A stretch of DNA of 64,000 bases from a virus (Duplodnaviria > Caudoviricetes): IMG/VR virus record IMGVR_UViG_3300035182_001152, one strand, 5' to 3'. Numbering within the stretch: the stretch's first letter is position 1; each line of letters starts with the position of its first letter. The notes below the pieces were generated by a model. That model saw only the letters and a list, made by a program, of their open reading frames with translations. It did not search any database and was not told the DNA's origin. The position numbers were made by a program, and so were the translations under genes. This document shows, piece after piece, positions 1 through 64,000 of this stretch.

Positions 1-86
1 ACGCTCCAACGGAGACAACTGATGATGGCGTTTCCGCCAAGCAGAAGCGAATGGCCAAGCACGCAGAAATGCAAGCAGCTGAATAA
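1..86 (+). CDS. 3' end of an upstream gene (partial)
   Basis: Frame 3 reads APTETTDDGVSAKQKRMAKHAEMQAAE to TAA at 84-86; identity not recognisable. Confidence 0.4.
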   Translation, partial: APTETTDDGVSAKQKRMAKHAEMQAAE

Positions 87-138
87 ACTGTTGTAAGGTC
101 AACCAAAACAGGTCATAGTGATATGACCTGTTTCCCTT

Positions 139-684
139 ATGCAAATCATCAAACGACAAACCGCTCAACAATCTGGCCTAAACAAGTACTTTACGGGTAA
201 GCCATGCAAGTCCGGACATATATCAGAACGATATGTTCACAGTGGTGTTTGTATTGCTTGCCTACGTAAGAATGTTGATCGGTACCGGGCGAGTCACCGC
301 GAAACTGTGAATCTGCGAACGAGGACTTGGCGAGACCATCACCCGGGATACTATACGGATCGCTATGCTTATGATTCATCTAAGTCCAAAGAATGGACTA
401 AACGATGGAAACAAGCCAACCCAGCTCGTGTGGCGCTAATGCAGGATCGCCGCGGCGCCTTGTTAGCTCGTGCTACTCCTACGTGGGCGGAGGCAGAATT
501 GATCAAGCAGGTATACCGCAAGCGTGATGAACTTAGCAAGGTGTGGAACATAGATCTGACGGTAGACCACATTATACCGATCCAAAGTGATACAGTGTGT
601 GGGTTACATTGCTGGGCAAACCTTCAACTCATAGAAAGAAGCGATAATGGACGAAAACACAACAAATACATTACCGACTGGTAA
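139..684 (+). CDS. HNH homing endonuclease
   Basis: N-terminal YFTGKPCKSGH..ER..SG.C..C Zn motif; C-terminal VDHIIPIQSDTVCGLHCWANLQLI HNH motif. Confidence 0.85.
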   Translation: MQIIKRQTAQQSGLNKYFTGKPCKSGHISERYVHSGVCIACLRKNVDRYRASHRETVNLRTRTWRDHHPGYYTDRYAYDSSKSKEWTKRWKQANPARVALMQDRRGALLARATPTWAEAELIKQVYRKRDELSKVWNIDLTVDHIIPIQSDTVCGLHCWANLQLIERSDNGRKHNKYITDW

Positions 685-1708
685 GCCTCGACCAGCTGAA
701 CAGCTAATCCGTGACAACTTGTTAGTTAAGCATTACGCGGGTAGCCGTGCCTATGGCACTAATTTGCCCACGTCAGATACAGATTTTCGTGGCATCTTTG
801 TCGCTGACCCAATCAATGTGCGGACACCGTTCTATCCAATCACTGAGAAGGTGGACACAAGTGAGGAGGACACAGTAATCTACGAGTTGGCGCAGTTTAT
901 GAAGCTGACGCTGGACTGCAACCCCAACGTGATTGAGACGCTTTGGGTTGATCGTCAAGACATCGTGACTACTTCTCCTGCTTATGAGGTTCTTCGTCAA
1001 AACGCAGGTGCCCTGCTATCAAGCAAAATTGCGTTTACTACGTCTGGATACGCCCTGTCACAACTGAAGCGGATCAAGGGCCACAACAAGTGGATCAACA
1101 ATCCGCAGCCGGAAAAACGTCCTCAGATGATTGACTTCATCTCACTCGTCCACAACTTCACAGGTGCAAAGACGTTCAAGATCGACCTGCGCAATTACCA
1201 AGACAATCACCGCCTGGTTCCATACAGTGGCGATACGTACGGTCTGTACCAAGTAAATGGCTATTCACCGTACAACGCAGAAACGGGTGCACTAAACGCA
1301 GACTATGAAGGTGACTCCAACGCGCTCGGTGTGCCGTTGTTCATCATCAAGTTCAACCGTCAGGTGTACTCTGACGCTGCAGAAACGTGGGAGAACTACT
1401 GGACGTGGAAAAAGAATCGCAATGTCGCGCGTAGTGCGCTCGAAGAGCCATTTGGTTATGACTGTTACACTGATGATACAGAATTTTTGACTAACACGGG
1501 ATGGAAACGGTTCGACGACGTCTCAGAGACAGATACTCTAGCCACGTTTAACCAATTATCGCATAAGATTGAATATCAAGCTCCGACAGAACGAATTGAT
1601 AGTAAGTTCACAGGCAATCTATACCATTTGACAGGGCATCACGTCGACACCCTCGTGACTTCAAATCACAATATGTACGTTCAGGACCTCGTATGGAAGA
1701 AAAACTAG
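647..1708 (+). CDS. Pol-beta-superfamily nucleotidyltransferase, N-part, fused to an N-terminal intein fragment
   Basis: GSRAYGTNLPTSDTDFRG NTase motif; sequence runs to LEEPFGYD and then switches to intein; the usual C-terminal helices are missing. Confidence 0.8.
   Translation: MDENTTNTLPTGKPRPAEQLIRDNLLVKHYAGSRAYGTNLPTSDTDFRGIFVADPINVRTPFYPITEKVDTSEEDTVIYELAQFMKLTLDCNPNVIETLWVDRQDIVTTSPAYEVLRQNAGALLSSKIAFTTSGYALSQLKRIKGHNKWINNPQPEKRPQMIDFISLVHNFTGAKTFKIDLRNYQDNHRLVPYSGDTYGLYQVNGYSPYNAETGALNADYEGDSNALGVPLFIIKFNRQVYSDAAETWENYWTWKKNRNVARSALEEPFGYDCYTDDTEFLTNTGWKRFDDVSETDTLATFNQLSHKIEYQAPTERIDSKFTGNLYHLTGHHVDTLVTSNHNMYVQDLVWKKN
1463..1705 (+). other. Intein N-fragment (81 aa), no C-terminal splicing block
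   Basis: Block A CYTDDTEFLTNTGWK and block B VTSNH, then a stop at 1708. Confidence 0.8.
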
Positions 1709-2220
1709 AGCACGTTCAGCGGCTGCTGAGCCTGTTTGATGACAGGGAGACTCACAAGACAGCGCACAATCGAGAGATTGCGGCTGCATTGAACGATGGA
1801 CTACTAACAGCGCTGTTTGAGCTGCTTGGACTCCCAACCGAGGACGTTGTTTGGGAGGATTTCTTCGTTCTCGACTCCGTGATCGTCGTTGCCGTCCAGA
1901 TAACATACGATACAGCGAAAGAACGCACGGAATTCCTGCGTTTAATTGCGCCTGTAAAGGCTGACAAAGACGTTACGCGAGTGACTCGCTCTGTCAAGTT
2001 TGGCATTCCTCTACTGAACGCGTTTGAGCCGTTGGATCAGATTAAACAACATTTGATCAACCTCGCTCGTGAAACGACCGCTGCTACAGAGGAACCTCCT
2101 GAACTTGTTGGACCACCTAAGCCACCACCCTCTACAAAATTCGACGCAGAGCCGCTGTCCGATGACCAACTAATAGCATTGATGGCCATGCGCCGTATCT
2201 CAAAGGCAACAAAACAATGA
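1693..2220 (+). CDS. hypothetical protein
   Basis: 175-aa ORF, AGGA RBS, coupled to uvsY by an ATGA overlap. Confidence 0.7.
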   Translation: MEEKLEHVQRLLSLFDDRETHKTAHNREIAAALNDGLLTALFELLGLPTEDVVWEDFFVLDSVIVVAVQITYDTAKERTEFLRLIAPVKADKDVTRVTRSVKFGIPLLNAFEPLDQIKQHLINLARETTAATEEPPELVGPPKPPPSTKFDAEPLSDDQLIALMAMRRISKATKQ

Positions 2221-2675
2221 GCAGAATTGCAGACTTGGGAGAAAAGAACATCAACTTACCAAAGCTGATTGGTGAGTATGAAGACGCTCTGTCAACAATC
2301 GACGACAACTTGAAGCTGTCGGGGAAGACCCACGATCAAGCACTCAAAGAGCAAGCAACGTGGCCAATTTACTACAGCCAACGGCGTGCTGAGCTAAAGA
2401 CGCTGATGAAGTACCTTGATGCACAGGTAGCTTCTGTACGCGGGTCGTTCTCACGCCGCTACAACGAAAACTACAGCACGAAGCTTGGTGAGCGCATGAT
2501 GGAGCGTTACATCGACAACGAGGAGGCATACGTCAAGATGTACGAACTGTACCTTGAAGTTGCCGAACTGCACGATAAGTTCGATGCTGCCGTTGACGCT
2601 TTTGACAAGCGGGGTTTCGCATTGCGAGACATCACCGCTGCACGTGTTGCACAGATCCAAAGCGCACTCTTATAA
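2217..2675 (+). CDS. uvsY: UvsY-like recombination mediator
   Basis: Helical 152-aa protein ending KRGFALRDITAAR, directly upstream of uvsW. Confidence 0.65.
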   Translation: MSRIADLGEKNINLPKLIGEYEDALSTIDDNLKLSGKTHDQALKEQATWPIYYSQRRAELKTLMKYLDAQVASVRGSFSRRYNENYSTKLGERMMERYIDNEEAYVKMYELYLEVAELHDKFDAAVDAFDKRGFALRDITAARVAQIQSALL

Positions 2676-2679
2676 CAAC

Positions 2680-4215
2680 ATGACAACAACAAGAAGCGAA
2701 TGCAAAATTCGCCTGCTAGATGAGGTTACAGCGTTTGTCGTCGGTCTGCGAGGAGAGCACCTGGAGGCTCTGTCGGACCGCTACGCCGTCAATGCAGCGA
2801 ACTATTTCTTCAACCCACGGTTCAAACTTGGACAGTGGGATGGTAAGATCCGTTACTTCCACAAGAACGGCAAGACGTACATTTACCTGTTAGATGACAT
2901 CCTGCCACGCCTGGTTAAACTAGGGTACAAAGTAACGATTGAAGACCTTCGCTCGCCAGCACCTCAACCAGAGTTGGCGACTGCTGATATGTTTAAGGAC
3001 GTGCTCCACCCGGATACAGGTGAGCCGATCATCCTGCGCGACTATCAGTACAACAATGTGAACAATCTAATTGAGCACGGTAACGGCTTAATTATTGCAT
3101 CAACTGGTGCGGGTAAGACGCTGTTGTCCGCATGTCTCGTTAACTCATACGGCAAGCTTGGCCTGAAGACGTTAACGATTGTTCCCAACCAGGATTTGAT
3201 CCGCAACACCAAGCAAGACTACATCAATTGCGGTCTCGATACGGGTGAGTATAGCGGCACATCAAAGACGCTCGAACATCAACACATCGTGTCAACGTGG
3301 CAAGCGTTGAAGAACAATCCAAAGATCATCGAACTGTTCCAAGTGATTCTTGTTGACGAGTGTCACGGTGCAAAAGGCAACGTGCTGCAAAAGATCCTAA
3401 CAGATCATGCAGCACGAATTCCGTACCGATTTGGTGTCACGGGCACGCTACCGAAGGATCCATCCGATGTGATGTCGATTAAGGTTGCTCTTGGGCCCGT
3501 TCGTGGAACCGTCACGGCAGCAGAATTGATGGATCGTGGTATTCTGGCACAGCTGCACATTGACGTCCTGCAGTTGGAAGAAGACTTACGCGACGAGTAC
3601 AACAAGTTCTGCGCTGAAGACGTTGTCAACGTTAAGCCACCTACATACACGGCGTTCAAGGACGCATACTTCGGTGATTTTGCAGCGGAAAAGTCGTACC
3701 TGCATCGCAAAAAGGATCGGATTGAGTGGATTGCAGACTTCTTGTGTGCTAAGCGTGACACGGGGAAGGGCAATGTATTGTGCCTCGTTGACAGTATTCC
3801 GTTTGGACGCCAGCTAGCAAACATCATCCCTAATGCAATCTTCGTCAATGGCCAGGATGTCAAGAAGTCTGAAGAGCGCCAGAAGATTTACGACTTGTTC
3901 AAGAACAACGACGATCTCGTTGTGATTGCAACTGTTCACATCGCAGGCACAGGCCTAAACATTCGACGAATCTTCAACCTCGTGATGGTTGACGTGGGCA
4001 AGTCTTTCATCCGTGTGATCCAGGCGATTGGTCGAGGATTACGCACAGCTGAGGACAAGAAGTCTGTGATTGTGACCGACATTTGTGGAGACCTCAAGTA
4101 CAGTAAAAAGCACTTGAAGGAACGGACAAACTACTACGAAGAAGCCCAGTACAAGTACAAAAAACACCAAATCGACTACGTTAAGCAGATGTCCGCTCTT
4201 GACGGGTTCGAATAA
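2680..4215 (+). CDS. uvsW: UvsW-like SF2 DNA helicase
   Basis: LRDYQ, STGAGKT (Walker A), DECH, GVTGT and QAIGRGLR motifs; start adjusted to ATG 2680. Confidence 0.9.
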   Translation: MTTTRSECKIRLLDEVTAFVVGLRGEHLEALSDRYAVNAANYFFNPRFKLGQWDGKIRYFHKNGKTYIYLLDDILPRLVKLGYKVTIEDLRSPAPQPELATADMFKDVLHPDTGEPIILRDYQYNNVNNLIEHGNGLIIASTGAGKTLLSACLVNSYGKLGLKTLTIVPNQDLIRNTKQDYINCGLDTGEYSGTSKTLEHQHIVSTWQALKNNPKIIELFQVILVDECHGAKGNVLQKILTDHAARIPYRFGVTGTLPKDPSDVMSIKVALGPVRGTVTAAELMDRGILAQLHIDVLQLEEDLRDEYNKFCAEDVVNVKPPTYTAFKDAYFGDFAAEKSYLHRKKDRIEWIADFLCAKRDTGKGNVLCLVDSIPFGRQLANIIPNAIFVNGQDVKKSEERQKIYDLFKNNDDLVVIATVHIAGTGLNIRRIFNLVMVDVGKSFIRVIQAIGRGLRTAEDKKSVIVTDICGDLKYSKKHLKERTNYYEEAQYKYKKHQIDYVKQMSALDGFE

Positions 4216-4233
4216 CCAAGGTATACTTACACC

Positions 4234-4722
4234 ATGTTAATCTTCGACGGCAATTCGCAACCAATCATTCTTGACAGCATTCACGGTCCGACAGTAACAG
4301 AGCATATGTGGGTGCTCGACCTTGCAATGCTCGATTTCACTCTAGCGCCCCTGTTGATGCTGGAGGAGGTCGTATGCCCATCCATTCGTGTTCTAGTTCG
4401 TGGGTTTGAGTTCATTCTCCCCGCCAACTGGTCTGTCTTGGTGTACGATCGAGAGTCCGCACAACTCGATGTTGTGGAGCTAGCAGAAACTGCGGGGCGT
4501 GAATTCACAGCGTTTACGTATGGTCCTCAAAAGTCAGCTCCATCACCAGCAATCATCACCGTAACCAACTACTACGTTGAGCACAAAAACGTAGGTCCGT
4601 CGCTGAATAAGCACCAAATGCTGTGTCACCCCATTGGGCCTGACGAGTGGATCTGTGTATCCCCCAGCGATACGTACAATAAGTACCTAAAAGACATCAT
4701 CGTTGGTGACTTAATTGGTTAA
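4234..4722 (+). CDS. hypothetical protein
   Basis: 162-aa ORF packed in the + strand operon. Confidence 0.7.
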   Translation: MLIFDGNSQPIILDSIHGPTVTEHMWVLDLAMLDFTLAPLLMLEEVVCPSIRVLVRGFEFILPANWSVLVYDRESAQLDVVELAETAGREFTAFTYGPQKSAPSPAIITVTNYYVEHKNVGPSLNKHQMLCHPIGPDEWICVSPSDTYNKYLKDIIVGDLIG

Positions 4723-4731
4723 GGAAAGAAC

Positions 4732-5106
4732 ATGGCATCAGATAAACACGTAAGTGTAGCAGAGTTGAAGACATTCATTGACGCAGTAGAGTTTGCGTCA
4801 GATGCAGACAACTGGATCCCAAGTCAGCGCCAATGGGAGCGAATTCGGTCGATGATTGACCGTCTCGAAGATGCTCCCGCACCACCTCCGCCTGCTCGAT
4901 ATGTGCCAGACAATCAACAGATGATGCAACTCCCTCAGCCATCAATGATGCAGGTTCCTCAAGGGGGGATGATGCCCAGTATGATGCAACCACCTCAGAT
5001 GCTGCCTCCAAACGCTCCATTTGCAGCAGGTAACCCAGCAATGCCTGTTCGCACGCCTGATATTGACACAATGGGGAAGCCGTACCAAAGTGCCTTCGCA
5101 GCTTAA
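4732..5106 (+). CDS. hypothetical protein, Pro/Met/Gln-rich C-terminus
   Basis: AAGGA RBS, 124 aa. Confidence 0.7.
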   Translation: MASDKHVSVAELKTFIDAVEFASDADNWIPSQRQWERIRSMIDRLEDAPAPPPPARYVPDNQQMMQLPQPSMMQVPQGGMMPSMMQPPQMLPPNAPFAAGNPAMPVRTPDIDTMGKPYQSAFAA

Positions 5107-5629
5107 CACACAACTGAAAGACCGCATTCTGTGGTTTGATGGCGACTCCTCGTATGAACCGAGGAGTTTGCTGTATGCAATGCGTCAAGCTGACGTCAAT
5201 TTCGTTACGGAATTGAATGAGATGGTTGCGGAATATAACCGCAATGTTGCCGCATCGCAAGAACTGCGGGTCAAAGAATCATGCGGTGAATTGTCGTTTG
5301 ATTGGACGATTCCTGACAAATACAAAACACTAGATGTGGTTGATTATCTGTTTCAAGCGCATCAAATGCTATTTGAGCACGTCAGTCCAACAGAGTTTGA
5401 TCAGCGTGAAAAGCGCCTTGCAGAGGAAGTTGTTCTGTATCAGAAGCTCGGTCTTTTTGACGTTTTGCGGGCCATTATTTGGATCATAAATACGTTGACC
5501 GCTACCAACACCGTCTGGGGTATTGGTAGAGGAAGTAGCGTGTCGTCATACGCGTTGTTTGTGGTAGGTGTTCACGATGTGGACAGTTACGCTTACGATC
5601 TGGACATAGACGACTTTTTGCACGAATAG
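5090..5629 (+). CDS. DnaE (Pol III alpha)-like fragment 1
   Basis: RLAEEVVLYQKLG..WGIGRGSSVSSYALFVVGVHDVD matches the DnaE GRGS region; probable GTG start at 5090. Confidence 0.75.
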   Translation: MPSQLNTQLKDRILWFDGDSSYEPRSLLYAMRQADVNFVTELNEMVAEYNRNVAASQELRVKESCGELSFDWTIPDKYKTLDVVDYLFQAHQMLFEHVSPTEFDQREKRLAEEVVLYQKLGLFDVLRAIIWIINTLTATNTVWGIGRGSSVSSYALFVVGVHDVDSYAYDLDIDDFLHE

Positions 5630-5639
5630 GACACCATCT

Positions 5640-5870
5640 ATGTCAAACGCAGTTAAGAGTGCTCGTGGTCAACTTGTTGATTTTGATCACTTGAAGATCA
5701 AGCAACAACTAGCCACAGCTCCAAAGCCAACCAATGTTAAGGCTCGTGAAGACTTCATCGACCAAAAATTCAAGCGTCGGTTGAAGAAGATCAGTCGTAC
5801 CATTGTTGACACCGCCGGTCCGGGTGACGACTTTGTCGACGAGGACGAAACACCAGAAGAAAGCCTATAA
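5640..5870 (+). CDS. hypothetical protein
   Basis: 76-aa ORF with AGGA RBS. Confidence 0.6.
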   Translation: MSNAVKSARGQLVDFDHLKIKQQLATAPKPTNVKAREDFIDQKFKRRLKKISRTIVDTAGPGDDFVDEDETPEESL

Positions 5871-5874
5871 CCAT

Positions 5875-6453
5875 ATGAACCTCACTGCAATCAATAACGT
5901 AATCATATTCAAATTCGTAGACGCTGTAAATGCCAAGGGCGAGTTCGAAAAAGCCGCCACTGAGTCAGGGATCATCCTGAAGGGTAGTGTAGACGACAGC
6001 GCAAAGTCCCCTCGTTGGGCAACTGTGACACACGTTGGTCCAGATTGCAAGGTTAATGTGGGGGATCAGATTCTGATCCCCAACCTTCGCTGGACAAATG
6101 GCTTCAAGGTCGACGGTGTGTATCACTGGAAGACGGACCAAACGCAAATCGCGGCTGTCCGCTCTGCGGAAACAGGTAAACTGAAGGCGGCAAATGACTA
6201 TGTGGTGTTCGTTAAGAACAAGCCATCATCTTCATTCACCAGCCAATCCGGCCTGTTGATCATGTCAGCCCCGACAACAGACACCCCGAGCGGTCGTGCT
6301 CTGTCAATCGGCCCTGATGCGGATCCGGAATTGGCTGATTCCACCATCTACTACAGCGACATCAACTTCACGAACGACTTTACTCACGGGTCTGTTTCCT
6401 TGGCTTTCGTCAAGGAAGAAGAAATCTTCGTGTACGTTCCTGCTGGAGAATAA
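5875..6453 (+). CDS. groES: co-chaperonin GroES-like protein with two tandem domains
   Basis: Domain 1 LTAINNVIIF..TESGIIL..VTHVGP..VGDQIL; domain 2 LKAANDYVVF..SQSGLLI..LSIGP. Confidence 0.7.
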   Translation: MNLTAINNVIIFKFVDAVNAKGEFEKAATESGIILKGSVDDSAKSPRWATVTHVGPDCKVNVGDQILIPNLRWTNGFKVDGVYHWKTDQTQIAAVRSAETGKLKAANDYVVFVKNKPSSSFTSQSGLLIMSAPTTDTPSGRALSIGPDADPELADSTIYYSDINFTNDFTHGSVSLAFVKEEEIFVYVPAGE

Positions 6454-6455
6454 TC

Positions 6456-7835
6456 ATGTTTTTCATCGGCTTGCTGATGCTGTCAACGACAGCAATCGCA
6501 TTCGCTGCTGCATACTTTAGCGTCTATGGCCTAGCAAACACCTTTGCCGGTGTTTTCTGGTCTGTAGTCGTCATGGGCGCATCTTTGGAGGCCGGCAAGC
6601 TGGTCGCCGCCTCATACCTGTACCGCTATTGGTCAACTACCAACGTTGTCCTGCGTACCTACCTGATGGCGGGGGTGGCGGCACTAATGATCTTGACGTC
6701 AACGGGTATCTTTGGTTATCTGTCGACTGGCTATCAACAGGATGTGTTGCCCCTGCAGCAGAAAACTGAACAGATCAAACTCCTCGAGGATGATCGTACC
6801 CGGTCTCTTGCTCGGAAGACTCAGATCGATACACTAATTGCCGGTGGACCTTCACTGACAAACCTAAACCGTGCCAACGGTACGATCGACCCAAACGCAG
6901 CCCGCACCCTCCGCGAAACAACGAAGGCTCGCGCATCGATGGTCGCTCAGTACAAGGATGAACAGGTGCAAGTAACGAAGCACATCGCTGATTTGGACAC
7001 TCAACTGCTGTCCCTTAAGCAGGATGTACTCAAGGTACAGGCACACGTTGGCCCAATCATCTACATTGCGCAAGCCTTTGGTCTACCTGCAGACGACGCA
7101 ACGAAGTACCTGATCTTCATCATTATCTTCGCATTCGACCCGATGGCCGTCGCAATGACCCTCGCAACGAACAATGCACTGCGTCTGCGCAAGGAAGAGA
7201 AGGACTCAAAGGAGGCTGGTGCGATCACACCGCCAGCTGCTGAGCCTGAGCTACCTACACCGATCCCCGAAGAGGTCCAACCTGAACCAGCGCCAGTAGT
7301 TGATGAAGTGCAGCCAGCGCCAGTAGCGGAAGAGGTGCAACCACTTGCAGACGCCATTGGTCCTAACCCAAATGAGGTGCTGTATGATTGGGTTCAAAAT
7401 CATGGTACAGCAGAGCCGTCCGCAGATGAGATTGTTGACGACTGGGTCCGAAATCACCCAAGGTACGATCCGGCCGTACACGAAAGTGCACAAGAACAGC
7501 CAGAAGTAACTGTTTCTGAGCCTGCTGTACATGAAATTGAGCAACCAGAGCCAGAAGTAACTGTTTCTGAGCCAGAGGCAAAAGCGGAAGAAGCTCATGA
7601 GCCTGAGCCGGCACCCGTGCAACCTGTGATCAGCCAGGGCCGTCGCTTCCGTCCTGCGCACGATCGCTGGTCGGACATGGATCACTCTGGTACGAAAATG
7701 CGAGAGCTGATCAATCACCACAAGTACCTGAAGGCTAAGCAAGATAACGGTGACACGCTGTCCGCTGAGGAAGCCTGGGAACTAAATGCAATCGAAGCTG
7801 TGCTTCGCAAGCACGGGGTTGACATGTATCTTTGA
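6456..7835 (+). CDS. membrane protein with coiled coil and acidic Pro-rich tail
   Basis: Three N-terminal hydrophobic segments (LEAGKLVAASYL, ILTSTGIFGYLS), a further TM (IIIFAFDPMAV); 23-nt direct repeat at 7500-7522 and 7551-7573. Confidence 0.75.
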   Translation: MFFIGLLMLSTTAIAFAAAYFSVYGLANTFAGVFWSVVVMGASLEAGKLVAASYLYRYWSTTNVVLRTYLMAGVAALMILTSTGIFGYLSTGYQQDVLPLQQKTEQIKLLEDDRTRSLARKTQIDTLIAGGPSLTNLNRANGTIDPNAARTLRETTKARASMVAQYKDEQVQVTKHIADLDTQLLSLKQDVLKVQAHVGPIIYIAQAFGLPADDATKYLIFIIIFAFDPMAVAMTLATNNALRLRKEEKDSKEAGAITPPAAEPELPTPIPEEVQPEPAPVVDEVQPAPVAEEVQPLADAIGPNPNEVLYDWVQNHGTAEPSADEIVDDWVRNHPRYDPAVHESAQEQPEVTVSEPAVHEIEQPEPEVTVSEPEAKAEEAHEPEPAPVQPVISQGRRFRPAHDRWSDMDHSGTKMRELINHHKYLKAKQDNGDTLSAEEAWELNAIEAVLRKHGVDMYL

Positions 7836-7896
7836 CCGTTGAAGTTCTCCTCGGTAATCTGTATAGTTTGAATACAAGCCGAGGAGAATAACGACA

Positions 7897-8832
7897 ATGG
7901 CAGCACAAAATAACCACTCGCTCTGGGTGGAAAAATACCGTCCTCAAACGGTTGATCAGTACGTTTTCCATGACCCACGCCAGAAGAGCGCTGTAGAGAA
8001 CATGATCAAGGAAAAGTCAATCCCTCAACTGCTGCTCTCGGGCGTACAGGGCAGCGGAAAGACGACGCTAGCGCAGATTCTCATCCGCGCAATGGGCCTT
8101 GATGACATGGACGTACTGACGATCAATGCCTCCGACGAGCGTGGCATTGATACATTCCGCAATACGATCAAGAACTTCGCCCTCTCAATGGCGATGGGTC
8201 GCTTCAAGATCATCCACCTTGAAGAAGCGGACAAGCTAACACCTGATGCACAGGCAGCTCTCAAGCGATTCATGGAAGAAACGAGCGAATTTGTTCGCTT
8301 CATTCTGACATGCAATAATGTCAGCAAGGTGATCGCTCCAATTCGGTCTCGGTGCCAGGAGTACTACTTCCGTGGCGGCGACGTCAATGACGTAACGGAA
8401 TATGCACTTCGCGTTCTGTGTGCTGAAAAGGTCAAGTTTGACCTCGATCTACTTGACAAGTATGTAGCGAATGGCTATCCTGATGTTCGCAAGATCATCA
8501 ACCTCCTCCAACAGAACACGATCAACGGTGAGTTGCAGCCTCCTGTATCCAGCGGTGAAACTGGCGACTACAAGTTCCAGCTACTCGACTCGCTGGAGGC
8601 AGACAAGTGGGTTGAAGCACGGAAGCTCGTGTGCGCAACGGTAACGTCGGATGAGTGGGAAGGTGTGTATCGATTCTTGTACGAGAACCTACATCGCGCA
8701 CCATCGTTCTCAAAGAAGGACAAGTGGGAAGAGGCGATCATCATCGTCGCTGAACACCTATACAAAAACACGATTGTTGCTGACCCTGAGATCAATGCAG
8801 CAGCGATGTTCATTCGCCTGGGTCAGATCTGA
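7897..8832 (+). CDS. clamp loader AAA+ subunit (RFC/gp44-like)
   Basis: WVEKYRP, GVQGSGKTT, INASDERGID, LEEADKLT, IRSRC. Confidence 0.92.
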   Translation: MAAQNNHSLWVEKYRPQTVDQYVFHDPRQKSAVENMIKEKSIPQLLLSGVQGSGKTTLAQILIRAMGLDDMDVLTINASDERGIDTFRNTIKNFALSMAMGRFKIIHLEEADKLTPDAQAALKRFMEETSEFVRFILTCNNVSKVIAPIRSRCQEYYFRGGDVNDVTEYALRVLCAEKVKFDLDLLDKYVANGYPDVRKIINLLQQNTINGELQPPVSSGETGDYKFQLLDSLEADKWVEARKLVCATVTSDEWEGVYRFLYENLHRAPSFSKKDKWEEAIIIVAEHLYKNTIVADPEINAAAMFIRLGQI

Positions 8833-8863
8833 CTCTGCGCCAACAGTTAAACAAGGAGACAAC

Positions 8864-9232
8864 ATGACCACAGATCTATCAAACTTTGGGATTTCAACGC
8901 AGGGCGCACTGTCAGCGTCCGACGCGATCGTGGGCGCCAAGCTTTACACAGTTGCCCCGTCACCGTTCGGCGTAGTTGCTACGCCGAATAGCTTCGACCC
9001 CGTGCATCTACTACAACGGATTGATGCATTGGAGACTCGACTCCGAGCAGTAGAGGGCAGGTATGACTCAGGTCAGGATGACCCCAGCTACTTCACAAAG
9101 TCATTCAACACAACCAAGCAAATCACAGAAGATTACACCTCTGGCTTTAGCTCCGGTCGCTCCTCTTTAGTCGAGCACCTACCAAACGATCATGTGTATG
9201 CATACGATCAAGCAATGAAGGTGGTGAAGTAA
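8864..9232 (+). CDS. hypothetical protein
   Basis: AAGGAG RBS, ATG 8864. Confidence 0.6.
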   Translation: MTTDLSNFGISTQGALSASDAIVGAKLYTVAPSPFGVVATPNSFDPVHLLQRIDALETRLRAVEGRYDSGQDDPSYFTKSFNTTKQITEDYTSGFSSGRSSLVEHLPNDHVYAYDQAMKVVK

Positions 9233-9234
9233 TA

Positions 9235-9786
9235 ATGAAAATGTGTCCCTCATGCACGAAGTTATTAGCAGTGGACCTGTTTGCTAGGGATAAAACCCGC
9301 GGTGATGGTCTTGCCCGTAGCTGCAAAGCGTGCACGAAGACATATCGTCAGAAGTGGCTTGCCACAAAGAATGAGACCCAACGAAGCCAAATGCGGTTGG
9401 ATATCAAGCGCTGGGGATTGGAAAACCCAGCCCAGAAGTTGTTGCTTGATCGCCAGTATAGAAAGACTCAGCGTTACAAAAGAACTCAGAGTGAGTACCT
9501 TAAACGTTGGAGACCAAGTAATAAGCACATAGTTAATGCTGCTCATGCACGACGCCGAGCTCAGCAACTACGGGCAATTCCCATCTGGTTTGAAGCAGAT
9601 CAGGTGAAAGAAGTTTACAACCAAGCTAATAGACTATCTAAGCTGTTCGGCAAACGCTTCCACGTAGATCATATAATTCCGTTGATGAATCCCACGGTAT
9701 GTGGACTTCATTGTTGGCATAATCTTCAAGTGCTAGATGCCCAACTTAATTTGAACAAAACCAATTCATACCAACACGATTGGTGA
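9235..9786 (+). CDS. HNH homing endonuclease
   Basis: N-terminal CPSC..DGL..CKAC; C-terminal FHVDHIIPLMNPTVCGLHCWHNLQVL. Confidence 0.85.
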   Translation: MKMCPSCTKLLAVDLFARDKTRGDGLARSCKACTKTYRQKWLATKNETQRSQMRLDIKRWGLENPAQKLLLDRQYRKTQRYKRTQSEYLKRWRPSNKHIVNAAHARRRAQQLRAIPIWFEADQVKEVYNQANRLSKLFGKRFHVDHIIPLMNPTVCGLHCWHNLQVLDAQLNLNKTNSYQHDW

Positions 9787-10142
9787 AGGAGAATATCATA
9801 GCTAGAAGAAAAAAGCCTGAGGGCGAAACTCCCGACGAAGCCGTCGTACGACACCGGCTTGAGCAGATTGCTGACAACGCAACGCGTAGTGAAAAGGTGT
9901 CCTGGGACCGCAAGATGGATAACATGGTTTCGCTGATCGCGAAACTGCGACCAATCGAAGATCAGACCCTCGATCTGATGGCACAGAAGGTTCCCATTCT
10001 CGATGAGATTGAGATCCTTCGACGTGAGATGGTTCGCGAATGCGTCCATCCATACACACACCTCGTCGATCACGAAGGTACGGTGAAGTGCAACTTCTGT
10101 TCCAAACGTTTTGGACTTGTAAATGGTGGAACGCAAACTTGA
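9780..10142 (+). CDS. hypothetical protein, possible Zn ribbon
   Basis: ECVHPYTH..KCNFC; overlaps both neighbours. Confidence 0.6.
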   Translation: MVKENIIARRKKPEGETPDEAVVRHRLEQIADNATRSEKVSWDRKMDNMVSLIAKLRPIEDQTLDLMAQKVPILDEIEILRREMVRECVHPYTHLVDHEGTVKCNFCSKRFGLVNGGTQT

Positions 10143-10665
10143 TATCTTCCGAGTCCTTGATGCAGCAGACGCCAAGGACGAGGAGTTCTTCAGGAAGCTG
10201 ACAGATGAGGAACGGAAGGGACTCCAACCGTTCCTCATCTCACGTTGGATGTCTGGTACTTCCAACGCTGCTCAGATCGTCCTAATCAACGAATTCCTCA
10301 ACCCGTACGCGTTTTCACTAACACGACACAAAGAGCTGCTTTGGCAATTGCTAACTGTTGTTAACAGCGGAAGACGGCAGCGTTATGTGTGGAATAAACT
10401 TCCTGCAAAACGTGAGTCGGGGAAGCCAAACGCCCTACGCGCTGTTCGTGAATACTACAAATACAGCACTCGAGATGCAGTTGATGCACTCGAGATTCTC
10501 TCACGCGACCAAGTTATCAACCTTGCAGAACAGCTAGGATGGCAGCCTGATGACATCGCAAAGATCAAACGTGAGTTGAAGGTTGGCAAGGAAACGGATG
10601 ATACTGAAAAGCCGGTGAAGAAAGGCAAGAAAGCCACGCCGGTAGACAACCTACTGGAATATTGA
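10123..10665 (+). CDS. clamp loader A-subunit (gp62-like)
   Basis: EERKGLQPFLISRWMS..N..HKELLWQLL pattern; near the gp44-like gene. Confidence 0.6.
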   Translation: MVERKLDIFRVLDAADAKDEEFFRKLTDEERKGLQPFLISRWMSGTSNAAQIVLINEFLNPYAFSLTRHKELLWQLLTVVNSGRRQRYVWNKLPAKRESGKPNALRAVREYYKYSTRDAVDALEILSRDQVINLAEQLGWQPDDIAKIKRELKVGKETDDTEKPVKKGKKATPVDNLLEY

Positions 10666-10926
10666 CGGAACACGTATACACCGCGAATGGTCTGCACCCA
10701 TCTCGTAACGTATTCAAGCGAAATGAAAATGGAAGCGTTGTACTAATGCTGACACGTCAGTGCTACGGGGAACCGCATTCAATTTGAAACTCTGCTGGCA
10801 TCTGATGTTGAATATCTGACAGAACACAGATGGAATGTCGACAAGTTGATCACTGAATTCTCCGTGTACGACATTAAGGTGTTGCACGATAGTTCATGGA
10901 TTGACGCTAAGTAAGGAACAACACAC

Positions 10927-11652
10927 GTGTTGAGAACAACGCTAGAGCACATGCAAAACACTCGCCGTCCCACAATCGAATCGCGGTTCACATGCCGCGC
11001 GTGCCACAAGGTGTTTGTCCTTGAGGATCGATTCCTGGCGCACGAGTGTAAGCAAATGAAACGTGAGGCAGAGCTGAAGTCTCCCGTCGGACAAATAGCT
11101 CTGCACTATTACCAGCTGTGGATGCGGGCTCAAAAACGTCTACCGCCACCAGCAGGTTCTTTCCTCGCTTCAAAGTACTTTCGCACATTCATTAACTTCG
11201 TCAAGTTCTGTCAACGTGTTGAACTGCCGCGGGTAGAGAAGTTCATTTGGCTAATGGTGACGAAGAACTATCCACCAACAATGTGGATGAACGATGATGT
11301 GTATGCGATTTACTTGGAATTCTGCGATCGAAAGACACCACCTTTGGATCAGGCGACACTATCAATCGATACGCTGATGAAGTATGCGGACACAAATGAA
11401 TTCGAGCTCCATGGGGTGTTTGATAAGATGCCAATCCAGACGATGATTCACCTGATTCAGGTGCGAAAGTTGTCCCCTTGGTTATTGCTATTCAGTAAAT
11501 CGTTCAAGAATGCATTCATCAACAGGACCAATCCTGAGCAGAAAGTGATTCTGGAACACATGATTCGGCCTGAGTATTGGCCGGACAAAATGGCGCAATA
11601 CCCTGCTGAGGTGGCTAAGATCAAGACGCTTGTCACCGCTATGGGGATCTGA
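10927..11652 (+). CDS. hypothetical protein with N-terminal C2H2-like Zn finger
   Basis: FTCRACHKVF....FLAHEC. Confidence 0.7.
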   Translation: MLRTTLEHMQNTRRPTIESRFTCRACHKVFVLEDRFLAHECKQMKREAELKSPVGQIALHYYQLWMRAQKRLPPPAGSFLASKYFRTFINFVKFCQRVELPRVEKFIWLMVTKNYPPTMWMNDDVYAIYLEFCDRKTPPLDQATLSIDTLMKYADTNEFELHGVFDKMPIQTMIHLIQVRKLSPWLLLFSKSFKNAFINRTNPEQKVILEHMIRPEYWPDKMAQYPAEVAKIKTLVTAMGI

Positions 11653-11707
11653 CGTACGGTGAGACTGCTGACATAAATAAGGTGAACACACTCTATCGAG
11701 GAACGCC

Positions 11708-13036
11708 ATGTCAGCATATCAAATCGACTTCTCAGATCCACTCAAGAATGGTTTTGCCATTTCTGATGGTAGCTTTAACGGCCCAGGTGGCTCCTCTGCA
11801 AATACATCGCTACGGTTGTATGGCCGTGGCGCACGTGAATGGGGTGAGGCAGTTGACGAGGATTTGGTCCGTCTGACTGAAAACTTCGCTGCTGCTTCAG
11901 CACCAAGCGTGCCGATTGCAGGCCAATTCTGGGTTGAATCATCTCTGTACTACCGCGACACATCGCTGGGAAGCGTTCTGCAAGGTTGGTACTTCTACGA
12001 CGTCAATTCTGTAGCAACGAACAAGTGGACACTTCTTGGAGGCACTGGCGTTGTCTCTGGTACAGCTCCTCTGTCGCCAGTTGAAGGACAGTACTACTAT
12101 GACGGTGGTGTTAACCAGCTGCAGGGCTATTTCTCACTTGGCCGCTATGAACCTCTGACATGGGTCACTCGTTCCAGCATGTCAGGTACAGGTGCTCCCG
12201 TATCGCCAGCCGTAGTCCCTCTCCAACAACTTCGTGTGTGGAACGCAGGCACAAGCGCATGGGTTTCCCCTTCTGTCACAGCTGTCACTGGTGGCACCCC
12301 ACCAGTTGGTGCTGTAGTGGGTTCGTTGTGGTTTAACACCACTACAGGTAACCTGCTTGTTTGGACGGGGGCGCAATGGCAACAACTGGTAGGTCCTGCC
12401 ATTTCTGGCGGGACATCAGCTGTCTCTGGTATTCTGAACATGAATACCTACAAGATCACCAACCTCGGCGCCCCGTCAGTTAGTACCGACGCCGCAACCA
12501 AGGGATACGTTGACAGTGTTGTTGGCGGCGTCGGTGGCTTCCTACCGCTAACAGGTGGTAGTCTGGCTGGTCCAGGCAATCTGAGTGTTGGTGGCACGTT
12601 GAACGTTGCAGGACTGGCTACTCTCGGCTCGGGCTACGTAAACTCAACGTTCTACGCTAACGTTGCTACGTTTGGTAGCACGGCAACTTTCAACTCAGGT
12701 CTGACATCTGTTGGTACAATTAACATCACCACTGGTAGCCTAAACGTCGCTGCTGGCGGCGGTAGCTTCAACGGCACGGTCAACGTGAACGGCTACAAGA
12801 TTGTCAATCTTGCAACTGGTACAAACGCCAACGACGCTGTTAACGTAGCACAAATGAATGCTGCCATTGCGGCTGGTGGTGTGGGTGCAACAACACCTGT
12901 AATCTACACCTCAGGCACTTATAAGGCTGGCGACATCTGCATTACCGGCGGTAAGATCTACATAGCAGTCGGTGGCGGTAGCGGTATCGCCCCGGGTGGT
13001 AACTGGAAACAAATCTGGCCTGCAACATACAGCTAA
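11708..13036 (+). CDS. virion structural protein (tail fibre/baseplate type)
   Basis: LYGRGAREWGEAVDEDLVRLTENFA domain, KITNL..DAATKGYVD fibre repeats, Gly/Thr-rich, CATAAATA late promoter upstream. Confidence 0.75.
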   Translation: MSAYQIDFSDPLKNGFAISDGSFNGPGGSSANTSLRLYGRGAREWGEAVDEDLVRLTENFAAASAPSVPIAGQFWVESSLYYRDTSLGSVLQGWYFYDVNSVATNKWTLLGGTGVVSGTAPLSPVEGQYYYDGGVNQLQGYFSLGRYEPLTWVTRSSMSGTGAPVSPAVVPLQQLRVWNAGTSAWVSPSVTAVTGGTPPVGAVVGSLWFNTTTGNLLVWTGAQWQQLVGPAISGGTSAVSGILNMNTYKITNLGAPSVSTDAATKGYVDSVVGGVGGFLPLTGGSLAGPGNLSVGGTLNVAGLATLGSGYVNSTFYANVATFGSTATFNSGLTSVGTINITTGSLNVAAGGGSFNGTVNVNGYKIVNLATGTNANDAVNVAQMNAAIAAGGVGATTPVIYTSGTYKAGDICITGGKIYIAVGGGSGIAPGGNWKQIWPATYS

Positions 13037-13045
13037 AGCATAAAC

Positions 13046-14455
13046 ATGCCTCAAATCTCTACAACAACATCCGTTCCATCTGGATATGTAATCAGCACGA
13101 TGCAATCAGTCATCACTGCACTGATTGCAGCAATGGCAAGCGGCCAGACGGTGTATGCGTCTGACATTCGCTCAATGAACTCGAGTGTCTATGATCTCTG
13201 GCGAACCCACGCTCACACGGTGACAGACCGCCAAGGTATCGACACTTACGGTAACTTGACCGTGTACGGTAGCGGAGGAACGTCTATCGTCAACACCGCT
13301 TCAAACCTTGCGCTTGGCGCCGTGACAACTCCCTCTGGCATCGCTGCAGATCAAGTGATTACAGCCGCAGACATCAACGTGATGATTAACATGGTCAATT
13401 CCATGCAGTCACACACCCATACGATCACTGATAGTATCGGTGCTATATACTCGTCTCCAAACATCAATTTCTATTTCAATGGTTCTCCTAATCTGATCTC
13501 GGGTACAGACAGTGATGGCACTACCGGTGGCGATTATGCGAACATAACGTTTAAGACAGACGGGACGCTATTTCCCGAGGCACGTGGCACGTATTACTAC
13601 GGTGCAGTACAAGCTAACAACTGGATGACAAACAGCCCTGTTGATGCATTAACAGCTACAGGTTACCAGATTAAGGCACACATGGTAAGCGCAGATCTGG
13701 GGTATTGTCACTGGGGTGCTGGAACGTTTGACGCATGGTTGAATCTTGGTGTTAGTAACCTTGTTTGGTCGTGGGTGCAAAACAACGCGGGCGACTACGG
13801 TCAAGCAGTTGTTCAATTCCAAATCCGCGACATTAACACGCTAACGATTCTTGTTGACACACATGTGACTTTTCAAACCGGCTTTATTGCACCACTATCA
13901 CACTGCTGCTTCCCTGCGGATTCTTTCGTCTTAATGGACGATGGTAAGTGGAAGAAGATTCAAGACGTGAAGGCGGGTGATGTTGCCATGGGTATGGGCA
14001 AGCCCGTGATGATCAACAGCGTAGAGAAGCCACGTCTAGGCGAGCGCAGGATGATGCAATTTGGCGACAAGTCGCTGGCGTGGTCAGAAGAACACGCAAT
14101 GTGGACCCGCGACAACGCAGGTTCACAGTGGTGGTGGTCTGCTAACGCTGATATGTGGCGTGCTGAAGTGAGTGTAGGCGTAATGGGCGGGTTGAAGGAC
14201 AACTCAACGATGCGCTCTGGTACCAATGTGTCTGACTGGGCTCACCTGGATGGCTGGAAGGCTAATACTGTGACTACGATCCCTGCAGACGCAACGACTC
14301 CATTGTATCTCCCACGCACGGGCGGTTCTCCTATTATCGTCAACGGCTACGTTGTTGGCGCTGGTGTTGATGAAACCGGCTTTGAGTACTCAAAGCTGGA
14401 CTGGGATGCTGTACGCGCAATGCTTCCTGTTGTTGACCCACTCCCAACAGCGTAA
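13046..14455 (+). CDS. tail-associated protein with HxH repeats and C-terminal Hint domain
   Basis: THAHTVTD and SHTHTITD motifs; CFPADSFVLMDDGKWKKIQDVKAGD..SEEH..IIVNGYVV Hint fold starting at 13907. Confidence 0.75.
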   Translation: MPQISTTTSVPSGYVISTMQSVITALIAAMASGQTVYASDIRSMNSSVYDLWRTHAHTVTDRQGIDTYGNLTVYGSGGTSIVNTASNLALGAVTTPSGIAADQVITAADINVMINMVNSMQSHTHTITDSIGAIYSSPNINFYFNGSPNLISGTDSDGTTGGDYANITFKTDGTLFPEARGTYYYGAVQANNWMTNSPVDALTATGYQIKAHMVSADLGYCHWGAGTFDAWLNLGVSNLVWSWVQNNAGDYGQAVVQFQIRDINTLTILVDTHVTFQTGFIAPLSHCCFPADSFVLMDDGKWKKIQDVKAGDVAMGMGKPVMINSVEKPRLGERRMMQFGDKSLAWSEEHAMWTRDNAGSQWWWSANADMWRAEVSVGVMGGLKDNSTMRSGTNVSDWAHLDGWKANTVTTIPADATTPLYLPRTGGSPIIVNGYVVGAGVDETGFEYSKLDWDAVRAMLPVVDPLPTA

Positions 14456-14476
14456 GGTAATAACGAGGGAACAGAT

Positions 14477-14680
14477 ATGTCAGAAAACCTAAGTACAAAA
14501 ACGACGACATCCCCTGCGGTTCCGAATGTGAACCCAGGAGACCCAATTACGTCTACCACGTTTGAAGCAATGCTGAACGTGTTGAACGAACTCGTGAACC
14601 ACACTCACATTTTCTACGACGACTACAGCACTGCGTGCAACTGTAACTGCAACTGCGCCTGTTCACGCGGCATCCTCTAA
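14477..14680 (+). CDS. Cys-rich RiPP-precursor-like peptide
   Basis: 67 aa, GAGGGA RBS, ends TACNCNCNCACSRGIL, upstream of the radical SAM genes. Confidence 0.75.
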   Translation: MSENLSTKTTTSPAVPNVNPGDPITSTTFEAMLNVLNELVNHTHIFYDDYSTACNCNCNCACSRGIL

Positions 14681-14698
14681 CAGAGGCGTTATAACCAT

Positions 14699-15595
14699 AT
14701 GAAATACATCCTTGTTCGCCAAGGAGGTAATCGTGCTTCTGCCTTCTCAGACATCGTTGAGCAGGTCAATTATCAAGACGTACCCCAGGTTGGCTTCTAC
14801 ACGCAAGTAGCACCGAGTATGCGGTTAATTCGTAACCGCACTACCGACAATCACGATTCCCCCTTTGCGATTGCCCGATTCCACGTCGACCCAGCACTGA
14901 AGGTCCAGCCTCCGTCACACTTTCGTCGAATTGACATGAGGGCTGTCGAACGGATGATGACAAACCACAAGTACGTGATATACGGTGTCGTCAATCCAAC
15001 TCACCACGTAATTGATCACACAGTCCTTGACGGTGCTGTGTACGTCGCGCGGGATGCTGACGGTAAGTTGATCAATGCCCAAACAGGAGATGTCCTTGGT
15101 GACTCCAAGGTAACGTTTATGACGGTGTTCTTTGCGTTTGTGCGCGTCAAGGGGTTGCCGATCTATCTGATGGTACTCAATCCAAATCTACTCAGTGCGA
15201 CGGATGGGTTTGATTGTTATCACGAAGAAACGGACACCAAGTGGATCATGTTGCCGGAACGTGACAACGCGCTGATCGAGCGAGTGTTTACGCCGCAAAT
15301 ATATGACGGCACGTTGATTGGTAATGTGATTGTGCGCGATGAGGGTGATGGACAGCCGATGATCCAACTGTTCAACGATCCATGCGGCATCCTGTACGAC
15401 GAAAAGCACCTTCGCTCTGATGTGTTCATTAACGGTGTCGCAACGATTGATACCAATCTAAGCGTGTTTACAATGGACGGCGCTGTCCGCATTAGCAGTC
15501 AAGGCCGTGGGTACGTTCGAATTGTATTTGACCTTGGTGACTACTTCAATCTGTCACGGACCGAACACCCTGCACTGGAGTACGTCGTACTATGA
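14699..15595 (+). CDS. hypothetical protein of the radical SAM operon
   Basis: 298 aa, ATGA-coupled to the first rSAM. Confidence 0.7.
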   Translation: MKYILVRQGGNRASAFSDIVEQVNYQDVPQVGFYTQVAPSMRLIRNRTTDNHDSPFAIARFHVDPALKVQPPSHFRRIDMRAVERMMTNHKYVIYGVVNPTHHVIDHTVLDGAVYVARDADGKLINAQTGDVLGDSKVTFMTVFFAFVRVKGLPIYLMVLNPNLLSATDGFDCYHEETDTKWIMLPERDNALIERVFTPQIYDGTLIGNVIVRDEGDGQPMIQLFNDPCGILYDEKHLRSDVFINGVATIDTNLSVFTMDGAVRISSQGRGYVRIVFDLGDYFNLSRTEHPALEYVVL

Positions 15596-17262
15596 GCACA
15601 GCTGTCATTAAGTTCTACCCAAAGCGAACACTAACGCAAGCCCAACAGCAACGGATTGTTGATCACCAACCTTCCGTGCGAATCAATGACGACGGCACAT
15701 TTGATACGTCTGTCCGCACAATCATCACCCCAAAAGGCGATGTCAAGGAGGTGTCGTATAAGACGATTCGTCCAGGTGTGCACGAGCGAATGATGAAGAC
15801 AGCTGACGTATATGACTTGTTTGAAGACCTTCAACACATGAACCTGATTGTCACAAACGCGTGTAACCTCAGTTGTTCCTACTGCTACGAGCAGCATAAC
15901 AAAGATTACGGTCGATTCACAAACGAAAGCCTAAAACAGCTATACAACTTCCTCGTCGCGTGCAACCCAAACAGCGGCAAGCTGTTTCAGTTCTTTGGTG
16001 GCGAACCCCTGATCCACAAGCAGTTGATTCTCGATTTTATCGCCAAATATCGTGACGAACTGCAGGCAAACAGTAAGACAACTGCCGTTAGCATTATCAC
16101 CAACGGTATTCTGTTAACGCCAGAATTCATCAACGAGTACTTTGCGAATGACTTCGTTTGTATGAGCGTTAGCCTCGATACGGATGATGCTGAGATTGAT
16201 CACCGTGAGATTGGCCAGGCTCGGATCGACAAAATCATCAACATGATTGGTCTAATCCCCTCGTACCACAAAGACAATCATATGGTTAGCGTCCGTTGCA
16301 CGATCGCAATGGAGAATGCTCCGCGGCTAGTTGAGTTCGCCAAACGCTTGTATGACAAGGGTCTTCGAGCAATGGTAATTCATCCGCTGACGATGAGTTC
16401 CGTTAACGGCCACATGATATGGAATACTGAAGATTGGAACAACCTCCACACTAGCGTTAGCCACATCATCAAGACGCTGCCTAACTTCGAGGTTCAATTC
16501 TCAGAGGGTGTCGGTGCCAAGGGCGGCAACAACTGCATGGTTGGTTCTGACATGATCGCTGTTGACGCGTCGGGTGATTACTCCGGTTGCCATTTCTTCA
16601 CAAACCAGAAGGAGGCGGCCGCTCATACGATCCTTGGTAACTTGCTGCTGGACCAAGTGTACGTTGACCGGTACATGAAGTTCCAAGAAACGTACGACCA
16701 GATGTTCACATCGGAGCCACAATGTCAAGCCTGCGATCTCAAGGGTTTCTGCTACCAATGCCCTGCAGGCAATTCTGATTCTGGTCGTGGCCAGCTGTTC
16801 CGGCCAGACGATATGTGCCAGAGCATTGTACGTCTGTTCCTCGAACTGCAGAATGACATCGTGCGCAAGACATTCAACGCTAAGCTACAGGAGCTGATTG
16901 GTTCTGTACAGCAGTACGGTGAACACTATGTGTTCAGTAAGGCAATTGTACACCTCCACCACTTCTACAAGAATGGTCAGCATGCCACTGACGTTCAAGT
17001 TGATCCCAACCTCCCATACGAATACCTCGCCGCCGGTTTTATGGCAACAATTACCGGTGGCGACGCTAGCGTTCCGGTTGACATCAAGAGTTTGTATGAG
17101 GCGTTGATGCGCAGTAAGGGCAAACCAGTTAACGCGAGTATGGCACAGGGTACAGCTGATGACATCAACAAGCGTATCTTCTACCTAGCCCTACTACACA
17201 TGGTTGTGCTGAACAAGAAGGGTGATGACTTGTCAAAACCGCACAAAATCATTAAGCTGTAA
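15592..17262 (+). CDS. radical SAM/SPASM enzyme 1
   Basis: CNLSCSYC, FFGGEPL, TNG; SPASM CMVG..SGCHFF..CQAC..FCYQCP..C. Confidence 0.92.
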   Translation: MSTAVIKFYPKRTLTQAQQQRIVDHQPSVRINDDGTFDTSVRTIITPKGDVKEVSYKTIRPGVHERMMKTADVYDLFEDLQHMNLIVTNACNLSCSYCYEQHNKDYGRFTNESLKQLYNFLVACNPNSGKLFQFFGGEPLIHKQLILDFIAKYRDELQANSKTTAVSIITNGILLTPEFINEYFANDFVCMSVSLDTDDAEIDHREIGQARIDKIINMIGLIPSYHKDNHMVSVRCTIAMENAPRLVEFAKRLYDKGLRAMVIHPLTMSSVNGHMIWNTEDWNNLHTSVSHIIKTLPNFEVQFSEGVGAKGGNNCMVGSDMIAVDASGDYSGCHFFTNQKEAAAHTILGNLLLDQVYVDRYMKFQETYDQMFTSEPQCQACDLKGFCYQCPAGNSDSGRGQLFRPDDMCQSIVRLFLELQNDIVRKTFNAKLQELIGSVQQYGEHYVFSKAIVHLHHFYKNGQHATDVQVDPNLPYEYLAAGFMATITGGDASVPVDIKSLYEALMRSKGKPVNASMAQGTADDINKRIFYLALLHMVVLNKKGDDLSKPHKIIKL

Positions 17263-18050
17263 TGATGAAAACAACACACATTGCATTTTACCAAGACGCT
17301 CTGTACGACTGTCCTCTTCTCCGTGGTCAGGTGCTAACCGATATCGACGACCTGCGACTGTTCATGGAATATCACGCATTCGCAGTGTGGGATTTCATGT
17401 CGCTGATCAAATCGCTCCAGAACCATATTGTACCGTCGGGCAATGTGTGGCTTCCGTCACCCGAATCGACAGCTGTTGGTCGATTGATCAACGAAATTGT
17501 CCTGTGCGAGGAAACAGACGACAACCTCGGCGGTGGTCATATTAGCCACTTCGATCTGTACATCACTGCGATGAATGAAGTTGGCGCCAACACAAAGCCG
17601 ATCCTGTCATTCATCAACAAACTGCGAACCAATCGCAAGCTCAGCTTAAACCAGTTGCTGCTAGAACTCCCTCTGCCAGCACGGAAGTTCTGTGAGAGTA
17701 CTTTTGCAGTAATTGCTACCGATCAACCCCATAAGATTGCCGGGGCGTTCGCCTTTGGTCGCGAACGGGTAATCCCGTCAATGTTCACGCAGATCCTCTC
17801 TCAGATGGAGGCCACTGGAATCCAAGCACCAAAGTTCAAGTACTACCTTGAGCGTCACATTGACGTTGACGGGAACGCACACGGCCCAGCTGCGCTTGAT
17901 ATGGTTGATTATCTGTGTGGGGATGACCCAGTCAAGCACCTGGAAGCGGAACGAGCTGCATTGGATGCAATCCACGCTCGGATCACGCTATGGAAGGACG
18001 TACAGCGAGTGATTGAAGACGTCAAGCGTGTCAAGTTTGGAGCAGCATGA
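17262..18050 (+). CDS. DUF3050 heme-oxygenase-like (HDO) diiron protein
   Basis: FMEYHAFAVWDFMSLIKSLQ, INEIVLCEETD, SHFDLY, FAFGRE, YLERHIDVD..HGP. Confidence 0.8.
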   Translation: MMKTTHIAFYQDALYDCPLLRGQVLTDIDDLRLFMEYHAFAVWDFMSLIKSLQNHIVPSGNVWLPSPESTAVGRLINEIVLCEETDDNLGGGHISHFDLYITAMNEVGANTKPILSFINKLRTNRKLSLNQLLLELPLPARKFCESTFAVIATDQPHKIAGAFAFGRERVIPSMFTQILSQMEATGIQAPKFKYYLERHIDVDGNAHGPAALDMVDYLCGDDPVKHLEAERAALDAIHARITLWKDVQRVIEDVKRVKFGAA

Positions 18051-19120
18051 CGACACCAACACTCTCCGGATGCAAGAATATCAGCATCTACCTCGGCAAT
18101 GTTTGCAACTTCAATTGCACATATTGTGACAGAGACTACATCAAGGAGTCGATCGGTGGTCAACATATGACCACCGAGGATATTCCAAAGATCGTTGAGT
18201 TCCTCCAAGCTTCTGGTATAGCTGACAACCCCCCGGAAATGTTTAGCTTCCATGGTGGTGAGCCGTTCACATACGTCAAGATCATGGACAAAATCATGGA
18301 CGCAGTAACGTCAGCTGTCCCTGGCGACTATCCGCTATACATTCAAACGAATGGTAGCCAGATGCTTCAGCATCGATGGTTCTTTGAGAAGTGGGGTAGT
18401 CGCCTTGAGATTAGCATCAGCTACGACTTCTTGTACCAAGACATTAACCGCACCCTGTTTGAGATCAACCCTACGCTGGAAATGTTGAACCAGAACGGTG
18501 TTCGTGGAATCCAGTTCCAATACGTGATGCCAATCTCTAATCCGAAGGTGTTTAGCCTATCAGCATTGAAGGCGATCACTAACTTGTGCCACAAGAACGG
18601 TGTCAAACGGGTTAACCTAATCCCACTGCGGCACATTCGGGGCAAAGACAAGTTCAAGGTGATCCTTGACGACCTTGATATTCCACAGTTCTTCGATGCG
18701 TTCATCAAGTTCATCCACATGCTGTATGTGATGAACATTGACGTTACAGTTGATGGTCACGGTGTTGGATTTGACAAGCACTATTTCTACAACCATAAGT
18801 TAATGGTGTTGTCACCAGATGGTAACATCTATCCCGAATACGACTTCCTCGAATACAAGCGCGAAGAGACGATCATCGGTCAGTGGCGAGAGCAGCAAGT
18901 TATCGAGCGTGTCCGTGATAATGAAGATGACATGCTGCAACCGAAGTGTGTTACGTGCCCATCCCGCCCACTGTGTGGGCTAAAGTACTTACATGGGATG
19001 TTTGGTACTGACCCAGCAACGGATAAGTGTGCGCAGTTCTATCAGATGCTGATGGTTACGATCCAGCACGCACAAAAACTAAAACAACAACCAAGCTTCT
19101 TGCATTGGGTCGGAATATGA
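18047..19120 (+). CDS. radical SAM/SPASM enzyme 2
   Basis: CNFNCTYC, FHGGEP, QTNG; C-terminal CVTCPSRPLCG..C. Confidence 0.9.
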   Translation: MTTPTLSGCKNISIYLGNVCNFNCTYCDRDYIKESIGGQHMTTEDIPKIVEFLQASGIADNPPEMFSFHGGEPFTYVKIMDKIMDAVTSAVPGDYPLYIQTNGSQMLQHRWFFEKWGSRLEISISYDFLYQDINRTLFEINPTLEMLNQNGVRGIQFQYVMPISNPKVFSLSALKAITNLCHKNGVKRVNLIPLRHIRGKDKFKVILDDLDIPQFFDAFIKFIHMLYVMNIDVTVDGHGVGFDKHYFYNHKLMVLSPDGNIYPEYDFLEYKREETIIGQWREQQVIERVRDNEDDMLQPKCVTCPSRPLCGLKYLHGMFGTDPATDKCAQFYQMLMVTIQHAQKLKQQPSFLHWVGI

Positions 19121-20301
19121 CAACAGAACAACGGCACTTCACACCCAGTGTACAGAACGTAACGAACTTCAAGGAATACTTCCTACAGTACGACGGGTTG
19201 AATCACGTCAGCCAAGAGCTTGGCTTTTCCCTGTTTAAGCGGTACACGTGTAAAGCAGGATGCAAGATGTGTTACTTGCAGAACGACTGGATCGCTGACG
19301 AAGACTTCGGTATCTTCATTCCAAAGGAAATTGACGATCACACTGAAGCTCGCCTTTTGTCATTCTTTGAAGCGTTTTCTGACGTCGGCACGTATGATGA
19401 TTTGGCATATTTGAAACGAGCGCACCCACACCTGTATGAGTTCTACAAGAAGCACAGCCACCGCCTCGTTAATACATCAATGTCAGACACCGCTTTCATT
19501 CAGCAGTACCCACTGCTGATGAATGAGCTCAACTTCAAGGGAATCTACGAGATTACGTTTAGTGATGTGTTCCTAAACAAAAAGAGTGGTGGCTTAGCGC
19601 ATGATATAGTCAATATGCTGAAGCCTCTCCACGCAAAGATGCCCCTGCTAAAGATCAAGGTTGTACGAATCACACAGGAAGGTGAGAAGTCTGATGCCGT
19701 CAAGAAGGTCGTCGACTATGCACACAGTATTGGCATAGCAGTTGGCCTGCAAGACGATATCGTCAAGGGCGACAACAACAAGTTGAGCCTTGATGTTGCT
19801 GACTACCAAGAGCTGAATTATTTCGCTCAAGGGTCTGAGCCGATGCAGGTCCTATCAGAGATTACCTACCTGCAATACACGTCGTCGTTTATGACCCTGA
19901 CCGACACAGTATCGCCAACAAGTGTTCCATTCTTTGATGTATTGTCAACGGACGACATCAGCGTATTCCTGTACAACTCCTTAGATGCTAAGTTAAAGAC
20001 GTACACCCGATACACCAAGGAAATGGATAACACATGCGGCAACAAGCTGTTCGACTACTTTGCGTACGTATCAACGTCGGTTGTGCTACATCCAAAGTTT
20101 AACTTCATCCCCCGGATGTCGCTGAAGCCGTGGACGGCAATGTACCATAAGCTGATAGCTCAGGGTTGGACGGAGACCAAGCTTGGTCTGTATCGACCGA
20201 ACGGTGAGCCAGTGACACCAATCTTTACGATCAGCACAAAGCCAAAGCAGAAAATCTATCACATCCCAATCAAGTGCACTCCTGTAGGAGCAACTGTATG
20301 A
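19117..20301 (+). CDS. divergent radical SAM-like protein 3
   Basis: CKAGCKMC cluster motif; no GGEP or SPASM cysteines; ATGA-coupled. Confidence 0.65.
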   Translation: MTTEQRHFTPSVQNVTNFKEYFLQYDGLNHVSQELGFSLFKRYTCKAGCKMCYLQNDWIADEDFGIFIPKEIDDHTEARLLSFFEAFSDVGTYDDLAYLKRAHPHLYEFYKKHSHRLVNTSMSDTAFIQQYPLLMNELNFKGIYEITFSDVFLNKKSGGLAHDIVNMLKPLHAKMPLLKIKVVRITQEGEKSDAVKKVVDYAHSIGIAVGLQDDIVKGDNNKLSLDVADYQELNYFAQGSEPMQVLSEITYLQYTSSFMTLTDTVSPTSVPFFDVLSTDDISVFLYNSLDAKLKTYTRYTKEMDNTCGNKLFDYFAYVSTSVVLHPKFNFIPRMSLKPWTAMYHKLIAQGWTETKLGLYRPNGEPVTPIFTISTKPKQKIYHIPIKCTPVGATV

Positions 20302-21584
20302 GTCTGACCAAATTTGAGATCGTTCGCACAGGCGAACATTTCTACTACAACAACGAGAACAACGGCTTGCTGGACGCCAACGGTAACAGCCTTAGCCGTG
20401 CTTTTGTACCCCCAGCTGATTGGAATCAGCTGGAAGACCGATTCGGTCGCACAGATGTTGTCAAGAACCCCGAAACAATCAAGATCACCCTGGGGCACGG
20501 TTGCAATTACAGTTGTGGCTACTGCATGCAAAAGGACATTGGCAATCCCGACGAGCGACCGGTCAATGGTCTAACACCAATGCTGATCAGCAAGATCCGC
20601 CGCCACCTGGATCTGTCTGAGACGACACGGATTGAACTGTGGGGCGGTGAAACGCTACTGTATTGGAAAGACATGATGCCGATCATGGAAGAATTTGATC
20701 GTGAGGGAGTTACTTGGTACATCCCAACCAATGGTACTCCCCTGATGCACAAGCACATTGACTTCTTCATGAGGTTGAAGGGCAGGGTTGCAATGGGGAT
20801 CTCTCATGATGGGCCTGCGCATGAGATTACGCGAGGCAAGGAGTTCCTGCACAAGAAGGTTGACGTGTTCAAGCGGATCGAAACGGAGTGTGGTGAGCAG
20901 GTACAGTACAGCTTCAACCCCGTTATCAGTCGTACAAATTACGATCTGTTCGAGATCAACGACTTCTTTGTTCGATTCTTTGACGAGCACAGCTTGAAGT
21001 ACAAACAGCTGAGTTTCGAACTCGGGCGCGTGTACGACGAGACGATGGCAAAGAACTCAACGCACCACGTGATCAATGGTGAGCATATCCCAGCGTATAG
21101 GGACGTTCTGACGCGATACATGGATGCTCATATTGAGCAATTCCAACGGCTTGGTGGGGTTACACAAGCTCCCCTACTGGCGAACAATCTGTTCCATACA
21201 GGCATGGGCGTTCTCCCGTATGTGCGTTCGCTGCAGGAGCAAAAGGTTCCCTTGTTGAAGACGAACTGCGGGGTGGACGACAGTCGGTTGATGAGCATGG
21301 ACACGATGGGCAACGTCCGCACCTGCCAAAACACCGACGAATCGTACAATGGCGGCAACTTGATGTACATCAAGGGCATTCGAATCCAACGTGTTGATCT
21401 CAATCGTGATGCACACTGTGGGTCATGTGAAGTCCGTCGTCTCTGCAAGAGCTCATGCCCACTTGACCTCGGATCGGCAACGTTCCAAACCAATTGTGCT
21501 GTTGAGAAGACGCACTACCGGGCGATCCAGTTGGCTGCATTCAAGTTGTTGTTTGACAGTGAGATTCGCATGATTGGCCAGTGA
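20298..21584 (+). CDS. radical SAM/SPASM enzyme 4
   Basis: CNYSCGYC, LWGGETL, PTNG; CGVDD..RTCQN..CGSCEVRRLCKSSCP..NC. Confidence 0.9.
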   Translation: MSLTKFEIVRTGEHFYYNNENNGLLDANGNSLSRAFVPPADWNQLEDRFGRTDVVKNPETIKITLGHGCNYSCGYCMQKDIGNPDERPVNGLTPMLISKIRRHLDLSETTRIELWGGETLLYWKDMMPIMEEFDREGVTWYIPTNGTPLMHKHIDFFMRLKGRVAMGISHDGPAHEITRGKEFLHKKVDVFKRIETECGEQVQYSFNPVISRTNYDLFEINDFFVRFFDEHSLKYKQLSFELGRVYDETMAKNSTHHVINGEHIPAYRDVLTRYMDAHIEQFQRLGGVTQAPLLANNLFHTGMGVLPYVRSLQEQKVPLLKTNCGVDDSRLMSMDTMGNVRTCQNTDESYNGGNLMYIKGIRIQRVDLNRDAHCGSCEVRRLCKSSCPLDLGSATFQTNCAVEKTHYRAIQLAAFKLLFDSEIRMIGQ

Positions 21585-21653
21585 TGTCTGACGGAGAGCG
21601 GATGTGCAAACCCATAAATACTCACACATCCATCTCACGGAGTTAGGCATACA

Positions 21654-23465
21654 ATGACCAATTACGTATTCAAGCACAGCGACCCTGCAGCAGGTTCGTT
21701 TCTAGTTCAAGCAGACCAGATCGACGGTACGTCGCGTCCTGGTAATGCGGCATTGTACATCAACCCCGTCTCAGGCCTCTCTGCAATCTCAGCCAATTCC
21801 TCTCTCGTCTTCGCTGGACAGGGAATTGTTGACTACGGCGAACTAGTGCAGAACAATCTGATCTACTTGATGGAGCACTTTGCCTATGCAACACGCCCTC
21901 TAAAGCCTGTACAGGGTCAGATTTGGTACAAAAACGCAGCAGGTGTAGACCCGTCCTTCCCGAGCGACCCATCTTCGGTCGGTCTTTATCTGTGGACAGG
22001 ATCACTCTGGACGCCGATCATTACTGGTGCAGGCGGCGTACTTGACATGGGCGGCGCTCGTGTAGCTAACGTTGGAGATGCAATATCCGCCGGTGACGCA
22101 GTTAGCCGTGGCTACGCAGATGCACGCTACTTGCAGCTGTCTGGCGGCACAATGACCGGTGCAGTTATGGTTGCATCAGGCAACTGGACATTTAATTCCG
22201 GCGTTTCTCTGTCAGTGACAAACGCTCCGACAACCAGTTTGCATGTTGCCAATAAGGCATACGTAGACGCTGCTTCTGCCACGTCTGCCGGCCTAGTTTC
22301 TACTGAAGCTACTACCCGCGCAGCAGCTGATAGCGCACTTTCGTCCAGCATCTCTACGATCAACTCACAACTGCCAAACTTTGTTCAAGTTACTGGCGAT
22401 ACGATGACAGGCACACTGTCGATCGACTCTGGCGGTGGTATCGTTGCCCTCAACGGTTCCGGCACTATTAGTTTTGGCTCTCGTCGCTTGCAGCTCGTCG
22501 GAGACCCTATTCTAAACACTGACGCGGCAAACCGAATCTACGTTGATACAGCGATCGCTACGGCAATTGCGGGCGTTGGCGCTGGATCTAGTGATGGTGT
22601 AGTTGTTAGTGGTGACTTGAATTCATCAACTGGCGTGTTGACTCTTCAGCGCAGCATGGGTCTCTCAGACGTGGTTGTAGTCGGCTCGTTCGCTCCATTC
22701 TCACACGCCCACCCTGCGACCGCGGTTACATACGATCTGTCGTACGTGTATCCACAAAGCTACTTGACGACGTCGGAAGTAGGTGACACAGGCTTCCCCA
22801 ATGTCCAACTGCAAGACATTATTCGCACAATTGACCAAAATTTGACGACATTGAACCGTTGCGTTGTTCGCAAATTGGCCGTCGGCGACGGCATAACTAC
22901 TACATATTCCGTAGGCGCTGTTGGTACCTACACTGTGGGAGATAATCGTCTGCAGGTGTTTGTTGATGGTGTCAAACAGTACGCTAGTGAGCACGGGATC
23001 AGCACTGTTGTATTCACAGATACGGGTATTGGATATCGATCAGTAATCCCAGGCGTCACGGGTGCGCCTCTCGTGTTCAACATCGCAGTGGACAGTGGTC
23101 CTCCAACAACTGTTTCAATTCCAACAGGGGCGGGATACACGTACTTGCAGTATTTCATTGACCTGCAGGCTGCTTTTAGTACACTGTCTATCCCTGCACA
23201 AGTTCGTGCGGACCAATTCTTTGACCGCATTGAGTTGTACTTTGTGTCCAACACTTCAGGTGCAGGATCTAGTGTATTAGTATCAAACACAGCAGGCCAA
23301 GCTTTTACTGTGATTACCACAGCGTCTGCGCCTGTTAACACGTCTGTGACAACGTCATACTCCTACAGCGAAGTCGGCAACCCTGGTGCAGATTCAACCT
23401 CCATCACATTCAACGTAGCACCTGATGCGGGTTCTGTTGTTGAATTTCTAACCTTCCCTGCTTAA
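21654..23465 (+). CDS. virion structural protein, paralogue of 11708..13036
   Basis: FAGQGIVDYGELVQNNLIYLMEHFA, repeated DA..K/RxYVD fibre motifs, CATAAATA promoter at 21613. Confidence 0.75.
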   Translation: MTNYVFKHSDPAAGSFLVQADQIDGTSRPGNAALYINPVSGLSAISANSSLVFAGQGIVDYGELVQNNLIYLMEHFAYATRPLKPVQGQIWYKNAAGVDPSFPSDPSSVGLYLWTGSLWTPIITGAGGVLDMGGARVANVGDAISAGDAVSRGYADARYLQLSGGTMTGAVMVASGNWTFNSGVSLSVTNAPTTSLHVANKAYVDAASATSAGLVSTEATTRAAADSALSSSISTINSQLPNFVQVTGDTMTGTLSIDSGGGIVALNGSGTISFGSRRLQLVGDPILNTDAANRIYVDTAIATAIAGVGAGSSDGVVVSGDLNSSTGVLTLQRSMGLSDVVVVGSFAPFSHAHPATAVTYDLSYVYPQSYLTTSEVGDTGFPNVQLQDIIRTIDQNLTTLNRCVVRKLAVGDGITTTYSVGAVGTYTVGDNRLQVFVDGVKQYASEHGISTVVFTDTGIGYRSVIPGVTGAPLVFNIAVDSGPPTTVSIPTGAGYTYLQYFIDLQAAFSTLSIPAQVRADQFFDRIELYFVSNTSGAGSSVLVSNTAGQAFTVITTASAPVNTSVTTSYSYSEVGNPGADSTSITFNVAPDAGSVVEFLTFPA

Positions 23466-23466
23466 T

Positions 23467-23850
23467 ATGCGACCACAACACCGTCAGATGCTAGACACCA
23501 TTAAGGCTCTCAGCAGTGAAATTATTCCTGATAACATGACGCGGCAAGAAGATCCAAAGGGCGTGATGGAATGCTCTCTGTATGCTGCCTTGTATCAGGG
23601 AATGTACAACGTTCCACTAGAGATGAACAAATTGATTGAATTCTACGACGAAACTGTCGAAGGATTCTACCATACGATCAATCCGTATATCCTGCTCGGC
23701 TGCGCCCTGGAAATCGTTGACAAGGATGTTGCACTGTCAGTACCTGAAGATATGTTCACATTCACTACACGTCTAATGGATATGTTTGGTCCTTCAATCA
23801 CTGTTGATCAGTTTCTCTATGAGGTTAACCACGATGTCAACTACGTATAA
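23467..23850 (+). CDS. hypothetical protein
   Basis: 127-aa ORF. Confidence 0.6.
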   Translation: MRPQHRQMLDTIKALSSEIIPDNMTRQEDPKGVMECSLYAALYQGMYNVPLEMNKLIEFYDETVEGFYHTINPYILLGCALEIVDKDVALSVPEDMFTFTTRLMDMFGPSITVDQFLYEVNHDVNYV

Positions 23851-24439
23851 GTGGGTTACTTTGCTGGATAAGCCAAATGCTGTCAAAGTTGGCCGCACAA
23901 TGGGCATTTGTATGGGAAACCCAGCAGATCAATCATACATCCACATGCACGCGGATAGGTTAGTTGCACATTGTCTTGAAGATTCAAACGGCGTTGCGAC
24001 TGCTGTATTCTTCCATCACCCTGAATGGGATGCTGTGTCAGCAATTGGTGGAATTCGTGCCGTACCTTTCAACAATGGTGAATTTGCTGTGGAGTTTTGT
24101 CAACGCTTCAACGAGCTTGGTGTAAAGCGAACGCTTAACTCCTCTGCTCGCAGGGCGGGTTACTGCCAAGTCAACGGTTCGTGGACGAATACTCACTTGT
24201 TTTCAGAGGGGATGGTTGTTGATCATCCCCTTAATTTGACCAACTTTACCCGACTTCACTCCCTACCCGACAACATGACCGTCAACGGTGATCTAATCCT
24301 GGCTCGCACGAGTCTGGTATATCTTCCCAAGAATCTGACCGTCAAAGGAACGCTCGATATTCGGTTCAGTCCAATCTGGACGCGTCCCGAGGGTCTCAAC
24401 GTTGAAAAAATTCGTACACACGCCGGAAAAGTGCTGTAA
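23834..24439 (+). CDS. hypothetical protein with short LRR-like C-terminal repeats
   Basis: LPDNMTVNGDLIL, LPKNLTVKGTLDI. Confidence 0.6.
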   Translation: MSTTYKWVTLLDKPNAVKVGRTMGICMGNPADQSYIHMHADRLVAHCLEDSNGVATAVFFHHPEWDAVSAIGGIRAVPFNNGEFAVEFCQRFNELGVKRTLNSSARRAGYCQVNGSWTNTHLFSEGMVVDHPLNLTNFTRLHSLPDNMTVNGDLILARTSLVYLPKNLTVKGTLDIRFSPIWTRPEGLNVEKIRTHAGKVL

Positions 24440-24448
24440 AGGAACACC

Positions 24449-24847
24449 ATGTCACAACCAAAAATTCACGCAAGTGCACTATCTCTGACGGAGGCTTTTC
24501 AAGTGGTAGCCAGTGACGAAACCACAGCTCTAACAACGGGCGCTGCAAAGGTAACGTTTCGGATGCCTTATGCATTTACGTTGACATATGTGCGCGGTTC
24601 TCTGACGACAGCGCAGGCCTCTGGCACCCCGGTTCAGTTTGATGTAAAGATGAACGGCACATCGATTTTTTCAACGCTCCCAACGTTTGACAATACGGAA
24701 AAGACAACGACAACTGCAGCTACACCAGGTGTATTGTCAAACACCACATTGACGGACGATTCAGAAATCACTGTTAGCGTCACTGCTGTAGACGGAGCCA
24801 CTGCTGCAGCTGGATTGAAGGTTTCCTTGATTGGTGCTCGTGCATGA
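24449..24847 (+). CDS. virion structural beta-domain protein
   Basis: Thr/Ala-rich, VTFRMPYAFTLT..DVKMNGTSIFST. Confidence 0.65.
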   Translation: MSQPKIHASALSLTEAFQVVASDETTALTTGAAKVTFRMPYAFTLTYVRGSLTTAQASGTPVQFDVKMNGTSIFSTLPTFDNTEKTTTTAATPGVLSNTTLTDDSEITVSVTAVDGATAAAGLKVSLIGARA

Positions 24848-25556
24848 TTTCATTCTGAAAGCGACCATTACGTCGCCTCCGCTTGTCAATCCAACATTTT
24901 CAAACGTAGTGCTGTTGATGCACATGGATGGGACAAACGGTAGTACCACATTTACAGACAGCAGTACAACTACCAAGACTGCTGTAGCAGGCGGCGCCGC
25001 ATCAATCAGCACTGCCTCGCTGAAGTTCGGTACGGGCGCGGCGTCTATCTACAACTCCAGTACAGGCAAGGTTACTGTCAACTATCACACCGACTTTGAG
25101 TTTGGTTCTGGCGACTTTACCATTGAATTCTGGGTGTATTTTACCGACCTGTCATCGTATCCAATGATTATCATCAAGAGTACGGGTACGGGTTACTCCC
25201 CGTGGACTGTTTTCGTCAATGGTGGATACTTCTGCGCCCGCGTGTTTGATGACGGCACTACACCAACTAAGCAAGTAGACATTACAGGAACAACAGCAGT
25301 GACTACGGGCACGTGGTATTTTGTTCAGCTACGTCGCCGCAGCAACGTCTTCGCTCTAGCCGTTAACGGTGTGCAAGAGGCTACCACATCTGCTTTGACG
25401 TCCTTCAATGTATTCTCTTCAACAGCTGACATTACGCTTGGTAACTATCCGTCAGGCACGGACTCCCCACTGTACGGATATATCGACGATCTGCGGTTGA
25501 TTAAGGGCCAATCTATGGACTTTAACCTGCCAACAGCTGCGTTCCCGAACAGCTAA
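24831..25556 (+). CDS. LamG/concanavalin-A-like tail domain protein
   Basis: NVVLLMHMDGTNGSTTFTD, SGDFTIEFWVY, GYIDDLRLIKG; start uncertain. Confidence 0.8.
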   Translation: MVLVHDFILKATITSPPLVNPTFSNVVLLMHMDGTNGSTTFTDSSTTTKTAVAGGAASISTASLKFGTGAASIYNSSTGKVTVNYHTDFEFGSGDFTIEFWVYFTDLSSYPMIIIKSTGTGYSPWTVFVNGGYFCARVFDDGTTPTKQVDITGTTAVTTGTWYFVQLRRRSNVFALAVNGVQEATTSALTSFNVFSSTADITLGNYPSGTDSPLYGYIDDLRLIKGQSMDFNLPTAAFPNS

Positions 25557-25577
25557 AGCAAATAGTATGATGTCAAG

Positions 25578-26156
25578 ATGGATATTGACATCGACTTCAA
25601 GACAACGTTTGACCCGTGCCGCATTATGAGGCAGGCCATTCCTGCTTCTATGGTCAAAAATGGTGCACTCGTAAAGCACAACTGTGGGCACTACTTTCAG
25701 CAAATTCCAATTGACAAAGTCACGGGATTTGCTGCGATTCCGTATGAAGAGGCGGAAGCTCTTGGGTATTTTAAGATCGACTTCCTACACTTGTCCGTGT
25801 TGGATTCGTTCGACAGCAAGGCTGAAATGCGCGAGATGCTTCAGCGAGAGCCTGATTGGTCAATATTGCTCGATGAATCGCAAGTGCCAAAGTTGTTCCA
25901 CGTTGGTAAGTATGCTGATTTGCTCACACGAATCAAACCAAACTCCGTGCAACAGTTGGCGGATTGTCTTGCCTTGATTCGCCCTGCGAAGAGATACTTG
26001 CTGAGCAAGTATATGAAAGATAAGGACAGCCTGGCCACCCGACGTGAACTATATCAAAAGGTTGAAGGCGCCTACTACTTCAAGAAGTCACACGCTATCT
26101 CTTACGCGTTAACCATTACACTGCAACTGCACCTAATCTCTCAAGGTCGCCTATAA
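25578..26156 (+). CDS. DnaE (Pol III alpha)-like fragment 2, catalytic palm
   Basis: MDIDIDF, KHNCG, YFKIDFL, CLALIRP, FKKSHAISYA. Confidence 0.8.
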   Translation: MDIDIDFKTTFDPCRIMRQAIPASMVKNGALVKHNCGHYFQQIPIDKVTGFAAIPYEEAEALGYFKIDFLHLSVLDSFDSKAEMREMLQREPDWSILLDESQVPKLFHVGKYADLLTRIKPNSVQQLADCLALIRPAKRYLLSKYMKDKDSLATRRELYQKVEGAYYFKKSHAISYALTITLQLHLISQGRL

Positions 26157-26180
26157 ATACCCCCAACAACGGAGATTCAC

Positions 26181-26624
26181 ATGCGACTTTTGACAGCAAT
26201 GCACCCAACAGATAACCAGAAGCGAGTTCTTGCTAAGATCGCCGCCGCTCCTACGCCTACAGTGGCAGCTTCAGAGATTTCAGCTGATGCAAATCTGGTT
26301 GCTGCACGTAATCTGCTGATGAAGCTCGGCATGATCACGTACACTGATGGCAACGCAGAAATGACCGACCAAGGTCGCAAGGTCGCGACCGACGAAAACA
26401 TCATCGACCAGGGTGGCGAATTGACGCAGGCTGGTCAGCAGCTTGCCTACTCTGACTCTCAGGGTCAACAGACACCAGACAATGGTGCATCGCCACCCGC
26501 TGGGGCTGATGCTGGTCTTGACAGCATGGCGGGGCCGGATGATATGGGAGGCGCTCCGGGAGGAGACCCATTCAGCATGGAAAGCTACCAGCCAATGTCA
26601 CTCCTCAAAGAACTGCTCGGCTGA
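26181..26624 (+). CDS. late hypothetical protein
   Basis: TATAAATA at 26152 and GGAG RBS. Confidence 0.7.
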   Translation: MRLLTAMHPTDNQKRVLAKIAAAPTPTVAASEISADANLVAARNLLMKLGMITYTDGNAEMTDQGRKVATDENIIDQGGELTQAGQQLAYSDSQGQQTPDNGASPPAGADAGLDSMAGPDDMGGAPGGDPFSMESYQPMSLLKELLG

Positions 26625-27113
26625 GGAGCGCGTGCTCATTTCCACGCTTGGTGGAATTGGCTTGCGGCGGCGGCGCTTAATGCTTTTGACTGTTCCCATT
26701 GGATACTTGGGAACCGGACCAATGATTCGAGATACAAACTCGATATTGAGTGCACGGTACACTCGCGACGTCATGGGTGTCATTCCACGACGAGAGAACT
26801 CAATTGAGATTGGATAGTTACCACGATTTGTGGTGTACCATTCTGTCGCTGCTTGAATTACCACTTCTTCGTTGACGTGCTCAGGGCCGCACAAATCCAG
26901 CACATAAGCGCGGATCACTTCATCGTCTGCGTTATCGACAATCACCAGCATCGGCGCCTTTCGATACTGAATCAGGGTGATGAACGGGAACCCCGCGTAG
27001 TCCTTAGGATGTGGTTCTACGATCAGAGGAACTGAGGACTTCTTCCCTTCTCCTGCGGGAACACGTCCCTTTGTAGCAGGCTTTGGTGTAGTAGTCGCTT
27101 TCTTTATGGCCAT
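26598..27113 (-). CDS. hypothetical protein
   Basis: ATG 27113 with GGAG RBS, 171 aa. Confidence 0.7.
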   Translation of the reverse strand: MAIKKATTTPKPATKGRVPAGEGKKSSVPLIVEPHPKDYAGFPFITLIQYRKAPMLVIVDNADDEVIRAYVLDLCGPEHVNEEVVIQAATEWYTTNRGNYPISIEFSRRGMTPMTSRVYRALNIEFVSRIIGPVPKYPMGTVKSIKRRRRKPIPPSVEMSTRSSAEQFFEE

Positions 27114-27225
27114 ATGATTCTCCGAGTTGCGGCTATTTATGGCACGGTTACACAGGGGGCAATACAGTATCAGGGTATTGGTGCCAGGTGAAAAAGTGCA
27201 GGTAAATATCCGAACAGGAGATTTT

Positions 27226-27846
27226 ATGGCCTTCACACTACCAAAACTTGAATACGCCCAGGACGCACTCGAGCCTCACATTTCGAAGGAAGTGGTCCAC
27301 TTCCACTACGACAAGCACACAAAAAAGTACTTCGAAAAGGCCAACGAATTGGCAAAGGGCACTGTGTTTGCATCGAAATCGCTCGATGATGTGATTTCGA
27401 AGACGTCAGTTCTCAAAATGGATACGGCGCTATTTAACAACGTCAGTCAGGCGTTTAATCATGCCTTTTACTGGAAATGCCTAGCTCCTACCGATAAGGT
27501 TGGGAAGCCATCAGAGGCGCTTGCCGAAGCGATTAAGGAGCAGTTTGAAACTGTGGCCAAATTTAAGGCAGAATTTATCGAGCAAGCTACGAAAGCATTT
27601 GGTTCTGCATGGGTCTGGGCTGTGTTGAAGGACGGCAAGGTCCAAATTAAGACCACCCCAAATGCCAACTCTCCGCTAACTGAGCAGAACTCAATTCCGT
27701 TATTCGTGTGCGATGTGTGGGAGCATGCATGGCTGTATGATGAGAAATTTTGGGCTAATAAGCCAGCTTACCTCCAGGCCTTCTGGCATGTGTTAAACTG
27801 GAACTTTGTTAACGAGAACTTCGAGAATGCCACGACCACCAAATAA
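27226..27846 (+). CDS. sodB: Fe/Mn superoxide dismutase (Fe-type signature)
   Basis: LPKLEYAQDALEPHIS, SQAFNHAFYW, FGSAWVW, DVWEHAW. Confidence 0.9.
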   Translation: MAFTLPKLEYAQDALEPHISKEVVHFHYDKHTKKYFEKANELAKGTVFASKSLDDVISKTSVLKMDTALFNNVSQAFNHAFYWKCLAPTDKVGKPSEALAEAIKEQFETVAKFKAEFIEQATKAFGSAWVWAVLKDGKVQIKTTPNANSPLTEQNSIPLFVCDVWEHAWLYDEKFWANKPAYLQAFWHVLNWNFVNENFENATTTK

Positions 27847-28413
27847 ATTCCGAGAAGCTGCAAGGTTGATGCACAGTGTTCGGTTTTTGATCCAACCCCG
27901 TGCCCAAAGGGCCACGTTGCAGAACGCCTAACCTCTAGTGGAATCTGCGTTGTTTGCAATAACGAAAAGACAAAGCGCCTGTATCACAGTAACGCAAAAA
28001 TTCGCGCACGAGCTTGCGAAACTAGTCGAGCCCACCATGAAAATGTTGGCACCAAATGGTATCACGACAATAAAGTTCGTGCCTCCCAATTAAACAAGGC
28101 GTGGAGGGAAGAACACCGAGATGAGTTCAGCAAATATACGGTTCAGTGGCGCCGAGCTAACCTCGACAAGTTAACAAAAAATGCAAGCGCTTATCGTGCA
28201 TCAAAGCTGCTGGCTACCCCTTCTTGGGCCGATCACGATAAGATTCAGCAATTCTACACTGAAGCTCAGCGGCTGACTAAAGAAACTGGAATCAAGTACA
28301 CAGTGGATCACCAGATTCCATTGAACAGTGATCTCGTTTGTGGATTGCACGTAGAGCACAACCTACAGCTGCTAACGCTGTCGGAGAATAGTGCCAAAGG
28401 TAACAGATTATGA
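27847..28413 (+). CDS. HNH homing endonuclease lacking a canonical start (not in the ORF track)
   Basis: Open frame directly after the SOD TAA: FDPTPCPKGHVAER..SGICVVC...TVDHQIPLNSDLVCGLHVEHNLQLL. Confidence 0.7.
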   Translation: MPRSCKVDAQCSVFDPTPCPKGHVAERLTSSGICVVCNNEKTKRLYHSNAKIRARACETSRAHHENVGTKWYHDNKVRASQLNKAWREEHRDEFSKYTVQWRRANLDKLTKNASAYRASKLLATPSWADHDKIQQFYTEAQRLTKETGIKYTVDHQIPLNSDLVCGLHVEHNLQLLTLSENSAKGNRL

Positions 28414-29222
28414 TTGACGAAGAACAACTGACAGAAGAGCAGATTGACGCTCGTATTGCCGAGAAGAAGGCGGAATCAAAGCCGCGAGGCCGTCCCAAGA
28501 ACGCAAGTTACCTTCCGTGGGAAGAAGCTCGCGAATTCGTTCGTGGAGAAATGTTGCCGTCGCGCGGCAAGTACTTTGAATGGTGGGACCGCAATAAGCC
28601 AAAGACAATCCCCCGCTTCCCATACCGCGTATACACTGGTGAGAACGAATGGGTTTCGTGGAACGATTTTCTCGGCACGAACAACAAGTTCAACGACAAG
28701 GTTGGGACGAAGTGGCGACCATTCTTGGAAGCAACTGGATGGGCTCTCAAACTCAACCTGAAGTCTCAAGGCGAGTGGATGGAATACTGTAGGATTGAGG
28801 ACCAGCTACCAAAGGACATTCCTGCCCGCCCCGACCTCGTCTATGACGAATGGCGTAGCTGGGGACATTGGCTTGGTAACCGCCCCGTTGAAGCAATTCA
28901 AGCTAAGCAGGAAGTTGCACAAAAAGTTCAAGTGTTCTACATTATCCACGATCCGGAACATGCAGCACAAAACATTCTACGCTTTGGTGTTGATCCGGCA
29001 GGCCTGACGTCTATGAAGGCTCGCTGGGAAGACCAACAGTTTACAATCGTTAAACTGTTCTGGTATGATCCTGCGAAGAGTGCGATTATCAATCAGATCG
29101 TCGAAACCTTCTCACGACCATACCAGGGAAATACCAGCGAGCGCATCGTTCCCAATGTGTGGGAAATTGTGTACCATCTTCAGATGCATCTGGACCAGAT
29201 TACATCCAAAGACGTACAGTGA
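28410..29222 (+). CDS. integrase-repeat-unit (Trp-rich repeat) protein
   Basis: Two repeats: WEEAREFV..IP..PY.VY..WVSWNDFLG and FLEATGWA..IP..PD.VY.EW.SWGHWLG. Confidence 0.6.
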   Translation: MIDEEQLTEEQIDARIAEKKAESKPRGRPKNASYLPWEEAREFVRGEMLPSRGKYFEWWDRNKPKTIPRFPYRVYTGENEWVSWNDFLGTNNKFNDKVGTKWRPFLEATGWALKLNLKSQGEWMEYCRIEDQLPKDIPARPDLVYDEWRSWGHWLGNRPVEAIQAKQEVAQKVQVFYIIHDPEHAAQNILRFGVDPAGLTSMKARWEDQQFTIVKLFWYDPAKSAIINQIVETFSRPYQGNTSERIVPNVWEIVYHLQMHLDQITSKDVQ

Positions 29223-29657
29223 TTACACGGGTAGGATTAGGTCAGCAACTTCACTGATGCTGAACTGAAGTTGCTCACCAAAGTATACGATCCCGTCAGC
29301 GTCGCCCAACTGAGCTAGCGCTGATTGGACCATATCGAGAGCGCGAAACATCATCATGTCATCCGTTGTTGATGACACGTTAATGCAAACATCGATATCA
29401 TCGCCCTTAATCTCAACAAACTCGCGGACGAACGTTTTCTGAGAAGAGATTAGGCTGAGGGCTGCTGCTTTGATTGCCTCCTCCGACAATTCAATTCCTA
29501 CCTCCGTTAGGTAGTTTGCAGCAACTTCATATGCGTGGGCAACAAACTCGCTTCGTGCTGTAATGACGCGCACATCTTCAAATGGATCATTTGTTGATGC
29601 TGCAGCAAATACAACTTCCGGCCAACTGATCGGGGCGTCAGACAATAACCGCGTCAT
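29223..29657 (-). CDS. hypothetical protein
   Basis: Start adjusted to MTRLLSD. Confidence 0.6.
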   Translation of the reverse strand: MTRLLSDAPISWPEVVFAAASTNDPFEDVRVITARSEFVAHAYEVAANYLTEVGIELSEEAIKAAALSLISSQKTFVREFVEIKGDDIDVCINVSSTTDDMMMFRALDMVQSALAQLGDADGIVYFGEQLQFSISEVADLILPV

Positions 29658-29985
29658 CAACTGCACCTTGAATCGTGGGGACTGAGTACTTTGTTGGAGC
29701 ACTGAAGGATGTGTCGACTGTCACTTCCTCTGCCGGCATTTGAAGGGCGCGCTTTTGCGCCTCGAGGCTCTGCATCGTGCCAACCAACTGAAGGACTTCC
29801 TTGCTGACGTCCTTGAACTTCTTACTGAAGTACTTCTTCTTGGTTTGCGTCTTTGAGCCGTCAATGGCCTTGCGATATTGAGAGGCTAGACCTACTAGGA
29901 TCTGGAGTCTCTGTTCAACAACGCCGTGCCAATGATCGAGGCGATCGTCACGTGCAGCGTTGCTGATTTCTGAATTGCGGTTCAT
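29638..29985 (-). CDS. hypothetical protein
   Basis: AGGAG RBS before ATG 29985. Confidence 0.65.
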   Translation of the reverse strand: MNRNSEISNAARDDRLDHWHGVVEQRLQILVGLASQYRKAIDGSKTQTKKKYFSKKFKDVSKEVLQLVGTMQSLEAQKRALQMPAEEVTVDTSFSAPTKYSVPTIQGAVDDAVIV

Positions 29986-30058
29986 AACGTCTCCTGTTGT
30001 TATTGGAGACAATATACAGGAAGACCCACTAAACTTCAACAATCTAGTGGGTCTTGGA

Positions 30059-30691
30059 TCAGTTTGGAAGGCCGCGAATCAAGATCATCTCAGCGTTGCC
30101 AGCTGACCAGATTTCGTATGTTTGAGATCCGTCTGGTGACGCTGTCTTGTTGGGCGGAATGTCAGTCCCTGCAAGGATTGCCTTTTTGACGTTCAGCTCA
30201 TCACGGAGCGTTGAAACGTTGTACACCCACAGCTCCTCAAATGTGCCGTCTTCGGTGTTGCGTTTGTACACCAAGTGTGCGTCTTTGACAGTGCGGATTA
30301 GACCCTGACGATCGGGATCTTCAGTAGCATCACCCGCTAATCCGTCTAGCTCCGGGTGCTCATCCTCACCTTCTGCTTGGTCGTTAGCCTCAGGCTCTCC
30401 CAGGTCATATTCTTCATCAGATGGGCCGTCGCTAGGTGTCCCGACAACACCTCCACCAGAGCCTCCTGCGGGAGGTGTGAACGGGGCACCTTCATCGGGA
30501 GGGCCCATCTCACCAGCAGGCAGCTCATCGTCCTCCGGCTCGCCCAGAGTGGTGTCGTATTCGAAGTCGTCCGAAGGTTCGCTGTCTGTCGGTTCTTCTG
30601 AGCTGAGATCCAGCTCGTCATCGCCCGTAGGTTGATCCTCAGGCTCGACGAGCCTACGAACACCCTTCAGCACTTCTCGCAAAAATTCCAT
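30059..30691 (-). CDS. acidic late protein
   Basis: CATAAATA promoter; acidic N-half, globular C-half RQGLIRTVKDAHLVYKR. Confidence 0.7.
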   Translation of the reverse strand: MEFLREVLKGVRRLVEPEDQPTGDDELDLSSEEPTDSEPSDDFEYDTTLGEPEDDELPAGEMGPPDEGAPFTPPAGGSGGGVVGTPSDGPSDEEYDLGEPEANDQAEGEDEHPELDGLAGDATEDPDRQGLIRTVKDAHLVYKRNTEDGTFEELWVYNVSTLRDELNVKKAILAGTDIPPNKTASPDGSQTYEIWSAGNAEMILIRGLPN

Positions 30692-30726
30692 AACAACCCC
30701 TCATGATTAGTGAGGGGTATTTATGT

Positions 30727-31794
30727 TTAGCAGAAATGATGACGGCCAAACATCTTGACCCAGATGTGCTTTGACTTCTCGACGTATGCCTTCAGAGAGA
30801 GTTCATTCATGAACACATTCCAGCGCTTGAAGCGCCATGCCCACAGCATTGCTTTAGCGATGTCCTCTGAGCCAGTTGGATCACAAATGCCAGCCTTTGC
30901 CCACGGAACTTCACGCGACATTACCATTGGGACGCCGCACATAATCATGTCAGCAGCGACAATGTTGAACGTTTCAGAGAAGCTGACTTGCATGCCAAGG
31001 TCCATGTCCTTGATGATCTCAATGAACTTGTCATGTGGCGTCCATTGGTGACATACCAACTCGTGGCCTTCATCGGCGAGACCGGCAAATAGGCCCTGCA
31101 GATTGTGCAGAATTGGATCACCCTTACCCTCAATGCGGCCGATGTTGATGTGGAATCGCAGCTTTTTGCCAATTTCCTCTGCAAACTTCAGGGCAGCGAT
31201 TGCCTGCACAAGGTGATTCTTTAGAGGACGGATGGCACCAAAGCACGAAACGTCAACATACTCACCGTGATCGTGCTTACGGGGAGCGTGGCACCTATCA
31301 ACAGGGTAGTAGTTTGGCATGTAGCGAATGCGATCTTCAATCTCATCTTCGCTGTAACCAGCAGCGGACATCACGTCTTCCAGCTCGCGCATAAAGCGTG
31401 GAGCATTGACGCCAAACTTAACGGTTGGATACTTCAGATAACCAAAGAACCAACGCATTGCAATTCCTTCCATTGCAATGAAAGGGGCTTCACTGTGGAA
31501 ACGAACGATCCACTGCACTTTTGGGTGCAACTTGGACAGCACTTCAAACTTCTCCGGAACAACCCAGAGAGCTTCGATAATCACGTGTGTTGGCTTGTAT
31601 GCAGTAACTTCGCGGTCGATGCAATTATTGTCAACAACCACTACAACTTTCGCTTCAATGCCAGCGTCAACTAGCATGTCACAAACGAAAGTGGCTGAAT
31701 TTAGCAAGCCGGTCGAAATTCCGTGCTCACTGTATGATGGATCCTGGCAGTAATCTTCCCGACGCTTGAGGATAAAAAGGACGCGCGTTGTCAT
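30727..31794 (-). CDS. GT-B glycosyltransferase
   Basis: FGAIRPLKNHLVQ, SFSETFNIVAAD. Confidence 0.75.
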   Translation of the reverse strand: MTTRVLFILKRREDYCQDPSYSEHGISTGLLNSATFVCDMLVDAGIEAKVVVVVDNNCIDREVTAYKPTHVIIEALWVVPEKFEVLSKLHPKVQWIVRFHSEAPFIAMEGIAMRWFFGYLKYPTVKFGVNAPRFMRELEDVMSAAGYSEDEIEDRIRYMPNYYPVDRCHAPRKHDHGEYVDVSCFGAIRPLKNHLVQAIAALKFAEEIGKKLRFHINIGRIEGKGDPILHNLQGLFAGLADEGHELVCHQWTPHDKFIEIIKDMDLGMQVSFSETFNIVAADMIMCGVPMVMSREVPWAKAGICDPTGSEDIAKAMLWAWRFKRWNVFMNELSLKAYVEKSKHIWVKMFGRHHFC

Positions 31795-31847
31795 ATAAAT
31801 CTCCGTGTGATGAGGCCCATACGTATTTACAATTGAGACAATGCACA

Positions 31848-31883
31848 CACGAGAAGAGCGGCAACGTTGCCGCTCTTCTCGTG
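31848..31883. repeat. perfect 36-bp palindrome
   Basis: CACGAGAAGAGCGGCAAC/GTTGCCGCTCTTCTCGTG. Confidence 0.95.
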
Positions 31884-32149
31884 GTTTTGTTCGCTGTGAA
31901 CTTCAATTTTCGTCGTCAGACACCCCACCAACCCTTGAAGGTTGGTAGACGTGGACGTATTGATCGTGACTTGTGCCCGGTTCAACGAACCGTGGTTGGT
32001 GTTCGGTCGTGGTGTTGAAATGCTGATCCGCTTCGGACCATGATTGAAAATCGTCACCTTTGTAGTCATTCTTTTCTCTTCTAGATAGCGTACCAATGAT
32101 GAAGACATTCGTCAATTAACTATAAATAGAACGAAGAGGAATTTCACTA

Positions 32150-32884
32150 ATGACACAGTACTACACCTATGTTCTAACCAATTCTCTAGATGGTCAACCG
32201 TTTTATGTGGGTGAGGGCTCCGGAAGTCGGATGTACCAGCACTTACGTGAAGCTGAACGGCAAGACACAACCAAACGTAGCGTCCACTACAAAATTCTCA
32301 GCCTTAAAGAGAAGGGCGGCCACGTCATCTACGCGAAGGTGGAGTGGGAAACAGAGCAGCAAGCATTTGACGAGGAGAAGCGCCTAATTGCATTGCATGG
32401 TCGTAAGGATCTCGGAACCGGACCACTGTGCAACCTAACTGACGGCGGTGAAGGCGCTCAACGTAGTCGGGAAAGTGTTGAGCGAACAGCCGCTGCACAT
32501 CGCGGCATGAAACGATCAACAGAAACAAAATTGCGGATGAAGGAAGCGCAACTCCAGGTAGCTGCAAAGTGCCGTGAACAGTGGGGGATCGGAAAAAGTC
32601 CAGAGTCTGAGCAGAAGCGCGTGGCTAAACGCAAAGATGTTCCGTGGAGCGAGAATGCAAGGAATGTAAAGCGAGAAAAGCCTACGGCCATCCCGGTACA
32701 GGCATTCAAAAAGGATACAGGCGAATTAGTCGGTGAATGGGAATCTATGGCTCTGTGCGCCAAGGAGTTGAATTGCGACCTAGCTGCCATATGGAAGATT
32801 TTGTCAGGATTTATGTCGAAAGCACCCGACGGTACGATGCGTCCGTATAAATCCCACAAAGGCTACACCTTTAGGTACAAATAA
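32150..32884 (+). CDS. GIY-YIG (Seg-like) homing endonuclease
   Basis: YYTYVL..PFYVGEG..RMYQH, E..LI..GR..LCNLTDGGEG; NUMOD-type C-terminus; own TATAAATA at 32121. Confidence 0.85.
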   Translation: MTQYYTYVLTNSLDGQPFYVGEGSGSRMYQHLREAERQDTTKRSVHYKILSLKEKGGHVIYAKVEWETEQQAFDEEKRLIALHGRKDLGTGPLCNLTDGGEGAQRSRESVERTAAAHRGMKRSTETKLRMKEAQLQVAAKCREQWGIGKSPESEQKRVAKRKDVPWSENARNVKREKPTAIPVQAFKKDTGELVGEWESMALCAKELNCDLAAIWKILSGFMSKAPDGTMRPYKSHKGYTFRYK

Positions 32885-32912
32885 AAAGAGGACCGTTAGG
32901 TCCTCTTTTTAT
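32881..32912. terminator. bidirectional intrinsic terminator
   Basis: ATAAAAAGAGGACC-GTTA-GGTCCTCTTTTTAT between convergent genes. Confidence 0.9.
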
Positions 32913-33979
32913 TAGCGTAGTCCGCCTGGTATTCCTTTGGATACTACCGCGGTCGCACTCCAGGGATGGAGGCTCTCGAGGTGCTCCGTCACGATCGAGA
33001 AGTCGCTGATCTTACCCTCGTCGTATATTGCGTCAAGGCCTTGGTACATTAGACGCGATGCATCTTCTGTGAACAGAAGATTGGAACCATTCAGTTCAGC
33101 GAACGCCTGCTCATCACGACGCTTGCAAATGATCACAACTTCCGTGGGGATTTGCTTGCGAGCCATCTCAATGATGTCTTCAATGTACACAATGTGCTTT
33201 TCTGGATTGAACTGCACGGTGATCTTTGCAATCGAACGTTGACTGTGGCCATTCGCCGCTTGACCACGCTTGAGTGTTGCGTCTTGTGCAAGCTCAAACG
33301 AGCACGGGCATGTTGATGAGTACACGTAGTTGACTGTCAGGAAGAACGTATACACGCCGCTGTGAGATTGCGCTTCCAAAACGCAGTCATAGAAGATGTG
33401 ACCGATTGCCTTTTTGTGACTGAGATACACGCCTTCTACTTCCTTGAAGAAGTCAGGGCTTGCCTTCAGAGCTTCAACGCTACCGAAGTCTTCCACCTTC
33501 AGGTCTTGGCGGGTACGGAGAGCCTCCTGTGTCCACGGATACTTGAACCGCAGCTTACAGTAGGTGCTGTTGCTGCCCTGCTTAGCCTGCAGCTTGTTCA
33601 GCACGCCCTTGAGGCCATCAATCGATAGGTGGCCGGCAATTTCCTCGTGCATGACAATTGGGAATCGCGACAGGTTCAGACCCTTTGCGTTCGGGTTGTC
33701 AAGTGAACCATACAGTGATGCCTCGGCTTGCAGCTCTTGAACTGTGCCATCGCGGCGCAGGAACTTGATCGGGAGATGTACGCCATTCACACCAACCTTG
33801 TCCAATTGAACGCGGAGGCCCGGAATGAACGGATCGATCTGTGGATCGGGTAGGTCAGCATCCTCAGGATAGTAGTCCGCATCGTACTGAAACTTCAGAT
33901 GCGGCATGTGCTGTGTGTAGTCGTTGAAGCGGAACCGACGACCACGCACGACGTTCCCTAGATATTGTTCTTGTGACAT
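32912..33979 (-). CDS. folE2: GTP cyclohydrolase IB
   Basis: DLPDPQ, LDKVGV, KGLNLSRF, SSTCPCS, HSQRS, KRRDEQAF, LFTEDASR, ESLHPW. Confidence 0.9.
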   Translation of the reverse strand: MSQEQYLGNVVRGRRFRFNDYTQHMPHLKFQYDADYYPEDADLPDPQIDPFIPGLRVQLDKVGVNGVHLPIKFLRRDGTVQELQAEASLYGSLDNPNAKGLNLSRFPIVMHEEIAGHLSIDGLKGVLNKLQAKQGSNSTYCKLRFKYPWTQEALRTRQDLKVEDFGSVEALKASPDFFKEVEGVYLSHKKAIGHIFYDCVLEAQSHSGVYTFFLTVNYVYSSTCPCSFELAQDATLKRGQAANGHSQRSIAKITVQFNPEKHIVYIEDIIEMARKQIPTEVVIICKRRDEQAFAELNGSNLLFTEDASRLMYQGLDAIYDEGKISDFSIVTEHLESLHPWSATAVVSKGIPGGLR

Positions 33980-33990
33980 TAGTTCTCCTG

Positions 33991-34551
33991 TTATTGGTTA
34001 TTGACGGTGTACGTCACAGCGCTGACACGCACTTGGAGGTCAGCCCCGTCAATTACGACCCACTTGTCGTTTGTGGTCATTACTGTTGTGTATTGACGCA
34101 TGCATGCGTCAACCATCCAGCTGTAGTGTTTGTTAATTGCCCGGACGCCATCATCAACCGGCTGAAAGTGGCCAGCTGTCAGATAGAACACGTGATCATA
34201 CGTCCGTTGTGCCTCTGCACAACGGTGATAGTACTCATCCAGCCAGTTACTGTATTCGTTATCCTTGCCAATTGCAACGAGAGCGTATACAAACAGGTCT
34301 GCGTAAGTGCGTTCCGTGACGTACACTTCTGAGCTGTTAACAGCGTCCCGTTCGTCTTCAATCTTGCGCTTCAGCACTTCTTCTTGAAAGCGGATTGTCA
34401 GCGGCCGATCGTTGTTCACTTGTGAGAGTGTCACCCCCCAATCTGACAGAATTGATCGCGACGTTTTGCGCGTGATTGACTTGTACGGGAGTGCGTTGAT
34501 CAGGGTCGACTTCCCAGTGCCCTGACTACCACTTACAGCGATTAGAGACAT
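33991..34551 (-). CDS. P-loop nucleotide kinase/AAA_28-like ATPase
   Basis: GSQGTGKSTL, ERTYAD, DDGVR. Confidence 0.75.
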   Translation of the reverse strand: MSLIAVSGSQGTGKSTLINALPYKSITRKTSRSILSDWGVTLSQVNNDRPLTIRFQEEVLKRKIEDERDAVNSSEVYVTERTYADLFVYALVAIGKDNEYSNWLDEYYHRCAEAQRTYDHVFYLTAGHFQPVDDGVRAINKHYSWMVDACMRQYTTVMTTNDKWVVIDGADLQVRVSAVTYTVNNQ

Positions 34552-34584
34552 GTAGTGCGTCTTTCTTATTGTAGATGTTTATAT

Positions 34585-34614
34585 ATGGTAGCACCGGTTT
34601 CGATGACCTGTCAA
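34585..34614 (-). promoter_or_regulatory. sigma70-like promoter
   Basis: TTGACA-18 nt-TACCAT upstream of the kinase gene. Confidence 0.6.
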
Positions 34615-34622
34615 CGGAAACG

Positions 34623-34650
34623 AAAAAGGACCCTCCAGGGTCCTTTTTTT
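34623..34650. terminator. intrinsic terminator
   Basis: AAAAAGGACCC-TCCA-GGGTCCTTTTTTT. Confidence 0.85.
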
Positions 34651-34869
34651 GAGAGGTGGGAGGTGATAGTCAACAGGGATGATTGGTGTACAACGTACAA
34701 CCTTCAATCCAACAAGTAGAGGTCTTTGGCTGTTGACGTATCCAACAATTGTGACAAACATCTAATACTAACGTCAACACACAATTTGACCGATGTCCGT
34801 TGCTTAGCGTTTGTGGCACTAAACGAGTAGTCAATCATGTATTGTCCAGAGCACCTCACCACACAATTC

Positions 34870-35466
34870 TTATGCAACGATCCCTTCGTTGCGGAGGATC
34901 TCAACAACATCATCACTCAGGCGGATCATGTTGTTGAGATCGGAGTTTGCGGCAGTCAGCTGTTCCTCGATCGACTCGATGTTCAGCTGGGCTTCTTTGA
35001 TCGCCTTCTCGGTGGTGGCTACCGTTTCTGCGTCGAGCAGTTTGACGGTGACCGTGCCAGACAGGTAACCAATTTGGCCGGATGAACGGCTGGCGCGAGC
35101 CTGTGCAACGATTGCAGCGGGGCTGAGGTCGTTGTGACTGCGACCTGCCGCTGCCGACGCGATTGCGCGCAACTGGGCTGCGATGTCAAGAGCCAACTTT
35201 CGCTGGGCGACGAGCTCATCAACGGTTTCGCGGTTGGCGACGCTGATCTGCTCACGGATCTCGTAGCGAACAGTAGCCAACAGACCTCGACGTTGGATTT
35301 GCTGGCTGAGCTTGTTCCGTAGAACATCCAACAGTGCAGCAACTTCTTGTTCAGTCTCAGGGACTTCCCACACGCTGAGGGCGGCGGTTGCATCAACTGA
35401 CACATCACTGAGGGCTGCGTTTAGCTTTTCAACAATCTTGTGTGCTTGGCGGAGTGTGAATTGCAT
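34870..35466 (-). CDS. coiled-coil hypothetical protein
   Basis: 198 aa, helical. Confidence 0.7.
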   Translation of the reverse strand: MQFTLRQAHKIVEKLNAALSDVSVDATAALSVWEVPETEQEVAALLDVLRNKLSQQIQRRGLLATVRYEIREQISVANRETVDELVAQRKLALDIAAQLRAIASAAAGRSHNDLSPAAIVAQARASRSSGQIGYLSGTVTVKLLDAETVATTEKAIKEAQLNIESIEEQLTAANSDLNNMIRLSDDVVEILRNEGIVA

Positions 35467-35532
35467 GGTGATTCCTTCAATTTGATGAACGAATCATCCC
35501 TAAACAGGTCAATCAAGTCAACAGTCTCAGGG

Positions 35533-35889
35533 TCAATCGTCTGTGCCAGCAAACCCAACCCCACCAACAACCCCGCCAACGGTCATTTCCGGCTCTTGAA
35601 CTTCCCACTTGATTGCAACTAGAGCTTTGTTGAGGGCTTCATCAACGTCACCGGCAGTGATCGTCATCTCCACGTCATCTAAATCGTCCGCGTCAACAAG
35701 CAGGAAAGAGTTGCCGGCGCCACTGATGGTGCGTGGGATTACTTTGTAGCCGATTTTGTCCAGCGCCTCGATTTTAGCAGCTCGTTCTGACTCCGCAATA
35801 ACGCGGAAGCGGTCGTTGCGATCTGAAGTGCTGATGATGTCGTAGGCTGCGTACGTTTCGGTGACACGTCGAGGAGGGGCTGAGCTCAT
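35533..35889 (-). CDS. hypothetical protein
   Basis: 118 aa, ATGA-coupled. Confidence 0.6.
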   Translation of the reverse strand: MSSAPPRRVTETYAAYDIISTSDRNDRFRVIAESERAAKIEALDKIGYKVIPRTISGAGNSFLLVDADDLDDVEMTITAGDVDEALNKALVAIKWEVQEPEMTVGGVVGGVGFAGTDD

Positions 35890-36371
35890 TTGTTCTTTTC
35901 ACAGGGGAAGGTTTCGTGCAAGGACGCAATCATTACAGCCATTGCAGCGGATTGGTCGGTGACGAATCCCTTCGTCACAACGTTGTAGCGTTCTGTGTGG
36001 GCCAGGGTCCATGTCAGTACAGCATCCAACAGTTGCTGGTCAGTTACACGCTCGTCGACGCACCACAAGGAAATGTTTCCCTTGTTGTTCGGATCTGCAG
36101 AGGCGAGCTGAACGGTCAACGAATGCCCGTCGGACATACCACGAATCTTGCCCATGCAATTTGCAACGGCAATGGGGCCAGACATCTCGTCCAATTTGAG
36201 CACACCAGAGCACTTCTGGAGGAAGTCATTCTGATTACCAACGTACTGCGTGTGGATTGCAGGGACGGGCTTGGACGAATGCGGCCACCACGAGTACAAC
36301 ACCGTAAACGCCAGTGCGGCACAGGCAAACCCTGCGGCAACAGTTGTGGCAATTTGTCGTGCGTTGGACAT
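35886..36371 (-). CDS. exported Rap1a-immunity-like protein
   Basis: N-terminal TM/signal; C..C.G.I.G..D..WC....T..QL...V..W...H.E......A....SL...FPC pattern. Confidence 0.55.
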   Translation of the reverse strand: MSNARQIATTVAAGFACAALAFTVLYSWWPHSSKPVPAIHTQYVGNQNDFLQKCSGVLKLDEMSGPIAVANCMGKIRGMSDGHSLTVQLASADPNNKGNISLWCVDERVTDQQLLDAVLTWTLAHTERYNVVTKGFVTDQSAAMAVMIASLHETFPCEKNK

Positions 36372-36387
36372 GATGGCTCCAGAAAGA

Positions 36388-36464
36388 TGGTCGGGGTGAG
36401 AGGATTCGAACCTTGGACCCTCTGCTCCCAAAGCAGATGCGCTACCAGGCTGCGCTACACCCCG
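36388..36464 (-). tRNA. tRNA-Pro(UGG)
   Basis: 77-nt cloverleaf CGGGGTG..., anticodon arm TCTGC-TTTGGGA-GCAGA, GGTTCGAATCC, encoded CCA. Confidence 0.95.
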
Positions 36465-36500
36465 AATATGTGATCTACTATACTGGATCTTACCGTAAAG

Positions 36501-36908
36501 TCAACAGGCAGTTTTCGTGACTTCAGGCATTTGACCTGGCCTCATGATCATCGTATGGCGCTCACGCGTAGTCTCATTGTTAGAGTCATCGACGAACACC
36601 ACAGTATGGTCGAATCGGAACGCCAAGCCGACGTCAGCTTCGCAGATCGTGTAGATTACGACCTTATCGCCGGGCGAGAAATGGTGGGCGGGAGGACCAT
36701 TCAGCACAATATCACCCGGCTCACCAGGAATCGCATATGTTTCCCAGTGTTTGCCATTGGCCACATTGTTTACGTGGACGAATTCGTACGGCAGGATTCC
36801 TGCTGACGCCATCAGGTTTGGATCAATCGAGATACTGCCGACGTAGTTCAGGTCAGCATCTGTCACCGTAGCTCGGTGAATCTTTGATCGAACAAATGTG
36901 CGCTTCAT
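36501..36908 (-). CDS. panD: aspartate 1-decarboxylase
   Basis: SKIHRATVTDADLNYVGSISID with the G24-S25 self-cleavage site, TYAI, LNGP, GDKVVI. Confidence 0.92.
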   Translation of the reverse strand: MKRTFVRSKIHRATVTDADLNYVGSISIDPNLMASAGILPYEFVHVNNVANGKHWETYAIPGEPGDIVLNGPPAHHFSPGDKVVIYTICEADVGLAFRFDHTVVFVDDSNNETTRERHTMIMRPGQMPEVTKTAC

Positions 36909-37081
36909 TTCGGCCCCGTGCTATTTGTATCTGCCGCCTTTTGTTGAAAGCGCAGCTGGCCAATTTCTGTTGTCAGACTTTTGACGGCATCCTGCAGAAT
37001 CTTCATTTGACCGAGGAGTTGCTCCTGGGTCTTAGTGTTCAGTTCGATGGCGGCCTTCAAGCCGGAGATGTCAGGGAACAT
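36905..37081 (-). CDS. small coiled-coil protein (58 aa)
   Basis: MFPDISGLKAAIELNTKTQEQLLGQMKILQDAVKSL..., overlaps both neighbours. Confidence 0.55.
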   Translation of the reverse strand: MFPDISGLKAAIELNTKTQEQLLGQMKILQDAVKSLTTEIGQLRFQQKAADTNSTGPK

Positions 37082-37344
37082 CATTGTGGGGCGGGATCCG
37101 TGAGACCGTACAGTTCGCGCCGATCAGCATCGGCTGGCCAGTTGGCCACTACATAGTCGCGATATTCGTACCAAAATGGAACGCGGTCGCGAAATGCGTA
37201 TGATGCACGTAGTGTTGGAATTGAAACCTTGATTTCCAGGCGGGCTGGATCATCAATGTAGTACTCCAATGTGAGCGTTCCACACAGACACGCTTCATAT
37301 ACATCGCGTACGGTGCAAAAGATTTCTGTGTGGTTGTCGTTCAT
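37081..37344 (-). CDS. hypothetical protein
   Basis: 87 aa. Confidence 0.55.
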   Translation of the reverse strand: MNDNHTEIFCTVRDVYEACLCGTLTLEYYIDDPARLEIKVSIPTLRASYAFRDRVPFWYEYRDYVVANWPADADRRELYGLTDPAPQ

Positions 37345-37357
37345 TTGGGTGTGTATT

Positions 37358-37740
37358 TGGTATGCTACGGGATTGCACCGTAACCATCGACTTAACGACT
37401 TTCGCTAGTGGTTCATCCGCTTCAGTTACGTGCATTCGCGGAGCTCTATTCGAGTTCTGTAAGAGTTGACGCACAGAGCACGTACTAACTGGCCAACTCT
37501 AAACATTGTGCGCACGGGGACTATCGAAATCGCCTTTCACCGCTTTGCAAGCGGCACCATCACCCTTCTGGCTCGCACGCATTAAAAGCTTGCTGGTATA
37601 CCAGCAACTTGGTTAGCCCGCATCTCGTTTGAGTCGTATCACTTCTTAGCTGTCGAAGGCTTAACGGCGCTGCTATTTGGGTTACCAAGCACGTGACACG
37701 AGATCGCACCATCACGTACGCACACTAAAGTGCGTTAGCT
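37358..37740 (-). ncRNA. candidate structured RNA downstream of tRNA-Ala
   Basis: No ORF; several helices, a possible pseudoknot, and a T-arm-like 3' end. Confidence 0.5.
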
Positions 37741-37745
37741 TTTTG

Positions 37746-37818
37746 TGGAGGATAACGGGATCGAACCGTTGACCTCATGCTTGCAAAGCATGTGCTCTCC
37801 CAGCTGAGCTAATCCCCC
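37746..37818 (-). tRNA. tRNA-Ala(UGC)
   Basis: GGGGGATTAGCTCAGCTGGGAGAGC..CATGC-TTTGCAA-GCATG..GGTTCGATCC; G3-U70 pair; CCA not encoded. Confidence 0.95.
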
Positions 37819-37821
37819 AGG

Positions 37822-38085
37822 GGACGGTGGAGGATGGGGCCGCCCATCCTCTATGCTTCGTCGGCTCCGAAGCACACCGTGAGTCTCTCATTCTAATACA
37901 ACGCTTACTGTGGAAGGTTGCCCTTACGCCCGAATGAGTTAGGCCCAAGTCATTATCAGTTCCGTACGTCAGACTTGGAATTGAGTACGAGAACATCGGC
38001 TTTGGTGTCATCTACCGACGGGGTGGTCAGCTTGCGCTGCTTAACACGAGACTTTCATCTCCACCAGTTCGTTAACTATAACGGT
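37822..38085 (-). ncRNA. candidate structured RNA/leader upstream of tRNA-Ala
   Basis: GAAA and GCAA tetraloop hairpins just after a TAAATA late promoter; two further strong hairpins. Confidence 0.45.
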
Positions 38086-38088
38086 TAC

Positions 38089-38589
38089 CTATTTATCCGT
38101 CAACGGGTACAAGTCGCAAATAAACACATTGACGTTGTACTGCTGCTGAAGGGTGTCGATCATTGGACCAACGTTTTCCCACTTCAAGCCGCCAAGCCCG
38201 CACCCAACACGAGGCATATACAGGTCCAAATTTGTGCCACGACAAAACGACAGTGTTGCTTCCGCCGCTTTTTGAATAGCGAGTTGACTTGCATACGCAC
38301 GGCCGTCCCTACCACAATCTTCTTGCGTGAACATATTGGCAACAAAGATTGAGTTTGGCTCATCAATGTCTGGATGCCCCACATTGACAATTTGGCTAAG
38401 ACCAAGTAGTTCACGCGTCGGACGCTTCCACGCTTTAACCATTGAGTGGTATCGCTCGTAAGCAATCGCCCATTTGTTTTTGATCGCAAGAGCCACGCCC
38501 GAACCCATCACCCCGCGACTATTGACGCCTTGCCCAACCACACCTCTTACGACCGTAGTAACGTCTTTTTGAATGTAGGTTAAGGCCAT
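38089..38589 (-). CDS. macrodomain (ADP-ribose hydrolase-like) protein
   Basis: IQKDVT..GVNSRGVMGSGVALAIKNKW, MPRVGCGLGGLKW. Confidence 0.85.
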   Translation of the reverse strand: MALTYIQKDVTTVVRGVVGQGVNSRGVMGSGVALAIKNKWAIAYERYHSMVKAWKRPTRELLGLSQIVNVGHPDIDEPNSIFVANMFTQEDCGRDGRAYASQLAIQKAAEATLSFCRGTNLDLYMPRVGCGLGGLKWENVGPMIDTLQQQYNVNVFICDLYPLTDK

Positions 38590-38590
38590 G

Positions 38591-38959
38591 TTATGTCCGA
38601 TTGAAGTACATCCGGGCGCCGTTTTCGCTGTCTTCAGACACTTCGATCACCAGCTCACGACCGGGATACGTCTTTGCGATGTAGTCTGCCAAGTCTTCTG
38701 CGATCATTTCGCACGACTTGTGGTTCAGCTGGAGAGTGCCAGATGAGTACAGCGATTCCAGCTCACGCTTCAGCAGGATGAACTCGACATCACGATTGGT
38801 GTGCTTGACTTCCAGCTCGACGCGGAAGTGGAACATATGACGGTGTGGATATCCAAGGAAGCTGACGTCAGCGAGCAACGGATTGGTAGCAGCGTCGGGA
38901 TAAAGGTGAACGCCTTCCTTAGCAAACTGTACGAAAATAAATTGTTTATCAGCCTTCAT
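38591..38959 (-). CDS. QueD/6-pyruvoyl-tetrahydropterin-synthase-like protein
   Basis: EGVHLYP..LGYPHRHMFHF..RDVEFI..SCEMIA..VSEDSENGA. Confidence 0.7.
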   Translation of the reverse strand: MKADKQFIFVQFAKEGVHLYPDAATNPLLADVSFLGYPHRHMFHFRVELEVKHTNRDVEFILLKRELESLYSSGTLQLNHKSCEMIAEDLADYIAKTYPGRELVIEVSEDSENGARMYFNRT

Positions 38960-39437
38960 TGTTTTGTCCTTTGGTTCTTTCGTATGTTAATCGTCTAGCC
39001 TCCGACCAAGGCTTACCTGTTTTCTTCTCGGAAATCAGTTTCTTAGTTTCGTCAGAGAGCTTAGTTCCCTTCGGGCGTCCCTTCAACAACCCCTGCTCGC
39101 TTAATGTGCGGCCGGCGTTCCAACTCTCTTGCTTTGCGCTCGTCTGACCATTTTTTTGTTTGGATTTGGACCCGAAAGATTATGGCGGTGTTGTTCAGAC
39201 TTCGCTCTACCAAGTTGTGACGGTGGCCGCTGATCATCAATAATGTTAGTCAGTGTCCCAGTACAGGCAGCTTGCCTTTTGACAGAATGCTCTGCATCTT
39301 GCAAAATTTCCATCGATTTGATGTTGTCTGGAGCGTTTCGTTGAGGTGATCCAAGTGGCGTTGGTTTTCCACTTGCCCTTTCCAATGTAGAAAGGTAGCA
39401 GCGTATCAGGATCTTTATAGCAGTAAACGTAGTACAT
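38949..39437 (-). pseudogene. frameshifted GIY-YIG/NUMOD3 homing endonuclease
   Basis: YYVYCY..FYIGKG, then RHLDH, GRAKSEQHRHNLS and GTKLSDETKKLISE in successive frames. Confidence 0.8.
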
Positions 39438-39466
39438 AAATTTCTCCTACGTTTACTTATTGAAAG

Positions 39467-39517
39467 TCACTGCTCCTTTTGGAACGTAACGAAGATGAAT
39501 TGCTTATTTGCTTGCAT
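39467..39517 (-). pseudogene. orphan duplicate of the QueD-like N-terminus
   Basis: GAGGAG RBS + MQANKQFIFVTFQKEQ* versus MKADKQFIFVQFAKEG. Confidence 0.75.
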
Positions 39518-39570
39518 GGTTTCTCCTCAGAATGAGTAAATAGTATACAACTTTCAATGGGTTAACAACT

Positions 39571-40191
39571 ATGAAACTTTATGAGCTCCAGCAACTGGAC
39601 GAGGGACTAATGCAACGCGTCTTAGCTGCAGCAACGCTTGCAGCTGGCATGCTAATTACCCCTACGGCAAATACTCCTGAACTGCCTGCTGATATGGTAC
39701 AAGCTATTGGTCAGCGCACGGGAATGGACAAGCAAGCGATGATCGCTAAGATGGCGGCGATTGCGTCAGACAAGTATCACGCTGACCCAGCAATGGTCAA
39801 GCAGGTTGTCCAACTAGCTGTTAAATACTCATATCCAGACTTCCCCACAGCAAAAGACCTACTCGCTGTTGTCGGTGTAGAGAGCTCGTTCAATCCAAAC
39901 GCCGTCTCGAAGCTCAAGCATGATCCGGCTCGCGGCCTTCTACAGGTCCGCCCAGGTGTTTGGGGGATGAAGCCTCAACAACTATCAACAATCGAGGATC
40001 AAATTAAGATGGGTGCGAAAGTGTTGCGCAGCTACTACAAGCGGTTTGGATCTCGAGAAGCTGCACTGCACGCTTTCAACGTTGGGCCCAAGAATCATAT
40101 CAAGAGTGCGAAGCAGCCCAACAAGGGTAACCCACGGTACGTGCCCAAGGTTGATGCTGAAGAACGATTGTACGCAGAGTTGGAGCGATAA
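39571..40191 (+). CDS. SLT-domain lytic transglycosylase
   Basis: AVVGVESSFNPNAVS, ARGLLQV, ALHAFNVGP..YV.KV; TAAATA upstream. Confidence 0.85.
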   Translation: MKLYELQQLDEGLMQRVLAAATLAAGMLITPTANTPELPADMVQAIGQRTGMDKQAMIAKMAAIASDKYHADPAMVKQVVQLAVKYSYPDFPTAKDLLAVVGVESSFNPNAVSKLKHDPARGLLQVRPGVWGMKPQQLSTIEDQIKMGAKVLRSYYKRFGSREAALHAFNVGPKNHIKSAKQPNKGNPRYVPKVDAEERLYAELER

Positions 40192-40255
40192 TCGGAAACT
40201 CTACGTTGACAACGAAATGACGAACGTATTGGGTATCGCCTCGCTCGGATGTGAA

Positions 40256-40588
40256 TTAGGTCGTCGAGAATGAGCTGCCACAACCACATGTTGATGTAGC
40301 GTTCGGATTGGCGATCTTGAATTGCGCACCCGTCAAGTCTTCCGTGAAGTCGACCGTTGCCTCAAACAGATAAAGCATACTGGATGGGTCAACTAGAACG
40401 CTAACCCCGTCATGCTCACTAACGTAGTCATCCTCATTGACGACATCATCCAGCGTAAACCCGTACTGAAAACCCGCACATCCACCACCCTGGACGAATA
40501 CGCGGAGTTTCAAACTTGGGTTGTTCTCTTCTGCAATGATCTCTTTGACCTTCGCTGCAGCGGCGGGCGTAAAAGTAATGTTGCTCAT
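40256..40588 (-). CDS. erpA: A-type Fe-S carrier (ErpA/IscA/HesB)
   Basis: [31 protein letters not shown]. Confidence 0.9.
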
Positions 40589-40592
40589 CACC

Positions 40593-41039
40593 TTATTTAG
40601 CCAGCCCAAACTGGTTGAGAAACAGAGCCAATTCGATCTCCACGGCCGTCAACGACTCAACAGCAGCCTTCGTCGCTTCTTGTTCCACTGCCCGATCGCT
40701 GCGAAGCAGCAGGGCAGCTTCGTAGATCGCTTGAGGCACGACGATTCCTGTGCAGGTCATCAGACCGCCAAGCGATTGCTCGTCTTCGTGGAAGTTAGCG
40801 TACGGCAGTTGCAAGGCGTCACCAAAACGAGCAACCTCAGCAGCAACGGCAATTACACCGTGGTAGTGGCCACCATTCAGGCAGATCATCGTCTTGTGGT
40901 TCGTAGCCCAGTCGTACAAAGTCGCCTTTTGTGGCGACTCGTCGATGTACTTGATGAACATTTCACCCATGCAATGGCCCGGCTGAATGCCTTGTTGCAC
41001 AGAATTGAGTATCCAGTTAGTGAAGGTGTAAAAACGCAT
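40593..41039 (-). CDS. peptidyl-tRNA-hydrolase (PTH2)-like phage protein
   Basis: QQGIQPGH..W...[19 protein letters not shown] pattern. Confidence 0.45.
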
Positions 41040-41095
41040 TTGATGCTCCCGTATCAAGATGCGTCATTGTCCATCTAGGATGAGTGGAGATCAAC

Positions 41096-41293
41096 TTACT
41101 CGTCACCCTTGCGGATCTTGTTCTTTTCCTTCGCACGGTTGTAGTCGTTGCGGGCGTCATAATGCGCTCCACTTTTGCGCGCACGCAACACATCATTCAG
41201 ATGCTTGTTGCGTGGCTTCAAGGGGTCAAGCGTGATCTTGTCCTTCTTCTTGCCTTCGTTCATGATTTCGAAAAGTTCACGGAGCAGTTCCAT
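41096..41293 (-). CDS. small basic late protein
   Basis: CATAAATA promoter, GAGGGA RBS. Confidence 0.65.
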   Translation of the reverse strand: MELLRELFEIMNEGKKKDKITLDPLKPRNKHLNDVLRARKSGAHYDARNDYNRAKEKNKIRKGDE

Positions 41294-41396
41294 AACTTAT
41301 TCCCTCAAAAGTGTGATGGATATTTATGGGTTAATGCGCGTTGCTAGGGAACAATTCGTTGATAGCTTGCTGAACCAACCTGCTGATTGATGTTTG

Positions 41397-41849
41397 TCAT
41401 TGCTTGATTCGCTGAATCAGTAGTTCACGAACAGTAGCGGGGTCGCTCTTGTATCGCTTCATTACGCCGCCTACCAACGAATTAAGAGCCTTCTCCACGC
41501 CCGATTTGAATTGGTCGACCGCCTTCTGTTGCTCAGCTATAACAGCCTCAATTGCTGCCGTCAGCTCCGGAGGTACGTTAGCCAGCATCTGCAACCGTCG
41601 CTTCTCTGCCTGCTTGCGCCGAGCGGTGCCGGGCGGCGTAACTTTTCGCTTTCCAGCAATGAACCGACTTGCGCACAGACGAATTTGATCAGCGGTTGTA
41701 GCAAAGCCCGCACGAGCGCACTTGTCTACATACCACTCTATCTGATACAGCTCATCCCAATGGGGTGTACGTTCCAGCAGGGGGATCAGTGCTTCAATAT
41801 AACGGAATCGTTCCGCAGGAAACATGGGTACATTAGCGTTCGGCACCAT
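41397..41849 (-). CDS. protein with GatB/YqeY-like C-terminal domain
   Basis: IEAVIAEQQKAVDQFKSG..KALNSLVGGVMK...DPATVRELL. Confidence 0.6.
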   Translation of the reverse strand: MVPNANVPMFPAERFRYIEALIPLLERTPHWDELYQIEWYVDKCARAGFATTADQIRLCASRFIAGKRKVTPPGTARRKQAEKRRLQMLANVPPELTAAIEAVIAEQQKAVDQFKSGVEKALNSLVGGVMKRYKSDPATVRELLIQRIKQ

Positions 41850-42432
41850 TGATCACTTCAAGTAGTTCGAGCTGTGACGTCATCACGTGTTTGATGTTCT
41901 CGTACGCAGCTTCTTGTTTCGGAAAAAGACGACGGGCAGTCTTCAACATCGGAAGAAACAAAGTCCTCGCCTCTTCCATATACTTGATTCGCTTCTCCAG
42001 CGTAAACACACCAACCATCGTTTGCATGTTGTGACAGCGATCACCACCCTTTGCAAGAGATGCGATTGGATGCAGACCAATGTCTTCCATCATCTTTGCT
42101 TGCTGCTTGCCGTTCTTGTCCATCAGGAACACTGCTTGTCCAACGCGAGGGCCGAACCGGTTCGCAATCTCCGAGTGTGGGACACCGTAGTCTTCCGGGA
42201 CATCATGCAAGAGGACGGCGGCCAGCGTGTCCTCTGGAAACATCATCGATGGCAGTAGCGTGCGCAGGTAGTGCGCAATCTCAATTTGATGTTGGAACTC
42301 AGGCGTGACACCATCCTTGCGTGTCCCTACATGGTACTGGGATGCGAATTGCAACGCGTCAGCGGCCATGTAGAATTCCCGGCCAAGCAGGAAATATCGC
42401 AGCGAGATGTACAGTTTCTTATAGTCTTCCAT
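41833..42432 (-). CDS. HD-domain hydrolase (small alarmone hydrolase/Mesh1-like)
   Basis: H.G.RKDG.TP...H, AAVLLHDVPED, KGGDRCHN. Confidence 0.8.
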   Translation of the reverse strand: MEDYKKLYISLRYFLLGREFYMAADALQFASQYHVGTRKDGVTPEFQHQIEIAHYLRTLLPSMMFPEDTLAAVLLHDVPEDYGVPHSEIANRFGPRVGQAVFLMDKNGKQQAKMMEDIGLHPIASLAKGGDRCHNMQTMVGVFTLEKRIKYMEEARTLFLPMLKTARRLFPKQEAAYENIKHVMTSQLELLEVINGAER

Positions 42433-42481
42433 GTTAAATCTCCTATAACTAGAGATTCAACCGAAACGACAGTTAACCCAA

Positions 42482-42811
42482 CTATTCAGCTGCGTTGGCC
42501 GTTTTGACGTAGTCTTTCGGCCGCATCTTCCCAGCGCGACCTGCTTTGGACCATTCGTAGTCGTGACCGTCCGGTGTCTTACCGTCAATGATCGATGCAA
42601 CGCCAAGCTGACCGACGTTGTTCATGTCCTCCGACGCCATGGTGATCATTGAGATACGGGCACCTCCACGACGACGTGTGCGCAATTCCTCAGAGAACTT
42701 CAGCGCTTGGGCCAGTTCAGACGGGGGGAACTCACGCGACTGAGGTTCACGCACCAACGCTGGTGCTAGTGAGTCTGTGTAGGACTCTTCAGTCCAGTAT
42801 ACTGTGTACAT
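42482..42811 (-). CDS. hypothetical protein
   Basis: AAGGA RBS, 109 aa. Confidence 0.6.
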   Translation of the reverse strand: MYTVYWTEESYTDSLAPALVREPQSREFPPSELAQALKFSEELRTRRRGGARISMITMASEDMNNVGQLGVASIIDGKTPDGHDYEWSKAGRAGKMRPKDYVKTANAAE

Positions 42812-43108
42812 TTTGTTCCTTGTGCAATTGCGGCATGATCATCGCAATTGGCACAAAGATCAACAGCAATAAACCGACATGAGGGGCCTTGAGGTTTCTT
42901 TTGGCGTTCCCTCTACACACTACATTCGCCCGCGCGCTGGGTTACTAGCACCAAGTGCAGCTAGTTCTCACGATACTAGCCTGTCTAAATTTGGATGTCG
43001 AGCACGGAGGCTTCGTCTCGACGCGCCTGTTAACACTCTCAAGCTCGAGAGGGGCTCGAACGGTTTCGAGCGGCTCCACCAACTGAGTTGCTTGCACATT
43101 TCAGTGAG

Positions 43109-43954
43109 TTAACTATCAGTCTCACCCAATTTTTTCGTCAACGGCGTCATCTTAAACACAGACTTGGGTTTGGAGCCGGGTACGTCTCGCCACCCCTCAT
43201 CGATTAGGCGATCGTACAGCCCTTCGTTCAGGATGCTCTCAACGTACGTGCACCGGAATGGGTTGATCTGATGCATATGGTTGATTACCCGCATGCCAAG
43301 ACCTCGGCCTCTGAATTGCTCAGAGACTGTAATTGTACCAATGTCAAAGGATTGGATCAATGCGCCTGAGATCGCATGATGAGCCTTACGGGTATACACA
43401 CTGATGATGTCGTCTCCATATACCCAATGGTTAGGATATGGTCCATCAAGGAATCCCTGGATCTCCTGCTTGAACGAAGTAAACGCCTGGTTACAGACGT
43501 CTACGCAATTTCGCTCAAATAAGGCCAGGTCTGACATGTCACACCAGGCGGCTACGATTGCATTCACGTAGTGAAGATTGCTCTCCGCCACGAGGCCATT
43601 GCTGTTGCTGTTGGAGCGAGCAGCATCAACGATGTTCTTCGCTTCTTTCAGGCCAAGCTTGGTGTTCTCACGGACCATCTTGATCGCCGAGATGAGCCCA
43701 CCACTGCGGAGCAGGCTGGCGACATCGCCAGCCCACCTTGGGTCAGCGGGTGCGGTCTTCGTCACGACGCCGGCGTCGTGCAGTTGGACGAAGATTGCCG
43801 GATGCTTTTTGGCAAGAGCCAAGGCAATCGCATGAGAGTCGTAGTTGCCTGATGCAATGATGTCGACGATGCGCTCATGAACCTCGTTGGAGGTTGACGT
43901 GGGCGTCGGCTGCAGAGAGATGCGACGTTGAGATTGCTGTTGTTGCTTGGACAT
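43109..43954 (-). CDS. bL12-CTD-like domain fused to GNAT-like domain
   Basis: ISAIKMVRENTKLGLKEAKNIVD; ITVSEQFRGRGLG acetyl-CoA-binding motif. Confidence 0.6.
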   Translation of the reverse strand: MSKQQQQSQRRISLQPTPTSTSNEVHERIVDIIASGNYDSHAIALALAKKHPAIFVQLHDAGVVTKTAPADPRWAGDVASLLRSGGLISAIKMVRENTKLGLKEAKNIVDAARSNSNSNGLVAESNLHYVNAIVAAWCDMSDLALFERNCVDVCNQAFTSFKQEIQGFLDGPYPNHWVYGDDIISVYTRKAHHAISGALIQSFDIGTITVSEQFRGRGLGMRVINHMHQINPFRCTYVESILNEGLYDRLIDEGWRDVPGSKPKSVFKMTPLTKKLGETDS

Positions 43955-44174
43955 GATTGAGTCCTAGTTAAAGTAACTCAATCATCCTGTTAGCAGCTTT
44001 GACCCTCAACAATTACTTCTTGCACTGCCAACCAGCGACGACCTTACCCACTTCACCAGCATGTTCTGGTGAAGTGTTGCTGATTTTGATCTTACGGTTG
44101 ATTAGGCCCGTTTCTTCGAGCTTCATACGAATATCCGGTAACGTTGGAAGCTCGACGAGAATGGGCTTGTCAAC

Positions 44175-44507
44175 TTACACTTCAACCGTCTCCGGCTTGG
44201 TGTTGTAGATTTCCTCACCAGTCTCTGTGTCCTTGGACAGCAGATCGGGAGGGATCGGCTTCAGCCACGTGTCTGGACTGTATGCCCGGGAGGTTGGACC
44301 GTACGGGGTTTCGAAGCCCCGCGGAGACGTGGCATCAATCCACCAGTAGTTATCCGTGATCATTGCCTTGCACATGATCCCGTTGACTTCAAACACGTCA
44401 CCTTCGTTCATGTAGCCAATATATTCGGCCACATCGACGATGTGGCCTACGTAGTTACCTGTGACTGTCCGCAATACGAACGCCAGGTCGCCCTTCTTAC
44501 AACGCAT
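44175..44507 (-). CDS. hypothetical protein
   Basis: MRCKKGDLAFV, GGAG RBS. Confidence 0.6.
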   Translation of the reverse strand: MRCKKGDLAFVLRTVTGNYVGHIVDVAEYIGYMNEGDVFEVNGIMCKAMITDNYWWIDATSPRGFETPYGPTSRAYSPDTWLKPIPPDLLSKDTETGEEIYNTKPETVEV

Positions 44508-44600
44508 TTTGATGTACTCCAATGATGTAGCGATAGCACAGCAGGGTGAGCATCGCGACAATGATGAACCGCACTTCAGGTGGTAGGTTGTTCCAGACTT

Positions 44601-45056
44601 TCACTCGGCGTCATCCACAGAAATGGTGCCGCAAAACCGGTTGTGTAGCGATTCGTAGGCGATTTGAGCAAAGCTTGGCTTCGATGGTGCGGTCACAGGC
44701 TGGCACGGCCGCGTTTCCTTCCATTGCTTATATCGCCGGTGAGTGTAGATCATCGCCACGATCACACTGGCGATGCCGGAGGCGATCATCGTAATCACGG
44801 AACCAGGCTCTGGATCGATCCACTGACCCAGGTGAGCCATTGCTGATACCCACGCAGCGATATCACCAATCGTCAGGCCGATCACTAGACCACCAATTGC
44901 CGTGCCGATCAGCGCGACAAACATTCCCAGCAGCACCGCACGAATATACGAACACAGATCGTAATACCCCTGCACAATGGCAAAGTGTGATGCTGGCCCG
45001 TACAGAGTTGCAAATCGGAAGTGGAGCGAGTTTGAGGATAGGTTGAACGATTTCAT
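44601..45056 (-). CDS. membrane protein
   Basis: Two hydrophobic segments. Confidence 0.6.
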   Translation of the reverse strand: MKSFNLSSNSLHFRFATLYGPASHFAIVQGYYDLCSYIRAVLLGMFVALIGTAIGGLVIGLTIGDIAAWVSAMAHLGQWIDPEPGSVITMIASGIASVIVAMIYTHRRYKQWKETRPCQPVTAPSKPSFAQIAYESLHNRFCGTISVDDAE

Positions 45057-45059
45057 GAC

Positions 45060-45197
45060 TTAGTGCTTGGTTGGGACCGGAAGGACAGGTGGGTCGAACT
45101 CGTCAGGGTCGTCGTCATCCTCGTCATCGAACGGATAGAACGGCGGCGGTGGCGGATTGCGGTGGGGCGGAGTTGGGAGTGGTTGAGGGAATGGCAT
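45060..45197 (-). CDS. Pro/Asp-rich 45-aa peptide
   Basis: MPFPQPLPTPPHRNPPPPPFYPFDDEDDDDPDEFDPPVLPVPTKH with AAGG RBS. Confidence 0.5.
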   Translation of the reverse strand: MPFPQPLPTPPHRNPPPPPFYPFDDEDDDDPDEFDPPVLPVPTKH

Positions 45198-45255
45198 AGT
45201 AGTACCTTTTCAATATGGACTACTGTACTTGCTCATCCTACCGCATTCAACAATT

Positions 45256-45534
45256 TCAGGAAGGGTCTCTGGGGAATAGTTTATACCAAACAATCACCAG
45301 CAACAACGCGAGATTGACACCGTAGTTACACTGCAGAGGTAGCATATGTCCCTTCAGCGATACGTACAGTAGCATGGTTGAACAACCAACCAGCCAGGAA
45401 AGAAGGAACGGCCATGCGAGGCCGTTACTATGCTTTTGCCTCCAGCACACCCATGCTTGAGGCAACGCTGATAGCGAAAACACCGCAGCGCCGAACCACC
45501 CAAGCGGTTCTACTAATTGTTGAATCCAGTTCAT
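45256..45534 (-). CDS. PQ-loop/SemiSWEET-like membrane protein
   Basis: LGWFGAAVFSLSALPQAW..K.S.GL, three TM helices. Confidence 0.75.
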   Translation of the reverse strand: MNWIQQLVEPLGWFGAAVFSLSALPQAWVCWRQKHSNGLAWPFLLSWLVGCSTMLLYVSLKGHMLPLQCNYGVNLALLLVIVWYKLFPRDPS

Positions 45535-45890
45535 GTATACACGATGTTGTTCGCATCGTCTAGTTTGACCCAGAAGCGTGACTTGCACTTCTTGAGGTCG
45601 GGGTGGGACCGAATGCGGAACGTCACACTGTCGTATTCGGCCATCCCGTTGCGGATAAAGATCCGATCAACAGACAGTACTGTGCCAGCAGGTAGGGTGA
45701 CGTCGTATACCTCATCGCGCGATTTCCGCCACGCTTGCCACTGTTCTTCCGTGGCAGCGGCAGAGTACGGTATTTCCAACCCAAGCAGCTGGCGGAAATC
45801 GCTGTTCCTGTGCTCAGCGTGTAGTTTGAATGTCCACGGCTGCGACAGCGTTAGTTCTGTGCGCAGGTGGGGAATCATCAGTTGTGGCAT
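45531..45890 (-). CDS. hypothetical protein
   Basis: AGGAG RBS, 119 aa. Confidence 0.6.
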   Translation of the reverse strand: MPQLMIPHLRTELTLSQPWTFKLHAEHRNSDFRQLLGLEIPYSAAATEEQWQAWRKSRDEVYDVTLPAGTVLSVDRIFIRNGMAEYDSVTFRIRSHPDLKKCKSRFWVKLDDANNIVYT

Positions 45891-46175
45891 TCGAACTCCT
45901 TGACGGGAATGATCCGGTACCACTTTTTCATCACGTACAGCCAGATGCCGCCGTGCTTGAAGAACTTCGGTGACCGCCAGACCAATTTCATCATTTCACC
46001 CGCAACACAGTGACCGCCAGGTCGGCGAAGTGGACCACATCGACAACTACGACTAGGTGGTCACGCACGCGAACCTTTTCACCGATTCGTGGCAGCACCT
46101 CGAGGTGGCGCCGCAGTCCATCAAAGGGAGTGGCGTTGGTAGATCTAACCAACGATTGGAATTCTGTCAACACGC

Positions 46176-46409
46176 TCATGCTCGCTCTCCGCTGCTGCTG
46201 GATGTGTGCCATACTGTTTGGATGCACTGCTCGCGCAACACTCGCAGCTCTTCTTCCAGCTCCTGGATTCGACGTGCTGCAGCGCGCATGTCTGCACCTG
46301 CAAGGTACACAGTACCTGACTTCTTGTCTTCATACGTCAGTAACATTGGATACATGGTCAGACGGGCAACTAGCTGCTCACTGGTCAGCGGCGGGTTGGA
46401 GCGTGCCAT
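46176..46409 (-). CDS. hypothetical protein
   Basis: 77 aa, AARRIQELEEEL coiled coil. Confidence 0.5.
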   Translation of the reverse strand: MARSNPPLTSEQLVARLTMYPMLLTYEDKKSGTVYLAGADMRAAARRIQELEEELRVLREQCIQTVWHTSSSSGERA

Positions 46410-46467
46410 TTGTGTACTTTCAGAGCTGTTAAACGATGACCGACTATAGAGGAAGGCGACTCCGTAG

Positions 46468-47001
46468 TCAATTTTGGGTCAAATCGATTGTTGGCATCGG
46501 AAAGCCGTACTTGACCATGAAGGGATCGGGTTTCATTCGATCCAAATCAGCAACTTTTTCTTCCCGGGGGGCGGGATGATTCTTGATCTGCGCGGACGAG
46601 AACAACACGCCCATTGCATCGCGCGCTGTTGCAGCACGTCGTGCCTTAAAGATTTCGTTGTATTTGCGTATCCGTTCCGGATACTTGTCGCTTGCTGCCT
46701 TATACGTATCGGGAGGCAGCGGAGATGGATCGCCAAACGAATTGGGATTTGTAGCGCGATTCTCGTCTCTGACAGTACGTGCCTCTTCCCGGGTCTCACA
46801 CTCTGCAATCTTCGTGTATTTGACGGAGGACATGTCTCCGTTATACAGAGCGCGGAACCGTACGTCAAACCGTGTCACTTCCGAGGCAGTAGTTCGAGCG
46901 CTGCTGAATTCGAGCCATTCTTTGGCCTTGTCCAGGCCACCTTCAACGTATCCAATGTAAACTGGGTCTTGCGACCCTTTCGCTGCGTATACTGTAAACA
47001 C
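46468..47001 (-). CDS. hypothetical protein, possibly degenerate GIY-YIG
   Basis: FTVYAAK..PVYIGYV N-terminus. Confidence 0.5.
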   Translation of the reverse strand: MFTVYAAKGSQDPVYIGYVEGGLDKAKEWLEFSSARTTASEVTRFDVRFRALYNGDMSSVKYTKIAECETREEARTVRDENRATNPNSFGDPSPLPPDTYKAASDKYPERIRKYNEIFKARRAATARDAMGVLFSSAQIKNHPAPREEKVADLDRMKPDPFMVKYGFPMPTIDLTQN

Positions 47002-47274
47002 ACTAGTCTCCGGAAGTTGTGATAATCAACCTTCCGAGAAATCGGTTATCCAGTAAACAACCAATAAAAGGGGAACGCCTGTGGCTCGTGGCCACAGGCG
47101 TTCCATGTTGGGGAGGTTACCTGACCTTGATCAGGCTGAAGCAGCCACCCACGCTGCCGGCGGTAGACACAAGGGCCCACGGCCAAAACGCAGACTCCGT
47201 GACGCTCCAGTCGGAGATCCAGCCGCCGAGCAGAAACACGGCAATGGAAACCAAAGTTGAGCAAATTATGAATT

Positions 47275-47697
47275 TCATGCGGACACCAGTTGCGTCAGAT
47301 TGACGCCCTCGCGATGAGCGAACGAGAGGTTCTCGTACGAAATCGTCACCAGGCCTGCGCGCCGGAGTTCTTCCAGGGGCAGGAGGATGGCGGTCAGGTA
47401 TTCCATCGCCTCGTTCACGTAGTCGTTGGTCAGATCCTCAACGTCCTCACCCTCGGCGGCGAGCAGCATCATCGTCAGGACGATCATGTCGCGGCCCGCT
47501 TGATCCTCAGCAGCAGCTTCAGTGACGTGATGTTGGACTTGCGCAGCGACCTTGTTGAGATCGTGCACATCGAACAGCGACAGGCCAGACAGCCAATCGC
47601 CGAGCGTGAGGTAGTTGCCGACGTTCTCACGCAGTCGGAGCTGCAGACGTGCGACAGCCTTGGCTGCCACGTCCGACAGATTGTTTTCTTGTTCCAT
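47275..47697 (-). CDS. hypothetical protein
   Basis: GAGGA RBS before ATG 47697. Confidence 0.6.
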   Translation of the reverse strand: MEQENNLSDVAAKAVARLQLRLRENVGNYLTLGDWLSGLSLFDVHDLNKVAAQVQHHVTEAAAEDQAGRDMIVLTMMLLAAEGEDVEDLTNDYVNEAMEYLTAILLPLEELRRAGLVTISYENLSFAHREGVNLTQLVSA

Positions 47698-47848
47698 TAC
47701 GCACGCCTTCCTCTTTGCAGTTGCTCTTATGAAAGCTGAATGTGCATCAACTCTCATATCGTACCCGTGAGGGTAAACACCCATTGCCACATCGAAAGTA
47801 GAAGCTCCGTTGGACGTTCCCCCGTCCAACGGACTCCGCGGCGATCGA

Positions 47849-48058
47849 TCAGCGCTTGCGAGTGGTAGGCGCGAACAGCGGCTTGGCGTTGTTGGTCGAC
47901 GTCGACGTCTTGGACAGGCCGGTGCCGACACCGGGGCCGTTGTCATGGACCACGACCTGCGGCTGCTGGTAGATCACCTGCGGTTGCGGTGAGGGGCCAC
48001 AGCCGATCAGGGGTATTGCCATCACGGCAACGGCGAGCATGGTAAGGCGGAATTTCAC
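47849..48058 (-). CDS. small lipoprotein
   Basis: Signal peptide with lipobox LIGC. Confidence 0.55.
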   Translation of the reverse strand: MKFRLTMLAVAVMAIPLIGCGPSPQPQVIYQQPQVVVHDNGPGVGTGLSKTSTSTNNAKPLFAPTTRKR

Positions 48059-48172
48059 AAGCGATCTCCTCTTGGATATGTGACAGAAGCGAGTCTACCG
48101 ATTCCCACGCTTAGTAGCAAATCGGTAGATTTAGGGTAAACCCAGCGGCCTCGCTATTAGGTGTTGGGAGTA

Positions 48173-48733
48173 TCAAATAGTCGGGTCAAACGCGTTTGAC
48201 AGATTCTCACGCTGCTGTTCCGGCGTTTGCTTAATGCCATAGCATTTGTCGATCGCTTGAAGAACAACAGCAGTAATGTGGTTGAACACCGCATCCGTCC
48301 CGCCAAGTTCGCCGCTACTCTCGATGATGTCTCGTAGACATTGATTCAAGTGCCCCTCGATGCACATCGCGTTCTTGATGTCCTGCGCTGACGGTGCGGG
48401 AGTGTTTTCAACGAGGATCGATTCCCACTTGGTCGTCTTTGAGTCGAGGTAGTCTTCCAGCATCTCTGCCAGCTCCGCTCCCGTCTTGTTGGGATAGACG
48501 AGGGCTGCGAGGGCGATTGCGTTCTGGATCACGTCCGCTACTTCACCAATCACCGGCTCCTTGAGCGTCTTGTGTGGCAGATTGCCGAGGCTGTGATTTA
48601 CGGCCTCAGATAGCTCCCCCACTTCTTCCATTAGCTTAAAGCCAACGCCTTCAATGCCCTTGAAGTCTCGGCGCGACATGCCGACGATTCGGTCGACCGT
48701 CTGATACAGTGATGGGTGCTTAATGACTTCCAT
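48173..48733 (-). CDS. MazG-like nucleotide pyrophosphohydrolase
   Basis: KLMEEVGELSEAV..EVADV. Confidence 0.75.
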   Translation of the reverse strand: MEVIKHPSLYQTVDRIVGMSRRDFKGIEGVGFKLMEEVGELSEAVNHSLGNLPHKTLKEPVIGEVADVIQNAIALAALVYPNKTGAELAEMLEDYLDSKTTKWESILVENTPAPSAQDIKNAMCIEGHLNQCLRDIIESSGELGGTDAVFNHITAVVLQAIDKCYGIKQTPEQQRENLSNAFDPTI

Positions 48734-49190
48734 CGTCTGCCCCACAGTCACACGAGTGGCCGCAAGCGTCTTGGCCAGCAAAGTAGTGCTCGGCCCACTG
48801 TGCATGCAGAGGGAAGCAGATCGGGGTGTTGGCATCGATCGCAACCAGCTCTTGAACTTCGTCGTTCTTGACGAACAATTCCAGCGCTTCCAAGGGGAGC
48901 GCGTATTCGGCCGCCAGCATGATCAGCAGACGATTGGTCGGCGTCACTTCCGTGCCAGCAACGATCCAATGTTCCGCAGGGATGTGCAGGCCGGTTTCCT
49001 CTTCGAGTTCCCGCGCCATTGCGGCCTCTGCGGTTTCACCCGCATTAAGGTAGCCTCCGGGGAAGGCGATCCCGCCAATTTGCGGCTCGATGTTGCGGCG
49101 AACACCGAGCAGAAAGGTATCACCAGTCTTTTCGTTGACGAGTTCGATGATGCCGACGGCGACGGGGACGGGGTTGTTGTATTGTTCCAC
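48720..49190 (-). CDS. Nudix hydrolase
   Basis: PGGYLNAGETAEAAMARELEEETGL Nudix box. Confidence 0.9.
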   Translation of the reverse strand: MEQYNNPVPVAVGIIELVNEKTGDTFLLGVRRNIEPQIGGIAFPGGYLNAGETAEAAMARELEEETGLHIPAEHWIVAGTEVTPTNRLLIMLAAEYALPLEALELFVKNDEVQELVAIDANTPICFPLHAQWAEHYFAGQDACGHSCDCGADDGSH

Positions 49191-49604
49191 GGTGATCCTT
49201 TATTTCATGAGAAGTTGCGTTGTTGCCGAAACAAGCACGACAACGACGGGGGGAGTGCGACAGTCCACGATGGGCGCATGGGTGGCGACATGCAGAGGAT
49301 TGAATTGAACCGTTGGTATGCAAATACGCCGTACCCGACTAGCATTGCACCAACGTACCACCCAAGGCCGAACACTAGGGCGTGTTTGATGATTTCCGAC
49401 ATCAGTTCATCCTGCAGGTAGAGACGAACATCGCCGTCCCGTTTGTGCCGCGGGTGACTTGGCTCGTCATCGTCGTGCTGTAGCAACTGTCTGAGTACTT
49501 CTTGTACTGTTGCGTCACCTCATGACGGTAGCCGTAAAAGTACGAACCCAAGAAGGCAGCAGCCAACAGCACGAGAATCGCAGCAACGGATGCGTATAGC
49601 TTGA

Positions 49605-50036
49605 TCATTTGATTTCCTTGATAGAGCCGTAGTCGTATTCGTATTTGACGTTTGGCTTGATTCCGTCAACGCCCACGGTGAACACAATTACCGTTTCGTT
49701 GAACCCCATTGGATACCACAGCTCGAATGTTGCACCATCGCCACCCGATACTGTTCCGTAGTCATGCAACACGGCAGTTCCACCAGCGCCGGTTACAACT
49801 TCACCACCGGCACCTGCTTCTGATCGCCCAAAGTTTCCTGATTGGGCAACCCCGTACAATCCTGCCTTTGCCGCGCCGTGATCGCCGACGATCGATGTGC
49901 CGTAGCGACCTGAGATTGCTGTTCCACAGTTTCCAGCAACGGCGCGAGCAAGGTTGCCGTCGCCTGTGTGAGCTAGCTCGTTGTCACCAACGATGACAAC
50001 TTGATTGTCCATTCCCTTGCGCGACATCAGGTCCAC
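49605..50036 (-). CDS. Gly/Ala-rich short-repeat protein
   Basis: Repeating octamer-like xGxxGxA units; VGVDGIKPNVKY end. Confidence 0.6.
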   Translation of the reverse strand: MDLMSRKGMDNQVVIVGDNELAHTGDGNLARAVAGNCGTAISGRYGTSIVGDHGAAKAGLYGVAQSGNFGRSEAGAGGEVVTGAGGTAVLHDYGTVSGGDGATFELWYPMGFNETVIVFTVGVDGIKPNVKYEYDYGSIKEIK

Positions 50037-50192
50037 CCCAGGGCTACAGCGGCGAGCACGGATACAGCAATTACACTAAGAACGATCCACATTCCGGTGT
50101 TGCTTTCCGCGGCGGTGCCGCTATCATATTCAATCATCACAGGCTCCCTCGTTCGTTAGATGAGTCTACTGTACCGAAACCCAAAAATAGAT

Positions 50193-50486
50193 TCAACCAA
50201 AAATTGGGCCGGCGTACTGAACTCCAGTTGCTGGTTTTGGTAGGTGTTGTTCGTCGGAAGGGTGCATTTCACCGGCAGCACGGCCAAGGGTGCCGTAATA
50301 CTCATCATCTTCCACTGCAATGACGGCAATCTGCTTCATCGTCTGTTGGTAAGTCGGCGAAGGGTTTTGGTTTTTGATCACCATACAGTGTGTGCTCTCA
50401 CCAGCAGCCTCACGGTCGAGCTTAGACAGTAGGGCTAGCAAATTCCGACGGCTAAGATATACTTTTGGCGTTGAATTCGTGATCAT
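50193..50486 (-). CDS. hypothetical protein
   Basis: 97 aa. Confidence 0.55.
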   Translation of the reverse strand: MITNSTPKVYLSRRNLLALLSKLDREAAGESTHCMVIKNQNPSPTYQQTMKQIAVIAVEDDEYYGTLGRAAGEMHPSDEQHLPKPATGVQYAGPIFG

Positions 50487-50688
50487 TTGATTTATCCTGA
50501 TTCCCCATCATCACTATCTCTCCACAGGGGGACAACTTCCGATAAGTGTTACATCCCAATCCCCAGAGCTCCAATGACACAACAGGTTGACTTGTCAACC
50601 GGCGTACACTTGGTAGGTGACACCATGCTCCCAAAGAGATACGTTGACGATGCTGTTGTAACTGAAAGGCGTCTCCCAGCGCCTTTGA

Positions 50689-51858
50689 TTATGACAGATG
50701 GATCCGAGCGAAATTTCGCTTACCTACTTGCATCACGTAGGTGCCTGGTTCGATCACGCGCCTTTTGTCTTGCTCGACCACACCGTCGATGCGGATCCCA
50801 CGCTGTTCGATCTTTCGCCCGGCTTCAGACATCGAGGGGCACAGGCCAGATTCCTTTAGCAAGGATGTGACAGGACGAGCGCCGCCTGATGCATAGAAGT
50901 CGCGCACTTCTGCCGGAATTCCACCGTTAGAACGGTTGACAAAGTCGTCATGCGCACGATCTGCCAGTTCTGCGGAATGGAACCGCGTAACCAGTTCTTT
51001 TGCAAAGGTGACCTTGATGTCTCGGCAGTTGACATCAGAACGACGAACAAGGGCTTGCGCGACCAGCTGTCCGTTACCGCTGAGCAGCGGAATCCAATCC
51101 CACATCAGCTTGTCGCTGATTGCCATCACCTGCGAGAACATCTGTTCGGGTGGCGTAGCAACACCGATGTAGTTGTTCTTCGACTTCGACATCTTGTGCG
51201 TGCCGTCCGTCCCGACCAGCAGCGGCATCGTCAGAATGCACTGCGGAGATAGCCCGTAGGCTTCTTGCAGCTGACGACCAACCATCAGGTTGAACGTCTG
51301 ATCTGTGCCACCGATCTCCAAGTCCGCATTGAGTGCGACGGAATCGTAGCCTTGTAGCAGGGGGTACAGGAACTCGTGGATGCTAATTGGAGTTTGAGCC
51401 TGCAGCCGCTTGGCGAAATCGTCCCGCTCAAGCATTCGAGCGACAGTGTGCTTGGCAGCGAGTTCGACCAGCCCACGTGCACCAAGCGCGTTGCACCACT
51501 CGCTGTTCCAGCGGACCTCCGTCTTCGATTGGTCGAGCACCTTCCACGCTTGATCGCAGTACGTCTCCGCGTTCAGTTGAATCTGATGGTGAGACAGTAC
51601 CGGTCGGGTGGAGTTGCGGCCAGACGGATCGCCAATCGCGGCTGTGAAGTCACCGATTAGCAGAATTACCGTATGCCCAAGATCCTGCAGTTGCCGTAGC
51701 TTCTGCAGGACGACGACGTGCCCGAAGTGAATGTCGGGAGCGGTTGGGTCGAACCCGAGCTTGATCCGAAGCGGCACGCCGGTCTGTTGGGACTTCAGCA
51801 GCTTCTTTTCCCACTCGTCGCGCGGCGTCAGAGAGACGCTACCCGCGATAGTGGTCAT
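50689..51858 (-). CDS. tyrS: tyrosyl-tRNA synthetase
   Basis: GFDPTAPDIHFGH (HIGH-like), LQGYDSV, GGTDQ.FN, KMSKS, C-terminal S4 domain VGKR. Confidence 0.95.
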   Translation of the reverse strand: MTTIAGSVSLTPRDEWEKKLLKSQQTGVPLRIKLGFDPTAPDIHFGHVVVLQKLRQLQDLGHTVILLIGDFTAAIGDPSGRNSTRPVLSHHQIQLNAETYCDQAWKVLDQSKTEVRWNSEWCNALGARGLVELAAKHTVARMLERDDFAKRLQAQTPISIHEFLYPLLQGYDSVALNADLEIGGTDQTFNLMVGRQLQEAYGLSPQCILTMPLLVGTDGTHKMSKSKNNYIGVATPPEQMFSQVMAISDKLMWDWIPLLSGNGQLVAQALVRRSDVNCRDIKVTFAKELVTRFHSAELADRAHDDFVNRSNGGIPAEVRDFYASGGARPVTSLLKESGLCPSMSEAGRKIEQRGIRIDGVVEQDKRRVIEPGTYVMQVGKRNFARIHLS

Positions 51859-52346
51859 GAACGGTTGTTCAACAGCCGGGATGATCACACGCCGTCCCTG
51901 AACAGCTTGACGAGTCCGACGATCACGGTTATGCCAAACAGCATGTAGAAGCCGAACACCACTCCTGCGCCAATCAGTGCGCCCGTCAGGAACGCGCTGC
52001 AGCTCAGACCACCAATAAAGGCGCCGATTGCAGCGCCTGCACACATCCATTTCAACATTGTTTTTCTCCTGTGAAAATCCGTATACGTGAGCAGGTTGGT
52101 GAATCGATGTGTTACACTTACACCAGCAGTCAGCATGTCCCTTATCCGGAAAGGTCCACGTTTATCTAACGCCCTGCTCGTTACGCAGGATAACCGAAGC
52201 TCAAATCCAACTCTGCTCGCGTATACAGACGAGGATGGGGCTGTGATTCTGGCCGCCCCACCTTTTTGACGTTTCCAGGCAAACAGTGCAGCAATACGTA
52301 GCACCACACGTATTGCTGCTGGATTATGAGACCAGCAGCAAATCGC

Positions 52347-52586
52347 TTACTTGCGACGGGCCGGGAAGCCGTTGTCGTGACCGCCGGAGCGGCTGTTGTA
52401 CGAGTGCGTGCGTTCGTTCGCACGTTCGCCGAACTTCGGATGATCCGGGCCCTTCGACACGGTGAACTTGTAGTGCTCCGGCTTGTCGTCCTTTGCGGGG
52501 ACCTTCGCACCGCGAGCGACCTTCGCCGCCTCCTTGGTTTCGAAGTATTGGACCGGGGTGGTGTTCAGTTGATAGATGCGCTTCAT
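52347..52586 (-). CDS. small basic hypothetical protein
   Basis: GGAG RBS, MKRIYQLN. Confidence 0.55.
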   Translation of the reverse strand: MKRIYQLNTTPVQYFETKEAAKVARGAKVPAKDDKPEHYKFTVSKGPDHPKFGERANERTHSYNSRSGGHDNGFPARRK

Positions 52587-52649
52587 GGCCTTTGCTCCAC
52601 GCTGTTGATGAAAATTGTTCGGACATTGCCCATTAGGCAATCTGCGAAC

Positions 52650-53160
52650 AACTTAGAAGCAACGGTGAGGATTCGGCTCACCGCCACCTATTTTCAAAAC
52701 CCCTACCACCGATCTGGCGCACCTTTGTGGCGTGCTGGGCGTTTCCCGACGACCGTACCGTCGTTGATAAATCTCTGCGTCATTGCTAGGGCGTACGTGC
52801 TTTAGCAATCAGAGGATGTCCGAGTATGTGTTCTCCTAAGGCGTAAACTACTCGCAGTGTCAGTAATATGTGTGGGTGGAGTCCCAGGCCCTCTCACGCT
52901 ACGGAATCGACCGTATGCCCTGACATATTACCAAGACAGCAAGGCGGGATATGCACCCGCTCCCATACTCTCAGAGTCTCCACCAGTCCCAGATACGACA
53001 TCTTCTCTGGGGTTAGACCAACGACGTAGTGGCCACTACAATCTGTCAGTCGGCGACCGATCACCTTCAAGGGCCCGATCGGCTAGGACCTATCTTCCAA
53101 AGAGCAACCCCAACCACGAGGATCTGCTTCACTCAACCTCGCAGTTTTACGTGCAACGTT
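52650..53160 (-). ncRNA. candidate large structured RNA
   Basis: About 500 nt with no credible ORF, many hairpins and two T-arm-like motifs. Confidence 0.4.
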
Positions 53161-53429
53161 TCGTTCAACCGATGAATCTATTCTATGGAGAAACCCTAAT
53201 TAACGCAACCGACTAACGGGTGTAAACGTAAACCAGCGGAGATGGCCGATCACCACGTTGTTCTGCTTGATCGTCAGGCGAGCCCCAACCGCCCATGCAA
53301 CAGCAAGAGCAGACAGTAGCAACCCGATCAGGATCACAGCCAGCACGACCATCGCTGGGACGAGTACGCAAGCTAGTGCGATCTTTGCAACTGCACCAAA
53401 GAATTGACCGAGCACGATCAGTAGTTGTT

Positions 53430-53612
53430 TCATTTGCACACCTTTTGCACCACGTATGCTGCCGCAAATCCGACAGCAAGATACGGAGCGAGGTGAATGA
53501 TCAGGGCGCCGATTGTGGCGAGAATTCCAACGCCAAATACGAACGCAGGGAGAAGGCACACCACTGCGAGAGTGGTCAGCACAGCAACAAGGGCAATCTT
53601 CAGAGGAGTCAT
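53430..53612 (-). CDS. small membrane protein
   Basis: 60 aa hydrophobic. Confidence 0.5.
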   Translation of the reverse strand: MTPLKIALVAVLTTLAVVCLLPAFVFGVGILATIGALIIHLAPYLAVGFAAAYVVQKVCK

Positions 53613-53663
53613 TTTACGTCACCAGTTACACAAAGTACTGATATCGTATAGGTCACCCTGTTA

Positions 53664-53930
53664 TTACGCAACAGCTGCCGGTACAGTTGGCACAGCGGAG
53701 GACGACCTGATCATCTTCCACTCTTCGAACTTCTTGCCTTCCGGCTCGACAGTGAACGACAGCACAACATTCTTGTTGTCAAGTGGTCGCCACTGCTTGA
53801 TCCCTGTCAGTTTGTGGCACTTGCCATCAATCTCAACCAGAATGTCTAGATCGGGATGACAGATCCCAAATTGGTGTTGCAGTGTGCCGATTGTTGCGCC
53901 GTCCGGCCAGTCGACTAATTGAATTGTCAT
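53664..53930 (-). CDS. hypothetical protein
   Basis: GGAGG RBS. Confidence 0.6.
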   Translation of the reverse strand: MTIQLVDWPDGATIGTLQHQFGICHPDLDILVEIDGKCHKLTGIKQWRPLDNKNVVLSFTVEPEGKKFEEWKMIRSSSAVPTVPAAVA

Positions 53931-54267
53931 GGAGCCTCCTGAAAGACTCCACCTTCAACTAACCGGATTGTTATGTCAACCGATCACGTATGTGTGGTTG
54001 ATCAGACGCTCACACATCTCACTGCGCCGCATTACAGCAACTCCGTATTTGTCGCCATCCATCCTGCGAACGTGGACGCAGTAGTCGCTGTAGTTGTTGT
54101 CGGCCCGCAGGAAGAACTCGCTCGGGATGGGCTGAGCGTCGACGTTCGTCAGATATACATTGTCGAACCCAGCAGTTGCGACAATCATCTCACGACCATC
54201 GACGAGCACGTGCACACCAGCTCGCACCATCATGATTTGTTCCGGGGTCTCGTTCAGGTTGATCACG

Positions 54268-54648
54268 TCAGTTTCCTTCAACCATCGACATCGCGTTGTC
54301 ACGCAGATTGAACGACGCCATCTTTCTGGCGATCGGAACGAGCACATCCGGGTCGAGGTGCGGGTTATATATCGAAGCACCACGGTAGCGGAAGAATTCC
54401 CGCATCTCGTGCAGCTCTGCCCGCTCGATCAAGTGGAACACTTCACTGACGACCTCCTGGCGGCACATATGCGGAGACAGGTATGCTTTCGCACCTCGCC
54501 ACGGAACTATCTCCTGGGTAACGCTATCCAGCGTTGTCGCCCCGATCTGCAGGTACGGACGGTGGCCATCCGTTGACAGTGTGATCGTCCAACCCGGCTT
54601 GTACGTGATCTCGCCCACGATCTGCTGCATCTGCTCGAACGTCAACAT
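54268..54648 (-). CDS. hypothetical protein
   Basis: GGAG RBS, 126 aa. Confidence 0.6.
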   Translation of the reverse strand: MLTFEQMQQIVGEITYKPGWTITLSTDGHRPYLQIGATTLDSVTQEIVPWRGAKAYLSPHMCRQEVVSEVFHLIERAELHEMREFFRYRGASIYNPHLDPDVLVPIARKMASFNLRDNAMSMVEGN

Positions 54649-54935
54649 CGCTGATCTCCATCTATCGTGTGATCAGTCGATCGTAACCCTTACAGCTGCG
54701 AACGACAATAGGGTTAGACGGTTCTCGCCGGCAGGCTGATTTCAGCCAAGATGTTCGGCTCAACAACAGCGATCAGCCAGCAGCTGTTATCCTTCAGTTG
54801 AGCAGACAGCAGGCCCCTCGTCCCGTTGTAGTTTGTCGACTTCATCCAACCGACGAATTGGTCGTCATGGATTCGTTCCCACCCAGCAACCCACTCCAGT
54901 TCCAGCAACTGGTCGTACTTTGTCTTCTTGAGGGA

Positions 54936-55208
54936 TCATTGGGTGTACTGTTGGTGGAACATATCGTCCGGCATCACCCCAACATCATCACCGGTGAACA
55001 CCACCCACTCGCCGACGCACACCTTGACCAGATGGTCTCCGAACTTCACAGCTCGGCACGTCGGCCCGAACGCCTCCAGGCCCTTCGGGATCTCGCGCAG
55101 CGTGTCGCCGCGCTCGGTGCACTTGACGATGTCGAGGCCGCGGATGTTCGTCTCGTGACCGGTATACCGGACCGCGTCAACAGTCGGATGCTTTGCATGG
55201 TACAGCAT
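54936..55208 (-). CDS. hypothetical protein
   Basis: AAGGAG RBS; VGEWVV..PDDMFHQQY. Confidence 0.6.
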   Translation of the reverse strand: MLYHAKHPTVDAVRYTGHETNIRGLDIVKCTERGDTLREIPKGLEAFGPTCRAVKFGDHLVKVCVGEWVVFTGDDVGVMPDDMFHQQYTQ

Positions 55209-55220
55209 GTGTACTCCTTG

Positions 55221-55523
55221 TTAGTTGGTCAATGCGTCAGACAGCGCCCGACTAGCAAGCGCATCCTCCAGGAAGGTGGCCTCGATGTCACGCATCAGGG
55301 CGTCGTGGTAGTACTTCTCCATTCTTTCCCGGTCGGAGTGATTGATCGACACCATGCACGGGATCCCGGATGAGTTGTCCTCCAGGTACTTCCCGTGCAA
55401 CTTCATCAGCGCCCATGCATGGGCGGAGCGCTTGACACGGTCCCAGGCGCCACCCTGCAGCTTGACTGCCTGCGTCAGTTGCTTGACCACTTCCTGCAGC
55501 TGGTCTTGGTCGAGTACCATCAA
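55221..55523 (-). CDS. hypothetical protein
   Basis: 100 aa. Confidence 0.55.
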   Translation of the reverse strand: MMVLDQDQLQEVVKQLTQAVKLQGGAWDRVKRSAHAWALMKLHGKYLEDNSSGIPCMVSINHSDRERMEKYYHDALMRDIEATFLEDALASRALSDALTN

Positions 55524-55538
55524 CTATACACCTTCGGT

Positions 55539-55574
55539 GAGAGATCGGCGACTACGCGTAGTCGCCGATCTCTC
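55539..55574. repeat. perfect 36-bp palindrome
   Basis: GAGAGATCGGCGACTACG/CGTAGTCGCCGATCTCTC. Confidence 0.95.
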
Positions 55575-55656
55575 GTTGCTTTGGAAGAGGAGGGGGTCGA
55601 CGAGTCGCTTGTCGAGTTCGTTTAAGACCAGTATACTGATTGTCCGTACGATCGCG

Positions 55657-56022
55657 TTAGGGGGACAACACCGGGTCGGGAACAGGGAACAGGGAACAGG
55701 GAACAGGGAACAGGGAACAGGGAACAGGGAACAGGGAACAGGGAACAGGGAACAGGGAACAGGGAACAGGGAACAGCAAGTACGGTTGGGTCGCGACCTT
55801 GTTCGCCCGATGATCAGCCCACCCGTCGTCCGTCTGTTCACCGTTAATGAACACCTTGCGGCTGATCATCTTCAGGGACACCCAGCCGGAAGAAGAGAAC
55901 TTGATCGTGCGACCAATCACAACAGACGCCCGGCTACCTTCCGTTGAGGTGTACCCGTACGTCGCACCGAGAACAACTTCGTTCCCGAGTGCATCTTTGG
56001 TTGGTAGTTGCTTGCGGCTCAT
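55657..56022 (-). CDS. hypothetical protein ending in a heptamer-encoded repeat
   Basis: MSRKQLPTKDALGNEV...PYLLFPV(PCSLFPV)4PDPVLSP. Confidence 0.55.
   Translation of the reverse strand: MSRKQLPTKDALGNEVVLGATYGYTSTEGSRASVVIGRTIKFSSSGWVSLKMISRKVFINGEQTDDGWADHRANKVATQPYLLFPVPCSLFPVPCSLFPVPCSLFPVPCSLFPVPDPVLSP
55678..55775. repeat. tandem heptamer (GGGAACA)x14
   Basis: 14 perfect units counted. Confidence 0.95.
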
Positions 56023-56307
56023 CATCGGTGGTTGTAGTAGTAGCCCAATCCGAGCGTGGCTTGAATGAACACAGCGAAAGTTGACAGTAGGACCCACCAG
56101 TTCCCCGGGACGATCCTCAGGTTCGTTTCCAAGAACGTAGTCATCCCCAGGATCACCACTGTTCCGCCACAGAACACGAGGATCAGCATCCCCAGGATCA
56201 CGACCAGCAAATTTGGCTTGCGGCATTTCATGTTCGGTCCTTTACAGATTCAACAGGCTACCGCGGTAGCCTGGAGGCAGACCGAGATAGCTGGTTATTT
56301 GGTTGCA

Positions 56308-56333
56308 GGAGCCAGGTTCGGGAGCCAGGTTCG
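56308..56333. repeat. tandem 13-mer x2
   Basis: GGAGCCAGGTTCG twice in a GC-rich intergenic region. Confidence 0.8.
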
Positions 56334-56471
56334 GGAGGGATCGGCACAGGGACGACCGGCCCGGTTCCACTACACAGGCAGATCGATGAGCCCAGCGCCC
56401 ACCCTGCCGGCCCGGTTGGGCCGTTCGGCTTTTTCACCGGCCACAGTAGTAGCCGAGAGGCGGCACAGCAC

Positions 56472-56840
56472 TCATTGCTTGTACTCCCCGTAGTCAGCAA
56501 GCCGTTGCGATTCGGTCGCAACGATCTTGAACGTCACAATCTGGCCTGGGACATCGGAACACGGCGAGCTCCTGCCACCACCGACATCCTTGATGTACAG
56601 CGTGTGCAGGCAGTACCACATCTCAGTGAAGTCCGGATCTTTGACCGCCCAGTTCAGCGCGAGCACTGGGTCGGTCGTGTACGGACCATCTTCGCCGCCG
56701 CTGAACAGCGAATTGCTCGTCAGGTACTTCTTGACGCCGTCATGGACGACCTCGATGCAGACGCGGTCACCTCGCTCGGCCGCTTGGTTCAGGCGAGCGA
56801 GGATGTTCGGAGGAGGCAGCTGGCGCACGATCACACTCAT
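56472..56840 (-). CDS. hypothetical protein
   Basis: 122 aa. Confidence 0.55.
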   Translation of the reverse strand: MSVIVRQLPPPNILARLNQAAERGDRVCIEVVHDGVKKYLTSNSLFSGGEDGPYTTDPVLALNWAVKDPDFTEMWYCLHTLYIKDVGGGRSSPCSDVPGQIVTFKIVATESQRLADYGEYKQ

Positions 56841-56843
56841 CGA

Positions 56844-57068
56844 CTAACGGTTGCTCACAGCATGCGACAGGACCGTCACCTCCGGGTTGTTGTGCCAGTG
56901 GCGATCGATCGTGTTCGTCTTCTCGAACGCGACTTCGATGTCGTCGGTGTTGACCGACGCAACTGCCTTGTACGATGACACTGGGATCGTTGCCTTGATG
57001 AACTCCGCCGAGCGGTAACCAAGCATCCGGTCGCCATCTTCGTTGAGGTAGTATACGGTGATCGACAT
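56844..57068 (-). CDS. hypothetical protein
   Basis: AAGGAG RBS after a repeated promoter. Confidence 0.6.
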   Translation of the reverse strand: MSITVYYLNEDGDRMLGYRSAEFIKATIPVSSYKAVASVNTDDIEVAFEKTNTIDRHWHNNPEVTVLSHAVSNR

Positions 57069-57132
57069 CTGTGTTGCTCCTTGATGGGATTGGAGTATCG
57101 TAACCCCTTCACCCCATTAAGGCAACAGCCAC

Positions 57133-57549
57133 TTAACGACGAACAGGCTCGTCGTATTGGAGACCAAACAGCTCGGCGATCTCAGCCATCTGTTGCTCGT
57201 ACACAGCAGCACCGTGCTCCTGCTTGACGTGCTCACCATTAACATTCAGTCGGGTCAGCTTCAGGGCAGTGTCGTGAGCATTCTGCAGACGGATCAGCAG
57301 CTCGGTGTCAACACCCTCCAGCTCCTTGAGCACCGCATCATTCGCAGGGCAGTGGTGCTCAAGGATGTGCGAGATTGGACCGAACGTGTTGCGGGCAGTG
57401 TCTGTCGTCAGCAGGTGGCCAACACCGCAACGGACCGCAGGAGTGTCCGGGACAATGTATGTACACCGGCCATCCTTGTCAACCGCCCGGCGGTATTGTT
57501 GGCCTCGGATCCCCTTCAGGGAGCGGGTGAATGCTTGCTGGTTGTCCAT
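57133..57549 (-). CDS. hypothetical protein
   Basis: GRCTY..RCGVGHL motif, GAGG RBS. Confidence 0.6.
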   Translation of the reverse strand: MDNQQAFTRSLKGIRGQQYRRAVDKDGRCTYIVPDTPAVRCGVGHLLTTDTARNTFGPISHILEHHCPANDAVLKELEGVDTELLIRLQNAHDTALKLTRLNVNGEHVKQEHGAAVYEQQMAEIAELFGLQYDEPVRR

Positions 57550-57622
57550 CTATACCTCATACGTAGTGATAAGGTATACTGTCTATGTGACCCATTTAAT
57601 GATCAACCGACTCGCTATTAGG

Positions 57623-57979
57623 TTAACGCCCCCCGAGGCGTCCATACGCGTCGTTCAGAGCCCGCTTGATCCCGTCGCACTCAATCTGCTGGCGCGCTGC
57701 CGGGCTCAGCCTCAGCAGGTAGTACTGGTCCCGGGTCATCACCTTCGACCACCCGACGCTTGCACTGAACGACCGGCTGCCATTGAGCGACGTCCCCCGC
57801 TCGTCGGCGAACTGGTACGTCGTTGGACCGTTCACAGCCAGATCAAACCGCCACAGCGTCAGTGCAGCAACAGGCCACCCACCAAGCTGCTGATCAACAA
57901 GAGCGGCGAGCTGCCGGTCCGGTGACGCAACACCGTTGATGTACTCCGGCACATCCTTGGTTGTCATCCTGTATGGCAT
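57623..57979 (-). CDS. hypothetical protein
   Basis: 118 aa. Confidence 0.55.
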   Translation of the reverse strand: MPYRMTTKDVPEYINGVASPDRQLAALVDQQLGGWPVAALTLWRFDLAVNGPTTYQFADERGTSLNGSRSFSASVGWSKVMTRDQYYLLRLSPAARQQIECDGIKRALNDAYGRLGGR

Positions 57980-57982
57980 CTG

Positions 57983-58282
57983 CTATCCCCGTGCGAGCTG
58001 CACCATCACATCGGTGATCTTCCGCTGGGCGTTCTTGATGTGCGTGTCCGTCCGACCAGTCCACGAATAGTCGTTCTCCCGCAGCGCTTCGTTCAGGCTG
58101 TCGATCGCGCCGTGCAGCTGGTTGATCACGTGCTGGTTCGTTGCGAACGGGCGGACGTTGCGGGTGACCTTGAACCGGTGCTTGTTGTTCCATTCCGCAG
58201 TCATCGCGATGTCGAACGGGTGCGTCTCCAGCGTGTAGCCGGCGTCCGCGATCGCACCGAGGTATGCAGACAGTGCTTGCAT
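57983..58282 (-). CDS. hypothetical protein
   Basis: AAGGAG RBS. Confidence 0.6.
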   Translation of the reverse strand: MQALSAYLGAIADAGYTLETHPFDIAMTAEWNNKHRFKVTRNVRPFATNQHVINQLHGAIDSLNEALRENDYSWTGRTDTHIKNAQRKITDVMVQLARG

Positions 58283-58307
58283 CTTGTTGCTCCTTCCCTG
58301 TGACCCG

Positions 58308-58721
58308 TCAAGCGTACAGCCCGTGCGGGTGGCCGTCCTCGAACGCCTCCAGCGTCAGGTCGCGCGACTGGTACAGCACCTTGATCGCCTCGCTTGGGCG
58401 CATCAGCGTCCAGCTGCACGGGCCATCCGCCCACTCGTACGTCTCGTCGATGTGGCGGATCACCGAAGCAGGATCCGCTGCGACCATCCGCATGCTGCCG
58501 CTGTACTGGACGCCATCGCAGTCACGGCCGGACCACATCACTGCGATCGATCCTTCCTCTTGCAGCTCGGCGATCTGCCGGTGCATGCGGATCCGCGCTT
58601 GCGTCTGGTTGTGCAGCTCCTCGATCCGGTCGCCGAGCACCTTGTTCAGGATGAACAGGCGCCGGCTCGGCGTGACGTCGGCAGTGCGGATTGCGCTCAG
58701 CAGGTTGGTGGTCGACAGCAT
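58308..58721 (-). CDS. hypothetical protein
   Basis: GGAG RBS; WSGRDCDGVQY..EWADGP. Confidence 0.6.
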   Translation of the reverse strand: MLSTTNLLSAIRTADVTPSRRLFILNKVLGDRIEELHNQTQARIRMHRQIAELQEEGSIAVMWSGRDCDGVQYSGSMRMVAADPASVIRHIDETYEWADGPCSWTLMRPSEAIKVLYQSRDLTLEAFEDGHPHGLYA

Positions 58722-59133
58722 GTTGGTCTCCGGTTGCGATGGGAGTACTATCCCAGCACTCCGGGTTAGGGTCAACCGTTTACTTTAGCGCGCTGGCAGG
58801 TGGGAGCTGAACACGTGCTTCGCCTCGATCGCAAACGTGCCACACCATGTCGGAGCACGAGCCGTTGAGCGTCTGCTGGCCCTGCAGGTACCAATACACA
58901 ACGGTGTGCGTCCGGTTGACGAACTCGGAGAACTGCTTGGCTTGCTAGTTCAACTCGACGCACTTGCTGAGGACCCACGAGAACGTGTGCTTGAGGAAGT
59001 CGTCGTGGTCCATAATTGTGTTCAGTGGCCGGCGACAAAGATCACGACGTCGAGCAGCAGCTCACGGACACGCCGCACGATCGGACGGATCCGGTTGCCG
59101 AAATTGGTTCGTTGGTATGTAGTCATCATCACC

Positions 59134-59448
59134 TCAGTCGTTGATCAGGTGCAGCTCGTAACCATCCAGCTGCGGGTTGCTCCGCACCGTCTCGTGAGTC
59201 GGGCGGAAGATCATCACCTCAACCTCATCGTCCGCGTTGATCACGTCGTGCGACCAGTGCCACACGGTCGTGACACCAGTCTCGTCGCTGCGGATCGCCA
59301 GGCCGACATCAGCAGCGTCGTCGTACAGCTGGCTGAGCGGCGAGTTGCCGGGGCGGACCCCAAGGTCGCTCAGCTCAGCAACCAACAGGCCGCGCTTTCG
59401 GTTGCACGAGAACAGCTTGGACGAGAACGGGGTCAGTCGCAGTTGCAT
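59134..59448 (-). CDS. hypothetical protein
   Basis: GGAG RBS after a repeated promoter. Confidence 0.65.
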   Translation of the reverse strand: MQLRLTPFSSKLFSCNRKRGLLVAELSDLGVRPGNSPLSQLYDDAADVGLAIRSDETGVTTVWHWSHDVINADDEVEVMIFRPTHETVRSNPQLDGYELHLIND

Positions 59449-59454
59449 GTTGGT

Positions 59455-59508
59455 CTCCAGTTGATGTGGCTACTATACATCAGCATCCACATCGGATCAA
59501 CGGGTCAG
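59455..59508 (-). promoter_or_regulatory. repeated early promoter with inverted repeat
   Basis: TTGATC-17 nt-TATAGT; GATGTGG/CCACATC arms. Confidence 0.8.
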
Positions 59509-59987
59509 TCCTCGTCGTAGTCCTCGTCGTAGTCCTCATCATCATGCCCTTGGTAGTCCGGCTCCGAGTGGTTGTACATGTCATCGATGTTGACGATCGG
59601 CTCCGGATTGTTGATGATCGCTTGGACGACGATCTCCATGATGTCGGTCACGGTGTTGGCCGCTTCCCGGTCAGCCAGGCCGAACGTCTGCTCGCCATGT
59701 GAGTAGTTGTTAGCAAACCGCAGTGCCCCGTTCAAGCGGATCAACTCTCCAACAGAGATCCTGTTCGGCAGCAGGTTGATGCTGTCGCGGAGGAACACAA
59801 CGGCGCCGGACCAGTTGTTGCAGCCCCAGCCGTTGTTGTACCAGTCGTAGCTGATCTTGTTCGCGGCGTGCAGCAGCTCACCTTGCAGCGTCTCCGCTGC
59901 CCCGTTCACCGGCACCAGCTTGTCGAACAGCTCGCGCTGCGTCGTTGTCAACGGGTGGGCACCAGTCCAGAAGTTCGGTCGCGTCAT
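59505..59987 (-). CDS. hypothetical protein with acidic tail
   Basis: GELL.AANKISYDWYNNG motif. Confidence 0.65.
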   Translation of the reverse strand: MTRPNFWTGAHPLTTTQRELFDKLVPVNGAAETLQGELLHAANKISYDWYNNGWGCNNWSGAVVFLRDSINLLPNRISVGELIRLNGALRFANNYSHGEQTFGLADREAANTVTDIMEIVVQAIINNPEPIVNIDDMYNHSEPDYQGHDDEDYDEDYDED

Positions 59988-60124
59988 TGAGGTCTCCAGT
60001 TGATGTGGTTACTATAGCACAGCCTCACGCTGAGGGCAACAGGATCCGGCTGCAGATCATGTACAGCTGGGCGGCCGTCCCTGCCAAGCTCGACCGGCCA
60101 GCCAAATTGGCGATCCAGTCCGAT

Positions 60125-60228
60125 CATGGCAGATCAGCTCAGCTCAGCTCAGCTCAGCTCAGCTCAGCTCATGGCAGATCAGCTCAGCGCAGCTCGGCTC
60201 GGCTCAGCGCAGCTCGGCTCGGCTCAGC
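60125..60228. repeat. pentamer microsatellite (CAGCT/CGGCT/CAGCG) with a duplicated 19-mer
   Basis: CATGGCAGATCAGCTCAGC at 60125 and 60170; intergenic. Confidence 0.9.
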
Positions 60229-60388
60229 CACTTGGCGATCGCGAGCGGCCGTCCCCGTCGGTACAGATCACGAAGAGTGGTCACATCACGGGATCCTGCG
60301 CCAGGTGATCCAGCTGACGACGCCCGCGGTCCGAGCGGTGAACAGCCCACCACACCGGCCGCAGGTGTATTGCGCAGTCGAGGCCACC

Positions 60389-60616
60389 TCAGCCCTCCAG
60401 CGGTTGGTCAGGGAAGATCGTCTGGCGATCGGCGAAGTACCGGCCGTTCCACTGTGCGACGTGGACCGCATAGCCGATGCTGTGCCAGAACGCCGCCTCG
60501 CTCGCGGACTCCGCTTGGCCGATCTCCATCTCACGGCTGTCCCCTTCAGCGTTGACGGGAGAGGAGACGCTAAGCCGAGGCTGGTCGGTGCGATAGTGGA
60601 TGCTGGTCTGGTTCAT
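60389..60616 (-). CDS. hypothetical protein
   Basis: GGAG RBS after a repeated promoter. Confidence 0.6.
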   Translation of the reverse strand: MNQTSIHYRTDQPRLSVSSPVNAEGDSREMEIGQAESASEAAFWHSIGYAVHVAQWNGRYFADRQTIFPDQPLEG

Positions 60617-60620
60617 GCTT

Positions 60621-60676
60621 GGTCTCCAGTTGGTGCGTCTAGTATCAGACCAAACGCACCAACGATCAACGGGTCA
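60621..60676 (-). promoter_or_regulatory. repeated early promoter with inverted repeat
   Basis: TTGATC-17 nt-GATACT; GTTGGTGCGT/ACGCACCAAC arms. Confidence 0.75.
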
Positions 60677-60913
60677 GTACGTCAGCGAGCCGGAATACTC
60701 GTTGTAGAAGCTCATCCACTGGACCGCGAACTCTTCGCCGCTGTTGTTGACCAGCAGGCCGAATCGCTTGGCGTACTGGTACGGCCCCTCACGATCGAAC
60801 ACCTCACGGATGTCGCTGATCACCGAGTCGGTCGTCTGGCCGACGTTCGCCGCCTGGATGTCGGTGATCAGCGCCTCGACCTTCGGAAAGCGGCTCAGCA
60901 GATCGGTGTGCAT
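60674..60913 (-). CDS. hypothetical protein
   Basis: GAGGAG RBS. Confidence 0.6.
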   Translation of the reverse strand: MHTDLLSRFPKVEALITDIQAANVGQTTDSVISDIREVFDREGPYQYAKRFGLLVNNSGEEFAVQWMSFYNEYSGSLTY

Positions 60914-60919
60914 GTGGAC

Positions 60920-60977
60920 TCCTCAGTAGTTGATGTGGCTACTGTACTACCAATCAGTAGCCACATCAACAGGTCAG
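60920..60977 (-). promoter_or_regulatory. repeated early promoter with 16-bp inverted repeat
   Basis: TTGATG-17 nt-TACAGT; arms 60929-60944 and 60955-60970. Confidence 0.8.
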
Positions 60978-61330
60978 CTGCCGGTGATCAGGTCGATCAT
61001 GTGCTCGTTGACGAGCCTGAAGTCTTCGATAAAGATGTGGTGGCGGTCGCCGCTTTGCTTGATTGCTTGAGCGGCCGCTTTGTTGAGATCCATCCACGTC
61101 GGATTGTCGGGCAGGTCGATCAGCTGGTGTTTGCCCCATTGAAGCGTGTACGACAGCCTCAGACCCGTACCACGGTGAGCGATCGTGTCAGCGTCCTTCG
61201 TGCCGATCCCCGTCACCGACCAGCACGTGCCGTCGATCGTGAAGTCACCACCCTCGTCAATGCTTGCATCCCATTGTTCGCTGGTCCATGCGTCCGTGTC
61301 GACGTTGGGGGAAAGGCTCGTCGGTTTCAC
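60974..61330 (-). CDS. hypothetical protein
   Basis: PTWMDL..AA.QAI..SGD.HHIFIEDF. Confidence 0.6.
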   Translation of the reverse strand: MKPTSLSPNVDTDAWTSEQWDASIDEGGDFTIDGTCWSVTGIGTKDADTIAHRGTGLRLSYTLQWGKHQLIDLPDNPTWMDLNKAAAQAIKQSGDRHHIFIEDFRLVNEHMIDLITGS

Positions 61331-61430
61331 GCTTGGCTTTCTGATGCGGTAGACGTAGTATCCAGCCCCTTCCGTATAACCACAACAGTGCCCATACGGA
61401 AGGGAAGGCCTTTCGGCCTCCCTGTTGACT

Positions 61431-61952
61431 TCAGAATTCGTGGCGGCCGCCGTTGACGTTCATCGCCAGGATGTTTTCCAGCTTGACCGTGCGGATGATC
61501 ACCTTGTCTTCGAGGCCACCTTGTTCGGCTTCTTCGCGGGCAGGCGGAAGGCCCTCGATGAACGCAGGATCGATCTGCTTGCCGTTGTGCTCGTAATGCA
61601 CCTTGCCAGGCTTGACGTAGAACACTTCGAGGTACAGCTCACCCTTGTTCTCGATGAACGGCGTGCCATCAACGCGCTTGCCCCACTTGCGCTCCTGCAG
61701 TTCGAACGCGTCCGGATCCTTGCCTTCAGCGGCAAGGCGGCGGCGCACCATGTTGTCGTACACGCTGCCCTTCTTCATGCCCGCAACCATCACGTTCGCG
61801 CCCACTTGGATCTTGCGAACGTGGCCCTTCATCGGGTTCTTCTTGCCGCCGAGCAGCGTCGGTTCGGTGCTGATGTCGATCGACAGGAGCTTGGTGCCCT
61901 TGACGTCTTGCAGCAGTTCAGCGATCACTTCGTTTGCGAAGTCGACATGCAT
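61431..61952 (-). CDS. hypothetical phage protein
   Basis: GGAGAG RBS; KKNP..YDNMVRRRL..ERKWG.RVDGTPFIE.KG..YL. Confidence 0.65.
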   Translation of the reverse strand: MHVDFANEVIAELLQDVKGTKLLSIDISTEPTLLGGKKNPMKGHVRKIQVGANVMVAGMKKGSVYDNMVRRRLAAEGKDPDAFELQERKWGKRVDGTPFIENKGELYLEVFYVKPGKVHYEHNGKQIDPAFIEGLPPAREEAEQGGLEDKVIIRTVKLENILAMNVNGGRHEF

Positions 61953-61996
61953 TTGAATCTCTCCGTGCGTTGTTGAATCAGTGAAGCCAGTATCCC

Positions 61997-62242
61997 TCAG
62001 ACCACGCTGTTGGACAACAGGGCCACCTTGCCGCGGAGACGATGCCTCAACTCGATGATGCTGGTGACGAACGCACGGCGGAACGTGTGCTCGTGGTAGA
62101 AGTGTCTCGCCCGTTGACTTGCAGACGGAGACGAGTGACGATACCGGGCGCACTGTCGCATGATCTCGAGGTAGCGCGCCATGTCCTCACGACTCGTGTT
62201 CTCATACCGCCGCCCCTCGTTGTTCGGCAGCTCGTACGTCAT
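61997..62242 (-). CDS. hypothetical protein
   Basis: ATGA-coupled small ORF. Confidence 0.5.
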   Translation of the reverse strand: MTYELPNNEGRRYENTSREDMARYLEIMRQCARYRHSSPSASQRARHFYHEHTFRRAFVTSIIELRHRLRGKVALLSNSVV

Positions 62243-62484
62243 ACGCGGCGCCCCTTCGCACGCGAAGGCAGCATCTTCACCAGCTCCGCCATCGACTTCA
62301 GGATCTCGCGGCGGCGCCGTTCCTGCTCACGCTGCTGTGGCACCGTCATATTGACCGGGCGGCTCTTGCAGTGGTCCCAGTGCCGCGACAACCCCAACGA
62401 CGTGAACAGCTCGTTGCAGTGTGTGCAACGCTTGAACCACGGTTGCCCGACGCGGTGCATCGGGTTCTTGACGCTAGTTGCCAT
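62239..62484 (-). CDS. small Zn-finger-like protein
   Basis: CTHCNELF..LSRHWDHC. Confidence 0.55.
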   Translation of the reverse strand: MATSVKNPMHRVGQPWFKRCTHCNELFTSLGLSRHWDHCKSRPVNMTVPQQREQERRRREILKSMAELVKMLPSRAKGRRV

Positions 62485-62767
62485 TCTTGTTGCGCTCCTC
62501 GTAACGCTTCATGATTGCTGCATGATCCATCGTCTTCTGCCGGCTGGCAACGAGTTCCACGATGCCGTCCACCAACACCGCTCGAACGGTTTCTTCCGTG
62601 GTACCGTACGTCGAGAAGTCGCCAGGCTCGTCGACAGCCAGGTGCGTGTCAACGAAGTTTTCAGCGTTGCTACGGATCACCAGTTCTGCTGCAGCACCCT
62701 CGAACAGCTCGTACAACGACTCGTCGGACAGTTCAGCCATTCGGGTTAGCAATTCACGGTGCGGCAT
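62474..62767 (-). CDS. hypothetical protein
   Basis: GGAG RBS after a repeated promoter. Confidence 0.6.
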   Translation of the reverse strand: MPHRELLTRMAELSDESLYELFEGAAAELVIRSNAENFVDTHLAVDEPGDFSTYGTTEETVRAVLVDGIVELVASRQKTMDHAAIMKRYEERNKNGN

Positions 62768-62772
62768 AGTAG

Positions 62773-62830
62773 ACTCCAAGTTGTGGTGCGCCTAGCGTAC
62801 AGCCAAACGCACCACAGATCAACTGGTCAG
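62773..62830 (-). promoter_or_regulatory. repeated early promoter with inverted repeat
   Basis: TTGATC-17 nt-TACGCT; TGTGGTGCG/CGCACCACA arms. Confidence 0.75.
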
Positions 62831-63189
62831 CCGTCGACGTCGTCGATCTCTTCCTCTTCAACCTCTTCCCACTTGAGGTTCGGGAAGTACAGCACGACGT
62901 CGTAACCCATGTTGTCCCACGAGAACTTGGTCAGCTGGTCGATCAGCGTTGCCACTTGATCGCGCTTGTTGTACGCTTCACGGTCGCTGTCGTCGGTATC
63001 GATCGACGACGTGAACAGGTCTTCCATCGCGGCAGTCAGGGCGCCAGCGACCACCGCTTGGCAGTCCGACAGCGTGCCGGTGATCCCGACGCAGTTGCGT
63101 CCGAACATCCCGCGCCCCGAGTACGAGCGGACGGCCGCGCCGTTGTCGAGGTCCTTCGCGGCGTCGAGCAGCAGTTGTTGGGCGTTCAT
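62827..63189 (-). CDS. hypothetical protein
   Basis: RSYSGRGMFGRNCVGI..DNMG...V.YFP. Confidence 0.65.
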   Translation of the reverse strand: MNAQQLLLDAAKDLDNGAAVRSYSGRGMFGRNCVGITGTLSDCQAVVAGALTAAMEDLFTSSIDTDDSDREAYNKRDQVATLIDQLTKFSWDNMGYDVVLYFPNLKWEEVEEEEIDDVDG

Positions 63190-63196
63190 TGCAGAG

Positions 63197-63255
63197 CTCC
63201 TTCAGTTGTTGATGTGGCTACTATACATCCAACTAGCAGCCACATCAACGGGTCA
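63197..63255 (-). promoter_or_regulatory. repeated early promoter with 12-bp inverted repeat
   Basis: TTGATG-17 nt-TATAGT; arms 63208-63219 and 63238-63249. Confidence 0.8.
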
Positions 63256-63558
63256 CTTCGTCCGCTTGTCCTCGATCGGCAGGGCGGCCTTCATCGTGTT
63301 GACCCACGTTTGCAGGTCAGCTTCCGCCTGCCTGCGGCCGTCGTCGGTGTTCTTGTACGGCTTCTTGGTGATCTCGGTCGCCATCTTCAGCATCTTGCTG
63401 ATCGTCACGCCGCGAGTCGGGATCATGCCGCACTTGATGTACAGGCCGATGAAGCCCTTCAGTTGCGCGGCCTTGTAGAACAGCATCGCATCCGGACCGA
63501 CGATCGTCGTGCCGCCGTCGGTGTGGGTGATCTGGCTGACGGTATCGGGAGTGCTCAT
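63253..63558 (-). CDS. hypothetical protein
   Basis: AGGAG RBS. Confidence 0.6.
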   Translation of the reverse strand: MSTPDTVSQITHTDGGTTIVGPDAMLFYKAAQLKGFIGLYIKCGMIPTRGVTISKMLKMATEITKKPYKNTDDGRRQAEADLQTWVNTMKAALPIEDKRTK

Positions 63559-63630
63559 CGCAGTTTGCTCCTGTTGGTTGCTGATGTGGTCCAGTATCTC
63601 CTAGACCACCTCTTCAGACAACGGTTGACC

Positions 63631-63966
63631 TTAGGCCGCGTAGCCGGCATAATTGCCCGACTCGTAGCTCAGCCAGAATACCGCCCGCCTCTCGCAGCCG
63701 TCTTCCATACTGCGATAGGTATACTCGATCCGCAGCTGGGCAGCGCCACTAATCAGGTCAACACCTTCGATGCCAACCAACTTTTTCGTGCTGGTAAACC
63801 TGCATTGCGCAAGCGTCGCCTTCAGTGTCTCGAGCGGCTGTGGGCCGTTGATCAGTTGGTCAGCGTAACGCGCCAGGTGAGTGACGGCCTCGAGGGTGGC
63901 TGGCGACATCAAGTTGATCTTGCTCACGGCTGGCTCCTTGGTCGGATGCACGAATCCTACCCCCAA
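63631..63966 (-). CDS. hypothetical protein
   Basis: 111 aa; the true start is probably later, after AAGGAG. Confidence 0.5.
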   Translation of the reverse strand: MGVGFVHPTKEPAVSKINLMSPATLEAVTHLARYADQLINGPQPLETLKATLAQCRFTSTKKLVGIEGVDLISGAAQLRIEYTYRSMEDGCERRAVFWLSYESGNYAGYAA

Positions 63967-64000
63967 TCACTGCTGTCCGACAACGAGGCAACGCCGTTGT

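Follow-up and report, generated by a model that had tools for sequence, protein, structure and literature searches.

Within the 64,000-nt stretch of phage DNA analysed here (the window), a short open reading frame (the stub), a homing-endonuclease pseudogene and a gene of 122 codons (X) follow one another on the minus strand, in the interval 38591-39517 in which the earlier note had placed them (Table 1). The ATG of the stub at 39517 is preceded, at a distance of 7 nt, by a GAGGAG ribosome-binding site, in agreement with the strong site and the short X-like frame that had been described upstream of the endonuclease. This site lies in a 53-nt spacer that also carries a conserved upstream motif and that separates the stub from a divergent lytic transglycosylase (SLT) gene. 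Next come an 18-nt putative vestigial half-site of the X start, a second ribosome-binding site and the endonuclease pseudogene, the stop of which overlaps the start of X. X (38959-38591, 122 aa) has an AAGGA ribosome-binding site of its own directly upstream, and a Macro-domain gene is next after it. A scan of the minus strand for sigma-70 promoters and terminators found nothing, thus the promoter of X is unidentified; an Rfam search of window 38400-39800 gave no match at E <= 1.

Table 1. Features of the locus, with the motif that precedes the endonuclease in its relatives (L-numbered loci are metagenomic phage contigs; coordinates without a locus number are those of the window)
Feature	Coordinates	Strand	Basis or remark
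SLT lytic transglycosylase, divergent neighbour	39571..40191	+	Pfam SLT E = 2e-14; synteny anchor
SLT-X spacer, native 5' region of X	39518..39570	-	aligns with SLT-X spacers of empty L089 and L090
Stub	39467..39517	-	16 codons: native first 15 of X (39517-39473), CAG, TGA stop
Putative vestigial half-site, presumed part of the cassette, overlapping T4-late-promoter-like ATAAGTAAAC	39453..39470	-	reads VTFNK*
GIY-YIG/NUMOD3 endonuclease pseudogene	38949..39437	-	tblastn against intact homologues; Pfam; phrog_655
Pseudogene segments	39437-39369, 39381-39259, 39277-39116, 39110-38949	-	alignment to intact homologues
Cassette-borne replacement start of X	38915..38959	-	ATG; 15 codons ending KE
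X body, codons 16-122	38591..38914	-	QueD/PTPS-like T-fold (predicted); phrog_17812
Pre-endonuclease motif, window	39453-39470
Pre-endonuclease motif, L092	2970-2996
Pre-endonuclease motif, L176	1958-1984
Pre-endonuclease motif, L177	1960-1986
Pre-endonuclease motif, L180	1953-1979
Pre-endonuclease motif, L185	1456-1482

The first 15 codons of the stub and those of X are alike at 11 of 15 residues (the earlier note had recognized the pair and had counted ten) and at 30 of 45 nt, the longest run of nucleotide identity being 5 nt. Different codons are used for seven of the ten identical residues other than Met, which bears out the observation that most synonymous positions differ. When the 64-kb window was searched in six frames, each copy retrieved the other at E = 3e-4, and the next-best match was found at E = 2.4-4.

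X belongs to the large phage family phrog_17812 (E = 2e-34), with 324 loci in IMG/VR and ~8,000 homologues in the protein collection; in the phage GenBank collection only distant homologues (<60% identity) and no close phage were found. The N-terminus of the family is strongly conserved and reads ..(F/I)(I/W)(W/F)VTF(Q/R)KEG(I/V)H.., with T at position 11 in 143 of 164 proteins (87%) and Q or R at position 13 in 150 of them (91%). The stub has the consensus at both positions and the live X has Q and A, a combination that no other protein showed in a search of a 5.8-billion-sequence collection that was restricted to residues 1-40. The DNA pattern of the window's replacement motif retrieved nothing in IMG/VR either, and the donor of the window's own replacement N-terminus was not found in the IMG/VR DNA or in the protein collection.

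The structural model of X (pLDDT 92) was matched by Foldseek to Escherichia coli QueD (4ntk; TM 0.72, E = 2e-5) and to other PTPS T-fold proteins. At the sequence level, X matched no Pfam family at E <= 0.1 and so no PTPS (PF01242), a profile search of PDB sequences found nothing relevant, and hhalign of X against phage PTPS returned a probability of 4%. The earlier label of 'QueD-like' therefore stands for the fold and not for the sequence, and X is called QueD/PTPS-like here at the level of the modelled fold only. Weak matches of X to bacterioferritin were judged not meaningful. H18, H39 and H41, candidates for the His triad that such a T-fold has on strands 1 and 2, are invariant in the X family, and the window's X keeps all family-invariant residues. 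There is no Cys between strands 1 and 2 of X, which is where QueD/PTPS enzymes have their catalytic Cys. H18 is a probable metal-binding His, with any enzymatic activity of X being inferred from the fold alone; given the invariance of H18, H39 and H41, the insertion point described below would lie two codons before this residue.

X co-occurs with FolE2 or FolE in the window, L176 and L177. In L177 (175-1963), a divergent X paralogue (159 aa) is located directly after the genes for PTPS (QueD) and GTP cyclohydrolase I, a gene order that links X to pterin or 7-deazaguanine-type pathways. The window also harbours a second GIY-YIG endonuclease gene (32150-32884, plus strand), apparently intact, of 244 aa and 33% identical to P0268, which is antiparallel to its neighbours and adjoins a FolE2-like GTP cyclohydrolase gene (32912-33979, minus strand). 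This FolE2-like gene and X presumably act in the same pathway, so that in a single phage an endonuclease lies beside two of its genes.

The closest relatives of X (L088, L089 and L090; proteins 73-79% identical) are empty, that is, they have no endonuclease, and their N-termini match the stub. Nucleotide identity to these alleles is 82-87% for the stub versus 64% for the first 45 nt of the live X and ~75-77% for the remainder of X, and the homology between stub and empty alleles stops at codon 15/16. The position agrees as well: the distance from SLT to the X start is 55-63 nt in the empty L089 and L090, and that from SLT to the stub ATG is 53 nt in the window. The expectation in the earlier note that empty alleles should match the upstream copy was thus met in both sequence and position. 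In a sliding-window comparison with L088, L089 and L090, the first ~90 nt of the window's X are more divergent; since the closest empty relatives are only 73-79% identical, the right boundary of the foreign DNA cannot be placed in the window. Among the best 80 IMG/VR loci of X, none has an endonuclease adjoining X and none has a second N-terminal copy, indicating that occupied alleles are a minority.

When aligned to intact homologues (by tblastn against P0175, P0177 and P0185, and also against the endonuclease of L072), the pseudogene runs through frames a, c, b and a; four segments in three frames imply at least three frameshifts, as the earlier note's 'several' had suggested. The GIY ... 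YIG motifs are in 39437-39369, which agrees with residues 1-23 of intact homologues at 83-91% identity, and the conserved Arg/His block is present in the next frame after it. Approximately 24 codons are gone (residues ~61-84 of the homologues have no counterpart in the window DNA), and the deleted stretch is the catalytic Glu helix, in which A72, Y73 and E76 are invariant in the homologue alignment. Moreover, the C-terminal region is shortened, and the remnant amounts to ~163 codons versus 207-230 in intact relatives. NUMOD3 repeats are retained in 39089-38949 (Pfam PF07460, E = 1.3e-4, above the cut-off), the intact relatives carry PF22945 plus PF07460, and the pseudogene matches phrog_655 (homing endonuclease). 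Judged by these features, the endonuclease is a pseudogene of the GIY-YIG/NUMOD3 family and not a working member of it. It is free-standing: ribosome-binding site and start codon are its own, and it is not in the reading frame of X.

Read errors do not account for the frameshifts, as seven assemblies carry the same sequence without indels: the 927 nt are identical, or differ by one substitution, in seven contigs (from five JGI metagenomes and two SRA runs, representing different samples and two assemblers), which were found through the exact X protein. In addition, Logan contigs of four microbial-mat and sediment runs, at depths of 5-15, showed no differences. This check was performed on contigs only, so that rare endonuclease-free variants in the samples would be invisible, and some of the seven contigs and three of the four Logan runs are possibly from the source sample. 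The sequencing indels that the earlier note had wished to see excluded can thus be set aside, and the finding of a dead enzyme in all assemblies is consistent with its placement of the element late in the homing cycle.

A search with the first frame of the pseudogene revealed an intact enzyme of 225 aa in the IMG/VR contigs L091-L093 (L092:3001-3675); the frame-b open reading frame, used as a query, found no related loci. The arrangement in L092 begins with an X-derived stub of 35 codons, which closes with ..VTFRKE and is followed by unrelated sequence, the endonuclease gene and a full-length X reading ..VTFSKEG; L184 likewise has a 35-codon stub, an intact endonuclease and the X motif VTFSKE. 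An Rfam search of L092:2500-4300 found no intron. The reading frame of the stub in L092 and L184 continues through 45 codons of unrelated sequence to a stop (L092:2818-2955; L184:1318-1455), and this tail belongs to a 100% identical mobile block that the two contigs share. Stubs of 13-15 codons are followed by an intact endonuclease and an X with the motif VRFQRE in L180-182. A mini-stub of 9-10 codons (..IWVSFHK*), which may be the cassette's own vestigial half-site, precedes an intact endonuclease and the X motif VQFQKE in L185-187. L149 retains a C-terminal endonuclease fragment of 38 codons, with a stub given by the first 15 of 31 codons and the X motif VRFQKE. The window, for comparison, combines a stub of 15 codons plus the vestigial half-site with a dead endonuclease and the X motif VQFAKE. 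Separate lineages have this endonuclease clade directly upstream of X, together with a stub that stops at the same K-E codons.

Other members are arranged differently. In L176 only the vestigial motif accompanies an intact endonuclease (X motif VTFSRE), and in L183 a related intact endonuclease lies upstream of X with no stub and with the consensus motif in X; not every member of the clade therefore sits inside the gene. In L177, an intact endonuclease with the vestigial motif only is found downstream of the divergent X paralogue, beside PTPS and FolE, and the X motif is not applicable. An intact GIY-YIG gene in L072 (1521-2342) belongs to the same broad family but is more distant; it lies 1.7 kb upstream of X without a stub, and several small genes of a repeated '..FKLTW' family are found between the two.

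Two pairs of contigs revealed what is transferred. Between L184 and L092, a block of ~1 kb that comprises the endonuclease and the replacement N-terminus is 100% identical, with flanks that are 50-85% identical. At its left edge, the last difference is found 7 nt before the end of the stub and the block starts at the stub's AAAGAA; at its right edge, the first difference is found 6 nt after the KE of the downstream copy. Moreover, the stubs of the two contigs differ from each other and the replacement N-termini are identical. With its edges at the two KE copies, the block represents a discrete mobile cassette, and the element moves between genomes as a unit, although this was observed for the relatives and not for the window's dead copy. 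Between L149 and L174, which like L089 and L090 is an empty site, the flanks are 91-94% identical; in X itself identity is 61% over the first 87 nt and ~97% over nt 88-390, and the proteins are identical from EG onward. In both pairs the N-terminal segment thus arrived with the endonuclease and was joined at the KE|G boundary. This supports the earlier inference that the insertion carried a replacement N-terminus. The accompanying description, 'duplicated and recoded', needs a qualification: the downstream copy came with the cassette and did not originate from local duplication and recoding. Furthermore, the last 45 nt of the L092 stub match L174 at 43 of 45 positions, with genomes that are ~70% identical, which suggests, on sequence similarity, that co-conversion can extend over part of the stub, acting as a left arm.

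At the other end of X, L149 has 840 extra bases right after the gene (3034-3874) as compared with the empty L174. These encode an HNH-type endonuclease (ORF 3047-3799, minus strand, opposite to X), and the last ~12 codons of X beside it have diverged (20/30 and 14/24 identities). Going by this divergence, the HNH insertion may be a C-terminal replacement on X, and the logic of a replaced gene end may operate at the 3' end of X too.

To score the target copies, a 27-nt position matrix was built from 51 endonuclease-free X sites, for which leave-one-out scores range from 14.6 to 44.3 (median 37.9). The cassette-borne copies (n = 9) score between 3.8 and 18.7, lower than the 51 sites (Mann-Whitney p = 6e-6; the loci are not phylogenetically independent), and the L183 site scores 25.9. 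The window's live copy, with 3.8, is the lowest of all and lies under every one of the 51 endonuclease-free sites. In a comparison of stub and live copy locus by locus, the window's stub scores 25.3 and its live copy 3.4; the stub has the higher score in L092, L184 and L185-187 too, but not in L180, whose stub is cut short. Such off-consensus codons would fit a cleavage immunity of the occupied allele, an inference from codon statistics only, with no cleavage data.

Every endonuclease of the clade has a conserved motif ahead of its ATG, at a distance of 20-45 nt (Table 1), with a homologous motif seen in L185-187. It reads as a degenerate X half-site that ends in a stop, and overlaps a TATAAATA-like sequence resembling a T4 late promoter. 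In the window the motif (39470-39453) ranks 5th of ~128,000 positions on the half-site matrix. By inference, it would be what remains of an earlier insertion, carried along in the cassette, and it may be a late promoter as well. A second match to the matrix, at ~51012, lies inside a tyrosyl-tRNA synthetase gene and was rejected as a chance match; the gene (50689-52050, minus strand) encodes a full-length tyrosyl-tRNA synthetase-like protein of 453 aa.

Taken together, the locus is very probably the fossil of a mobile homing-endonuclease cassette that invaded the coding sequence of X without an intron or intein. The GIY-YIG enzyme would recognize the DNA encoding ..VTF(Q/R)KE|G.H.. near the 5' end of X, a target motif two codons before the invariant His. 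As inferred from GIY-YIG homing enzymes, an endonuclease-free X would be cut at or near KE|G during co-infection, and repair would copy the cassette, with homology arms provided by the stub region and by the body of X. The cut site is inferred from the clustering of junctions at the KE codons, in the absence of cleavage or homing data. Read from the left, the cassette holds the putative vestigial half-site with the late-promoter-like motif and the endonuclease gene, after which a ribosome-binding site and a start codon lead into replacement N-terminal codons that end in KE. In the comparisons above it is seen to land at the KE|G codon boundary, where the replacement codons fuse in frame to codon 16 of the recipient, so that a full-length chimeric X would be made; the recipient's first 15 codons are seen to persist upstream in the form of a dead stub, with a stop codon soon after them. 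The stub would then serve as the left homology arm for further homing, and the off-consensus copy, on statistical grounds only, would protect the occupied allele from both cleavage and repeat-mediated deletion. In the window phage the cassette became fixed, after which its endonuclease decayed, and decay of the enzyme is seen in L149 also. As for its origin, the composite likely dates from the copying of a free-standing endonuclease, placed upstream of X as it is in L183, into a phage with a different upstream context, with the left end joined without homology.

That origin is close to an explanation by a one-off illegitimate repair, in which a free-standing intergenic endonuclease lay upstream of X, and a recipient X, once cleaved, was repaired by homology on the right but by non-homologous joining on the left, so that the stub would be an accidental by-product and not part of a mobile unit. 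L183 and L176, where the clade is intergenic upstream of X without a native stub, are in its favour, as is the standard arrangement of the T4 seg genes, which cut the neighbouring gene (PMC2988022), and this is probably how the composite first arose. However, several lineages show the same junction, the edges of the L184/L092 block coincide exactly with the two KE copies and the stubs are different, and a vestigial half-site precedes every endonuclease of the clade. The recurring junction, the block edges and the half-sites argue for repeated transfer of a stub-flanked cassette and not for isolated accidents, and as an account of the locus a single such event is considered unlikely.

The upstream frame of 16 codons could also be a functional small peptide or a translational leader that merely resembles the X N-terminus, for which its strong ribosome-binding site and the retained native upstream region can be cited. 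Yet its counterparts end differently (45 extra codons in L092, five in L180, truncated in L149) and nothing is conserved past the X-derived part; this reading, which does not exclude the cassette, is regarded as very unlikely. Scarcely credible is a tandem duplication of the X 5' end, or of the whole X, followed by divergence and by later arrival of the endonuclease between the copies. Both copies do share the rare 'KQFIFV', otherwise found only in the closest relatives, but a second copy is absent from all of the best 80 IMG/VR relatives, the replacement N-termini of L184 and L092 are identical where their stubs differ, and in-place drift cannot produce a replaced segment that differs by 39% between flanks that differ by 6-9% (L149 versus L174). 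An artefact, whether a chimeric contig from assembly or false indels in the endonuclease from sequencing, found no evidence in its favour and is practically ruled out by the indel-free 927 nt in the seven contigs and by the agreement of the four runs.

Beyond this locus, we consider it reasonably likely that phages host active and widespread 'start-replacing' homing cassettes, equipped with a ribosome-binding site, a start codon and an off-consensus N-terminus, with the native start as left arm and with layered half-site fossils left by successive invasions. Such cassettes would add to introns and inteins a third general means by which an endonuclease can reside in coding DNA. Two ways of persisting are recognized for homing endonucleases, either inside the introns or inteins of conserved genes or harmlessly between genes, as in T4. 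The mobile cassette proposed here would be a third solution in phages: the element cuts (by inference) in a conserved motif close to the active site and brings its own gene start. As empty, intact, frameshifted and nearly deleted states are found at one site, the whole homing cycle is open to study, and the set of loci provides natural pairs of cleavable and presumably immune targets for a new GIY-YIG specificity. For annotation, short 'orphan' frames upstream of endonuclease genes may be gene stubs, and phylogenies of the host gene can be led astray by chimeric N-termini. For X, a QueD-like gene (at fold level) that travels with FolE/FolE2, the presence of the element also points to a degree of conservation among large phages that suffices to maintain a selfish element. 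The window's own copy is an inactive fossil that is valuable for having brought the family to light.

The literature yielded no phage in which an endonuclease comes with a replaced gene start, in a search limited to open-access sources that is not proof of absence. The free-standing seg (GIY-YIG) and mob (HNH) endonucleases of T4-like phages undergo intronless homing and are intergenic, with no duplication mentioned (PMC2988022). Like seg, the phage cassette has a GIY-YIG enzyme with NUMOD3 outside any intron or intein, an adjoining gene that is presumably cut and a late-promoter-like motif of its own; like seg and mob, it would spread by double-strand-break repair with co-conversion of neighbouring coding sequence. 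Unlike these intergenic genes, which leave no duplicate of the target, it is inserted inside a coding sequence and is accompanied by a stub and a replacement start.

The mobA / gene 60 cassette of T4, which Bonocora et al. are said to have described in 2011, reportedly joins an endonuclease to a neighbouring alteration that protects against its own cleavage; there the gene is said to be split in two, and the protection to be a 50-nt insert that ribosomes bypass. A preprint is related to this cassette (10.1101/2022.08.31.505936). Both systems pair an endonuclease gene with an altered copy of the adjacent target coding sequence. In the present case, by contrast, protection, if real, would be by codon changes in the replacement N-terminus, and X is unsplit. 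Other free-standing endonucleases lie inside conserved coding sequences with function retained, as in the Aeh1 nrdA split by mobE ('genes in pieces'; PMC2988022) and in the 'fractured genes' restored by split inteins (PMC2677866). The phage locus shares this position, but in those genes both halves are kept working or are spliced, whereas the upstream piece of X is discarded and replaced.

The closest known parallel is found in the mobile endonuclease ORFs (mORFs) of fungal mitochondria, which carry a replacement C-terminus and leave the native C-terminus as a duplicate (PMC3630166); examples are known from Allomyces macrogynus atp6 (GIY-YIG), Glomus sp. atp6, atp9, cox2 and nad3, Rhizopus atp9 and Mortierella cox2 (PMC3630166). 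In both cases an endonuclease ORF lies inside a protein gene without an intron, a diverged gene end fuses in frame, and the native gene end is left alongside as a non-functional duplicate. The corresponding order of stub, endonuclease and replacement N-terminus is met in the window and likewise in L092, L180 and L149, and the divergence is comparable: the native copy is 91-98% identical to relatives in mORFs and 82-87% in the window, and the inserted copy 64-81% and 64%, respectively. The differences are that an mORF is often fused in frame to its host gene whereas the phage endonuclease is a separate cistron, that the host is a phage and not a mitochondrion, with a QueD-like gene (by fold) as target, and that mORFs replace the C-terminus, with the native copy downstream, whereas the phage cassette replaces the N-terminus and must therefore supply a ribosome-binding site and a start codon. 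By this analogy, the phage case can be viewed as the 5' mirror image of the fungal mitochondrial mORFs.

Follow-up and report, generated by a model that had tools for sequence, protein, structure and literature searches.

Between 57.0 and 63.7 kb of the window (the whole stretch of viral DNA analysed, 64 000 nucleotides), small early minus-strand genes of an uncultured giant phage are separated by cassettes built on a sigma-70-type promoter, many of which are enclosed by a hairpin whose arms change from cassette to cassette while their pairing is kept. The cassettes are best read as a long-stemmed variant of the promoter-early stem-loop (PeSL) cassettes of T4-type phages and not as a new kind of DNA-hairpin promoter. 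We put at roughly 60% the probability that they serve a giant T4-related phage as PeSL-type expression linkers, in which a hairpin in read-through RNA marks the transcript boundary and the cassettes act as shuffling sites.

Promoter sites were found by reading the minus strand together with a pattern scan, and each is named by the start of its −35 box in window coordinates (Table 1). Twelve gene starts, of which at least eight had been recognized in a preliminary description, share TTGNNN-17 nt-(T/G)A(T/C)NNT with GGAG and a start codon downstream. The −35/−10 spacing is exactly 17 nt at all 12 sites, and a Shine–Dalgarno sequence and start codon lie directly downstream at 11 of them; at 61385, which has a GTG start, the pattern scan returned no Shine–Dalgarno match. 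A cassette is a unit of ∼60 nt consisting of a stop codon (usually TGA-CCNG, directly 5′ of the −35 box), the −35 box, the 17-nt spacer, the −10 box, a short leader, GGAG (7–14 nt downstream of the predicted transcription start) and a start codon, and is thus bounded by the upstream stop and by the Shine–Dalgarno sequence and start of small ORFan genes. The bases upstream of the −35 box are GC-rich (GACCCG, GACCTG, GACCAG) and an AT-rich tract is absent there. The array runs at least 10 kb beyond the window end, further cassettes being present in L117, which comes from the same phage. Only two copies of the T4 late-promoter motif TATAAATA are present in the window, and the motif was therefore left out as evidence.

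Table 1. Promoter sites and cassettes of the array, in window coordinates; z is the RNA-folding score against shuffled sequences.
Site (−35 start)	Feature	Extent	Strand	−35 box	−10 box	Arms (5′/3′)	Pairing and remarks
63621	Cassette before 101-aa gene (ATG 63558)	63559..63633	-	63616-63621	63593-63598	6 bp, 63604-63609/63586-63591	8/9 pairs if extended; z −3.0
63248	Cassette before 120-aa gene	63190..63255	-	63243-63248	63220-63225	12 bp, 63238-63249/63208-63219	Stop TGA; 16 bp with one G.U; z −6.1
62822	Cassette before 97-aa gene	62767..62829	-	62817-62822	62794-62799	9 bp, 62808-62816/62782-62790	15 bp with three G.U, loop 5; z −4.0
62017	Hairpin-less promoter before 173-aa gene	61953..62026	-	62012-62017	61989-61994		
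61385	Longer gap with promoter	61331..61430	-	61380-61385	61357-61362		No enclosing repeat
60969	Cassette before 79-aa gene	60914..60976	-	60964-60969	60941-60946	16 bp, 60955-60970/60929-60944	z −5.6
60669	Cassette before 75-aa gene	60617..60676	-	60664-60669	60641-60646	10 bp, 60654-60663/60629-60638	15 bp with two G.U, loop 5; z −4.7
60039	Promoter before 160-aa gene	59988..60045	-				∼400-nt gap to previous called gene
59500	Cassette before 104-aa gene	59449..59507	-	59495-59500	59472-59477	7 bp, 59487-59493/59463-59469	z −2.05
58775	Promoter before 137-aa gene	58722..58785	-	58770-58775			Weak local pairing only; z −2.5
57606	Promoter before 138-aa gene	57550..57622	-	57601-57606			No enclosing repeat
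57125	Promoter before 74-aa gene	57069..57132	-	57120-57125			Imperfect repeat, 10/12 pairs, loop 20; z −3.0

The six arm pairs quoted in the preliminary description all lie where it had placed them. Whole cassettes were folded as RNA and scored against 200 dinucleotide shuffles; five of the six cassettes folded gave z between −3.0 and −6.1, the exception being 59500, where the −35 box additionally pairs with the start-site region across a 5-nt bulge. Folding of the same six cassettes as single-strand DNA gave similar and also significant z-scores. The earlier statement that most promoters are enclosed by a repeat holds for about half of the 12: no enclosing repeat was found at 62017, 61385, 60039 or 57606, and it is weak at 59500 and at 58775 and 57125, the last two having rightly been described as weaker. 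The cassette at 62017 is conserved in relatives X, Y and L127, and its promoter spacer contains the upstream gene's stop codon. The gap at 61385 contains a separate GC-rich hairpin (∼61402–61422) and then the promoter, 57606 has a 7-bp hairpin in its leader, and at 60039 the 3′ arm sequence is kept and the 5′ arm and hairpin are absent. The −10 box had been placed in the loop; the hairpin does surround the promoter, but stems of 15–16 bp with G.U allowed take up the hexamer's 3′ half as well. The centre of symmetry falls between ∼4 nt upstream of the −10 hexamer and its middle, the 5′ arm using the −35 box and the sequence-free spacer and the 3′ arm the discriminator and the first transcribed bases, and the predicted start site lies inside the 3′ arm. 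Across the phages about half of all cassettes carry a stable stem-loop over or beside the promoter boxes, with stems of 6–20 bp, loops of 3–18 nt and a variable register.

Covariation was scored over aligned copies, as had been suggested, and a strong signal was obtained. In eight cassettes of fixed geometry a 20-pair helix is 85% paired and double changes occur at 12 of the 20 pairs; none of 500 shuffles matched the pairing and covariation of this alignment and slid controls of the helix were 27–55% paired. The single-sided changes in alignment A1 are all G.U. For 77 cassettes drawn from five related phages the native minimum free energy was −18.3 kcal/mol, versus −12.3 kcal/mol for chimeras carrying the 3′ half of another cassette, and none of 5000 permutations was as low as the native value. 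The helix and the chimeras together make the case for arms that change under maintained pairing much more strongly than could be seen at first. Three cassettes of L127 pair with the conserved 3′ arm GGCTTCACTG in three different registers, which indicates that pairing itself and not a fixed geometry is selected.

Complementary arms could also be a by-product of descent, the cassettes being recent copies of one palindromic ancestor in which quasi-palindrome (template-switch) mutation keeps the arms complementary without selection. In T4, quasi-palindromes are known to mutate by templated correction, and type-1 arms recur nearly unchanged at 63248, 60969 and 59500 and in relative Y. We nevertheless consider this account improbable: dozens of unrelated arm sequences are present among the five phages, one conserved 3′ arm has acquired new 5′ arms in different registers, tolerance is greater for G.U than for A.C and the hairpins are concentrated at tight junctions, none of which is predicted by neutral templating.

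The cassette recurs in GC-rich relatives found in other metagenomes, where its arms take many unrelated sequences. L122, L123/L124, L126 and L127 share the architecture but not the arm sequences, and few or no embedded hairpins were found in the AT-rich relative L128 and in L130. Genes common to W and Y stand in different order and gene content also differs between relatives. Homology to the relatives begins at the cassette edge, and cassette-only islands are 87–90% identical between unrelated genes (in relative Y, 87% for 63248 and 90% for 60969), whereas the genes themselves are only 70–75% identical. The earlier suggestion of recombination cassettes that shuffle early genes is matched both by these comparative data and by the published PeSL concept (PMC2839356, PMC4122927). 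Five contigs of the same phage are 99.7–100% identical and contain no informative polymorphism.

A nucleotide search of the region against cultured phages gave no match, and the commonest 3′ arm, searched as an exact 14-mer against viral contigs, gave only scattered single chance matches. For the 173-aa gene a pattern search of IMG/VR returned no relative, and among deposited phages there was one weak match, in an uncultured 484-kb phage. The phage encodes a UvsW-type helicase and a gp44-like clamp loader, and its nearest cultured phages are the giant myoviruses RsoM2USA, Xoo-sp13, XacN1 and PA5oct (42–46% identity). In RsoM2USA, the nearest by clamp loader, the promoter pattern is not enriched (14 matches versus 13 in the control), so that this phage is not a model for the cassettes. 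The PA5oct paper describes sigma-70-like promoters and separate terminators, and a term search of it gave 'stem-loop' only with predicted terminators.

Embedded hairpins occur mainly where the stop codon lies 0–12 nt before the −35 box (median z −4.0, n = 36, versus −1.1 and −1.8 otherwise; p = 0.0007), and promoters with roomy upstream gaps are without an enclosing repeat. In some longer gaps a separate upstream hairpin replaces the embedded one, clearly in W and with mixed results across phages; such separate hairpins are inconsistent (median z −1.0). The association with tight junctions could alternatively stem from a single mobile family of cassettes in which a hairpin happens to be present.

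Two roles were considered and rejected. No T-run follows the embedded hairpins, which makes canonical intrinsic termination unlikely, and no cassette hairpin was flagged as terminator-like; longer gaps of this array do contain true hairpin-plus-T-run terminators. Whether the hairpin hides the ribosome site was calculated for 39 strong hairpins, and the unpaired probability of the Shine–Dalgarno sequence was 0.40 in read-through RNA versus 0.40 in the cassette's own transcript.

The preliminary description had reasoned that, with one arm upstream of the start site, the pairing should be in DNA. This argument is unsound, since no terminator separates the tandem genes and read-through RNA would contain both arms. 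On the sense strand G.T mismatches exceed A.C (32 versus 15, p = 0.019; 35 versus 19, p = 0.04, in another count), a modest and uneven bias with a G.T:A.C ratio of 11:1 in the window's own phage and 9:8 in L127, and the excess stability over shuffles is larger for the sense than for the antisense strand (p = 0.027). From the sequences, these figures give a first and modest indication that the selected molecule is sense RNA. Some G.U pairs are common to paralogous cassettes.

A DNA-level explanation, in which supercoiled or single-stranded phage DNA extrudes cruciforms or hairpins that gate the sigma-70 promoters or attract a structure-specific nuclease or recombinase (e.g. of the endonuclease VII type) driving cassette exchange, is unlikely. 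Several arms are perfect over 15–20 bp with 8–12-nt spacers and could extrude as cruciforms, single-strand DNA folding is significant and the shuffling signature is present; yet the sense-strand G.T excess and larger sense stability are unexpected for a structure that forms on both strands, stem register and length vary freely and the repeat is missing at promoters with roomy upstream gaps. Loops of 10–18 nt disfavour cruciform extrusion, and the loops are often of this size when only Watson–Crick pairs are counted. The cruciform switch proposed earlier is thus a poorer fit than an RNA hairpin to the wobble bias, variable register and dependence on tight junctions. Its specific form, with supercoiling-driven extrusion that places the −10 region at the tip and switches early promoters of the host polymerase on or off or targets a phage nuclease for cassette exchange, we hold to be highly doubtful; if true, it would amount to a structure-gated class of sigma-70 promoter or a hairpin-targeted gene-shuffling system.

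Under the preferred reading as PeSL-type linkers, transcription from a cassette's own promoter would start inside the 3′ arm and so give an mRNA with a short leader free of structure. Read-through transcripts from promoters further upstream would carry both arms and fold into a stable hairpin that occupies the interval from the preceding stop codon to the next ribosome site. This RNA hairpin would be the selected feature, marking the transcript boundary as an attenuator, a pause site, a 3′-end or processing barrier or an insulator between single-gene units, and only the shortness of the intergenic space would make it overlap the promoter. Repetition of the same cassette between unrelated genes provides homology for the gain, loss and reordering of single genes.

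As a sub-case of RNA action, host RNase III might cleave the read-through hairpins and so divide long early transcripts into messages of one gene each, as happens in the early region of T7. Many stems reach 14–20 bp with G.U counted and the hairpins lie exactly between cistrons, resembling in this and in the lack of a T-run the intercistronic RNase III sites of T7/T3, with their long early transcript, and 3′ stabilizing hairpins such as REP elements. RNase III usually needs roughly two helical turns. The stems here (∼8 to 22 bp) have no preferred size, are not tuned to that length and in many cases fall below it, and no conserved internal-loop motif was seen. Such processing is improbable. The T7/T3 sites and REP elements contain no promoter, unlike the present cassettes.

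It is exceedingly improbable that the repeat serves as an operator bound by a dimeric regulator of the phage, or as a hairpin promoter of the N4 type used by a phage RNA polymerase. The symmetric arms overlap the −35 box and start site, where a repressor would act, but arm sequences, half-site spacing and register differ between cassettes, so that no single protein could read them. The promoters of the N4 virion RNA polymerase likewise have an inverted repeat just upstream of early-gene start sites; theirs has a short stem and 3-nt loop at a fixed position, lacks sigma-70 boxes and is read from extruded DNA by the phage polymerase. In the present array the promoters have canonical sigma-70 boxes 17 nt apart, whose conservation does not depend on the arms, and stem length (6–20 bp), loop size (3–18 nt) and register vary, so the analogy with N4 that had been drawn fails.

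In T4 the genes e, soc and I-TevI have a promoter nested in a hairpin that controls translation. As predicted for the cassettes, their own transcripts lack the 5′ arm and read-through transcripts carry the complete hairpin; the 3′ arm of the T4 hairpins sequesters the ribosome-binding site and makes read-through RNA untranslatable, whereas here the computed Shine–Dalgarno accessibility is unchanged.

The closest counterparts are the PeSLs of RB49/phi1, T4/PST and KVP40/nt-1 (Arbiol et al. 2010, PMC2839356; Comeau et al. 2014, PMC4122927), whose stem-loops are placed between the promoter boxes or on top of them, block transcription arriving from upstream and mediate shuffling (PMC2839356, PMC4122927). 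The present cassettes resemble them in running from one small gene's stop codon to the Shine–Dalgarno sequence and start of its downstream neighbour, in having a sigma-70-type promoter whose spacer is 17 nt and a stem-loop able to lie between or over the boxes, and in their many repeats in a hyperplastic ORFan region with gene gain, loss and reordering at the cassettes. They differ in that published stems are short with one motif per phage (G-run/C-run, A3-4G3/C3T3-4, AGNA/TCNT), whereas those here are up to 20 bp, extend from −35 to about +6 and are cassette-specific and covarying. They also lack the AT-rich tract upstream of the −35 box that classical PeSLs have and a T-rich stretch 3′ of the hairpin, and belong to a distant giant-phage lineage.

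Repeated promoter/stem-loop cassettes are thought to insulate and shuffle the small early genes of large lytic phages. In this clade, because the stems are long and different in each cassette, compensatory evolution is clear and shows that pairing itself is under selection, which the classical PeSLs could not supply. Hairpin and promoter share the same 45 bases, the arms occupying the two stretches of a sigma-70 promoter that are free in sequence, and this placement is a useful design rule for annotating uncultured phage genomes and for compact synthetic expression linkers.

Among the genes in the window, which stems from an uncultured giant phage, are those for a UvsW-type helicase, a gp44-like clamp loader, FolE2, a tyrosyl-tRNA synthetase, radical-SAM enzymes and two tRNAs. 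Judged by the clamp loader, its closest cultured relatives are giant myoviruses, namely RsoM2USA, Xoo-sp13, XacN1 and PA5oct (42–46% amino-acid identity). The early genes form an array of tandem small minus-strand genes at the GC-rich end of the window; 56000–64000 has 58–60% GC as against ∼48–52% in 1–46000, a marked shift in composition inside a single phage genome. Searching with the 101-aa protein of the array brought up contigs from several samples that belong to this phage. One of these, L117, is identical to the window as far as a CAGCT tandem repeat, and on it the array extends at least 10 kb past the window end with further promoters of the same form. The pentamer is present in ∼20 copies (82% matches; 60130–60228) inside a gap of ∼400 nt between called array genes, and it is the only place at which the same-phage contigs vary. 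An ORF of 76 codons at 58783–59013 (minus strand), gene-like in its codon usage, carries one in-frame TAG after codon 22 (MDHDDFLKHTFSWVLSKCVELN, stop, QAKQF...) and could be a fresh pseudogene or contain a programmed read-through or a recoded stop.

A pattern scan for TTGNNN and (T/G)A(T/C)NNT separated by exactly 17 nt located twelve minus-strand sites. Eleven of them precede a GGAG-type ribosome site with its start codon; the exception, 61385, has a GTG start without a Shine–Dalgarno match. The inverted repeats listed in the preliminary description were all recovered in place. An enclosing repeat was sought at all twelve promoters; it was lacking at four and weak at three. Six cassettes, as we term the ∼60 nt linkers of stop codon, σ70 promoter and ribosome site, as RNA are much more stable when folded than dinucleotide-shuffled sequences, and DNA parameters gave similar values. 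The −10 box does not simply sit in the hairpin loop, where it had been placed: at 63248, 62822 and 60669 the stems reach 15–16 bp once G·U pairs are counted and take in the 3′ half of the −10 hexamer, which thus straddles the loop and the 3′ arm. The predicted start site, ∼7 nt past the hexamer, lies inside the 3′ arm.

Promoters of the array, by start of the −35 box (window coordinates), with fold z-scores against dinucleotide shuffles
−35 start	Strand	RNA-fold z	Enclosing repeat
63621	minus	−3.0	
63248	minus	−6.1	
62822	minus	−4.0	
62017	minus		none found
61385	minus		none found
60969	minus	−5.6	
60669	minus	−4.7	
60039	minus		none found
59500	minus	−2.05	
58775	minus		
57606	minus		none found
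57125	minus		

Eight cassettes sharing one geometry, in which the −35 box is paired to the start-site region, were aligned without gaps. In their 20-pair helix 85% of cells are paired and 12 pairs (26 cells) have changed on both sides, values matched by none of 500 shuffles; sliding the partner by 1–3 columns reduced the pairing to 27–55%. For 77 cassettes treated without regard to register, the mean MFE was −18.3 kcal/mol in the native state and −12.3 kcal/mol when the 3′ half was swapped between cassettes, and the native value was matched in none of 5000 permutations. The earlier observation that arm sequences change while pairing is kept is borne out by the 12 double-change pairs and the swap test. 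Three cassettes of the relative L127 pair one conserved 3′ arm, GGCTTCACTG, with three spacer sequences in three registers; the copies of this cassette in the window phage and in its relatives X and Y show no pairing at all. The covariation tests and the three registers on one 3′ arm show that the pairing itself is selected, rather than a fixed geometry or a particular sequence. Selection of this kind excludes both a single DNA-binding protein as the reader of the repeat and an N4-like promoter.

Promoter-early stem-loops (PeSLs) of T4-type phages consist of a strong σ70 promoter with a stem-loop that is placed between its −35 and −10 boxes or overlaps them, delimited by a stop codon and a Shine–Dalgarno sequence; in a reporter they stop transcription arriving from upstream, and they mediate the shuffling of ORFans and the formation of mini-circles (Arbiol et al., PMC2839356; Comeau et al., PMC4122927). 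The window-phage cassettes share most of the defining features that could be examined. They differ in their long, cassette-specific, covarying stems, which run from the −35 box to about +6, in lacking both the AT-rich upstream tract and the T-rich stretch after the hairpin, and in coming from a different phage lineage. Judged by sequence, the cassettes are a variant of the PeSL kind already known from T4-type phages.

The 173-aa gene (61431–61952) has more than 550 homologues, and the surroundings of seven (L122, L123/L124, L126, L127, L128, L130 and L131) were examined, with crude gene calls in these relatives. In the GC-rich relatives the cassettes have the layout seen in the window: a stop codon (mostly TGA-CCNG) is followed by the −35 box, a 17 nt spacer, the −10 box and a short leader, and then by GGAG and the start codon. 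The arm sequences of their hairpins are many and unrelated, stems extend to as much as 20 bp with 8 nt loops, and z reaches −8 to −10. Cassette hairpins were absent from the AT-rich relative L128, and a search for a cultured relative with the same cassettes found none. In relative Y (L123:7381–7560) a hairpin-embedded promoter (17 bp stem, z −7.3) has no ORF after it but a tRNA-like sequence whose T-arm carries GGTTCGAATCC.

The arrays have few genes in common, and these stand in different order (g3, g7, g11, g15 in the window phage; g11, g7, g15, g3 in Y). Cassettes 63197–63255 and 60918–60973 are 87–90% identical to a Y cassette as isolated islands between unrelated genes, and orthologous genes are only 70–75% identical to those of Y in nucleotide sequence. 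Homology to relatives starts at cassette edges; the Y orthologue of the 75-aa gene has entirely different cassette arms, and the cassette ahead of the 173-aa gene, which has no hairpin, is kept in four phages behind unrelated upstream genes. The suggestion that recombination cassettes shuffle the early genes fits the reordered genes, the cassette-only islands and the homology at cassette edges. At 61997–62026 (minus strand) an 81-aa gene runs into the spacer of the promoter before the 173-aa gene and stops there, so that the codons for its final residues and its stop belong to a cassette that other phages keep behind unrelated genes.

Hiding of the ribosome site by the hairpin was rejected: for 39 strong hairpins the modelled probability of an unpaired Shine–Dalgarno sequence was 0.40 in read-through and 0.40 in promoter-initiated RNA, so the cassettes do not work by the mechanism of T4 e, soc and I-TevI. 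The classical e/soc arrangement, which the array cassettes lack, is found at a promoter-like site at 43953–44009 (minus strand), where a 10 bp hairpin (ATGATTGAGT/ACTCAATCAT) overlaps the −10 box with its 5′ arm and covers the start codon with its 3′ arm. Also distant from the array, a promoter-like site at 42822–42863 (minus strand) has its −10 box, GATCAT, in the loop of an 8 bp repeat (CAATTGCG/CGCAATTG). A canonical intrinsic terminator was rejected for the embedded hairpins, which no T-run follows. RNase III might cut the longer stems, but the spread of stem lengths from 8 to 22 bp argues against a length-measured substrate. Upstream of a promoter, the window phage (L117:5190–5280, z −7) and relative Y (L123:620–700, z −9) share a large, nearly perfect hairpin that has a GC-rich stem and a conserved loop, CTAGTAAACATCTGG; it could be either a terminator or a small RNA.

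Pairing had been assigned to DNA on the grounds that one arm precedes the start site, an argument that overlooks read-through RNA. No terminator-like sites were found between the array genes of the window, so RNA begun at any upstream promoter would contain both arms. A G·T mismatch is a wobble pair in the sense RNA, and an A·C mismatch is one only in the antisense strand. With stems defined strand-symmetrically, G·T and A·C mismatches numbered 35:19 (p = 0.04), or 32:15 (p = 0.019) with a stricter cutoff and two more loci, both counts having limited power and partly non-independent observations; the window phage alone gave 11:1, and base composition, if anything, favours A·C. Stability beyond shuffles was −7.27 kcal/mol for the sense and −6.49 kcal/mol for the antisense strand (p = 0.027), and all single-sided changes in the eight-cassette alignment are G·U. 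Embedded hairpins are concentrated at tight junctions, with the upstream stop codon 0–12 nt from the −35 box (median z −4.0; z ≤ −4 in 18 of 36); few occur with a wider gap (median z −1.1) or with the stop codon within the promoter itself (median z −1.8), a difference with Mann–Whitney p = 0.0007. Several long gaps in the window phage's array have a separate hairpin upstream of the promoter, some being true T-run terminators; across the related phages the picture for such hairpins is mixed (median z −1.0). Canonical hairpin-plus-T-run terminators lie in longer gaps at L117:2358–2480, 3120–3200 and 7597–7660; classical intrinsic termination signals are thus present in the array. Promoter 60039, which follows a gap of ∼400 nt from the previous called gene, keeps the 3′ arm sequence and lacks the 5′ arm. 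The arms occupy exactly the two sequence-free parts of a σ70 promoter, namely the spacer and the discriminator with the first transcribed bases. Taken together, the findings are consistent with a hairpin that forms part of the boundary between neighbouring genes in RNA and is forced onto the promoter where space is short. Because the effect sizes are modest, we put the probability of the RNA reading at about 0.6.
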